Assembly (NCBI GenBank): GCA_043805995.1
Contig: JAZDHJ010000064.1
Span: forward strand, 1 to 38,735
Reading direction: 5' to 3'
DNA length: 38,735 nt
Origin: Candidatus Uhrbacteria bacterium
GTDB taxonomy: Bacteria; Patescibacteriota; Patescibacteriia; UBA9934; GWF2-40-263
Part shown: positions 1-38,735 of the stretch, piece after piece
Layout: the number at the start of each line of letters is the position of its first letter
How positions within the stretch are numbered: the stretch's first letter is position 1
The notes under the pieces: model-generated
Told to the model about the DNA's origin: nothing
Seen by the model: the letters and a program-made list of their open reading frames with translations, nothing else
Database searches by the model: none
Translations under genes and position numbers: made by a program

Positions 1-939
1 AATACCGGCTTGCAAGGTAATAGCTTGTACACTCGAACCGGTCATTAATATATTGCCAACCAAATTAACCCCAGCTGAATTATTAATTATTAAATTTTGT
101 CCATAAAAATACCCTGTTCCTGAGGTGGTGATTGTTTGCAAGGACGTGCCGTCAACATAAAGGTTAAAACTTGTACCATTACTTACTGAATATCCGTCGC
201 TGGTAAAAATGTCACCTTTTGCGTGAAAATGCCCGCCGCCGGAAACCGCGACATGGCCGTCAGTAAAATAAAAATTATGATTGGCGGTTAAAGAATCACC
301 GCTGGCAAGTACAAACCAAACTGCGGCGCATTCGGTACCAGATCCGCTACAATCAATCGTAAAATTATAAAAATCTTCATTAGTATTTACGTCGAAAGTT
401 TGAGTTCCTTGACCAGAGCCGTCATAGACAACCGAACCGTTATGATGAGCAAATGTACCGGCGGAATGCGTCCAACTGCCGGCAATAGTCAAAGTACCTG
501 ACGTAGAAGTAAAACTCGCAGCGGCATTATTAATAGTGAATGAGCTGTTGAAATCAAGGGCATCGGATCCACCACTAAAAGTTCCCGCCGATTGGACAAA
601 GGCTCCATTAATAACAAGACTTCTTGATTGAGTAATAATACCCGAGTAGCCGGCGTTAATTGAAAAAGCGGCTATTGTCCCACCAAACGAAGCGTCAATG
701 GTGGAGTTTTTGGTTGAAGTTCCGCTAAAAATAACACTGTCTCCGGCCACCGGACAGGTATCTGATGTGTCCCAGTTGGCACAAGTGCTCCAATTTTCGT
801 CGCCACCGCCACCATCCCAAGTGTGCGTATCGGCACTCGCCGCATGAGCGGAAAAAATAAAAAATGCGCCGACAAATAAAAAAGTCAGAAAAAAATTTCC
901 GAGCAGTTTCCACGGAGTTAATCTTGATAACAAGACCAT
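1..939 (-). CDS. Large secreted/surface beta-helix (autotransporter-passenger/adhesin-like) protein, N-terminal part; runs off the left edge
   Basis: Not in the ORF track because there is no stop in the window. Open frame from ATG 939 (in-frame alternative ATG 951) to base 1: MVLLSRLTPWKLLGNFFLTFLFVGAFFIFSAHAASA|DTHTWDGGGGDENWSTCANWDTSDTCPVAGDSVIF... Signal peptide with AxA site, a W-x-G..NWS..NW..P..GD.V.F motif typical of large beta-strand-repeat surface proteins, and G/S/T/N-rich composition. Confidence 0.8.
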   Translation of the reverse strand, partial: MVLLSRLTPWKLLGNFFLTFLFVGAFFIFSAHAASADTHTWDGGGGDENWSTCANWDTSDTCPVAGDSVIFSGTSTKNSTIDASFGGTIAAFSINAGYSGIITQSRSLVINGAFVQSAGTFSGGSDALDFNSSFTINNAAASFTSTSGTLTIAGSWTHSAGTFAHHNGSVVYDGSGQGTQTFDVNTNEDFYNFTIDCSGSGTECAAVWFVLASGDSLTANHNFYFTDGHVAVSGGGHFHAKGDIFTSDGYSVSNGTSFNLYVDGTSLQTITTSGTGYFYGQNLIINNSAGVNLVGNILMTGSSVQAITLQAGI

Positions 940-1199
940 AAAGAATGCCATTATTTTACAGGAAAAAACCGATTATTTAAAGGATTGACTTATCCACATT
1001 TAATCTGTCTTAATTTTCTACTTAACGAAATTTTTTATTTTTTTCAAAAAACTATTAATGACTTAAAACTAAGGCAAAAACTCAAAATTTTTAAATTTGA
1101 ACACTAAAATTATCAAGATCTTCAAAAACAAAAAATTATCTTCAACTGTTAAAGATAAAATTTGATTTTCTTAGTTTTATATGATAAATTTTATTTAAT

Positions 1200-1550
1200 A
1201 TGAAACCACAATACTTATCTGAAAGTTTTTCCCACGAAGTCGGTAGCTCCTCCCCTGAAACAATCTGGGGTGACACAATAAGAATCCTTAGTGATCTTGA
1301 AGTAGGTATCCCTGGAAATTTTACTTTGTCTCAAGGAATAATTAAAAAACTACTAAAAATTAATAACGCATTTTTAAACAATCCTCATCGTAATTCTGAC
1401 GATATCAAAAAATGGAACCATCTTTTGAATTTTCTGCAAAGGACAAATCAAGACCTTGATACGCTTATTAAAACAAGAAATGATTTTCAGTTTTGGTCAT
1501 ACCTTTGTCAAAGTTGCCCAGTTAAATTTTCTGATTTCGAAACAGAGTAG
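1200..1550 (+). CDS. Hypothetical protein (116 aa)
   Basis: ATG-started ORF in AT-rich DNA followed by a terminator hairpin; no recognisable motif. Confidence 0.55.
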   Translation: MKPQYLSESFSHEVGSSSPETIWGDTIRILSDLEVGIPGNFTLSQGIIKKLLKINNAFLNNPHRNSDDIKKWNHLLNFLQRTNQDLDTLIKTRNDFQFWSYLCQSCPVKFSDFETE

Positions 1551-1740
1551 GGTAAAAATTGTAAGAGGTAAAAACGTAAAGGTGTAAAAGTGTAAAACCT
1601 GATTGGGTCGGAACCCAAAAAAAGGTCATCGATTTAAAACCGATGACCTTTTACTTTTTACAATTTTTACCTATTTACGTTTTTACCACACACAAAAAAA
1701 CCTATAAATAACTTCCTTAATTCAATAATTCAATAATTTC
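1551..1740. repeat. 8-bp tandem repeats (GTAAAANN) in inverted arrays around a terminator, plus AATTCAAT repeats
   Basis: ggtaaaaattgtaa 1551-1564 is complementary to ttacaatttttacc 1658-1671; ggtaaaaacgtaaa 1567-1580 to tttacgtttttacc 1674-1687; aattcaat repeats at about 1719-1738. Confidence 0.7.
1617..1652. terminator. Bidirectional intrinsic terminator between convergent genes
   Basis: aaaaggtcatcg-atttaaaac-cgatgacctttt perfect stem with A and T tails. Confidence 0.8.
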
Positions 1741-1746
1741 ACCCTA

Positions 1747-2997
1747 CTACTCCACCACCTGCACCGTCACCTGATCCAACATACTCGGCACCTTACTATT
1801 CCACGGCGGAAAAATAATGACCGAAACATCCTTAGCTAAACCTGCTTTAACCAAATAATCTTTTACCTCGGCCGAAGTTTTTCCAACCAAAACTTCCGGT
1901 TGTAAAAAAACATTGGTGTTGGAAACAATGGAATCTTTTTTTAGTGTCACCCGAAGTTCGGCTGTGCCCCTAGCCGCGTTAGCTTGGGTTATTTCTACAT
2001 CGGCCACACAACTGTCTGGCGCTTTCTGATAATCAACATTATCATTAGCAAAAATAAAACCATCTTCTAAACTCTCATATAATTTGGCAAAAACTAAATC
2101 ATTCAAAACTCCGCAGCCATAGAAAACACCGGTAACTTTTATTTTTAGAGAAATAGTTACTGAATCTTTTTCTTCGCCAGACTTAGTATCGCTATTTTCT
2201 AAAAGAATTTCAGAAGAAAAAACCTGACCGCCAAAACCTGTTCCAAACTGGGTCTGCAATTGTTCTTGAGCAAAAGCTGTCACTTCATCAGTCAATTTTA
2301 CAACATCGCCATCAATTTCTTCCTGAGAAACGACGGAAACCATTCGTCGACCACCAGCCATGGCCGTCGAACTTTCGCCATAAATTGAAGATTGCAGTGA
2401 GGTAGAAAGACCGGGAATGGTAAATTTATCCGGTTCTATATCACCGATCGGGCCATCTTGATCGGCATGAACGGCCGCATCAACGCTGCCGCCGGCCGGA
2501 ACAGTCACACCTTTATCAAGCCGAAACAACACACCACTCGAACTCAATAAACGTGTTGTGGCTACCAAAGGCTGAGTTTTTGATGAATTATTAATGATTT
2601 TAATTGTGCCACCTGATTTAGCTAAAACTTCTTTTTGTTCGACTCCAATGACCGGAAAAGTTTTGCTTTGTTCAAAAGTTTGTTCAACCGCGGTGCCTAA
2701 AATTTTTCCCTCCGCAGTTCCCTCTTTAATAACATCAACCAAAAACGAAGCTTCAACAGTTCGTGGTTGAGGTGTAACACGAATAATAGCTTTAGTAGTT
2801 GAAAGCAAAACGACAGTGGCCAATAGAATTACCACTACAGCAATAAAACTACCGGCAATTCGACGATAAAGCCGAAGTGATGGATTGGGTGGGCAAACCG
2901 GTTTACTTGGTTTGACTTCGATTGATTTAACCGCACGTGGCGAAAATTTTCGAGCCACTGGCGTAGTTATTTTTTTCTTTTTGGCAATTGGTGACAT
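1747..2997 (-). CDS. Membrane-anchored baseplate J/gp47-like domain protein (CPR-type)
   Basis: 416 aa; basic N-terminus, one TM helix, then ..G.I.I.N....QPLVATTRL.S..G..FRL...VTVP.G....V.ADQ.G..G.I.P..FTIPGL...IY......M.GG pattern of baseplate-J-like domains; AAGGAGG RBS just upstream. Confidence 0.7.
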   Translation of the reverse strand: MSPIAKKKKITTPVARKFSPRAVKSIEVKPSKPVCPPNPSLRLYRRIAGSFIAVVVILLATVVLLSTTKAIIRVTPQPRTVEASFLVDVIKEGTAEGKILGTAVEQTFEQSKTFPVIGVEQKEVLAKSGGTIKIINNSSKTQPLVATTRLLSSSGVLFRLDKGVTVPAGGSVDAAVHADQDGPIGDIEPDKFTIPGLSTSLQSSIYGESSTAMAGGRRMVSVVSQEEIDGDVVKLTDEVTAFAQEQLQTQFGTGFGGQVFSSEILLENSDTKSGEEKDSVTISLKIKVTGVFYGCGVLNDLVFAKLYESLEDGFIFANDNVDYQKAPDSCVADVEITQANAARGTAELRVTLKKDSIVSNTNVFLQPEVLVGKTSAEVKDYLVKAGLAKDVSVIIFPPWNSKVPSMLDQVTVQVVE

Positions 2998-3021
2998 ACT
3001 CCTCCTTGGTTAATTGATTTT

Positions 3022-3030
3022 ATTATAGCA
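3022..3030 (-). promoter_or_regulatory. Extended -10 promoter (TGCTATAAT) for the baseplate-J-like gene
   Basis: Reverse complement of attatagca is TGnTATAAT, about 25 nt above the ATG at 2997. Confidence 0.6.
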
Positions 3031-3035
3031 CAAAC

Positions 3036-3179
3036 GGGATCGAAGGGGCATAAGGGGCGGAAGGGGTTGAAGGGAGTGGAACTGTTCAACTTGTTCAAGT
3101 GTTCATTTTGGATCGGGATATTACCACACCAAAAGCGAACACTTTGAACAACTTGAACATATGAACATTTTGAACAACC
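3036..3179. repeat. Short tandem repeats: 9-bp GGGNNGAAG array and inverted TGTTCA/TGAACA arrays
   Basis: gggatcgaag gggcataag gggcggaag gggttgaag 3036-3072; tgttca x3 at 3083-3105 versus (t)gaaca x5 at 3135-3179. Confidence 0.7.
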
Positions 3180-3184
3180 AAAAT

Positions 3185-6100
3185 TTAAACCTTCACATTC
3201 TGCCCACCAACCAAACCTCTGACCTCGGACAAAAATTCCTGGGTTGGATTGACTGCATAATCGGTTTCAATAATTCGTTTGGCACCACCGGAATCGATGA
3301 TGAAACGGACTTTTTTTTGACCGGGTGATGAGGTAAATAATTCACGCAGTTGGCTGATGAGGTCTGATGAGGGTTTGCCGACCAAGGTGACTTCCAAGGC
3401 CTGGGTTGAAGGGGCGGAAGGGGACGAAGGGGTTGAAGGGGATTGGATTGGTTGGGTTGGTTGGATTAGTTGGCCGAATTGCATACCTGGACGGGTTGTG
3501 ACTTGTTTGGCTTGGACCGCCGCTTGTTGAGAATAATTTTCAGTGTCTGGTACCCACAAATTATCTTTTAACATGGCCGCGATGTCTGGGGCTCGTTTAA
3601 GATCGGCAATAATAAAACTGTTGGCTAGTAGCTTGGCTTCTTCGCCTTCACGTCGAGAGACTTTGCCCGAGACGAGAACTATTTTGTCTTCGGCTAAAAA
3701 TTTTCCGAATTGGGTGTAGACGGTTGGAAAAACAATCACCTCGGCCTTACCATTTTTATCATCAAGACCGACAAAGGCCATGTTGTCGCCTTTTTTTGTC
3801 ACGATGGTTTTTAAAGAAGTAATCAAGCCACCGCATTTGATAAAAGAATTCTCGGCCTGACCCTGTAATTGATTCAAAGGTACCAAATACTGACCAACAA
3901 ATGAGCAGATATCATCATAAGGATGGGCGCTAATGTACAAACCAAGCAATTCTTTTTCCCAAGCCAAGAGTTCAATTTTCTCGGCCGGCGACGTTGGTCT
4001 GAGTTTTAGTTTTTCTGTGGCTAAAGCCGGTGACAAATCAAATAACGAACTTTGGTTTTGGGCCTGCTTTTCTTTTGACTCTTTGTTAAAATGCAAAATC
4101 TGCTCCATGTTTTCGAGCAAACTTTTGCGCTCACCGAAACAATCAAGCGCACCAACCTTAGTCAAAGCCTCAATAGCTTTTTTATTAAAAGCTCGATGAT
4201 GAACTCGCGAGGCAAAATCCGCCAGGTCTTTAAATAAACCATTGGCTTCACGCTCGGCCACAATCGCATCAACCGCTTCTTGGCCGAGATTTTTAATAAC
4301 CACCAAACCGAAACGAATGGTGTTGTCGTTAATATAAGTAAATGTAGAAAGTGACTCGTTGATATCTGGCGGCAAAACCGCAATGCCCATGCGTTGACAT
4401 TCTTTAACCGCATCAGAAATTGTCTCCAAGTCGGCCGATTCAGCGGTCATGAGCGCCGACATGTACTCGGCTGGATAGTTGGCTTTTAGATAAGCGGTTT
4501 GATAAGCGACCATGCCATAACTCGAAGCATGGGCCTTGTTAAAACCATAAGCCGCAAAAGGTTCAATGAGTTTCCAAAGTTCGTCAGAATTTCTTTTACT
4601 CAAACCGTGTTTTACAAAACCCTCAAGCAACTTTTCTTTTTGCTTGGCCATCTCTTCAGGAATTTTCTTACCCATGGCTTTTCGCAGTTTGTCAGCTTCG
4701 AGCCAAGTGTAACCGGCGAGTTTGATGGAAATAAGCATGACATCGTCTTGATAAACGATGACGCCGTAAGACTGATCCAGAATTTCTTCCAGACGCGGAT
4801 CCATGTATTTGATGAGTGAACTATCGTATTTTCGAGCGATGTATTCGGGAATGGATTCAATTGGACCTGGACGATAAAGCGCCACCATAACCATGATATC
4901 TTGGATACGTGATGGTTTCAGTTCCATTAAATACTTGGTCATGCCGTCACCATTCAACTGAAAAGTTCCCATGGTAAAACCTCTAGCCAAAAGGTCGAAA
5001 GTTTTTGCGTCATCAACTGGGATTTTGTCGGTTTTAATATCGACACCTTTAGTTTTGCGAATAATCCGCACCGCATCACCAAGAATCGATAAGTTGCGAA
5101 TACCAAGAAAGTCCATTTTCAAAAGACCGGCCGCTTCCACGGCGTGCATTTCATATTGCGTGATGATCTTCCCTTCCTTGGTTTCAATTTGCAGTGGAGT
5201 GAAATCGGTGAGTGGGGTCGGCGAAAAAACTACTCCAGCGGCGTGAACAGAAACGTGGCGAGCGCAACCCTCAATTTGCTGAGCCAGGTTTATGAGGCGA
5301 CGAACATTAGGTTCAGTGTCATATCTCTTTTTCAAATCCGCATCCTCCTCGAGCGCCCGTTTTAAAGTCATGGGAAAACCCTGGCTGCCCATGGGTACCA
5401 TTTTGGAAATTCCATCAACAAAAGAATATTCGTGACCAAGAGCTCGACCAACATCGCGAATGCTGCCGCGAGCCAGCATGGTGCCGAAAGTACAAATCTG
5501 GGCAACCTTGTCCTTACCGTATTTTTCCGTAACATACGCCAACATCTCGTCACGACGGTTATCCGCAAAGTCACCGTCCACATCAGGTGCCGATGGACGT
5601 TCTGGATTTAAAAAACGTTCGAAAGGTAATTTGTATTTAATTGGATCGACGGTGGAAATACCAATCGAAAAACTGACGAGCGAACCAGCCGCCGAGCCAC
5701 GAGTCGTGGTCATAATACCGTGAGCTCGCGCCCATTCGATATAGTCGGAAACGATTAAAAAGTAAGGCGCAAAACCTTTCATTTCAATAACCGAAAGTTC
5801 ATAATCGATGCGCTTAACCATTTCTTCAGTTACCGCCTCAACCTTATTTGGCAACTCGGCAAAGGCACGCTTTCGTAAATACTCCAAGTGAGTCAAACCG
5901 TCCGGCACCTCGAAATGCGGAAAATTCCATTTACCCAAATCAAAATGCACGTCGCAACGATCAGCAATCTTTCGCGTGTTCTCAATCGCCTCAGGTAAAT
6001 CCTTAAAGCGATTTATCATGTACTCAGCATCGACCAGCGAAGCATCGTAATCGTAAGTTTGCACCCGATCGAATTCTTCAAGAGTTCGACCGTCCTTAAC

Positions 6101-6790
6101 ACACTGCAAAATTTTCCAAGCCTCAGTATCCTGCGGTTTCAAATAAAAAACATTTTTGGTGGCCACGATTGGCACTCCCATTTCTTTGCCAAGTTCGGCC
6201 AACTTGGCATTATTAGCTTCCTGCTCGGGAATTTCTGGACGGTCAACAAGTTCCAAGAAAAAATTATTCTGACCAAAAATCTCGACGTACTCAACAATCA
6301 ATCTCTTGGCCTCGTCAATATTGTCATTAGTTAAAGCTTGATCAATATCACCGAAGCGTCCACCAGAAAGGGCGATCAAACCGTGTTCTTTGCCCAAACA
6401 AAATTCTTTCAAAAGTTCCTTATCCAGGCGCGGCTTATAATAAAAACCTTCGATAAAACTTTGCGAAGAAAGTCGAACCAAACTGTTGTAACCAACCATA
6501 TTCTCGGCCAGCAAAACCAAACGACTCGGCTTAGCATCCATTTTGCCGCGTTTTTGAAAACGACCGTTAACCGCCAAATAAACATCCGAACCAACAATCA
6601 ATTTCATCTCTTCGTCCTTCATTTTCTGATAAAAATCGATGACACCATACATGACCCCGTTGTCAGTTAAAGCAAAAGTGTCCATATTCCGCTCTTTCAT
6701 AGCCTTAATGAGCGCCTTGGTTTTAGGCAAGGCTTCGAGGAGCGAATAGTGGCTGTGGACGTGCAAGTGAACGAAGGGTGATTTTTCCAT
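3185..6790 (-). CDS. dnaE: DNA polymerase III alpha subunit
   Basis: 1201 aa; HLHVHSHYSLL PHP start, RGSAAGSLV, FERFLNPER..PDVD.D, GLLKMDFLG, FAAYGFNKAH, C-terminal OB fold. Confidence 0.98.
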   Translation of the reverse strand: MEKSPFVHLHVHSHYSLLEALPKTKALIKAMKERNMDTFALTDNGVMYGVIDFYQKMKDEEMKLIVGSDVYLAVNGRFQKRGKMDAKPSRLVLLAENMVGYNSLVRLSSQSFIEGFYYKPRLDKELLKEFCLGKEHGLIALSGGRFGDIDQALTNDNIDEAKRLIVEYVEIFGQNNFFLELVDRPEIPEQEANNAKLAELGKEMGVPIVATKNVFYLKPQDTEAWKILQCVKDGRTLEEFDRVQTYDYDASLVDAEYMINRFKDLPEAIENTRKIADRCDVHFDLGKWNFPHFEVPDGLTHLEYLRKRAFAELPNKVEAVTEEMVKRIDYELSVIEMKGFAPYFLIVSDYIEWARAHGIMTTTRGSAAGSLVSFSIGISTVDPIKYKLPFERFLNPERPSAPDVDGDFADNRRDEMLAYVTEKYGKDKVAQICTFGTMLARGSIRDVGRALGHEYSFVDGISKMVPMGSQGFPMTLKRALEEDADLKKRYDTEPNVRRLINLAQQIEGCARHVSVHAAGVVFSPTPLTDFTPLQIETKEGKIITQYEMHAVEAAGLLKMDFLGIRNLSILGDAVRIIRKTKGVDIKTDKIPVDDAKTFDLLARGFTMGTFQLNGDGMTKYLMELKPSRIQDIMVMVALYRPGPIESIPEYIARKYDSSLIKYMDPRLEEILDQSYGVIVYQDDVMLISIKLAGYTWLEADKLRKAMGKKIPEEMAKQKEKLLEGFVKHGLSKRNSDELWKLIEPFAAYGFNKAHASSYGMVAYQTAYLKANYPAEYMSALMTAESADLETISDAVKECQRMGIAVLPPDINESLSTFTYINDNTIRFGLVVIKNLGQEAVDAIVAEREANGLFKDLADFASRVHHRAFNKKAIEALTKVGALDCFGERKSLLENMEQILHFNKESKEKQAQNQSSLFDLSPALATEKLKLRPTSPAEKIELLAWEKELLGLYISAHPYDDICSFVGQYLVPLNQLQGQAENSFIKCGGLITSLKTIVTKKGDNMAFVGLDDKNGKAEVIVFPTVYTQFGKFLAEDKIVLVSGKVSRREGEEAKLLANSFIIADLKRAPDIAAMLKDNLWVPDTENYSQQAAVQAKQVTTRPGMQFGQLIQPTQPIQSPSTPSSPSAPSTQALEVTLVGKPSSDLISQLRELFTSSPGQKKVRFIIDSGGAKRIIETDYAVNPTQEFLSEVRGLVGGQNVKV

Positions 6791-6806
6791 AACTTACGAC
6801 CAGCTT

Positions 6807-6835
6807 AACAAAAAGCCCCCGCCAACGGAAGGGGC
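6807..6835 (-). terminator. Terminator-like hairpin, near-identical copy of 7613-7642
   Basis: Minus strand gccccttccgttggcgggggc followed by tttttgtt; ends about 16 nt above the dnaE start. Confidence 0.6.
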
Positions 6836-6894
6836 CTTGACTTTTTGAAATACCTATGATAACTAAACCTTAGTTTGAATCCATAAACCAGCAA

Positions 6895-7506
6895 GTGACA
6901 GGAGAAGTCGTGAAAGGAACTAAACCAAATCCATATAAAATCCTCGTGCTCTCTGACACAGACTTCGACAAAAGTCTTACCTTTCACTTTCGGACAGAGC
7001 AGGATGCGAGGAATGCAAAAAATCCGAAACGTGTCATGTTCGAACCCATATTCGTCAGGAACCTTACGGAGGCAATTGAAATTATAAGGACCTGCTCCCC
7101 AATAGCCCTTCTGGCTCTTGAGGTTGACCAGAAGCTACTGCAAATTCTGGATCACTTATACAAAGGCACCATTATCATCTGCGCCGATACGACGACGCTC
7201 GTAGAAGTCCCTCGTGCCCTTTTAATAAACGCACAGTGCGTAGATTTTACACGACTGGTGCAACGGGTAATAAGCCACTGTCTTCTGAATCTAGCCAGAA
7301 CAGAAAATTCTGAAGCTTTGGAAACCCACGCAAGAACGACCTCGATGGCTCCGACTAATTTTGATAAATGGATAGCTTTCGACAACGGTCGAATCACCTA
7401 CTCGGATCCAAGTCTCGAAGCGCTTATAGCACGAGTCGGAGAAGAAGCAGCGATCGGTTTCTGCGACACAAACGGCCGGGTATATTTAACACCACCGACC
7501 GACTAG
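6895..7506 (+). CDS. Hypothetical protein: degenerate receiver-like N-domain plus DUF5678-like C-domain
   Basis: 203 aa, GTG start; KILVLSD and NLTEAIEIIRTCSPIALLAL resemble REC strands/helices without the phospho-Asp; FDKWIAFDNGRITYSDPSLEAL resembles the GKWVA..G.V.AS..L.E pattern of DUF5678. Domain calls by eye. Confidence 0.55.
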   Translation: MTGEVVKGTKPNPYKILVLSDTDFDKSLTFHFRTEQDARNAKNPKRVMFEPIFVRNLTEAIEIIRTCSPIALLALEVDQKLLQILDHLYKGTIIICADTTTLVEVPRALLINAQCVDFTRLVQRVISHCLLNLARTENSEALETHARTTSMAPTNFDKWIAFDNGRITYSDPSLEALIARVGEEAAIGFCDTNGRVYLTPPTD

Positions 7507-7544
7507 ATTTTCAACCGCCACCATCGAATCCTCCTTGTCCCACC

Positions 7545-7571
7545 AACTCTCTCGGGATCCGGAGGTTTTTT
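7545..7571 (+). terminator. Intrinsic terminator of the 203-aa gene
   Basis: ctc(t)cgg-gat-ccggag hairpin followed by a T run. Confidence 0.5.
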
Positions 7572-7612
7572 ATTTTTTTATTTTAAAAATATAGATCTTA
7601 AGTTGTAAGTTA

Positions 7613-7645
7613 AACAAAAAAGCCCCCACCAACGGAAGGGGCTTT
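7613..7645 (-). terminator. Intrinsic terminator of the xAPGY-repeat gene
   Basis: Minus strand aaagccccttccgttggtgggggctttttt, just after the stop at 7668. Confidence 0.75.
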
Positions 7646-7667
7646 ATTTTTATTTTTTCTTACCAAT

Positions 7668-8000
7668 CTATGGCTGATAACCAGGCGCGACATAACCCGG
7701 AGCAACATAACCAGGCGCCACGTAACCTGGAGCGACGTAGCCAGGCGCGACATAACCAGGGGCTTGGTAACCCGGAGCGACATAACCCGGAGCTTGATAG
7801 CCAGGTGCGGAATAACCTTGAGTGGAATAACCGGCGGCATTATAACCAGGTTGGATCATTTTACCTTTTTTGTAAAACGAATCGGTTGGAATGGTGGCCA
7901 TGGCAAAAGCCGCGGCCACGGTTAAAACTCCGGCTACAACGAGCAGGGCGACAAAAGTTTTGGTTGAAGTTTTTGTCTTAACTTGCATTTCATTTGACAT
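7668..8000 (-). CDS. Small exported/membrane-anchored protein with 12 xxxGY pentapeptide repeats (9 xAPGY)
   Basis: 110 aa; Lys/Thr-rich leader plus hydrophobic helix, then (V/Q/S)APGY repeats encoded with varied synonymous codons; starts 2 nt after the upstream stop. Confidence 0.8.
   Translation of the reverse strand: MSNEMQVKTKTSTKTFVALLVVAGVLTVAAAFAMATIPTDSFYKKGKMIQPGYNAAGYSTQGYSAPGYQAPGYVAPGYQAPGYVAPGYVAPGYVAPGYVAPGYVAPGYQP
7677..7856 (-). repeat. 15-bp degenerate tandem repeat, 12 units, coding
   Basis: Period-15 units such as ataaccaggcgcgac / ataacccggagcaac / gtaacctggagcgac on the plus strand; variation mostly at third codon positions. Confidence 0.9.
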
Positions 8001-8002
8001 AA

Positions 8003-9910
8003 CTATTTTATTAAATATTCGATAATTATAATATCACTATTGTTGGTATAAAACAAATTATCGGCCTCTTTACGAGCTCGCTCAACAAACCAATCGGCAT
8101 AAGGCCAATAACTCGAGACCAAAAAATAACCTTTTTTAACTCCAGCAAAATTCATCGCCGCTTCAATGGTCTCACGTTTTGGTTCCACATAAGCCATCTC
8201 AGAAAAATATCCGTACAGTTCCCCACCGGTCGGCAATGGATACCACAAAATCTCTCCCGACGAGGTCGACAAATAGTGGGCGAAACCAAATTCTTGCAAA
8301 GCCGCTGCAGAGGTCATTTGATTGGCCAGAACCAAATAATTTTCTCCAGCACTTCTCTCTTCGATAAACCGAACAGCCTCGACGTCGGCTGCACTGACGC
8401 TCGGTCCGGAAAAGACAACTTTCGGATTGTCTTGCGGGTAGCTCAAATACCAAGCCGTCGAAATCATTAATGAAAATATCAGGCTTAAAAAATAAAAAGT
8501 TGTTTTTTTACCAGAAAATAATTTATCTAAAACCAAAATCAAAATCGGCCAGCCGACAAAAGGTAGAAACTGCAAATAGCGCAAAGAAAATTCGTTTTGT
8601 TCGTAAGAAATGACGTCTTTGAAGACAAATAAGGTACTGGTAAAAAATATGGCGACTAGACTTCCGACAACAAATACAAACAACGGCCAAATTTTTCTCC
8701 TCAGCTCTTTTGATAAAAACACAAAACCACCGACAAAAGCCGAAACACTCAAAACGATCGGTAAATAAATTCGATATTTATAAAGAACCTGCCAAAACGA
8801 CGGAATCGGAAAATAATCGTGTTTGTAGGGATCTTGGAAAAGCCCGTAGAACAAATCTAGACGATGCCAAAAATCTAAGGAAGCGAAAGCCGGCAAACCG
8901 GCCAGGCTATTTTTTAAAGCAAATGAAGCTGGTAAGGACACAGCTAAAATTATCAAAAAAATCAAAGCCACTAAAACTTGAACTCGTCCGGATTTTAATT
9001 TTGTCCAAACCGCAATAAAAATCGTAAACAAAAACAGTGGCAGACCAAGCAGCGGATGAGTTACTAGGGACAAAACTCCCAGACCGAGCAAAGTAAAAAC
9101 GGCCTTTCGGTTTTCAAGAGCTACCGGCCACAAAAAAATTATCCACAAGCCGTAAAGAAAAACTAAATTGTGGGGTACGGTGAAAACCAGAGGTAAAAAT
9201 GGAATGATTAAAAAAGCCGGTAACCATTTTTTCGTCGCTTTCAAACCATAACCGTCACGCCAACCAACCAACATCACGGCCGGAAGACTGGCGGCTGATA
9301 AAACAGGCACCAACCACTTATCAATTGTCGAGACAGCCAATCCCGTCAAATAACTCAAAGCCGCAACCGTTACGTATTGACCGGTATAAAGCAGTTGCTT
9401 AGGTTCAATCTCACCAAGTTTGGACAAAACTGTTTCGGCCGCTCGGTGAATGAATGGATCGAAACCAAAACCGATTTTATAAACGATTGTCGCGATAGAA
9501 AAAGCAACAAAAAAGTGAACCGACAGAAGAAACAGATCTTCAAATTCATCCTCTTCCCGGCTAAATCGCAAAAACAGCAACCAAGTCACGGTCGCAAAAA
9601 TTACAAAAATTGCTGGACTCAAAACCAACCAAGGACTGGTTAACGGTTCGTCGGTTCGCGCCAAAATACACGATCTTAAAATTAAACCATCGCCAAACAA
9701 AATAAAAAAACCCGACCACCAACGCCAAAAACTTATTTTGCCCCAGTCAGATTTTTTAAAAACTGATTTCCTACAAGACAAATAAACCAAACCAACGGTC
9801 AAAATGATCGTCAAACCGATTATTAACCAATTAAGTTGCCAAACAAAATATCCGACCACCAAACAGAGGACAAAAAAAGACCAAAAATTTATTAAACGAA
9901 AAACCCACAT
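8003..9910 (-). CDS. Polytopic membrane protein, possibly GT-C-fold glycosyltransferase-like
   Basis: 635 aa with more than 12 hydrophobic segments, a first loop containing GFDPFIH, HP motif in a TM helix and a soluble C-terminal domain (SAADVEAVRFIEE); this architecture is typical of GT-C enzymes. Confidence 0.6.
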   Translation of the reverse strand: MWVFRLINFWSFFVLCLVVGYFVWQLNWLIIGLTIILTVGLVYLSCRKSVFKKSDWGKISFWRWWSGFFILFGDGLILRSCILARTDEPLTSPWLVLSPAIFVIFATVTWLLFLRFSREEDEFEDLFLLSVHFFVAFSIATIVYKIGFGFDPFIHRAAETVLSKLGEIEPKQLLYTGQYVTVAALSYLTGLAVSTIDKWLVPVLSAASLPAVMLVGWRDGYGLKATKKWLPAFLIIPFLPLVFTVPHNLVFLYGLWIIFLWPVALENRKAVFTLLGLGVLSLVTHPLLGLPLFLFTIFIAVWTKLKSGRVQVLVALIFLIILAVSLPASFALKNSLAGLPAFASLDFWHRLDLFYGLFQDPYKHDYFPIPSFWQVLYKYRIYLPIVLSVSAFVGGFVFLSKELRRKIWPLFVFVVGSLVAIFFTSTLFVFKDVISYEQNEFSLRYLQFLPFVGWPILILVLDKLFSGKKTTFYFLSLIFSLMISTAWYLSYPQDNPKVVFSGPSVSAADVEAVRFIEERSAGENYLVLANQMTSAAALQEFGFAHYLSTSSGEILWYPLPTGGELYGYFSEMAYVEPKRETIEAAMNFAGVKKGYFLVSSYWPYADWFVERARKEADNLFYTNNSDIIIIEYLIK

Positions 9911-9941
9911 AGCTCAAAAAACAAATTTGTTTTATAATGGA

Positions 9942-10065
9942 TAGGACTTTCTCATTTGAGTACAGAACGAGGAAAGACCTGAATTTTTTTGTGAAACGTA
10001 TCAACATACGTTGAACAAAAAAATTCAGGTTTTGACGAAGTTATGTGCCAAATGAGAGAGTCCTA
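9942..10065. mobile_element. 124-bp MITE-like hairpin element
   Basis: Terminal inverted repeat taggactttctcatttg / caaatgagagagtccta (16 of 17), perfect internal 16-bp IR acctgaatttttttgt 9977-9992 / 10015-10030, apical aacgtat-caac-atacgtt; begins and ends with TA. Confidence 0.75.
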
Positions 10066-10075
10066 AGACACTTTT

Positions 10076-11068
10076 ATGAACACACAAACATTATACATCA
10101 TCGCCATTCTAGCCGGCGTCGTCGGACTTCTGTTGCTAGCCAAACAATACAGCCGCAAGGCACCCAAACAATCCGGTGGCACTTTTACCACCGACATAAC
10201 CGAACTGGCTCGACTGGGCAAACTTGATGCTTTTGCCGGCCGCGAAGCTGAAGTGGAACGAACCATCCATATTCTACTCCGCAAAACCAAAAACAATCCA
10301 CTCCTAATCGGCGCGCCAGGCGTCGGTAAAACGGCCATCGTCCACGGGCTGGCTCAACTGATTGTGAGTGGCGATGTCCCTGAGTCAATTAAAAACAAAA
10401 AAGTTCTCTCGCTCGACCTAACCGCCCTCATGTCACAAACTAAATATCGCGGCGAACTGGAAACCAGACTTCGGACACTAATCGAGTCGCTCGAAAAACG
10501 GTCTCGCGAGGTCATTCTCTTCATCGACGAAGTTCACATGCTGGTCAGAGTTGGCAGCGCCGAAGGTTCGGTCAACCTGAGCGACGTCTTCAAACCAGCC
10601 ATGGCTCGTGGCGATCTGCAAGTGGTTGGAGCGACAACCTGGACGGAATATTCAGAATTTATCCGGCCCGACCAAGCTCTTGACCGTCGTTTCCAACCGG
10701 TTTTGGTCGACGAGCCAACACCTGAACAAGCCTTGGCCATTCTCACCACTCTCCGTCCGGAATACGAAAAATTTCACGGGGTAAAAATTACTGACAAAGC
10801 CTTAGAAGCGGCCGTCAAACTATCAGACAAACAAATCAAAGGCCGATATCTCCCAGACAAAGCCATCGACCTTATCGACGAAGCCTCGGCCAAAGTTTCC
10901 ATCGAGTCTTCTCGTTCCCATCACGCCACGGCCATGGGTGTAGTCCACACCGCCTCCAAAAACAAAAAACGCGGTACGGTTGATGCGACTGATATCAAAG
11001 ACGTGGTCGATCAATGGATAGTCCGTTCAAAGGACGAGAAAAATCGTGACGCCAGATTTGAATCATAG
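10076..11068 (+). CDS. Membrane-anchored Clp/Hsp100-type AAA+ ATPase (first AAA module only)
   Basis: 330 aa; N-terminal TM helix ([17 protein letters not shown]), [15 protein letters not shown] Walker A, LFIDEVH Walker [22 protein letters not shown]; no Clp N-domain and no second AAA module. Confidence 0.9.
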
Positions 11069-11073
11069 AATTT

Positions 11074-11107
11074 AAAAAACAGCGACTGGTAAAAGTCGCT
11101 GTTTTTT
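11074..11107. terminator. Bidirectional intrinsic terminator
   Basis: aaaaaacagcgact-ggtaaa-agtcgctgtttttt perfect palindrome between convergent genes. Confidence 0.9.
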
Positions 11108-11114
11108 CTTTTTA

Positions 11115-12806
11115 CTAGTAAGTAATCGTACCGCCGTAGACTGGCAGACTATCGATATAAGTTCCATCCCCTACATCATTGACTCCACCTCGCCAGTAGA
11201 TCGTGAAAAGACCAAAGGCATCCATTTCTCCTTGTGACGGAAGATCAACTCTTATAGAATCGTCATTTACTGAACTCGCATTAATTGTATCAACATACAA
11301 AGCAAAAGTTTTTGTACTTCCAGCAGCAATTTCAACCGGAGACGACGCAGGTGAACCTATTTGCCAATAAACCATTGGCTCTTCTACTCCGTCTGCTGAT
11401 AATGCCGTACAGCTAGTACCATTAGCCAAATACCCGTTCACTTGTGACAAGGTATGGACCAGGGAAGTTGATAAATCATTAAGGTCGTACAATTCTATAC
11501 TTGGTAATTTTGAAGTATGACACCAGTTCCAGCCACTTCCGGCATTGTCTATTGTATTAAATTTAAAAGTAAATTCGTGCATGGTTACATCACCACGTGA
11601 ATCGGCTGCCACATTAAAACGTAAAACTTCGTTTAAACCAGGAATTCCGCTACCAGCCGGCGACCCGCTAGCCAAAGAAATTGTTGGTTTTGTTTCGTAA
11701 AGAACCATTTCGTTAGCATTAATTACTGGTGTGGCCAGATCACCTTCCTCGATAGATGCTCCGGAACTTAAACCGACGGCTTCAAAATCAGTATCAACAA
11801 AACTTAACTGAATTGTGTCACCAGAAGCGGCTCCAGTTGAGGAAACTTGGTTGGTGTCGATAGAAACCGAGATTGTTGATTGACTATTATTAGGAACATA
11901 ACAGTTCAAATTAGCAAACAAAGCCAAACCGTTTGAAAGATAACCAGAACTGACGGTAGTTGCTCCAGAAGCATCCACACAAGAAACCCGAACTACATCG
12001 GCCACCACATCATCGCCTGAATTGGCAATCATCAACCTATTAATTTCAAAAGCTTCATTGATAGCTGTAAAGTCCCAACTTCCAAGTAATACATTGCTTG
12101 ATGAACCGAGAATTATATTTGAAGCCGGAGAGGCTGGATTAAGTGAAGCGGCCATCGAACCACTATCCCCAACTGTAACCGCTACCAAACTACCATAAGG
12201 ATTTACTCCAGCATCGGCAGAGTTACCGATATCCAATCTTCTGCCAGTTAAAGCCGAGCCTGATGTTGTTTCGGCTGCGACATCGGTTTCCCAATTCATG
12301 TAAGCCGCAAAAGCATCATTGTTTGATCCTGAAGTTGCTGTGTTAGTAAAATTACAAGAAACTTTATAAGTTTTGGTTTTTCCTCGACCAACACCAATCG
12401 TAAAACCATCAAAAGTCAAAGTATCGGTATTATCAACCGCCTCTGGTCCGCTGGCCAATACACCGTTTGAATCAAACAACGAACAGGAAGAAATAAAATC
12501 CGTGGCCAACAAATCATTTTCCACCACAGCAAAACTAGCGTCATCGTCGCCAACCACATGGAACTTTAAAGAAGTCACCAAAACTGGACCACTAACCGCG
12601 GAAAGATTAATTCCTAACATGTCTACAGCGGTTGCGCCCCTAGAAACAGTCGAAGAAACTACAGAATTAGACAAACTAACGACTAATTTTGGTGGCAAAG
12701 CCGCCATGGTAATAGCCGCAGCCGCAGCCAAACCGGCCACCGCGAGCAAGGCCACACCGACCGCGGTCGAAGTTTTGGTCTTGGTTTTTACTTGATGTTT
12801 TGTCAT
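11115..12806 (-). CDS. Exported surface protein with tandem beta-sandwich-like modules (S-layer/adhesin-like)
   Basis: 563 aa; KTKTKTST leader plus hydrophobic helix; S/T/G/N/D-rich; about three modules of type 'L...SP.S.......V.L..F.F.A...V.I..L.F ... I..G.TKT..V..D'. Confidence 0.75.
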   Translation of the reverse strand: MTKHQVKTKTKTSTAVGVALLAVAGLAAAAAITMAALPPKLVVSLSNSVVSSTVSRGATAVDMLGINLSAVSGPVLVTSLKFHVVGDDDASFAVVENDLLATDFISSCSLFDSNGVLASGPEAVDNTDTLTFDGFTIGVGRGKTKTYKVSCNFTNTATSGSNNDAFAAYMNWETDVAAETTSGSALTGRRLDIGNSADAGVNPYGSLVAVTVGDSGSMAASLNPASPASNIILGSSSNVLLGSWDFTAINEAFEINRLMIANSGDDVVADVVRVSCVDASGATTVSSGYLSNGLALFANLNCYVPNNSQSTISVSIDTNQVSSTGAASGDTIQLSFVDTDFEAVGLSSGASIEEGDLATPVINANEMVLYETKPTISLASGSPAGSGIPGLNEVLRFNVAADSRGDVTMHEFTFKFNTIDNAGSGWNWCHTSKLPSIELYDLNDLSTSLVHTLSQVNGYLANGTSCTALSADGVEEPMVYWQIGSPASSPVEIAAGSTKTFALYVDTINASSVNDDSIRVDLPSQGEMDAFGLFTIYWRGGVNDVGDGTYIDSLPVYGGTITY

Positions 12807-12832
12807 ACCTTTGGAAATTAAAACGGAACGAA

Positions 12833-13138
12833 TTAAAGTTCGTCCGCGTCAACGATTTTTTTAGATTTTTTTTCAACTTTCTTTTCAATAACGTATTCGA
12901 CCAATTTTCGAATACCATCACCTAAAAAAGATAAGCCGACTGTAGCCTTTTCAAATTTACCACGTATGGCCGTAATCGCTTCCTCGATTTTTGCCATTTT
13001 TTCTCGGGCCTCGGTCATGGTGTCGTTAACATTCTTAAGGATCATGGCCACCTGCCAAATGAGCCAGCACATAAATGCTGTTATCCAAAGAGCACAAAAC
13101 GCCAAAACGATATATAAAATATCTTGTGATTGAAACAT
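12833..13138 (-). CDS. Small membrane protein with coiled coil (DUF948-like)
   Basis: 101 aa; TM helix then heptad pattern; GGAGG RBS upstream. Confidence 0.75.
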   Translation of the reverse strand: MFQSQDILYIVLAFCALWITAFMCWLIWQVAMILKNVNDTMTEAREKMAKIEEAITAIRGKFEKATVGLSFLGDGIRKLVEYVIEKKVEKKSKKIVDADEL

Positions 13139-13161
13139 ACCTCCTAGGGGTTAAAAATAAT

Positions 13162-15615
13162 TTATCTTATTATACCAGAAAATTCGTCGTTTATCACTGT
13201 GACTAACTTTTCCATCTCAACCCCAACTTCTTCGGAAGACAAAGTTCGATCAGTTGCCCGGAAAGTTAGGTGAATGGCCACTGACTTTTTATCTGGGTCG
13301 ATGCCCTTACCTTGATAAATGTCGAAGAGTTCGATGTTGTGAAGTAATTCAGAAACTTTTTGTAGAGATTTTTCTAGGACCGAGTATTCGGTGCTGCGAG
13401 CAACAATAAAAGCCAAATCGCGTTTTACATCAGGAAACTCAGGAATTTTTTCGTATTTTTTTTCTGGCACGGGCAAGGTGGCCAAATGAGTCAGATTGAT
13501 TTCGCCGACTGCGGTTCGCGAATCAAGACCCAAATCAGTCGCCACACCTGGATCAACTTCTGATAAGTAACCAACAATTTTATCGGCCACAAAAATCTCG
13601 GCCAAACGTGAAGGATGACCCCAGGCAAATTTTTCTTCTGGAGCTTTTAGTTCAAAATCATAACCCAATTCCTCGAGCAAACCACCGAGAGCTCGTTTAA
13701 CTTCACGAAATGGTTGACTGTCACCTTTCTTAGAAAAAGCCAAACCCAACCAATTATCCTGCCGAGGCAAAACCTTTCCCTCACCACTTTCCTCACCAGG
13801 CAACTCAGAGATGTAACGGCAACCGACTTCGAATAAACTCACCGTGTCAGAAAACTTTTGATTTTTTTCGACATTTTCCAAAAGATTGGTCGCTAAACAA
13901 CGACGGAGATAAGGCCGCTCTTTTGAGACTGGGTTGGCGAGCTCGATATAATCTTTCAGCTCTTCTTTCATTCGAAGCAAGGTCACCGGACTCACGAAAG
14001 AATAATTGTAGGTCTCGGTCGACAAGAAACGTTCAGCCAAAATGTGACGAACTTTTCTTGAGAGTTCGCGAACCGGATCTTTGATTGGCGAAACCACAGC
14101 GGCCGTTGGTAAAGAAGAAACAATTTTCTCGTAACCATAAACTCGCGCGATTTCTTCGATCAAATCTTCGGCAATAGAAATATCTTTGGTCGCCCGCCAG
14201 CTGGGAATTTTAACCAATAATTCATCCGCCTTCTCTTTCACTTCAAAACCCAAGCGCTCAAGAATACCAACAGCTTCTTTAAGATCAATTTCAAAACCTA
14301 ATTTGGAATTTAATTTTTTGATCGACAGAACGATTGGTCCTTGGTTCAATTCAAAATTACTGGCATCAACAATTGGCGAAACAATTTTCGCGCTCGGCAC
14401 CAATTCGAAAATCAATTCGAGAGTTCGAGCCAGGGCCAGCTCAGCCAAATTTGGATCCAAACTTTTTTCATAACGTAATGAAGCCTCAGTGCGCAAACCT
14501 AATTTTTGAGAAGTTTTTCTGATGCAAGCGGAATTAAAGTTTGCCGATTCCAAAAAGACAGTCGTGGTATTTTCATCGATCTCACTATTCTGTCCACCCA
14601 TAATCCCAGCCATAGTCACCGGCTTTTTTCCATCGCAAATCATGAGCACGTCCGAATTCAATTCGTGTTCCTGACCATCCAAAGTTTTAAATTTTTCTTT
14701 GTCAGTTGCTCGTTTAACAACAATCTCGACAGTTTTTTCTTTACGGCCAGAATTCTCTAACTTACTCGCATCAAAAGCATGAAGTGACTGGCCAATTTCG
14801 AGCATGACGTAATTTGTGACGTCGACCAAATTATTTATCGGACGCATACCAACGGCGAACAAACGTTTTTGCAACCAATCGGGTGATGGAGCGACTTTGA
14901 GACCATCGATGACCACACCCATATAGCGCGGACAGAGCTCGGGATCCTCGACATTTACCGAAAGAGAAAAACCTTTGCCACCAGACATTTTTTTGGGCAC
15001 AAATTCCGAAAACTTGGTCGAAAGTAAAGCTGAAATTTCTCGAGCCATGCCGTGATGACCAAAAAGATCCGGACGATTAGTCAAAGATTTATTGTCGACA
15101 TCAAAAATTGTGTCATCTAAATTCAGAGCTTCGGCCAAAGAGGTGCCCGGTTCAACCTCGAGATAACTCAAATCAACAATTTCTTTTTCACCTTCTTGAC
15201 CAGTTGCCAAACCGATCTCGTTGGCCGAACAAATCATACCGAATGAATCGACACCACGAAGTTTAGTCGGGGCGATTTCCACCAGTTCACCTTCACCATG
15301 CCATTTTACTTTGGCCCCGACGGTGGCGACGGCAACTTTCATACCATCAGATAAATTTGAACCACCACAAACGATTTGTACCGGAGCGTCATCGATCGTT
15401 CCGAGATTAACCTCGCAAACCCGAAGCTTATCCGCATTTGGATGCGGATTAACGCTCAAAATTTTTCCGACCACAATTTTTTCCAGTGGCCCGGCTTGTG
15501 AAACAATTTCTTCGACTTCAACCGTGCAAGCACTGATACGCTCGGCTAAATCTTGATCGGAAAGATTGGCTGGAATTTCCACGAAATCTTGTAACCATTT
15601 TTTTGAGAGTAACAT
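13162..15615 (-). CDS. pheT: Phenylalanine-tRNA ligase beta subunit
   Basis: HPNADKL, QIVCG, LRGVDSFGMICS, NRPD, DLIEEIARVYGY, C-terminal FDX-ACB. True start taken as MLLSKKWL at 15615; the 16-aa extension in the ORF track is translated repeat DNA. Confidence 0.97.
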   Translation of the reverse strand: MLLSKKWLQDFVEIPANLSDQDLAERISACTVEVEEIVSQAGPLEKIVVGKILSVNPHPNADKLRVCEVNLGTIDDAPVQIVCGGSNLSDGMKVAVATVGAKVKWHGEGELVEIAPTKLRGVDSFGMICSANEIGLATGQEGEKEIVDLSYLEVEPGTSLAEALNLDDTIFDVDNKSLTNRPDLFGHHGMAREISALLSTKFSEFVPKKMSGGKGFSLSVNVEDPELCPRYMGVVIDGLKVAPSPDWLQKRLFAVGMRPINNLVDVTNYVMLEIGQSLHAFDASKLENSGRKEKTVEIVVKRATDKEKFKTLDGQEHELNSDVLMICDGKKPVTMAGIMGGQNSEIDENTTTVFLESANFNSACIRKTSQKLGLRTEASLRYEKSLDPNLAELALARTLELIFELVPSAKIVSPIVDASNFELNQGPIVLSIKKLNSKLGFEIDLKEAVGILERLGFEVKEKADELLVKIPSWRATKDISIAEDLIEEIARVYGYEKIVSSLPTAAVVSPIKDPVRELSRKVRHILAERFLSTETYNYSFVSPVTLLRMKEELKDYIELANPVSKERPYLRRCLATNLLENVEKNQKFSDTVSLFEVGCRYISELPGEESGEGKVLPRQDNWLGLAFSKKGDSQPFREVKRALGGLLEELGYDFELKAPEEKFAWGHPSRLAEIFVADKIVGYLSEVDPGVATDLGLDSRTAVGEINLTHLATLPVPEKKYEKIPEFPDVKRDLAFIVARSTEYSVLEKSLQKVSELLHNIELFDIYQGKGIDPDKKSVAIHLTFRATDRTLSSEEVGVEMEKLVTVINDEFSGIIR

Positions 15616-15620
15616 ATTCT

Positions 15621-15833
15621 TCCCCCACCCCCACCGTCGCTCGAGGCGAGCTATGGTGGGCACAGCCAGCCTTCCTCCCCCGTATGTGGCATACGAGGGA
15701 GGGAGTATTACTGAAGATGGTTTTTTAATTTTAATTTATTTTTTTGGATAACGAGGCGAGATCCCTCTTTGACTCGGGATGACAGATTAAAAAGGATTCT
15801 CCCTCTCGGCGGGAGAGGGTTGGGGTGAGGGGA
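15621..15833. repeat. Composite cluster of palindromic (REP-like) elements from three families
   Basis: Family A copy 15621-15704 with nested family B (cccaccgtcgctcgaggcgagctatggtgggcac), family C 15749-15785, inverted family A 15797-15833 abutting the pheS stop. Confidence 0.8.
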
Positions 15834-16853
15834 TCAAAACTGCCTCAAAAACCTTTCATCTCCACCTTGCATCAACCGAGCATCGTCAATTGCATATTTC
15901 AACATGGCTAGGCGAGACAAACCGAAACCAAAAGCAAAACCTTGATATTTTTCCGGATCAACCCCGCCTTCTTTTAGAACTGTCGGATGGACCAAACCAG
16001 CACCGAGCACTTCCAGCCAACCGGTTTTTTTGCAAACTCGGCAACCTTGACCTTGGCAAAGAAAACAAGTCACTTCCCCGCGCATACCAGGCTCGACAAA
16101 CGGATAAAATTTTGGCCGAAGACGAGTTTTGGCTTCTGGTCCAAATAAATGTTTAGCCACTTCTTCGAGCACACCTTTCATGTGACCAAGATTAATCTCC
16201 TTATCAACCATTAAACCCTCAAGTTGATAAAAAGTGTGTTCGTGACGGGCATCGGTCGCCTCGTTACGGAAACAGCGACCTGGCACAATCACCCGAATCG
16301 GCGCGCCATATTTTTGCATGGCCCGAACTTGAACTGGCGAAGTTTGAGTGCGCATCACCTGATCTGGATAGTCTTTGATGTAAAACGAATCCTGCATGTC
16401 GCGGGCTGGATGAGTTGGCGGAATATTCAGCGCGGTAAAATTGTAAAAGTCACTTTCAAGTTCTGGTCCATCGAGAACCATAAAACCCATGGAAGCAAAC
16501 AGATCTTCAAGTTCCTCGGTGATTTGGGTTATCGGATGAAGATGACCACGACCTTCAGCCGGAAAAATTGGTTCGGTAACGTCGAGCCATTCGCCTTCAA
16601 AAACTTGAGAGACTCGACGAGCCGCTTCGGCCTTGGCAAAACCTGCTTCCATGCCTGACTTGATGACATTGGCAAACTTACCAATTTCCTTTCGTTCATC
16701 ATCAGCCAGCTCGGCCATTTCCTTCATAAGCAAAGCCAGGTGGCCCTTGCGCCCCAGAAATTTATTTTTGATTTCCTCCAAATCGACGCCGTCTTTAAGA
16801 TCAGCCAAGGTGGCCTCAAAAGTTTTTTTAAGTTCTTCAAATTTAGATTTCAT
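15834..16853 (-). CDS. pheS: Phenylalanine-tRNA ligase alpha subunit
   Basis: GHLHPI, NFTALNIP..HPARDMQD, RTQTSPVQ, FYQLEGL, YPFVEP, GFAFGFGL.RL. Confidence 0.98.
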   Translation of the reverse strand: MKSKFEELKKTFEATLADLKDGVDLEEIKNKFLGRKGHLALLMKEMAELADDERKEIGKFANVIKSGMEAGFAKAEAARRVSQVFEGEWLDVTEPIFPAEGRGHLHPITQITEELEDLFASMGFMVLDGPELESDFYNFTALNIPPTHPARDMQDSFYIKDYPDQVMRTQTSPVQVRAMQKYGAPIRVIVPGRCFRNEATDARHEHTFYQLEGLMVDKEINLGHMKGVLEEVAKHLFGPEAKTRLRPKFYPFVEPGMRGEVTCFLCQGQGCRVCKKTGWLEVLGAGLVHPTVLKEGGVDPEKYQGFAFGFGLSRLAMLKYAIDDARLMQGGDERFLRQF

Positions 16854-16858
16854 AGTTT

Positions 16859-17809
16859 TTATTCTTTATACACTCCACGCATATTTTCTGGTAATAATTC
16901 GGCAATTTTTCTCATCAAACCGTTAGTATCCTGGACTTCGGCCAAGGAAATAACCGAGCCAACGGAAGCGGTGTTTTTTGTAAGACCAACTGGCAAAAGA
17001 GGTAAGTCTTCACCGGTCACTCGTTTATATTCTCGAACGATTAATTCCCAACCACCATAAGCCTGACGTAAATTATCCCCTTCATAAGTAAACAAACCCT
17101 CAGGAAAAATTACCACCGGTTCGCCTTTTAGCAAAGCCGCTACTGCCGATCTAATAAATTCTCTATTAAAAGGCAAACTTTCTCTGGCTAAAACTTTTTC
17201 ATAACCCGCCCGGGAACGAGCCGGAACTCTTTCCAACAAATCTTTTTTGGCTTCATCGTCCAAATTAGACAACGATTCTTTTACCGGCAACATGCCTATT
17301 TTTTTTAATAATTTAGCTCTAAATTCTGATCGTTTAAAATTTAATTCTTCGCCGGCGGAAATATGAACTTTTTTATCACCAAATAGTGCCAAAATTTTTC
17401 CCGTTTCCCCACCGCGATGATTACAGACAATCAGGAAAGGACCTTCGGCTGGAATATTTTCTCGACCTTCAACCTCGAAGGAACCGATTTTTTCTTTCAT
17501 TCGAAAAAATAAATCGATGGCTTTGTTTATTAGAATTCCGCTTATGGCTGGCTGTTTTAAATATTCTGGTAAATACCTTTCTAAATATTTTTTCGTTTCT
17601 TCATTTCTTTTTAAGGTCATGGCGGTTCCAGTTGGTTCAGCCAAAGTCTGTGCGGTTTCCAAAGCTTCGACAACTTCACTTTCACCGAACGATTTAAGAG
17701 GCCTAGTTTCACGAGCTGTTTCTAATCTGTCAGCCACTACTTTCCTTTCTGGAACTTTCGCAACAACTTCTGGCCCTGGAATTTCAATTTTTTCATTTTC
17801 TCTTGGCAT
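16859..17809 (-). CDS. Lysophospholipid acyltransferase (PlsC/LPLAT superfamily)-like protein
   Basis: VEGRENIP..GPFLIVCNH block, L.KGEPVVIFPEG block, terminal PLLPVG; the HX4D aspartate is not conserved. Confidence 0.7.
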   Translation of the reverse strand: MPRENEKIEIPGPEVVAKVPERKVVADRLETARETRPLKSFGESEVVEALETAQTLAEPTGTAMTLKRNEETKKYLERYLPEYLKQPAISGILINKAIDLFFRMKEKIGSFEVEGRENIPAEGPFLIVCNHRGGETGKILALFGDKKVHISAGEELNFKRSEFRAKLLKKIGMLPVKESLSNLDDEAKKDLLERVPARSRAGYEKVLARESLPFNREFIRSAVAALLKGEPVVIFPEGLFTYEGDNLRQAYGGWELIVREYKRVTGEDLPLLPVGLTKNTASVGSVISLAEVQDTNGLMRKIAELLPENMRGVYKE

Positions 17810-17812
17810 ATT

Positions 17813-19144
17813 TTAAACCCCCACCAAATTTCTCACTGCCCCAACAATTCGTCCGCCAAACTTCGCCAAATCTCGATAAGTGACAAAAGCTACTAAGAGC
17901 AGCAAAATGGCAAAACCTAAATTGTGCATCAAAATTTCCATTTTTTCATTAATCGCTCGACCACGAATTTTTTCAACGATCAAAAACAGAATTCGTCCAC
18001 CGTCGAGAGCTGGGAATGGCAAAATGTTTACTACAGCCAAGTTGATCGAAAGAATGGCGGCGAATTGCAATAAATAGACGAAGCCAAGACCGGCCGCTTC
18101 ACCGGTCATGACAGCAATACCAACCGGACCAGCCAAATCCATGGCGACTGATTGATGAACGACTAAGTTCCAAAGGAGATTGCCAAAAGCCTTAAGAACT
18201 TCCCAAGTGAAAACAAACGTTGCCTCAAAACCTTTGAAGACTGCCAAATACCAAGGATAGGAAACCAGAGCGGTTTTAACCAAACCGACACCGATAGCTT
18301 TTTCATTATAAGTTGGCAGCAGCTCGGCCGTGGCTGAAGCGGTAATCGAATCATCGCCGCGTTTCAATAAAAATTTAACCTCATTACCTGCCTGGCTTTT
18401 AATATAATCTCTGGCCTCGGTTGAGGAGGTGAAAACCTTATCATCGATGGAAAGAATCTCATCGGCCGATTCAATACCGGCTCGAGCCGCCGGACTTTCC
18501 GGGGCCACGCTCATAACCTGAATTTTTTCATCAGTCAAACGAGCACTGGTCGAGACGCTTTCATCAACCACCGTTGGCAAACCTAAGGCGAAACCGACTG
18601 AAAGGAGAGCCACAGCAAAAAGAAAATTCATGACCACGCCGGCGATCAAAACAATAAACCGTTGCCAGATTGGCCGATTGGAAAAACTTGTTGAGTCCTC
18701 TTTTTCCTCGCCCGATTCGCCATGAATTTTTACAAACCCGCCAACCGGAATCCAATTGATGGAATAAATGGTTTGATCTGGATGTTCTTCCCTGCTTCCC
18801 CAAACAAACCGCCAACGAGAAACTTGGCGAACCTCCACTGTGTCTTGAATGACATCGGTAATGGTTTCTTTGAGCACTTCATCCCCTCGAAGACCCTGAG
18901 CGGAGTCCAACGAAGTCGAAGGGCTCACAATCACTTCGTCCTCCACCAAAATCTCTTCCTTTTCTTTTATAAGTTTTTTCTCTTCAAATTTTTCCTTAAA
19001 AAAACCAAAAGCCCGCGGTGGAAAGCCAAAACCAAATTCGTCGACTTTCATGCCAAGTTTTTTGGCTGTGGCAAAATGACCGAGTTCGTGAACAAAAACC
19101 AGGAGTGAGAGAACTAAAAGGAAAAGGAGTATAGTTAGAAACAT
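17813..19144 (-). CDS. rseP: RIP metalloprotease RseP (site-2 protease, one PDZ domain)
   Basis: HELGH, EFGFGFPP, IPVGGFVKI.GE, AGVVMN, PDZ, GPVGI, NILPFPALDGG. Start taken as MFLTILL at 19144. Confidence 0.95.
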   Translation of the reverse strand: MFLTILLFLLVLSLLVFVHELGHFATAKKLGMKVDEFGFGFPPRAFGFFKEKFEEKKLIKEKEEILVEDEVIVSPSTSLDSAQGLRGDEVLKETITDVIQDTVEVRQVSRWRFVWGSREEHPDQTIYSINWIPVGGFVKIHGESGEEKEDSTSFSNRPIWQRFIVLIAGVVMNFLFAVALLSVGFALGLPTVVDESVSTSARLTDEKIQVMSVAPESPAARAGIESADEILSIDDKVFTSSTEARDYIKSQAGNEVKFLLKRGDDSITASATAELLPTYNEKAIGVGLVKTALVSYPWYLAVFKGFEATFVFTWEVLKAFGNLLWNLVVHQSVAMDLAGPVGIAVMTGEAAGLGFVYLLQFAAILSINLAVVNILPFPALDGGRILFLIVEKIRGRAINEKMEILMHNLGFAILLLLVAFVTYRDLAKFGGRIVGAVRNLVGV

Positions 19145-19278
19145 AAGCCTAAAAAGCATTATTCCCTTATTTTTTAAAATGTTTTCGAAAATCGAACAAA
19201 CTTTTACCGAGCTCATTACAAATCTGAGAAAAAACATTTGGGAATAACGCTTTGATATTGTACGATAAATAAGCGTTT

Positions 19279-19776
19279 ATGAAAAGTGGCCAAAAAAAAC
19301 TAAAAATCGGTCTGATTGTCGGAAAATTTGCGCCTTTGCATAAAGGCCATCAGTTTTTGATTGAAAAAGCCTTAAAAAAAATGGATAAAGTCATTGTTTT
19401 AGTTTATCGAGCGCCAAAAAACATTAAAATCTCATTAAAAAAACGAGTTGGTTGGCTTCGAACGCTTTATCCAACAATTAAAGTTATCGAAGGCCGAAGA
19501 GCTCCAACCGAACGAGGAAAAGATCCAAGTATTGCCCAAAAAAATATCGCTTACGTTAAAAGAGTGGTTCGTGAACCGATTACCCATGTTTTCTCGAGCG
19601 AAAAATATGGCGAACTTTTGAGCCGAGCACTGGGTGCGGAAAATGTAGTGGTTGACGAGAAACGCGAACACTTCCCCGTTTCAGGAACAGCGGTTCGATT
19701 GAAACCGAAAGATTATAAAAAATTTTTGGTGCCGATGGTTTATGAAGTGATAAAAAAAACGTCAATTGATGATTGA
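19279..19776 (+). CDS. NadR-like nucleotidyltransferase (adenylyl/cytidylyltransferase family), no kinase domain
   Basis: GKFAPLHKGH, R..WL..LYP, THVFSSE.YG..L...LGA....VD..R...PVSGT.VR. Confidence 0.85.
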   Translation: MKSGQKKLKIGLIVGKFAPLHKGHQFLIEKALKKMDKVIVLVYRAPKNIKISLKKRVGWLRTLYPTIKVIEGRRAPTERGKDPSIAQKNIAYVKRVVREPITHVFSSEKYGELLSRALGAENVVVDEKREHFPVSGTAVRLKPKDYKKFLVPMVYEVIKKTSIDD

Positions 19777-19802
19777 CGATTTTTTCTCTGACAAAACTGA
19801 CC

Positions 19803-21995
19803 TTAAGGTGTTCTTTGAAATTCCCATAATATTTCTAAACCCAACTGCTGACAGTTCGAATATATTTCCAGATCAATCGCTGCCTTAAACTTTGGTGTCA
19901 TCTCACCGGAATAATTGATAATCGCCCTGGCAACCGTAGTGGCTTCTTGATAATTAGCCCCGCAAAAATAACATTTAATCACCGCATCTGTGCCCGATTT
20001 CCTAATCTCTACAAATTTATCGTTAAAACGAAAATAAGTACCATCTCCGACAAAATAGACATTTTCTAATTTACTAAAATCAACTTCAGGTAAAGCCTCA
20101 ACCAAAATTTCCTTAGCTGTTAGCAAATCAATCTTCCCCAATCTTATTGACAAGGCAATGCTTAAGAAAAAATTATCAATCTTATCACGGACCGCTTCGC
20201 CGGCCGTCTTTTCTTGTTTCAACATTTCTGGATTGGGATTACAGTCATTATATAATTTTCTTTCAATGCGTAAATCAAAAAACCATTTAATATCAAACTT
20301 ATCAAGCGTCTCCTTAAAATACTCAGATAAAAACTTTTTCTCTTTAAATAAATAAGCGGCCATAATAGTGGCGATCACCGAAGCTTCGGCTGCGCTCTTT
20401 TCTCGCATTGACAAGGCTGTTCGGCCCGCGGCACTTTTAATTAATTCCTCCGGCCCGATGATCATTCCGCCACTCTCCTCGCCGGCAAAAACTAATCGAG
20501 GGTTTTTCCCCAAATCAATCAAATTTCCATAAATATCATGAATTTCCACATTTTTATCAGGACTTTCAGTCATTTGTTCTTCCACTTTTTTTATAATGCT
20601 GGCGATCTCTTTAAAACCAACCGGAACGTTAATCACGGCCACTTTGTTTTTCTCTGCCCACTCCACCCAGGTGGCAGCGGAAGGCGTAGTGGTAACCAAG
20701 AACCTGGGATGATTGTTCCATAAACCAGTCTCTTTCAGTTGCTGAGTGTAATAATTTAAAATTAAAAGAAAAGACTGATTGGGTGAATAACGGACAAAAA
20801 TTTTTTCCTCGTTTATAACAAAGTAGCTGATACCTAATTTTTCCAAAATTGATTTTCGACTAACGGTTTCCACCTGGCCAATCACTAATCGATCGCCGTC
20901 CGGATCAGTCATTAACACTGCATAACCCGGTTCTTTATCGGCCAATAATTTTTCATATCCTAATGTCAATATCACTTCATCGATTGTAACATCGCAGCCC
21001 CAATCAAAAAATTCCACCTTCTTTTTAATTGGATTAAACATGGTTTTACCGACACCGTGAAAAAACGGATCCTCCTCGGTATTATTAAAATCAAAAGCTT
21101 GGTAAATTTCCAAATGTTCAAATAAATCTTTCATGATATTAAACATGCAACCGCCAACAGTTTCTAGCATCAGTTTAAATCCTTGATTTATTTGTTTTTT
21201 AACCAAAACCAAACCTTGAGGAGTGGCCACACCGTTTTTTAAATATTTCAAATATAATTTATAGCCGTCTTCAGCGGGCACAATCAATGGCGAATCAATG
21301 GCCTCTAATTCAATATCAAAGCCTTCGGTTTCTGCTTGAATTAAAATCTGTTCAATTTTTTTAACAAATTTTGCTGACATCTCGGGCACAAACTGACTGC
21401 CTTGATTATCTAAATCTTTCGTGGCGATTTTAGAACTTATAGCATGACTGCTGGTCACATACTCACCGCCGTCATAATCAAGCATAAAAATTAAAAAAGA
21501 GGTCATCCAAATTGAAGTTCTTTGTTGATTGGTTGGTGTGTGAGTAATTATACCTTGAGCCGCTTGAATCCGGCTGATAATTTCCATATAAGTACCGGTG
21601 TTATATCTTACCTCGCCGGAACACATTTTATGGATAATTTTATTTGGCAGTTCTTCTTTAAGCACCATGGCCTTACCTATAGTAGCCAAAGCTACTCCCA
21701 ACTGGTTCAAAGGAAACCTAGCATCCCAAGGATAACTAATGTTTTGCGCCCCCCGGATACCACCGGTGGAGACCACGGCCTCGTGTTGATAAACTTTAAA
21801 CCATTCCCACAAATGCCACTCCGCCACTCTAGCTTTGTTCAAATGAATTTTAAAGGCTTTTTTATTAGTTAGATCAAAAATAAAATTATCTTTAACTTCC
21901 GGCGGTGTGCTATCTTCAATTCGTTGGAAATATTCTTTTTTTAATGCTTCAACTACCTGTCCTCGGGCATCCTCAGTTTTTGTTATCTTAGACAT
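19803..21995 (-). CDS. Alpha-D-phosphohexomutase (phosphoglucomutase/phosphomannomutase family)
   Basis: STGGIRG, catalytic TSSH, metal loop DPDGDR, PVGFK, GEESGG, IRKSGT. Confidence 0.88.
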   Translation of the reverse strand: MSKITKTEDARGQVVEALKKEYFQRIEDSTPPEVKDNFIFDLTNKKAFKIHLNKARVAEWHLWEWFKVYQHEAVVSTGGIRGAQNISYPWDARFPLNQLGVALATIGKAMVLKEELPNKIIHKMCSGEVRYNTGTYMEIISRIQAAQGIITHTPTNQQRTSIWMTSFLIFMLDYDGGEYVTSSHAISSKIATKDLDNQGSQFVPEMSAKFVKKIEQILIQAETEGFDIELEAIDSPLIVPAEDGYKLYLKYLKNGVATPQGLVLVKKQINQGFKLMLETVGGCMFNIMKDLFEHLEIYQAFDFNNTEEDPFFHGVGKTMFNPIKKKVEFFDWGCDVTIDEVILTLGYEKLLADKEPGYAVLMTDPDGDRLVIGQVETVSRKSILEKLGISYFVINEEKIFVRYSPNQSFLLILNYYTQQLKETGLWNNHPRFLVTTTPSAATWVEWAEKNKVAVINVPVGFKEIASIIKKVEEQMTESPDKNVEIHDIYGNLIDLGKNPRLVFAGEESGGMIIGPEELIKSAAGRTALSMREKSAAEASVIATIMAAYLFKEKKFLSEYFKETLDKFDIKWFFDLRIERKLYNDCNPNPEMLKQEKTAGEAVRDKIDNFFLSIALSIRLGKIDLLTAKEILVEALPEVDFSKLENVYFVGDGTYFRFNDKFVEIRKSGTDAVIKCYFCGANYQEATTVARAIINYSGEMTPKFKAAIDLEIYSNCQQLGLEILWEFQRTP

Positions 21996-22035
21996 AGTTT
22001 TTACTTCAAACCAGATTAATTAATTTAACATCTGA

Positions 22036-22064
22036 TTGACTTAATGATTAAAAACCCCTAAAAT
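22036..22064 (+). promoter_or_regulatory. Sigma70-type promoter for lemA-htpX
   Basis: TTGACT-17 nt-TAAAAT. Confidence 0.65.
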
Positions 22065-22110
22065 TGACGTAAATAGATTATACTAAAAATCTTTTAAAAA
22101 ACCCACCTCT

Positions 22111-22662
22111 ATGCCTATTTTTTTCATCCTGCCTGGCGTTTTATTACTAGTCGCCATTTGGTTCATTTTCGTCTACAACGGTCTTATTGGCCTAAGAAAC
22201 CGGGTCGAAGAAGCTTGGTCTGATATCGAAGTTCAACTCAAACGTCGTTACGATCTTATCCCCAACTTGGTGGAAACTGTCAAAGGTTACGCCAGACATG
22301 AGGATAGCGTCTTTACCAAAGTTACCGAAGCTCGGACAGCCGCTATGGGTGCGAAAACCATGACCGAACACGCCGAAGCTGAAAACATGCTTTCCCAAAC
22401 CTTAAAATCTCTTTTTGCGGTTTCAGAAAACTACCCACAACTCCAAGCCTCCACCAACTTTCTTGATCTACAAAACAACCTAACTGATTCCGAAGACAAA
22501 ATCCAAGCCGCTCGCAGGTTTTACAACGGCAACGTCCGCGACTTCAACACCAAACTCCAAGTCTTCCCAACCAACCTAGTCGCCAACATGCTCGGCTTCA
22601 CCAAACGCGAATTTTACGATGCCCCAGATGTGGTTAACGAAGCGCCGGTGGTTAAGTTTTAA
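22111..22662 (+). CDS. lemA: LemA family protein
   Basis: TM helix, YN.L..LRN.VEEAWSDIEVQLKRRYDLIPNLVETVKGY, ENYPQL.AS.NF, ARRFYN. Confidence 0.96.
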   Translation: MPIFFILPGVLLLVAIWFIFVYNGLIGLRNRVEEAWSDIEVQLKRRYDLIPNLVETVKGYARHEDSVFTKVTEARTAAMGAKTMTEHAEAENMLSQTLKSLFAVSENYPQLQASTNFLDLQNNLTDSEDKIQAARRFYNGNVRDFNTKLQVFPTNLVANMLGFTKREFYDAPDVVNEAPVVKF

Positions 22663-22670
22663 TGGCGGTG

Positions 22671-22921
22671 GTTGGAATCGAGGGGATAGGGGAAAGGGGA
22701 TAGGGATGGTAGCTCGATTGTTTTATTTGTCTTGAACTCTGATTTCACTGATTTAATGATTAAAATGATGATTGTTTTTAATTGATTATTTTTTCAGCCA
22801 ACCCAAATCCAAATCATAGTCCATCAGTCAATCATTGAAATCACAGTTCAAGACAACCAACCCAACCAATACCTAACAATAAATTTCCTTCCCTCTCCCC
22901 TTTCCCCTATCCCCTCCAACC
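22671..22921. repeat. Nested inverted short-tandem-repeat arrays (7-mer outer, 9-mer-like inner)
   Basis: gaggggataggggaaagggga 22680-22700 pairs with tcccctttcccctatcccctc near 22896-22916; ttgtcttgaactctgatttcactgatt from 22727 pairs with aatcattgaaatcacagttcaagacaa 22830-22856. Confidence 0.8.
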
Positions 22922-22930
22922 AAAACAACT

Positions 22931-23824
22931 ATGTACAACGACATCACTGCCAACAAACGAAAAACTGTCGTACTCATTGTCATTTTTACCACCGTCATTA
23001 TTGCCGTTGGTTGGGCCTTGGGTCAGCAAATTGATAGTGCCAGCGGTGGCATTATTTTTGCAGTTATGGTGGCCACGGTTATGAACTTGGTTGGTTATTA
23101 CAAAGGTGACGCAGTGGCTCTAGCCACTTCGGGTGCCAAACAAGTGGAAAGGAAAGACAATCCCAATCTTTACAACACTGTCGAAAATTTATCTATTGCC
23201 TCCGGATTACTGGCACCAAAAGTTTTTATTATTGACGACCCTTCGCCGAATGCTTTCGCCACCGGTCGAGATCCAGCCCACGCCTCAATCGCTGTCACTT
23301 CCGGATTATTACAAACCATGAACAAAACCGAACTTGAAGGTGTCCTGGCCCACGAACTCGCCCACATAAAAAATTTCGATATTCGGGTCATGACCATTGT
23401 CGTGGTTTTAGTCGGCACGGTTATGCTGCTCTCCGATATTTTAGTTCGTTCAATGTGGTTCAAAGATCGTCGCAGCAATAATGACAACGGCCAGGCTCAA
23501 CTTGTACTTATGCTCATCGGCTTAGTCTTAGCCATCCTCTCACCTATCCTCGCCGAACTTTTAAAACTGGCCATCAGCCGCAGTCGCGAATATTTAGCCG
23601 ATGCTTCCGGTGCCCTGCTCACCCGCTATCCAGAAGGCCTAGCTTCAGCTCTGCAAAAAATCGCCGACTACGATCAACCACTAAAAAAAGCCAATCATGC
23701 CACCGCCCATTTATTTTTAGCCAATCCCTTCGACCCAAAAGTCACCAAAAAATTCGAACAATGGTTTAGCACCCATCCGCCGATTGAAGAGCGGATTGCG
23801 AGGTTGAGGAAGATGGGTAATTGA
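22931..23824 (+). CDS. htpX: Zinc metalloprotease HtpX (M48)
   Basis: PNAFATGRDP, ELEGVLAHELAH, ISRSREYLADA, FSTHPPIEERI; follows lemA. Confidence 0.96.
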   Translation: MYNDITANKRKTVVLIVIFTTVIIAVGWALGQQIDSASGGIIFAVMVATVMNLVGYYKGDAVALATSGAKQVERKDNPNLYNTVENLSIASGLLAPKVFIIDDPSPNAFATGRDPAHASIAVTSGLLQTMNKTELEGVLAHELAHIKNFDIRVMTIVVVLVGTVMLLSDILVRSMWFKDRRSNNDNGQAQLVLMLIGLVLAILSPILAELLKLAISRSREYLADASGALLTRYPEGLASALQKIADYDQPLKKANHATAHLFLANPFDPKVTKKFEQWFSTHPPIEERIARLRKMGN

Positions 23825-23825
23825 G

Positions 23826-23964
23826 CCCCCACCCCAACCCTCCCCCGCATGAGGCATGCGAAGGAGGGAGATTCAGTTTTTTAATTAATTGTGTGCGAAG
23901 TAACCCAAAAAAAGTATTCTCCCTCTCCTGTACGCCGCGTACGGGGGGAGGGCTGGGGTGGGGG
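23826..23964. repeat. Inward-facing pair of family-A REP-like palindromes (REPIN-like)
   Basis: cccccaccccaaccctcccc-cgcatg/catgcg-aaggagggaga 23826-23871 and an inverted copy 23917-23964. Confidence 0.8.
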
Positions 23965-24024
23965 AAGTAACCCAACAAGCGATTATTCGCATATTCGTAT
24001 ATTCGCCAAAATTCGCACTTCATT

Positions 24025-26508
24025 ATGCAAATAGTCGATAAATTCACTTCTCACCTTAAAAACGTTTTAACCCGCGCCTTGGTGCTGACGGTTGAGCTTG
24101 GTGATGTGGAAATTCGACCCGAACATTTACTTTTTGCTTTGTCAGTAGAAAAAGGTTCTATGGGGGCCGAGGTTTTGAATAAAAACAAAATCACTTCGGA
24201 GATGATTAAAAATTTTATCCCAGAAAAGCCATCAACCAACATCAGCAATCCTCAAAACCCAACCTTGGCCGAAAATTCCAAACGAGCCATTGAAAAAGCG
24301 GTGCTTACAGCCAGCTCACACAAACACCCTTACGTCGGCACCGAACATTTGTTAACCGGCCTTCTGGAAGCCAACGATTCAATCTTACAAAAATTCTTCT
24401 CACAAAATAAAATTGATGTTGCTATTATTAAACGCGGCCTTGATTCGGTTTTAAAAAGTGCTTCCAAATTTCCTGAATTGACAGAAATAGTACGAAACGA
24501 AAATCAATTTCCACAAATGATGGCCGATCACGATGATCCGACCGACAATTCTTTAACCTCTGAACAAAAAAATAGTAAAACGCCGGCGCTTGATTATTTT
24601 GGCCGTGATCTTACTTCACGCGAAACTCAAAAAACCATCGATCCGGTCATTGGTCGCGAAAAAGAAATTCTTCGGGTGATGGAAATTCTTTGTCGCAAGA
24701 CAAAAAATAATCCTTTGCTTTTAGGCGAACCTGGTGTCGGCAAAACTGCCATCGTTGAGGGTTTGGCTAAAAAAATCTCCGAGGGTTTGGTGCCGCCAGC
24801 CTTGCAAGGCAAGCGAATTTTTACTCTCGATCTTGGACTTTTGGTCGCCGGGGCTATTTATCGTGGCGATTTTGAAGGTCGGTTAAAAGAGATTCTTGAG
24901 GACGTGGAAAAAGATGACCGAATTATTTTATTTGTTGACGAACTGCACACCATCATCGGCGCCGGCTCAGCCTCTGGTTCCCTCGATGCGGCCAACTTGC
25001 TAAAACCATCTCTGGCTCGCGGCAGTCTTCGTTGTATTGGCGCCACCACGCCGGCTGAGTTTAAAAAACACATCGAAAACGACGCCGCCTTGGAACGTCG
25101 TTTTCAACCAGTCATGATTGAAGAACCGACACCGGCCGAAGCCCTTCAAGTCCTCCAAGGTCTAGCGGCTTCTTACGAAAAATTTCATCAAATGAAAATT
25201 CAACCGGAGGCGCTGCTCGCCGCTGTCGATTTATCGGTTCGCTTCATGCCAAATAAAAGACTCCCAGACAAAGCCATCGATTTAGTCGACGAAGCCGCTG
25301 CAGCCGTTCGAGTTCGCACGGCCACTCGTTCAACAGCCGACGAAATTAGGGTTCTAAAAATCGAACAAGAAAAACTCGAACAAGAAAAAGAAACAGCTAT
25401 TCGCAGCGAACAATATGAAAACGCCCTTGAACTCAAACAAGCAGAACAAAAACTTTTAGCTCAAGAAAAACTTTTAAAAAATATTAAAAATGCTTCCCTG
25501 CTCGGTCTCGTCACGACCAAAGATATAATTGAAGTCATGGCCAGAACCACCAACATTCCCTTTTCCCTACTCGAAGCTGATGAAAGAAAACGTCTGACGA
25601 ATCTTGAAACTGAACTAACAACCCGAGTCATTGGCCAACCAGAAGCCGTAAAACTGGTAGCCGATGCCATCAGACGAGCCAAAACCGGCATCTCTGAAGG
25701 CAACCGACCGTTGGCTGCCCTGCTCTTTTTAGGTCCTTCGGGTGTCGGTAAATCTGAACTCGCCAAGGCTTTGGCCGATGTGGTTTTTGCTGATCACAAG
25801 GCTTTGATTCGTCTCGACATGTCGGAATTTGCTGAAGGTTACGCCGTTTCCAAACTTCTTGGCTCGCCAGCTGGTTATGTCGGCTATCGCGAATCAGCCA
25901 AACTTACCGATTCAGTCAAACAGCGGCCAGCTTCAGTTGTGCTTTTTGATGAAATCGAAAAGGCTCATCCCGACGTGCAAAATTTACTCCTACAAATAAT
26001 GGAAAATGGCGAAATTACCGATGCTACTGGTCGCCCAATTTCCTTTCGTCAATCGGTCGTTATCCTCACCACCAATCATGGTTCCGAAAAACTCGAAGGC
26101 GGCGGTCTGGGTTTCGCTACAAACGAGGCTGAACGTGCTATAATGTTAGCAGAAACCCTTAGAAAAGAACTGGAAGAAAAATTCCGACCCGAGCTGATTA
26201 ATCGCCTCGACCGAATTTGTATTTTTCGACAGCTCGACGAGACTAATTATCGGGCCATTGCCGAAAAACAACTATCCGAATTAGTCGAACGTTTAAAAAA
26301 ACAAAGTATCAGTTTATCTTTTGAAAAAAATGTGTCATTCGAACTGGCCGCTCGCGCCAACCTAAGCAAACTGCGGGCTCGAGAGATCAGAAGACTTATC
26401 CAAACAGAAATCGAAACTTTATTAGCCTCGTTCATCATCTCACACCCAAAAGCTTCATCCCTTCAACTGGACAAAAAACAAACTTGGACAATCGGCAAGA
26501 AAAAATAA
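24025..26508 (+). CDS. clpC: ATP-dependent Clp protease ATP-binding subunit ClpC
   Basis: Two Clp N repeats (EHLL), GEPGVGKT and GPSGVGKS Walker A motifs, UVR-type middle domain (KETAIRSEQYENA), PAGYVGY pore loop, LGF ClpP-docking loop. Confidence 0.93.
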   Translation: MQIVDKFTSHLKNVLTRALVLTVELGDVEIRPEHLLFALSVEKGSMGAEVLNKNKITSEMIKNFIPEKPSTNISNPQNPTLAENSKRAIEKAVLTASSHKHPYVGTEHLLTGLLEANDSILQKFFSQNKIDVAIIKRGLDSVLKSASKFPELTEIVRNENQFPQMMADHDDPTDNSLTSEQKNSKTPALDYFGRDLTSRETQKTIDPVIGREKEILRVMEILCRKTKNNPLLLGEPGVGKTAIVEGLAKKISEGLVPPALQGKRIFTLDLGLLVAGAIYRGDFEGRLKEILEDVEKDDRIILFVDELHTIIGAGSASGSLDAANLLKPSLARGSLRCIGATTPAEFKKHIENDAALERRFQPVMIEEPTPAEALQVLQGLAASYEKFHQMKIQPEALLAAVDLSVRFMPNKRLPDKAIDLVDEAAAAVRVRTATRSTADEIRVLKIEQEKLEQEKETAIRSEQYENALELKQAEQKLLAQEKLLKNIKNASLLGLVTTKDIIEVMARTTNIPFSLLEADERKRLTNLETELTTRVIGQPEAVKLVADAIRRAKTGISEGNRPLAALLFLGPSGVGKSELAKALADVVFADHKALIRLDMSEFAEGYAVSKLLGSPAGYVGYRESAKLTDSVKQRPASVVLFDEIEKAHPDVQNLLLQIMENGEITDATGRPISFRQSVVILTTNHGSEKLEGGGLGFATNEAERAIMLAETLRKELEEKFRPELINRLDRICIFRQLDETNYRAIAEKQLSELVERLKKQSISLSFEKNVSFELAARANLSKLRAREIRRLIQTEIETLLASFIISHPKASSLQLDKKQTWTIGKKK

Positions 26509-26511
26509 ATT

Positions 26512-27420
26512 ATGGCTGACGGAGGATTATCAACTGAAGAAATTGGGAGGAAAAACCGGCTAGACGAAACCAACGCCCGAAACAAACGCGGTAGGCTTTC
26601 TGATTCTTTAATTTCCAGTCTAGAAGGAACTCAAAAAAAATTTGAAAGCAAAACTCGAACCAATCTAGCCCTTAGTAATTTCATGGCTCAAGAATTAGAA
26701 GAAAGAGGGATTAAACCTCGTGGCTATCTTAGCAGTCAACTTTTGGGAATGGGCAGTTCAATGATTCAAAAAAATCTCGTGGGAGACCAACAAAGTGGGT
26801 CAACTGACTCTGAACAAAAAGCCGATCAACCCTCAGACTCGCCGGAACAACCACCAAATCCAATCAAAGCCGATCAACAAGCCGATCAACAAAACGAATC
26901 AGTCAGACAAGCCCAACTTCTTGCCGGACAGCAAAAAAGCCGACTTAAAGAAAAAATTCTTGAAGAAAGTGGTGCTAATAAAGCCATGGATGAAGTCCGT
27001 AGCAAAACTCAAAAACAAGCCAAAAAGTTTCTCACAAAAATAGCCAGACGTGGGGTTGAAGAATTAGCTCAAAGTATCGGTAATGCTTTTGACGCCGGAA
27101 CAGTTGGTGTTTCGACCCTTGTCACTATTTTTATGTACGCCGTAACCTTAACCGACCTAAACGCCCAAATGGTTTGGGGACACTATATTAAACATGGTAA
27201 AAGTTTTATTTTTCCAGCCTTGGATTGGGAACCTATTCCTATGCCAAAAATTGTCGGGCCAAGAATCCTTCACGCATTATTGGTAATCGTAGATATACTG
27301 GTCATTGGGGCAATAGTTATAATATTTTCCCTAGCATTACTCCAGTTTCTTTTACCCTTTATTCTTGTGGGTGGCGGAATTTTTGCCGCCTTAAACTTTC
27401 TTGGCATTTCCGTCTTCTAA
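26512..27420 (+). CDS. Hypothetical membrane protein
   Basis: 302 aa; Q/P-rich linker, C-terminal hydrophobic helices; 3 nt after the clpC stop. Confidence 0.75.
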   Translation: MADGGLSTEEIGRKNRLDETNARNKRGRLSDSLISSLEGTQKKFESKTRTNLALSNFMAQELEERGIKPRGYLSSQLLGMGSSMIQKNLVGDQQSGSTDSEQKADQPSDSPEQPPNPIKADQQADQQNESVRQAQLLAGQQKSRLKEKILEESGANKAMDEVRSKTQKQAKKFLTKIARRGVEELAQSIGNAFDAGTVGVSTLVTIFMYAVTLTDLNAQMVWGHYIKHGKSFIFPALDWEPIPMPKIVGPRILHALLVIVDILVIGAIVIIFSLALLQFLLPFILVGGGIFAALNFLGISVF

Positions 27421-27442
27421 AACCTAAACAAAAAAACTTATT

Positions 27443-28722
27443 ATGATGCTTCCAAATCTCTCGGAAAGAAATAAAAAAATTTTGCTGGTTATTCTTTTCT
27501 TATTTCCGTAATTGGCATAGGAGTACTATTATATTTTGTATTTTTAGCTCCCAAACAGCCAGCTGGAACAAATGTCGCCAACGTAGCCCCAATCGGTGGC
27601 GGCCTGCCAACAGCCGGAACCGGTCGGCCGTCTGTGGTTATCACCAAACCAACCGGTACTGAAGCCTTACCCGAAGCCGATGAAGTGGCTAGAGGCGGTT
27701 TGACCCAAGTCACGGTTTTAACGGCCACGGCTGTTTCCGAAGTTACCACTTCCGCCGATGGTCTTGGTGCCAATTATTACGACAATAGTGACGGTCGTTT
27801 TTATTCTATGGCCACCGACGGCACACCGACTCGATTATCCAACAAACAATTCCCCGACGTTGAAAGCGTGGCTTGGAATCAAGATAACGAAAAAGCTGTA
27901 ATTGAATTTCCGGACGGTTCAAACATAATTTATGATTTTGTCTCAGAAGTTCAAGTCACTCTGCCAAAACATTGGGAAGATTTTTCTTTCTCGCCAACCA
28001 CCGATGAAATAATTTCTAAAAGTATCGGCCTTGATCCTGACAATCGAGGTTTGATTGTCTCGAACGATGACGGTTCACAAACTCAAGTTGTTCAAGCCCT
28101 TGGCGACAACGCCGATAAGGTCCAAATCAACCCTTCTCCGACCGATCAAATTATTGCTTTTTCCGACACAGCTAGTAGCCAAACAAGCTTGAGTTCAAAA
28201 ATGATTATTCCGATCGGTAAAAATCATGAAAATTTCGACGGTCTAACTGTGGAAGGTATGGGTTTTGAATCTACCTGGAGTCCGCGAGGTAGCACTCTTC
28301 TCTACTCAGTTGCTGGTGAGTACAGCAACTATCGACCTTTACTTTGGGCTGTTTCCGGCAATCTTTCTACCTTTGGTGATGAACGTCGCACGCTTGGCTT
28401 AAACACCTGGGTCAATAAATGCACTTTTGCCGATGACACAACGGCCTATTGTGCCGTTCCTCAACAAATGGAAGACAACTGGGGTTTACAACCGGTTCTG
28501 GCCGCTCGAGTTCCGGACGATCTTTATCTTATAAACCTAGCCTCCGGAAAATCTTCTTTAATAGCCAGACCGGCTGAAAATGTTTCCATGAGTAACCTTT
28601 CACTATCCGATGACAACACCTCCTTATTCTTTACCGATTCATTAACCGGTCGTTTGGAATTGATCAAATTGCAAAAACCACTTTTATGCACGTACAGCAT
28701 CGTTGGCTCACCTTACTGGTAA
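27443..28722 (+). CDS. Membrane-anchored TolB/WD40-like beta-propeller protein with a 1-nt frameshift near 27473-27503
   Basis: ATG 27443 gives MMLPNLSERNKKILLVILFL then a stop at 27509; the -1 frame continues ISVIGIGVLLYFVFLAPK... into the 27634-28722 ORF, which has W/F-S-P propeller repeats (VAWNQ, FSFSPT, STWSPRG). Confidence 0.75.
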
Positions 28723-29348
28723 TTACCTTTTTAACCGCCATAATTTTTCTTTTCTTTTATTTACACTTGCGTCCAGTTTGGACACCCGAAAAAGATAAAC
28801 CAAAAAGTCTAACAACTATTACAACTATCGCCGCTCCCACCGTAACTTTTGTTAACCCAAAAAAAGGTGCCAGCCAACCAAAATTAACTATTGTTGAATT
28901 TGGTGATTACCAATGCGAATCCTGTAAAGATCTGTCCGCTGCCTTAGACGTTCTAATCCGCACGGTGCCGGAAATTCAGGTAGTTTGGAAGGATATGCCG
29001 AATGATTCTGTTCACGATTTGGCTACACCCAGTGCCATCGCCGCCCGTTGTGCCGACAATCAAGGTAAATTTTGGGAATTTCACGATATTCTTTTTGATA
29101 AACAAATAATTTTATCTAACGAACTCTTTCCTGCTCTGGCCCAAGAACTTGGTCTTGATAAGGAAAAATTCAGTCAGTGTTTTGAAAACCAAGAAACCTT
29201 ACCATTGGTAGAGAAAGATTTGGAAGAAGCCTTGGCTTTACAAATAACCGCTGTGCCAACCATCTTCATTGGCGATGAACGCATTACCGGCTCCTTAACA
29301 GCCGAGGAGCTTTTGTCTTTAGTACGGACAAAAATAAACAACCAATAA
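28686..29348 (+). CDS. DsbA-family thiol-disulfide oxidoreductase, membrane anchored
   Basis: TM helix, IVEFGDYQCESC (CxxC), AARCA.NQGKFWEFHD.LF, AVPTIFI cis-Pro loop. Confidence 0.92.
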   Translation: MHVQHRWLTLLVITFLTAIIFLFFYLHLRPVWTPEKDKPKSLTTITTIAAPTVTFVNPKKGASQPKLTIVEFGDYQCESCKDLSAALDVLIRTVPEIQVVWKDMPNDSVHDLATPSAIAARCADNQGKFWEFHDILFDKQIILSNELFPALAQELGLDKEKFSQCFENQETLPLVEKDLEEALALQITAVPTIFIGDERITGSLTAEELLSLVRTKINNQ

Positions 29349-29352
29349 CTTT

Positions 29353-30621
29353 ATGACCGGTTACAAAAAAATCGCAATTTTTTTTCTAAGTTTCTTTTTT
29401 TTGTTTCCTCTAACTTCGGTTAAGGCTGTAGACTATTATTGTGGCTGTATATCTGGTCGTAATTGCATACCTGGGGCGGCCATCACGGAACTGGATTGCC
29501 AAAATGAATGCGCAAATGCCGTAAACAATTTGGGAGAACATCTTTACAGTGGGAATACCTGGTTTCCTAACGCCGGAGCCTGCGGAACAGCTGTAATGTC
29601 CCCGGCTGCCACCACAACAATTCCAGCCACCACCGTTTCGCCAGGGTCAGCCTTGGTCCCCATCTTGGGTTCTACCACTTACGAAAAACCAGTTCTTAGT
29701 GTCAATATCCCAACCGTTTCTTTCTCCGAAGTAATATCGGAAAACGGCTATTTGGAAATCAACTGGCTTGGTGAATACATTAACGGGCTTTATCAATTTC
29801 TTTTAAGTATTGGTGGAATTTTTGCCGTTTTAATGATCATGATCGGCGGAATACAATATGTTATCTCTCGTGGCGGCGGTGAGATGAGTGAGGCCAAAAA
29901 AAGAATGACCAATGCGCTTACTGGTCTGGTACTTTTGTTTAGTGTCTTTATTATTTTATCTACGGTAAGTCCGGGGCTAATTTCTTTTGACGCTCTTAAC
30001 ATAAAAATACAATCTGGCATTGCTTATGAAAGCGCCGTAACCACCTTTGCTGACAACGGTCCTTGTTCGGCCGGAGAATCTTTGTTTGGTATAAGTACTC
30101 AACAAGATTGTTTATTAAACACTTTTGGTAAAACCGAAGCTGAAGTCGCTGCCCGTTTAAAACCCGTAACTTTTAGGGGTCGAACTTATATGGTTCATGA
30201 ATTGGTGGTTGAAGATTATCAAAAAGCCTTTGACGCCATTGATGCCACTCGCACAACTTATGATCTTACTCGCAGCTCGGCCGGTGGCACCTTTAATTGG
30301 CGCTGTAATAAAAATAGTCAAAAATATTTAAGCCCACATGCTTTTGGTATAGCTTTAGATATTAATCCCGACACTAATCCCAACTGCAAGGCCGAATGTC
30401 GACCAGACAATTGGGGGAGTATGACCGAAGAAGAACGATCTCAAACCCCCTGTTCCTGCATTGGTGGAGATGATTGTGCTACAGTCTGTCGATCAGCAGC
30501 TCCTTATGATATTCCTATTGGTTTTATTCAAATATTCAAAGACAGTGGAATTCGTTGGGGTGGAGAATGGAATAATGTAAAAGACTGGATGCATTTTCAG
30601 TCGCAAAAATACTGTTTTTAA
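29353..30621 (+). CDS. Pilin-like (TrbC/VirB2-type TM hairpin) protein fused to an M15 zinc peptidase
   Basis: Signal peptide, Cys-rich N-domain, GIFAVLMIMIGGIQYV.S.G......AKKRM.NAL.GLVL motif, then FNWR......LSPHAFGIALDIN and WGGEW....DWMHFQ M15 motifs. Confidence 0.85.
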   Translation: MTGYKKIAIFFLSFFFLFPLTSVKAVDYYCGCISGRNCIPGAAITELDCQNECANAVNNLGEHLYSGNTWFPNAGACGTAVMSPAATTTIPATTVSPGSALVPILGSTTYEKPVLSVNIPTVSFSEVISENGYLEINWLGEYINGLYQFLLSIGGIFAVLMIMIGGIQYVISRGGGEMSEAKKRMTNALTGLVLLFSVFIILSTVSPGLISFDALNIKIQSGIAYESAVTTFADNGPCSAGESLFGISTQQDCLLNTFGKTEAEVAARLKPVTFRGRTYMVHELVVEDYQKAFDAIDATRTTYDLTRSSAGGTFNWRCNKNSQKYLSPHAFGIALDINPDTNPNCKAECRPDNWGSMTEEERSQTPCSCIGGDDCATVCRSAAPYDIPIGFIQIFKDSGIRWGGEWNNVKDWMHFQSQKYCF

Positions 30622-30626
30622 TTTTT

Positions 30627-32012
30627 ATGTTTGCCTGCACCAAATGCGACGCCCAATTCCCCAAATGGTCCGGTCGCTGTACCGAATGTCAAGGCTGGGG
30701 GACACTCAAAGAATCGGACGAATCCGAAATTATTTCTCATAAAAATTCAAAATCAAAACCAACCGGCAAAACCGGAGTTTTGTTATCGCAAGAAAAATCC
30801 TTAGCCCAAGCCCGCATCTCAAGTGGCGAAGCCGAAGTTGATCGAGTACTCGGTGGCGGGATTGTTCCCGGCTCGCTCATTTTACTTTCAGGCGAACCGG
30901 GGGTTGGTAAATCGACATTGGTGGCCCAGATTGCGACCTTGCTTCCCCCACCCCCGCCCTCCCCCGTCGCGGCGACAGGAGAGGGAGACTTAGGTGGGTT
31001 TGTGCTTTATATTTCTGGCGAGGAATCGGCTGGGCAACTTGCGACTCGTTTTGAACGACTGGGGAAAAAATTTGATCGAGTTAAATATTTGGAAGTGGAA
31101 CCGGTGGAAACCATCATTTCCAGCATTGAAAAAGAAAAACCGATTTTGGCGATTATCGATTCCATCCAAACCGTCAATTCTTTGGATCTCGATGGCGCGG
31201 CTGGTAATCCAAATGTTGTTCGCTACGTTACCAATCTCCTCCTCCAATGTGCCAAACAAACCAACATCCCAATCATGATCATCGGCCAGGTGACCAAAGA
31301 CGGCTCAGTCGCCGGTCCAAAAACTCTTGAGCATCTCGTCGACGCCGTTCTATCACTCGAAGGCGATCCGGTTCATGCTTTCAGAATTTTACGAGCCACA
31401 AAAAATCGTTTTGGTTCAACTGATGAGGTTGGGGTTTTTGAAATGGCTAAAAACGGACTCGTAGCTGTACCAAATCCTTCGGAAAGATTTTTGGCCGAGC
31501 GACAGAATTCACCGGGTTCAGTCATCACCGCCGCTCTTGAAGGCTCACGAGTTTTTTTAATCGAAGTCCAAGCCCTAGTCGAAAAAAGTTTCTACCCTTC
31601 CCCAGTTCGCCGCGCTTCGGGTTTTGACGTAAACCGATTACAAATGTTATCAGCCATACTCTCCTCACGCGCCGGATTAAATCTCGGCGATAAAGATATT
31701 TATGTGAATGTCATTGGTGGTATGGAACTAAAAGAACCGGCAGCCGATCTCGCGGTTTGCGCGGCTATTTTGTCGGCAGTAAAACCCCCACCCCTAACCC
31801 CTCCCCCAAAGGCAGGAGGGGAAAATACTGAACCAATGGTTTATTTTGGCGAGGTGGGATTGGGTGGCGAGGTTCGCTCGGTTCTCGGAGCTGAACGACG
31901 GTTGAATGAGGTGGCGCGGATCGGCTTGAAACGAGCAGCGGTGCCACAGAAAAATATTGGAGAGATTAAATCGCTGGAGGTGGTTGGGGTGAAGTCGGTG
32001 AGGGAGTTGTAG
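30627..32012 (+). CDS. radA: DNA repair protein RadA/Sms
   Basis: C4 zinc finger (CTKC..KWSGRCTEC), GEPGVGKST, IDSIQT, AGPKTLEHLVD, KNRFG, FGEVGLGGEVR. Confidence 0.97.
   Translation: MFACTKCDAQFPKWSGRCTECQGWGTLKESDESEIISHKNSKSKPTGKTGVLLSQEKSLAQARISSGEAEVDRVLGGGIVPGSLILLSGEPGVGKSTLVAQIATLLPPPPPSPVAATGEGDLGGFVLYISGEESAGQLATRFERLGKKFDRVKYLEVEPVETIISSIEKEKPILAIIDSIQTVNSLDLDGAAGNPNVVRYVTNLLLQCAKQTNIPIMIIGQVTKDGSVAGPKTLEHLVDAVLSLEGDPVHAFRILRATKNRFGSTDEVGVFEMAKNGLVAVPNPSERFLAERQNSPGSVITAALEGSRVFLIEVQALVEKSFYPSPVRRASGFDVNRLQMLSAILSSRAGLNLGDKDIYVNVIGGMELKEPAADLAVCAAILSAVKPPPLTPPPKAGGENTEPMVYFGEVGLGGEVRSVLGAERRLNEVARIGLKRAAVPQKNIGEIKSLEVVGVKSVREL
30943..30988 (+). repeat. Family-A palindrome inserted in frame in radA
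   Basis: cccccacccccgccctcccc-cgtcgcggcgaca-ggagagggaga, translated as PPPPPSPVAATGEG after the Walker A helix. Confidence 0.85.
31784..31823 (+). repeat. Family-A palindrome inserted in frame in radA
   Basis: cccccacccctaacccctccc-ccaaaggc-aggagggg, translated as PPPLTPPPKAGGE in the Lon-like domain. Confidence 0.8.
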
Positions 32013-32034
32013 TGTGCCTCTCTCGTCGGGTGGT

Positions 32035-32211
32035 TCCCCTCACCCTCCCCTTCGCTGGGCTTCGGCGGAGCAGGCCAACCCTCTCCCGCCGAGAGGGAGA
32101 ATAATTTTTATTTTGTTATAAAAAACAATCGACGGATTTTACGATTTTTTTCTTTTTTACAACAATCCAAGAATCCCCCCTCTCCATCAGGAGAGGGTTG
32201 AGGTGAGGGGA
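32035..32211. repeat. REPIN-like unit (inward family-A pair), left flank of the candidate ncRNA
   Basis: cccctcaccc..[nested insert]..ccaaccctctcccgccgagagggaga, spacer with aaaaacaatcgac, inverted copy ccctctccatcaggagagggttgaggtgagggga. Confidence 0.8.
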
Positions 32212-32221
32212 AAAACTTTAT

Positions 32222-32263
32222 AAAAAAAGAACACCCCGAGATATCATGCGACATCAAGGGGTG
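32222..32263 (-). terminator. Intrinsic terminator for the minus-strand noncoding transcript
   Basis: Minus strand cacccc-tt-gatgtc-gcat-gatatc-tc-ggggtg followed by ttcttttttt. Confidence 0.75.
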
Positions 32264-32409
32264 GGGAGAAAGAGGGAAAAGGCACCTCGGACAGGATTGT
32301 CCAAGGGCGCGTCTGATTTTTCCCACCGACCAGGCGCGGACAGACAAAGGAGGCTTCTGAAAAAATTCCTCACCTATGTCTTAAATTTATCTTCACCGCT
32401 TTGTCAAAG

Positions 32410-33275
32410 GCGGGATAGGACGGCTCGGCATGTCCCCTTAAAAGGTACGACAGCCGGCCCTTGAAATTTGGTCATTGATCAGCCATATGGCCGGCAGATG
32501 CGGTGTACGAAAACACCCGATCTTTGACCGAAACTCCCGTTTCGTCTGAGTCCTCTCCTCCGTACGTCCTGACGGGAGAGCTCAACCAATATCGCCCTAC
32601 TGCGTCTTCAGGAAGACACAGCCCTCTTTTTGACTACAACCTCGATTGACGATATTGATTCCGATTCACAGAACCAAAGATCGTAAAACCCTCGAGATTA
32701 CTCCCAAAACCCTTTGGATGCGACGCCTAAGGTTTTATTTTCCTACTAGGAACCTCATCATTAAGGCTGCTAATACGGGAGCGGCAGGTAACCAACCCAC
32801 CAACTTGTCCTAACCTCTACACTCCAGCGGTTCTGGAGTGTCGATTCTCTTTACCAAGCCTGTCATTCCCCCACGAACCGAGTAATGGGGACAGGCGACA
32901 TTCGACGTTATTTTTTTTAACTGCGTGTCCTGCAGAACATCGCTGACACGTATCGGAACTTACGTCCGATTATTTTCACCCCGTCGTGCCAGAAACGGAG
33001 TGCTTTTTTATCTGGCGTGTGAGACTGGGAACCCTGCAGCCTCGTCGCAGTCTTCAGAGGTGGCATCGAAACGCCGCCTCCGGGAGGGGTTCCTCTCCTA
33101 TTGTGCGAACGACGCGAGTCATCGTACCGGTCGAACGCAACTTTCGCCCTCGATCCTTCTTCGGATCGCAAGCAACCGTTCGTTCAGCGGACACCGACTT
33201 CTCACCATCGTCCAGTTCGTAAGGCCTAACGGCGCCGACCACTGAAGGTCGTTGTCGCCCAGGTCACTTTCGAAC
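32410..33275 (-). ncRNA. Candidate large structured noncoding RNA (about 870 nt core, up to about 1050 nt to the terminator), class unassigned
   Basis: GC-rich, no credible ORF, own promoter, continuous hairpins and long-range helices with G-U pairs on the minus strand, UUCG and GNRA loops, H-type pseudoknot at 32977-33016. Confidence 0.7.
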
Positions 33276-33280
33276 GATTC

Positions 33281-33309
33281 AGACTACCATGTTTTGACGA
33301 TTCTGTCAA
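33281..33309 (-). promoter_or_regulatory. Near-consensus sigma70 promoter driving the candidate ncRNA
   Basis: TTGACA (33309-33304)-17 nt-TAGTCT (33286-33281) with extended -10 TG; no protein gene downstream on this strand. Confidence 0.75.
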
Positions 33310-33366
33310 GAGGCGTTGGGTGGAAATTTGAAAAATGGCTTATTTTTTGGTGTTTTTTTGACTTTA

Positions 33367-33521
33367 TCCCCTCACCCCAACCCTCTCCCGACTGGGGTGG
33401 TATTTTAATTTTTGTTTGATCACAAAAAAACAATCGACTGGTTTATTTGATCGATTGTTTTTATTTTCTTAAAAACCCAATAATCCTCCCTCTCCGTCGG
33501 GAGAGGGTTGGGGTGAGGGGA
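33367..33521. repeat. REPIN-like unit with central terminator hairpin, right flank of the candidate ncRNA
   Basis: cccctcaccccaaccctctcccgac ... gtcgggagagggttggggtgagggg inverted pair; central aaaaacaatcga/tcgattgttttt stem 33426-33462 can terminate recG. Confidence 0.8.
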
Positions 33522-33522
33522 C

Positions 33523-35577
33523 TCACTCCAAATGCACCCGCTCAAACCCGACCAAAATATTTTCTTTAACCAACGGATGAACCGACAAATCTGGATCCTG
33601 CTCTAAAATTCGATGGGCCCAGTCACGGGCTTTTTTCATTAAATCTGTGTCGCCAAGGTTGGCAAATTTTAAATCTGGCAAACCGGATTGGGCGGCGCCG
33701 AAGGCATTCCCTGCCCCGCGGATTTTCAAGTCTTCTTCAGCCAAATAAAAACCATCTTGCGATTTCACCATTATTTGCAGACGACGTTGACTGACATAAT
33801 TTGTGTTCTCGGGATACAAAAAACAAAATGACGGAAAACTCGAACGGCCAACTCGACCTCGTAATTGATGCAGTTGAGCTAAACCGAAACGCTCGGCCCC
33901 AAAAATTAGCATCACGGTCGCGTTCGGTACATCGACACCGACTTCGATGACGGTTGTCGAAACCAAAACATCGAGTTCGCCGGCGACGAACGAGGACATA
34001 ATTTTTTCTTTCTCATCACCTTTCATTTGACCATGCAAAAGTCCAACCCGAAATTTTTTGAATTGGTTTTTGGACAATTTTTCTGCCGTCTCTTTGGCCG
34101 AAGCGACACCGAGTGCGTCTGACGGATCGATTAAAGGACAAACAGCAAAAACTTGGTGGCCAGCTTCAATTTCTTTTTGGATTTTTTCGTACATCTTTTT
34201 TTCTTGCGAATAGGTAACGAGCTCAGTCGCAATCGGCAAACGACCTGGTGGTCGCTCATTCAAAATCGATAATTCCAAATCGCCGTAAACTGCGAGAGCG
34301 AGCGAACGTGGAATCGGCGTCGCCGTCATCGACAAAAGATGCGGCGCCTTGTCCTGATTTTGTTTCATTAAAGCGTGACGCTGTTCAACCCCAAAACGAT
34401 GTTGTTCATCAATGATGACCAGAGAAACTTCTGGCATTCGCGCTTTATCTTCAAACAAAGCGTGCGTGCCAACCACACAAGAAATTTCTCCAGCTGTTAG
34501 GGCCTCGAGGAATTTCTTTTTACTCAAAGTTTCTCCATTCCAAATCGCTCGCGTGCGAGTCAACAGAGCTGGCCGAAAATCTGGTAACATTTTCTGCAAA
34601 GTTTGATACTGCTGTTCGGCGAGCAGTTCGGTCGGCGCAAGATAAACCACCCGACCACCGGCTTTGAGCGCGGCGAGTGCACCAATGACCGCGACGACGG
34701 TTTTTCCTGAACCGACATCGCCTTGAAGCAAACGATGCATCGGCTCGGGTTTAGCCAAATCTTTCACAATTTCCCAAGCCGCTTTTCGCTGACCATCAGT
34801 TAATTTGAACGGCAATTTTTCGACAAAATTTTTAATCTCCGACACCGGACACTCAAGCGACTCGGCACCAATGACTACCCGCTCACGTTTCAAATGGGCG
34901 AACATGAGCTGACGCAAAAACAACTCATCGAATTTCAGACGATGAACTGACCGATCAAAAATATCTGACGATGGTGGAAAATGAACGGTCGCGAGAGCCT
35001 GGTGCAGCGGTGGAAAAACTTCGGTCTCACGAATTTCTTTTGGCAGCCAATCAACAAACTCACCAGCCGCTCGAAGCGCTTCTTTAACCGCCGCTCGCAA
35101 ACGCCGACCAGTAAGCGAACCGGTTAAACCATAAATCGGCACAACTCGGCCGGTATTAACCTGGGCGCCCGGCGCTTCGCAAACCGGATTCATAAGAGTG
35201 GTACTGCCAAACTTACGATTGACGCGACCAGCCAAAGAAACCACCGAACCGATTTTTAAAGTCTTCTCCAAATAAGGTTGGTTGAACCAAAGCACTTTCA
35301 GCTCACCAGAATCATTACCAAAAACCGCCTCAGTCAAAGTTAAATGTCGATTACGACTCGGCCGACTTTTTATTGATCTGATCACCCCAACCAAAGTCAC
35401 CGCGTCATCATGCCGCAAAGCGGGAATCGGTTTAGAAACCGAAAAATCATCATACCGAAACGGCACATACCACAAAAGATCGCGGACGGTAAGAACGCCA
35501 AGCCGCGCCAGATCTTTGCCAGCAACCGCACCAATGCCGGGGAGATCTTCAACCGATGTGCCTAAGTGAGTGGACAT
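33523..35577 (-). CDS. recG: ATP-dependent DNA helicase RecG
   Basis: DLL.Y.P.RY.D wedge domain, RLLQGDVGSGKT, APTELLAEQ, DEQHRFGV, MTATPIPR, AERFGLAQLHQLRGRVGR, DGF.LAEEDL..RG.G. Start taken at 35577; the ATG at 35589 lies inside a repeat. Confidence 0.97.
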   Translation of the reverse strand: MSTHLGTSVEDLPGIGAVAGKDLARLGVLTVRDLLWYVPFRYDDFSVSKPIPALRHDDAVTLVGVIRSIKSRPSRNRHLTLTEAVFGNDSGELKVLWFNQPYLEKTLKIGSVVSLAGRVNRKFGSTTLMNPVCEAPGAQVNTGRVVPIYGLTGSLTGRRLRAAVKEALRAAGEFVDWLPKEIRETEVFPPLHQALATVHFPPSSDIFDRSVHRLKFDELFLRQLMFAHLKRERVVIGAESLECPVSEIKNFVEKLPFKLTDGQRKAAWEIVKDLAKPEPMHRLLQGDVGSGKTVVAVIGALAALKAGGRVVYLAPTELLAEQQYQTLQKMLPDFRPALLTRTRAIWNGETLSKKKFLEALTAGEISCVVGTHALFEDKARMPEVSLVIIDEQHRFGVEQRHALMKQNQDKAPHLLSMTATPIPRSLALAVYGDLELSILNERPPGRLPIATELVTYSQEKKMYEKIQKEIEAGHQVFAVCPLIDPSDALGVASAKETAEKLSKNQFKKFRVGLLHGQMKGDEKEKIMSSFVAGELDVLVSTTVIEVGVDVPNATVMLIFGAERFGLAQLHQLRGRVGRSSFPSFCFLYPENTNYVSQRRLQIMVKSQDGFYLAEEDLKIRGAGNAFGAAQSGLPDLKFANLGDTDLMKKARDWAHRILEQDPDLSVHPLVKENILVGFERVHLE

Positions 35578-35582
35578 ACCAA

Positions 35583-35783
35583 CTGTCATTCCGAGTCAAA
35601 GAGGAATCTCGCCTCGTTAATTTTAAAATTATTGAATTATTTAATTATTGCCGTGCCCATCATAGCCCGAGCGGCGGTGGGAATTTTGGAAATTTATTCT
35701 TTGGTATTAGAGCTAACTTTAAATCAAAGAAGATAAAAATTCCTTAATTAAATAATTCACTAATTCAATAATTCGGTAATTAA
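35583..35783. repeat. Repeat cluster upstream of recG: family C, family B and inverted 8-bp AATTATTG/AATTCAAT arrays
   Basis: 35583-35619 is an inverted copy of 15749-15785 (35 of 37); 35653-35681 matches family B at 15630-15663; 8-mer arrays at 35627-35650 and 35746-35783. Confidence 0.8.
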
Positions 35784-35952
35784 ACCCGCCACCTCAGTTT
35801 ACTCTTCCCCAAGATAGTAGCAAAAACCAAACAAAAAAACGAACCTTTTGGGTTGTTTTTTATGATCGAAGACTATGAGCAATCTGGACAACGTACATAT
35901 ACCGAACTCTGACCATCCTTACCGTAGCCTCGTCCAACGAGGCGAAGGGGGA

Positions 35953-36045
35953 TGGCGGAGAGGCAGGGATTTGAACCCTGGCGCCGGGAAAACCCGACCT
36001 AGGAGATTAGCAATCTCCCCCCTTCAGCCTCTTGGGTACCTCTCC
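35953..36045 (-). tRNA. tRNA-Ser (GCT)
   Basis: GGAGAGG/CCTCTCC acceptor stem, G discriminator and encoded CCA, anticodon arm GGAGA-TTGCTAA-TCTCC, long variable arm, GGTTCAAATCC T arm. Confidence 0.97.
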
Positions 36046-36055
36046 GTGTGACAAT

Positions 36056-36135
36056 AGTTTAGCGAAGTATTGAGAATTAGACAAGTACCGGCAATTACCC
36101 TGGCTCTTGCCAAATCAGGTCTTTTCTTTTAAAAT
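36056..36135. promoter_or_regulatory. Back-to-back promoters for the two tRNA-Ser genes
   Basis: Minus: TTGTCT(36084-36079)-17-TAAACT(36061-36056). Plus: TTGCCA(36107-36112)-17-TAAAAT(36130-36135). Confidence 0.7.
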
Positions 36136-36173
36136 AACTCTGTTTTAAACCAATTACATTGATTGAAAAACAC

Positions 36174-36263
36174 GGAGAGGTGTCTGAGTGGCTTAAGGAG
36201 ACAGTCTTGAAAACTGTTGTACCTGCAAGGGTACCGTGAGTTCGAATCTCACCCTCTCCGCCA
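36174..36263 (+). tRNA. tRNA-Ser (TGA)
   Basis: GGAGAGG/CCTCTCC stem plus GCCA, anticodon arm ACAGT-CTTGAAA-ACTGT, variable arm GTACC-TGCAAG-GGTAC, GTTCGAATC. Confidence 0.97.
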
Positions 36264-36338
36264 GGATTATTCTTTATCGGAGCCGACTCACAGGCCTGAG
36301 GCCGGACGAGGCGACGCGTAGGGGCTAGTCCCGATTAC

Positions 36339-36365
36339 AAAACGACTCTTTTGCAGAGTCGTTTT
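36339..36365 (+). terminator. Terminator after tRNA-Ser(TGA)
   Basis: aaaacgactct-tttgc-agagtcgtttt. Confidence 0.75.
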
Positions 36366-36391
36366 ATCTATGGAAGTAAGATAAATATATT

Positions 36392-36976
36392 ATGGAAGAT
36401 CAAAAAAATAAATCAACCAGTGTCTTTTTGGATTTAGAAGTTCCTGGTGAAGCAGAATTAAATGATGAAATTACCGGCCTGAACGCACTTGGAATTTTTC
36501 TCGGACAAAAAGAAGATATTGGTAAACGAGTTAAAGAAATTAAATCTTCCGGAATTTTTTATCCTTCCAGAAGTGTTACGTTGTTTCAGCAAGCAAAAAA
36601 ACTTTATGTCCTTGGTTTATACGAATCGTCAATTATGGTTTGTAGATCGACTGTTGAATATATTGCAAATGAACTTTTCGAAGAGGAAATGTCGGGATTT
36701 AAAGATGAAAAACTCTCTGGATTTATTGTAGATAGTATTGATTTTAGAAAATTGGTAAATGATTTTTTGTTTCCAAAAATTATCGATAAAAATAGCAGAA
36801 AAAAATTTAATGATATTTATGATCTAGGAAATAGGTACATCCATCCAAAAAAAATACAAATAAACGCCCATGACGATGCAAAAAACGTTATTACGCTTTT
36901 ATGCGATCTTATTTTATCTCTGAGAAACCTGCTTGATAAATACGAAATAGTAGATGGAATTTTGAAAAAGAAATAA
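36392..36976 (+). CDS. DUF4145/HEPN-like domain protein
   Basis: 194 aa, AT-rich; F.QAK..Y..G.Y.SSI.VCRS.VE helix and GNRYIHP motif typical of DUF4145/HEPN folds. Confidence 0.65.
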   Translation: MEDQKNKSTSVFLDLEVPGEAELNDEITGLNALGIFLGQKEDIGKRVKEIKSSGIFYPSRSVTLFQQAKKLYVLGLYESSIMVCRSTVEYIANELFEEEMSGFKDEKLSGFIVDSIDFRKLVNDFLFPKIIDKNSRKKFNDIYDLGNRYIHPKKIQINAHDDAKNVITLLCDLILSLRNLLDKYEIVDGILKKK

Positions 36977-36998
36977 CTGTTTGAATATCTAAAAAATT

Positions 36999-38375
36999 TT
37001 AACTTTTCTCTACAACTGAATCCAGAAGTGATATCGTCTTTTCCTTATAAACCAACCTACTCCTAAAATTTCCAAGCAATTCTCGTTTCTCCGTCACACT
37101 CCCCTCACGAAGCAAATACTTTGCATAAGCCCGAATGTCCATATCCTCTGTCACACCATTCGGTACAGATGATCCACCTCGGAATAATTTTTCAAATCGG
37201 CTAAACCGTTTTATTTCTTCGTTTAGTTTTTCCTTCATTCCAAATTCGTTGATGTCGATTCGGTCGATGATTTTTAGTAGTTCGGTAATTAGTTCTTCTT
37301 CTCTGATGTAAGGGTTCTTGCAATTGCGATCTCTAGCTCGAGTACAGCCATAGTATACATACCGAGTATGGCCACCATCTTTTCTTTGTTTGTATTTCTC
37401 CTCGGCTGTCACGCCCGATCCACACAATCCGCAGGTGAACAATTTGGTGAAGGCAAATTCCTTATTCTCTCGCACAATCTGATCACGTCTTAATTGATTT
37501 TGGGCTTGTTCGTATAATTCTTTGGTGACAATCGCTTCATGTTTTCCGGTGTACCAGTTACCGCTGTCTCTCGGGTACTCATACATTCCATAATAGAAGG
37601 GATTTTCGAATATCCGATAAACCGAGCCGAGGGCTAAGGTTTTATTGCCCCGAGTTTTAAAATTTAGATCGTGTTTTAACCAGTTGTACAGTTTTCTTCC
37701 ACTCCATTTTTCATAAGCCACTTTTTCAAACATTTGTTTTATAATCGGTGCGCGAATTGGGTCGATTATTTTTTGGCATTTTTTATCCATCCTTCCTTGG
37801 TCAAGATAACCGAGTGGGGCAACACCTGGCCATAACCCCATCTCCACTCTTGTCCGGAGGCCTCGTTTTACATTCTCGCCTCGGTGGTCGTTTTCAAGTT
37901 TGGCTGTCGAACCAAGAATCATGAGGAGGAATTTTTCGTTCGGGTTATTGGTGAAGGTTTGGCCGTGCGTTCTGATCTCTCGAAGGATTCCTTGATCCAT
38001 CAGGTCGACTATTGCCCCGAGGTCACCAGCGTTCCTTGATAATCGATCCGGTGCCCAAGTCAGAATACCAGTGAATTTTCCTCGACGAATATCGGCCAGA
38101 AGTTCGTTATACACCGGCCGTTCGCCGGTCGACTTTGCTGAGTGGCTTTCTCGTCGCATTTCGACCACATCCAGCCCTTCTCGTTCGGCCAGTTGAAGCA
38201 TTTCTTTAATCTGTGAATCAATGGACAAGACTTGCCGTTCCTCTGACTCGGTCGATTTTCGGGCGTAAAGGCAGTATTTTACTTTTTTAAAAACCTCTTC
38301 TGGCTTGTTCTTTTCGTATTTTGTTTGGACATGGTCGGTTTGGGCGGAAGTCGCTATTTGCGTGTTGTTTATCAT
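36999..38375 (-). CDS. Large serine recombinase (resolvase, recombinase and zinc-ribbon domains)
   Basis: YCLYARKST catalytic Ser, DRLSRN, APLGY, NPFYYG, G.HEAIV..E.YEQAQ, CGLCG...YYGC....C. Start taken at MINNTQ 38375 (ORF track gives 38396). Confidence 0.92.
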   Translation of the reverse strand: MINNTQIATSAQTDHVQTKYEKNKPEEVFKKVKYCLYARKSTESEERQVLSIDSQIKEMLQLAEREGLDVVEMRRESHSAKSTGERPVYNELLADIRRGKFTGILTWAPDRLSRNAGDLGAIVDLMDQGILREIRTHGQTFTNNPNEKFLLMILGSTAKLENDHRGENVKRGLRTRVEMGLWPGVAPLGYLDQGRMDKKCQKIIDPIRAPIIKQMFEKVAYEKWSGRKLYNWLKHDLNFKTRGNKTLALGSVYRIFENPFYYGMYEYPRDSGNWYTGKHEAIVTKELYEQAQNQLRRDQIVRENKEFAFTKLFTCGLCGSGVTAEEKYKQRKDGGHTRYVYYGCTRARDRNCKNPYIREEELITELLKIIDRIDINEFGMKEKLNEEIKRFSRFEKLFRGGSSVPNGVTEDMDIRAYAKYLLREGSVTEKRELLGNFRSRLVYKEKTISLLDSVVEKS

Positions 38376-38499
38376 ACAACCACATTGATGACGCAACCCA
38401 TGTGAGGCGTCTAGTCTGCCTGACTGTAGGTAACTTTTTGAGTGAAAGAGGCCTTAAAATATTGCTTTTTTGTCTATTTTCTGAAATAATCGTCGTAAT

Positions 38500-38735
38500 A
38501 TGAAAAACTATTATCGCATCATGTTGGGCAAAAAGAGTGTTTATGCCGAGGAAGCCCACAAAGGAAATTTCATTGGTACGGAGTGTCTTGGAGATATTGA
38601 TTTGTCCAATAGGATTCCTGAAAGTTGGCGAGAATTTAACGAAAAGTTTATTCCTATCTTTTTGGAAAAGAACCCAGAGAAAACAAAAATTTCTGCCGGT
38701 CTGGCCTGCGGTATGCTTCACACCATCACCAAAGG
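38500..38735 (+). CDS. N-terminus of a probable NucS/DUF91 (Mrr-like) endonuclease-domain protein; runs off the right edge
   Basis: Not in the ORF track. MKNYYRIMLGKKSVYAEEAHKGNFIG...DL...PE.WREFNEKFIPIFLE.NPEKTKISAGLACGML; I recognise this N-terminal pattern from NucS-domain/restriction proteins, but the nuclease domain is outside the window. TTGCTT-17-AATAAT upstream. Confidence 0.65.
   Translation, partial: MKNYYRIMLGKKSVYAEEAHKGNFIGTECLGDIDLSNRIPESWREFNEKFIPIFLEKNPEKTKISAGLACGMLHTITK

Follow-up and report, generated by a model that had tools for sequence, protein, structure and literature searches.

A candidate structured noncoding RNA gene of about 1 kb at the radA/recG junction of a Candidatus Uhrbacteria genome

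A stretch of ~1,060 nt (1.06 kb), poor in ORFs and enriched in GC, lies on the minus strand between radA and recG in a contig of 38,735 nt from a small groundwater bacterium, Candidatus Uhrbacteria (JAZDHJ010000064.1; hereafter the window, i.e. the whole stretch of DNA that was analysed). This unit, window positions 33279 to 32222, is probably a young, fast-evolving gene for a structured noncoding RNA (ncRNA) carried on an accessory island; to the specific reading of a stand-alone, helix-rich ncRNA gene of this extent that is both accessory and young, we give about an even chance. Very few bacterial ncRNAs approach 1 kb and, to our knowledge, every one of them characterised so far has given unexpected biology. 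A limited full-text literature search, exclusive of supplementary files, found no ncRNA of ~1 kb described in Patescibacteria.

The unit lies within 1.5 kb of DNA inserted where radA and recG meet. Its left flank is radA (30627-32012, plus strand) and its right flank is recG (33523-35589, minus strand), the two genes being convergent. The radA-recG gap is no longer than ~100 nt in 17 of the 24 relatives in which both genes are visible (29 loci fetched), and in one genome of the same genus (G003) it measures only 8 nt; in other relatives the site is occupied by unrelated cargo, and the locus marks this junction as an insertion hotspot. The inserted DNA lies between two copies of dispersed palindromic repeats. 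One of these, GC-rich and miniature-transposon-like (32075-32211), lies between radA and the terminator of the putative RNA and has 17 other genomic matches at E<1e-3; the second copy (33356-33532), between the promoter and the end of recG, has 82-nt arms that are 72% complementary and gave 25 matches at the same threshold. The core itself is single-copy, with 0 other genomic matches at E<1e-3, and its short matches (39) are fewer than those of coding controls (129-180). Since the core is unique in the genome, its reading as a repeat pile-up was rejected.

On the minus strand, a promoter (33309-33281) could be read directly, with the -35 hexamer TTGACA at 33309-33304, a 17-nt spacer and the -10 hexamer TAGTCT at 33286-33281; the spacer carries TG at 33289-33288, one base ahead of the -10. 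Judging from the distance to the -10, the predicted transcript start and a conserved leader of the form G-N-ATCGTTCG-NNN-GTGA would occupy 33280-33260. In the folds, a first helix (33276-33208) pairs CGUUCG at 33276-33271 with a downstream YGGACG or CGAAC, and GUGA with UYAC, enclosing a variable hairpin. An earlier model-made reading of the bare sequence (the sequence-only reading) had proposed the pairing of GUUCG (33275-33271) with CGAAC (33219-33215), which is indeed possible and is used in the minimum-energy folds. The body of the RNA extends over 33207-32264, and the minimum-energy fold contains 23 hairpins in total, those of the first helix and the terminator included, with 67% of the bases paired and with G-U contributing 43 of the 357 pairs. 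The unit closes with an intrinsic terminator (32263-32222), both read and folded, which consists of the hairpin CACCCC..GGGGUG at 32263-32232 and the U-tract UUCUUUUUUU at 32231-32222; a terminator scan missed it, its outer loop exceeding the 3-8-base limit of that scan. The terminator hairpin and U-tract place the 3' limit near 32222, so the limit of 32410 proposed earlier was too short by ~190 nt.

Several other helices had been proposed from the sequence. CGAUCC/GGAUCG and the 9-bp helix ACACUCCAG/CUGGAGUGU both exist, as judged by reading or from the folds. The 12-bp helix of 32672-32683 with 32518-32529, three pairs of which are G-U on the minus strand, and the pairing of UAGGAC (32807-32812) with GUCCUA (32416-32421) exist as well, but neither is used in the minimum-energy fold. 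The locus had also been singled out in a genome whose spacers were otherwise taken to be short or AT-rich. A crude genome map lists 89 stretches of at least 350 nt without a 100-aa open frame, eight of which are longer than the piece at this locus, and to that extent the description does not hold; however, the locus piece has the highest G+C content (0.495) among the 40 longest such stretches listed, and G+C here is 0.50-0.57 as compared to 0.429 for the genome.

Comparison of folding energies with dinucleotide shuffles, one of the checks suggested by the sequence-only reading, put the minus strand clearly beyond the shuffles: positions 32410-33280 fold at -341 kcal/mol against -295 +/- 6 in 20 dinucleotide shuffles (z -7.5), none of the 20 being as good. 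The same region of the plus strand gave z -4.2. When seven consecutive 150-nt pieces were folded (200 shuffles each), all z values on the minus strand were negative (-0.9 to -4.4), the strongest being that of the 3' piece at 32231-32380, and those on the plus strand ranged from +0.5 to -3.9. For reference, the genome's own RNase P RNA and tmRNA gave z -4.5 and z -5.0, and four 870-nt coding controls gave +0.9 to -1.9. Folding discriminates only modestly between the strands, the plus strand also being better than chance; the minus-strand orientation claimed at the outset agrees with the direction of the promoter and terminator and with the strand that folds better. Two features generally looked for in a structured ncRNA gene are present at the locus, namely a promoter and a terminator on one strand and a fold energy well below that of shuffles.

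A search of the whole window against Rfam 15, also suggested earlier, returned at gathering score nothing but a tRNA (36174-36260), and hence no known RNA family for the unit. When the search was relaxed to E<=10 over 32000-33600, the core drew a single row, from a miRNA model, scoring 21 bits where the gathering score is 71. Group I and II introns, RNase P RNA, tmRNA, GOLLD, ROOL, OLE and HEARO were all rejected, having no Rfam 15 match here. That the unit is a divergent member of one of these large families is barely credible: its size does fall within the range commonly given for such RNAs, but even at E<=10 there is only the sub-threshold miRNA row, and no gene is interrupted by the unit, so that there is nothing to splice. 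Nor is it the genome's copy of RNase P RNA or tmRNA, both of which were located elsewhere with strong scores (C11:1692-2159, 131.5 bits, and C8:8343-8753, 125 bits, respectively). A sensitive blastn search for a phage or plasmid origin gave no match in 50,697 phage and 72,556 plasmid records. A CsrB-like sponge with a repeated loop motif was likewise rejected, no k-mer being both clearly enriched in and common to the window RNA and the RNAs of the relatives G004 and G008 described below.

The stretch holds only short, overlapping ORFs, as first noted, the longest reaching 106 aa (plus strand) and 84 aa (minus strand). Searches of Pfam and PHROGs assigned no family to any of 11 ORFs up to E 0.1, and a search extended to E 1 gave one 42-aa ORF a below-threshold Pfam row at E 0.19; the longest ORF of either strand had no homologues among proteins of near length. 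An alternative genetic code does not help, because each frame holds at least two of the three kinds of stop and reassigning any single one therefore opens none. With no open or repairable frame, no homologues of the longest ORFs and no third-position bias among the listed substitutions (below), a protein-coding gene or pseudogene was rejected. It is also improbable that the unit is a long, structured message translated into one or several very small proteins, the ribosome-binding site lying buried in a helix in the manner of type I toxin messages. One such product could come from an ORF at 32803-32735 (minus strand, inside the RNA; 22 codons, TTG start), here considered as a rival reading only, which is hydrophobic and has GAGG ahead of it. 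A parallel exists on contig C4 of this genome (G000), where a promoter of the same type is followed by ~670 nt without a long ORF and then by a 22-codon hydrophobic and a 54-codon basic ORF, both conserved in G003. However, chance alone would be expected to open a frame of 22 codons within 1 kb, type I toxin messages are generally far shorter, and no comparable hydrophobic ORF is found among those listed for the G004 RNA, the surroundings of the ORF being unaligned between G000 and G004.

Sequence and pattern searches found the RNA in two of the five genomes of the genus. They did not find it in G001-G003, and returned no further genome among 68 others of the family, 162 of the order and 401 sampled from the class. 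The counterpart in G004 has the same place and orientation, and alignment with it is confined to the promoter and the first ~120 nt. In this alignment ten pairs of the first-helix stem are kept, the stem itself being mostly invariant, and the G004 counterpart folds at z -5.7. Support from a second genome therefore extends to the promoter, the first helix and the folding excess, but not to the body, which is unalignable. For RNase P RNA and tmRNA, the same two genomes align at 71-82% over most of the length, and the body consequently lacks a conserved core such as ribozymes and the known ornate RNAs possess. A broadly conserved 'ornate' RNA is not supported, given this narrow distribution and the unaligned body.

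A second counterpart with the same place and orientation was found on one groundwater contig at ~85-90% identity, its RNA carrying ~10% substitutions (110 of 1,098 nt). The 28 substitutions listed of these 110 fall in codon phases 10/9/9, i.e. without periodicity, and nine of the ten listed deletions are not multiples of three, so that the listed changes show no conserved reading frame; in the recG flank of the same contig, seven of the eight listed substitutions are at third codon positions. The listed deletions all lie 3' of the 22-codon ORF and thus provide no test of it. Covariation support for the fold is thin. Among the 28 listed substitutions there are two compensatory pairs (32453/32429 and 32444/32437; C-G to U-A), the remainder comprising eight one-sided changes that keep a pair, six that break one and ten at unpaired positions. 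The ratio of eight kept to six broken is near chance for transitions, and the same variants placed on the plus-strand fold gave five kept, six broken and the identical two compensatory pairs.

A module of the form TTGACA-N14-TGn-TAGTCT followed by G-N-ATCGTTCG-NNN-GTGA is shared by G000, G004 and G008; G004 and G008 retain both hexamers, the TG and the spacing, and the 17 specified leader bases are identical in all three. Because TAGTCT matches TATAAT at only three of six positions, a consensus scan did not list this promoter, and its support accordingly comes from conservation. A promoter-leader profile (R2) scored the three sites at 43-49 bits. The next-best score, 31 bits, belongs to a close relative of a training sequence, and the remaining scores were at most 22 bits (151 order genomes); these weaker matches are ordinary promoters and were rejected as relatives. 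In G000, GTTCG directly follows the -10 in three of 157 promoter-like sites. The exact leader pattern occurs in genome_contigs only in the G008 record and in viral_contigs not at all; one match in metagenome_contigs, on the AT-rich contig L055, lies inside an ORF and was taken as chance, as were two-mismatch matches in G017, G020, G093, G173 and G375, which lie inside long ORFs and lack a promoter. A further two-mismatch match, in G101, precedes a real protein of 184 aa (four database matches at 62-100% identity, query included) that shows no relation to the window RNA in any frame. The same promoter type also drives protein genes, often beside TrmB-like regulators. The promoter that the sequence-only reading had called the RNA's own, TTGACA-17-TAGTCT, is thus present as described but belongs to a type in wider use, and its conservation alone does not show that the body is functional.

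These observations bear on a further explanation, in which the unit is a non-functional remnant: foreign G+C-rich DNA or a decayed gene, lodged at a hotspot behind a portable promoter, with foldability as a by-product and a drifting body. Much is compatible with it, namely the status of the locus as an insertion at a junction that is mostly closed in relatives, the unrelated cargo of other relatives at the same junction, a body that is unalignable inside the genus, the patchy distribution and the use of the same promoter type for unrelated cargo elsewhere. In a genome with 43% G+C, neutral DNA would, however, be expected to lose both its G+C and its folding excess, and the G000 and G004 versions retain 50-57% G+C with z values of -7.5 and -5.7. 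There is also no protein trace in any frame, the terminator is present and the first helix is kept, and a rough comparison of the ~10% substitution in the RNA with the third-position bias in the recG flank suggests constraint. We consider a remnant unlikely, although it carries some weight.

If the unit is instead an ncRNA gene, its expression would run from a near-consensus sigma-70-type promoter to the intrinsic terminator, and might be activated by way of the promoter type found next to TrmB-family regulators in relatives. Selection appears to hold the promoter, the first helix, the high G+C and the dense fold, with the primary sequence of the body turning over fast; we infer that the fold itself would be the target. 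The window RNA may then act through its folded mass and not through a conserved catalytic core, perhaps by binding one or several proteins or nucleases as a stable and abundant scaffold or decoy.

A wider setting is suggested by G008, in which a promoter of the same type is followed by ~4 kb of structured, modular RNA and then by a Ro60-like gene (TROVE and Ro60 vWA domains); the structured module is repeated four times directly ahead of this gene. The ~4-kb stretch has no Rfam match even at E<=1. The module is absent from the window RNA and from the G004 RNA, the best row of its model (R1) being at E 9.6. The locus of this genome that matches the G008 one is on contig C4 and is not the window locus, and G008 was rejected as a third member of the window RNA family, its leader being closer to the C4 locus than to the window body. 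Contig C4 also encodes a TrmB-family protein, at C4:4562-5290. Tentatively, and with low confidence, we propose that this family of Patescibacteria possesses undescribed long (1 to 4 kb), folded and fast-evolving RNAs that share a promoter-leader module travelling with TrmB-family regulators, with the window RNA and that of G004 forming one lineage and the four-copy array of G008 another. Such RNAs could serve as regulated scaffolds or decoys for proteins, perhaps in RNA quality control, with their helices under selection and their sequence free.

Were the ncRNA reading true, dense structure would be held while sequence turns over within a genus, a pattern unlike that of the ornate RNAs with conserved cores and one that comparative searches are built to miss. 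The promoter-leader module linked to TrmB-like regulators could in addition define a regulon in organisms that are not yet growable alone. Were the RNA not real, the locus would serve as a warning that young accessory DNA can give rise to a strong folding z-score together with a good promoter.

Among known systems, the window RNA resembles GOLLD, ROOL and OLE, large ornate RNAs of bacteria whose function is unknown or partly known (PMC12286853, PMC5737381), in being a stand-alone ncRNA of several hundred nt with a dense fold. It sits on accessory DNA and, as with those RNAs, no protein gene need be translated. These families, however, are defined by conservation of sequence and structure and by covariation over many species, and have Rfam models, whereas the window RNA is without an Rfam match, has a body unconserved in the genus, is represented by three versions and adjoins no phage genes. 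Assignment to the large ornate RNAs was therefore rejected, the searches of genus, family, order and sampled class genomes having found the RNA in two of the five genus genomes only.

Guide-like arrays provide a second comparison. TIGR arrays consist of tandem ~36-nt units, in which either edge and loop repeats or regularly placed stem-loops recur, and lie beside a Nop-domain Tas gene; Patescibacteria are among their hosts, and certain variants lack sequence repeats and are built of stem-loops in tandem (PMC12045711). With ~23 hairpins in series behind one promoter and ahead of one terminator, the unit could conceivably be a precursor transcript processed into numerous small RNAs, as in a CRISPR or TIGR array or a small-RNA cluster. 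We regard this as very improbable: the core is without tandem or direct repeats, its hairpins are irregularly spaced (22 to 83 nt), no Nop-domain match was found in G000, G004 or G008, and no associated protein gene adjoins the locus. A TIGR- or CRISPR-like array was rejected on these grounds.

Type I toxin messages and the long structured leaders of small membrane peptides are alike in combining a folded RNA, a short hydrophobic ORF and a paired ribosome-binding site. The window RNA differs from the toxin messages in being several times longer, its ORF is unconserved in G004, and it has no identified antisense RNA gene. In bacteria, Y RNAs are encoded beside Ro60 (Rsr) genes. This adjacency is paralleled by the G008 stretch and not by the window locus; of the genomes searched for TROVE (G000, G001, G003, G004 and G008), only G008 has a match, and a Ro60/Y RNA link was rejected for the window locus, neither G000 nor G004 having a TROVE gene. 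Clusters of palindromic repeats (REP/BIME-like, or pile-ups of miniature transposons) are also similar, being hairpin-rich, ORF-free DNA between convergent genes, and true repeats of this kind do flank the unit; the core between them differs in having no other genomic copy and in carrying both a promoter and a terminator.

In the window, radA (30627-32012, plus strand) converges on recG (33523-35589, minus strand) across a spacer of 1.5 kb. A palindromic G+C-rich dispersed repeat lies at the radA-side end of this spacer (32075-32211) and another copy at its recG-side end (33356-33532). These repeats recur throughout the carrying genome (G000, Candidatus Uhrbacteria bacterium), with 17 and 25 further matches respectively at E<1e-3. 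The core between them is unique, with no other genome match at E<1e-3, and has 39 short matches in the genome compared to 129-180 for three coding control stretches. A promoter can be read from the sequence of the minus strand, consisting of a -35 box TTGACA (33309-33304), a 17-nt spacer with TG one base before the -10, and a -10 box TAGTCT (33286-33281). The terminator hairpin CACCCC..GGGGUG (32263-32232, minus strand) is followed by UUCUUUUUUU. Since the unit starts behind this promoter and ends at the hairpin and UUCUUUUUUU, it would span ~1,060 nt, roughly 33279-32222; the limits of 32410-33309 proposed in the sequence-only reading were too short, as the terminator puts the 3' end at ~32222. 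A consensus promoter/terminator scan listed neither signal: the -10 box matches TATAAT at only three of six positions, hence the promoter was missed, and the outer loop of the hairpin exceeds the 3-8-base limit of the scan.

The folding energy was compared with dinucleotide shuffles, as had been suggested earlier, and the minus strand of 32410-33280 lies well below them (-341.4 kcal/mol vs -294.7 +/- 6.2 for 20 shuffles, z -7.5); the plus strand has a z of -4.2. With 200 shuffles apiece, seven successive pieces of 150 nt gave z values of -2.7, -1.7, -2.2, -0.9, -1.7, -2.3 and -4.4 on the minus strand and -2.3, -1.1, -2.1, +0.5, -0.7, -3.9 and -2.4 on the plus strand, indicating that the excess runs along the entire unit and is somewhat greater for the strand of the promoter. 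With a separate shuffler and 12 shuffles each, the RNase P RNA and tmRNA of G000 scored -4.5 and -5.0, and four 870-nt radA/recG controls, sense and antisense, ranged from +0.9 to -1.9. Folded as a whole at minimum energy, the unit forms 23 hairpins and has 67% of its bases paired, with 43 G-U among 357 pairs. Helices picked out by eye in the sequence-only reading are present where checked, but two long-range ones are omitted from this fold.

Searches of the window against Rfam 15 at the gathering score returned the tRNA at 36174-36260 alone, and no credible match was found in the core at E<=10, in agreement with the earlier claim that the RNA belongs to no known family. RNase P RNA and tmRNA were rejected as identities because both are encoded elsewhere in G000. 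That the unit is a divergent member of a known family is scarcely credible to us. No coding signature emerged either. A single stop-codon reassignment opens no frame in the unit. For 11 ORFs of 42-106 aa, a cut-off of E 0.1 yielded neither a Pfam nor a PHROG family; a below-threshold Pfam row at E 0.19 came from a 42-aa ORF. The longest ORF on each strand has no homologue of near length among 5.8 billion clustered proteins. Phage and plasmid collections also held no match to the unit.

A version of the locus, likewise directly downstream of radA, is present in groundwater DNA contigs; over 32213-33310 it differs by 110 substitutions and 57 gap letters. The substitutions listed inside the RNA, 28 of the 110 and all within 32242-32560, are distributed 10/9/9 over the codon phases, and 9 of the 10 deletions listed there are not multiples of three; seven of eight substitutions listed in the recG flank are at the third codon position. 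That the unit is a structured mRNA encoding a very small peptide is distinctly unlikely. When placed on the minus-strand minimum-energy fold, the same 28 substitutions include two pairs changed on both sides and still paired (32453/32429 and 32444/32437), eight single changes that keep the pair (mostly G-U), six that break it and ten in unpaired positions; the plus-strand fold gave two two-sided, five kept, six broken and 13 unpaired. These figures are suggestive but do not amount to proof.

Alignment of G000 with the same-genus genome G004 is confined to the promoter plus roughly the first 120 nt of the transcript (nhmmer, E 4e-13), apart from a doubtful second match (E 2.3) at the terminator. 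Folding of the G004 stretch gave a z of -5.7. The two share a first helix, in which CGUUCG pairs with YGGACG and GUGA with UYAC, and differ in the hairpin that it encloses. RNase P RNA and tmRNA of the two genomes align at 71-82% over most of their length, which indicates that the RNA body, which does not align, changes much faster than these housekeeping RNAs. BLAST searches for the body in 60 relatives gave no match in any other genome.

The radA locus was compared in 29 family relatives, with recG in view, downstream and convergent, in 24. Measured between the two tblastn alignments, the gap is at most ~100 nt in 17 of these 24 loci and 259-1,022 nt in the other seven; in G003 of the same genus it is just 8 nt. 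Judged from these sequences, the spacer unit is an insertion at the radA/recG junction. The gap in G004 is 2.26 kb and holds a ~900-nt ORF-poor, G+C-rich stretch oriented as the window RNA, together with an AAA_14/DUF4143 ATPase gene. The junction is an insertion hotspot in relatives (L040 in G063, L042 in G004, L023 and L030), with gaps of 259-751 nt in further relatives; two small protein genes occupy L040, one of which is read as HTH antitoxin-like. The insertion and its unalignable body would also suit foreign DNA drifting behind a portable promoter, an explanation we consider rather improbable beside the shared first helix and the folding excess.

The leader, i.e. the conserved first bases of the inferred transcript, was scanned as the pattern TAGTCTGNATCGTTCGNNNGTGA with up to two mismatches in 162 order genomes and 401 sampled class genomes, in a shorter 19-nt form over 73 family genomes, and as an exact match over the whole species-representative, metagenome and viral collections. 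The only hits were in G000, G004, G008 and G101, in addition to hits inside long ORFs that were taken as chance. With a promoter-plus-leader profile, G000, G004 and G008 scored 43-49 bits and a G101 relative 31 bits; scores elsewhere were at most 22 bits, from matches that resemble ordinary promoters; GTTCG directly after the -10 occurs in 3 of 157 promoter-like sites of G000. The promoter and leader of G008 are nearly identical to those of the window and come after a TrmB-family regulator gene. Orthologues of this regulator in G000 (C4:4562-5290), G003 and G023 have a promoter of the same build ~520 nt downstream, and at E 1e-5 the C4 leader aligns with the leader region of G008; thus the G008 locus corresponds to C4 and was dropped as a third member of the window RNA. 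The conserved promoter and leader GTTCAATGCTTGTGAACAA..GTGAGCGAAGAGCC behind the TrmB-family gene were observed in G000 C4 4562-6900 (L100), L099 (G003) and L101 (G023). In C4 no long ORF occurs in the ~670 nt behind the promoter; next come a 22-codon hydrophobic and a 54-codon basic ORF, both kept in G003. Promoters of this type also adjoin TrmB-family genes in G023:C54, with 21 bases identical to the window around the -35 and a 45-codon ORF behind, and in G101. With 3-11 TrmB-family protein matches per genome (9 in G000, 11 in G004), such adjacency is less striking. The G101 promoter and leader resemble those of the window and precede the gene for a conserved 184-aa protein (L052, G101:C34, 859-1413 minus; P0001-P0004), which has a TrmB-family gene transcribed divergently from it. 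The protein has no Pfam family, carries the motifs LLRSKKMPEFAF, SFRY..RRSF.YSVVCACC and ELYGRRT, and has four database hits at 62-100% identity, one being the query itself.

In G008 (L053, G008:C3, 2300-6311 minus), ~4 kb without credible genes runs from the same-type promoter to a Ro60-like gene, whose product has TROVE and Ro60 vWA domains. The stretch contains diverged internal repeats. Two copies of ~365 nt, 68% identical, share a fold of 87 pairs, with every cell paired, and 15 of the 87 are changed on both sides compared to 0-1 in six slid controls, although derivation of the fold from the same alignment favours it. Rfam gave no match even at E<=1. It is possibly an array of structured RNA linked to Ro60. 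A 100-nt module model found four copies in it and none in the window RNA or G004 RNA; TROVE has no match in G000 or G004, and tandem repeats are absent from the window unit. A processed array is a very improbable description of the window unit.

Several repeats were observed alongside. Copies of the palindromic family, in which arms CCCCTCACCCCAACCCTCTCCC / GGGAGAGGGTTGGGGTGAGGGG flank an AT-rich centre, lie at 15779-15837 and 23826-23970 besides the two spacer ends, with dozens over many contigs; they resemble plant miRNA precursors in Rfam searches, below threshold. RadA has in-frame insertions at 30939-30995 and 31785-31830 (PPPPPSPVAATGEGDLGG and KPPPLTPPPKAGGEN in G000), both present in G004 and absent from G003 and G023; in G034 the second is absent and a short insert occupies the first site. 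At the DNA level both insertions are of the palindromic G+C-rich repeat type dispersed in the genome, reminiscent of palindromic elements whose insertion into genes preserves the frame. An inverted pair of 37 nt (35583-35619 / 15749-15785; 95% complementary) lies immediately upstream of where recG starts and beside another palindromic copy; it probably represents a further dispersed element. At 7660-7850, a repeat with a 15-nt period (..ACATAACCAGGCGCG..) is present in eight overlapping copies, probably a repetitive coding stretch. Elsewhere in G000, C11:30798-32048, C33:8210-9449, C18:3397-4460 and others extend for at least 1 kb without a 100-aa frame, at G+C 0.39-0.46.

Most economically, the unit would be explained as an accessory, stand-alone gene of recent origin whose product is a densely folded noncoding RNA, in view of the conserved strong promoter and first helix, the proper terminator, folding in excess of the bona fide RNAs of G000, raised G+C in two diverged versions, genome uniqueness and lack of a coding signature. 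The chances that the unit is a functional structured RNA appear evenly balanced; such an RNA might act as a regulated scaffold or decoy. As to the large ornate RNA originally proposed, its dense fold beyond chance is borne out, but its narrow distribution and unalignable body weigh against it; minus-strand polarity gains from the promoter and terminator and loses from the modest folding contrast between strands, and the RNA's own promoter is conserved in G004 but is of a type common to protein genes. Together with thin covariation, these points disfavour a classical ornate RNA. A full-text literature search of openly accessible articles found no such RNA described in Patescibacteria. A TIGR array, as set out in PMC12045711, was rejected as its identity. 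GOLLD, ROOL and OLE are large RNAs of unknown function (PMC12286853, PMC5737381); the window RNA fails the tests for membership in these families, yet they are the systems that it would most resemble in its working.
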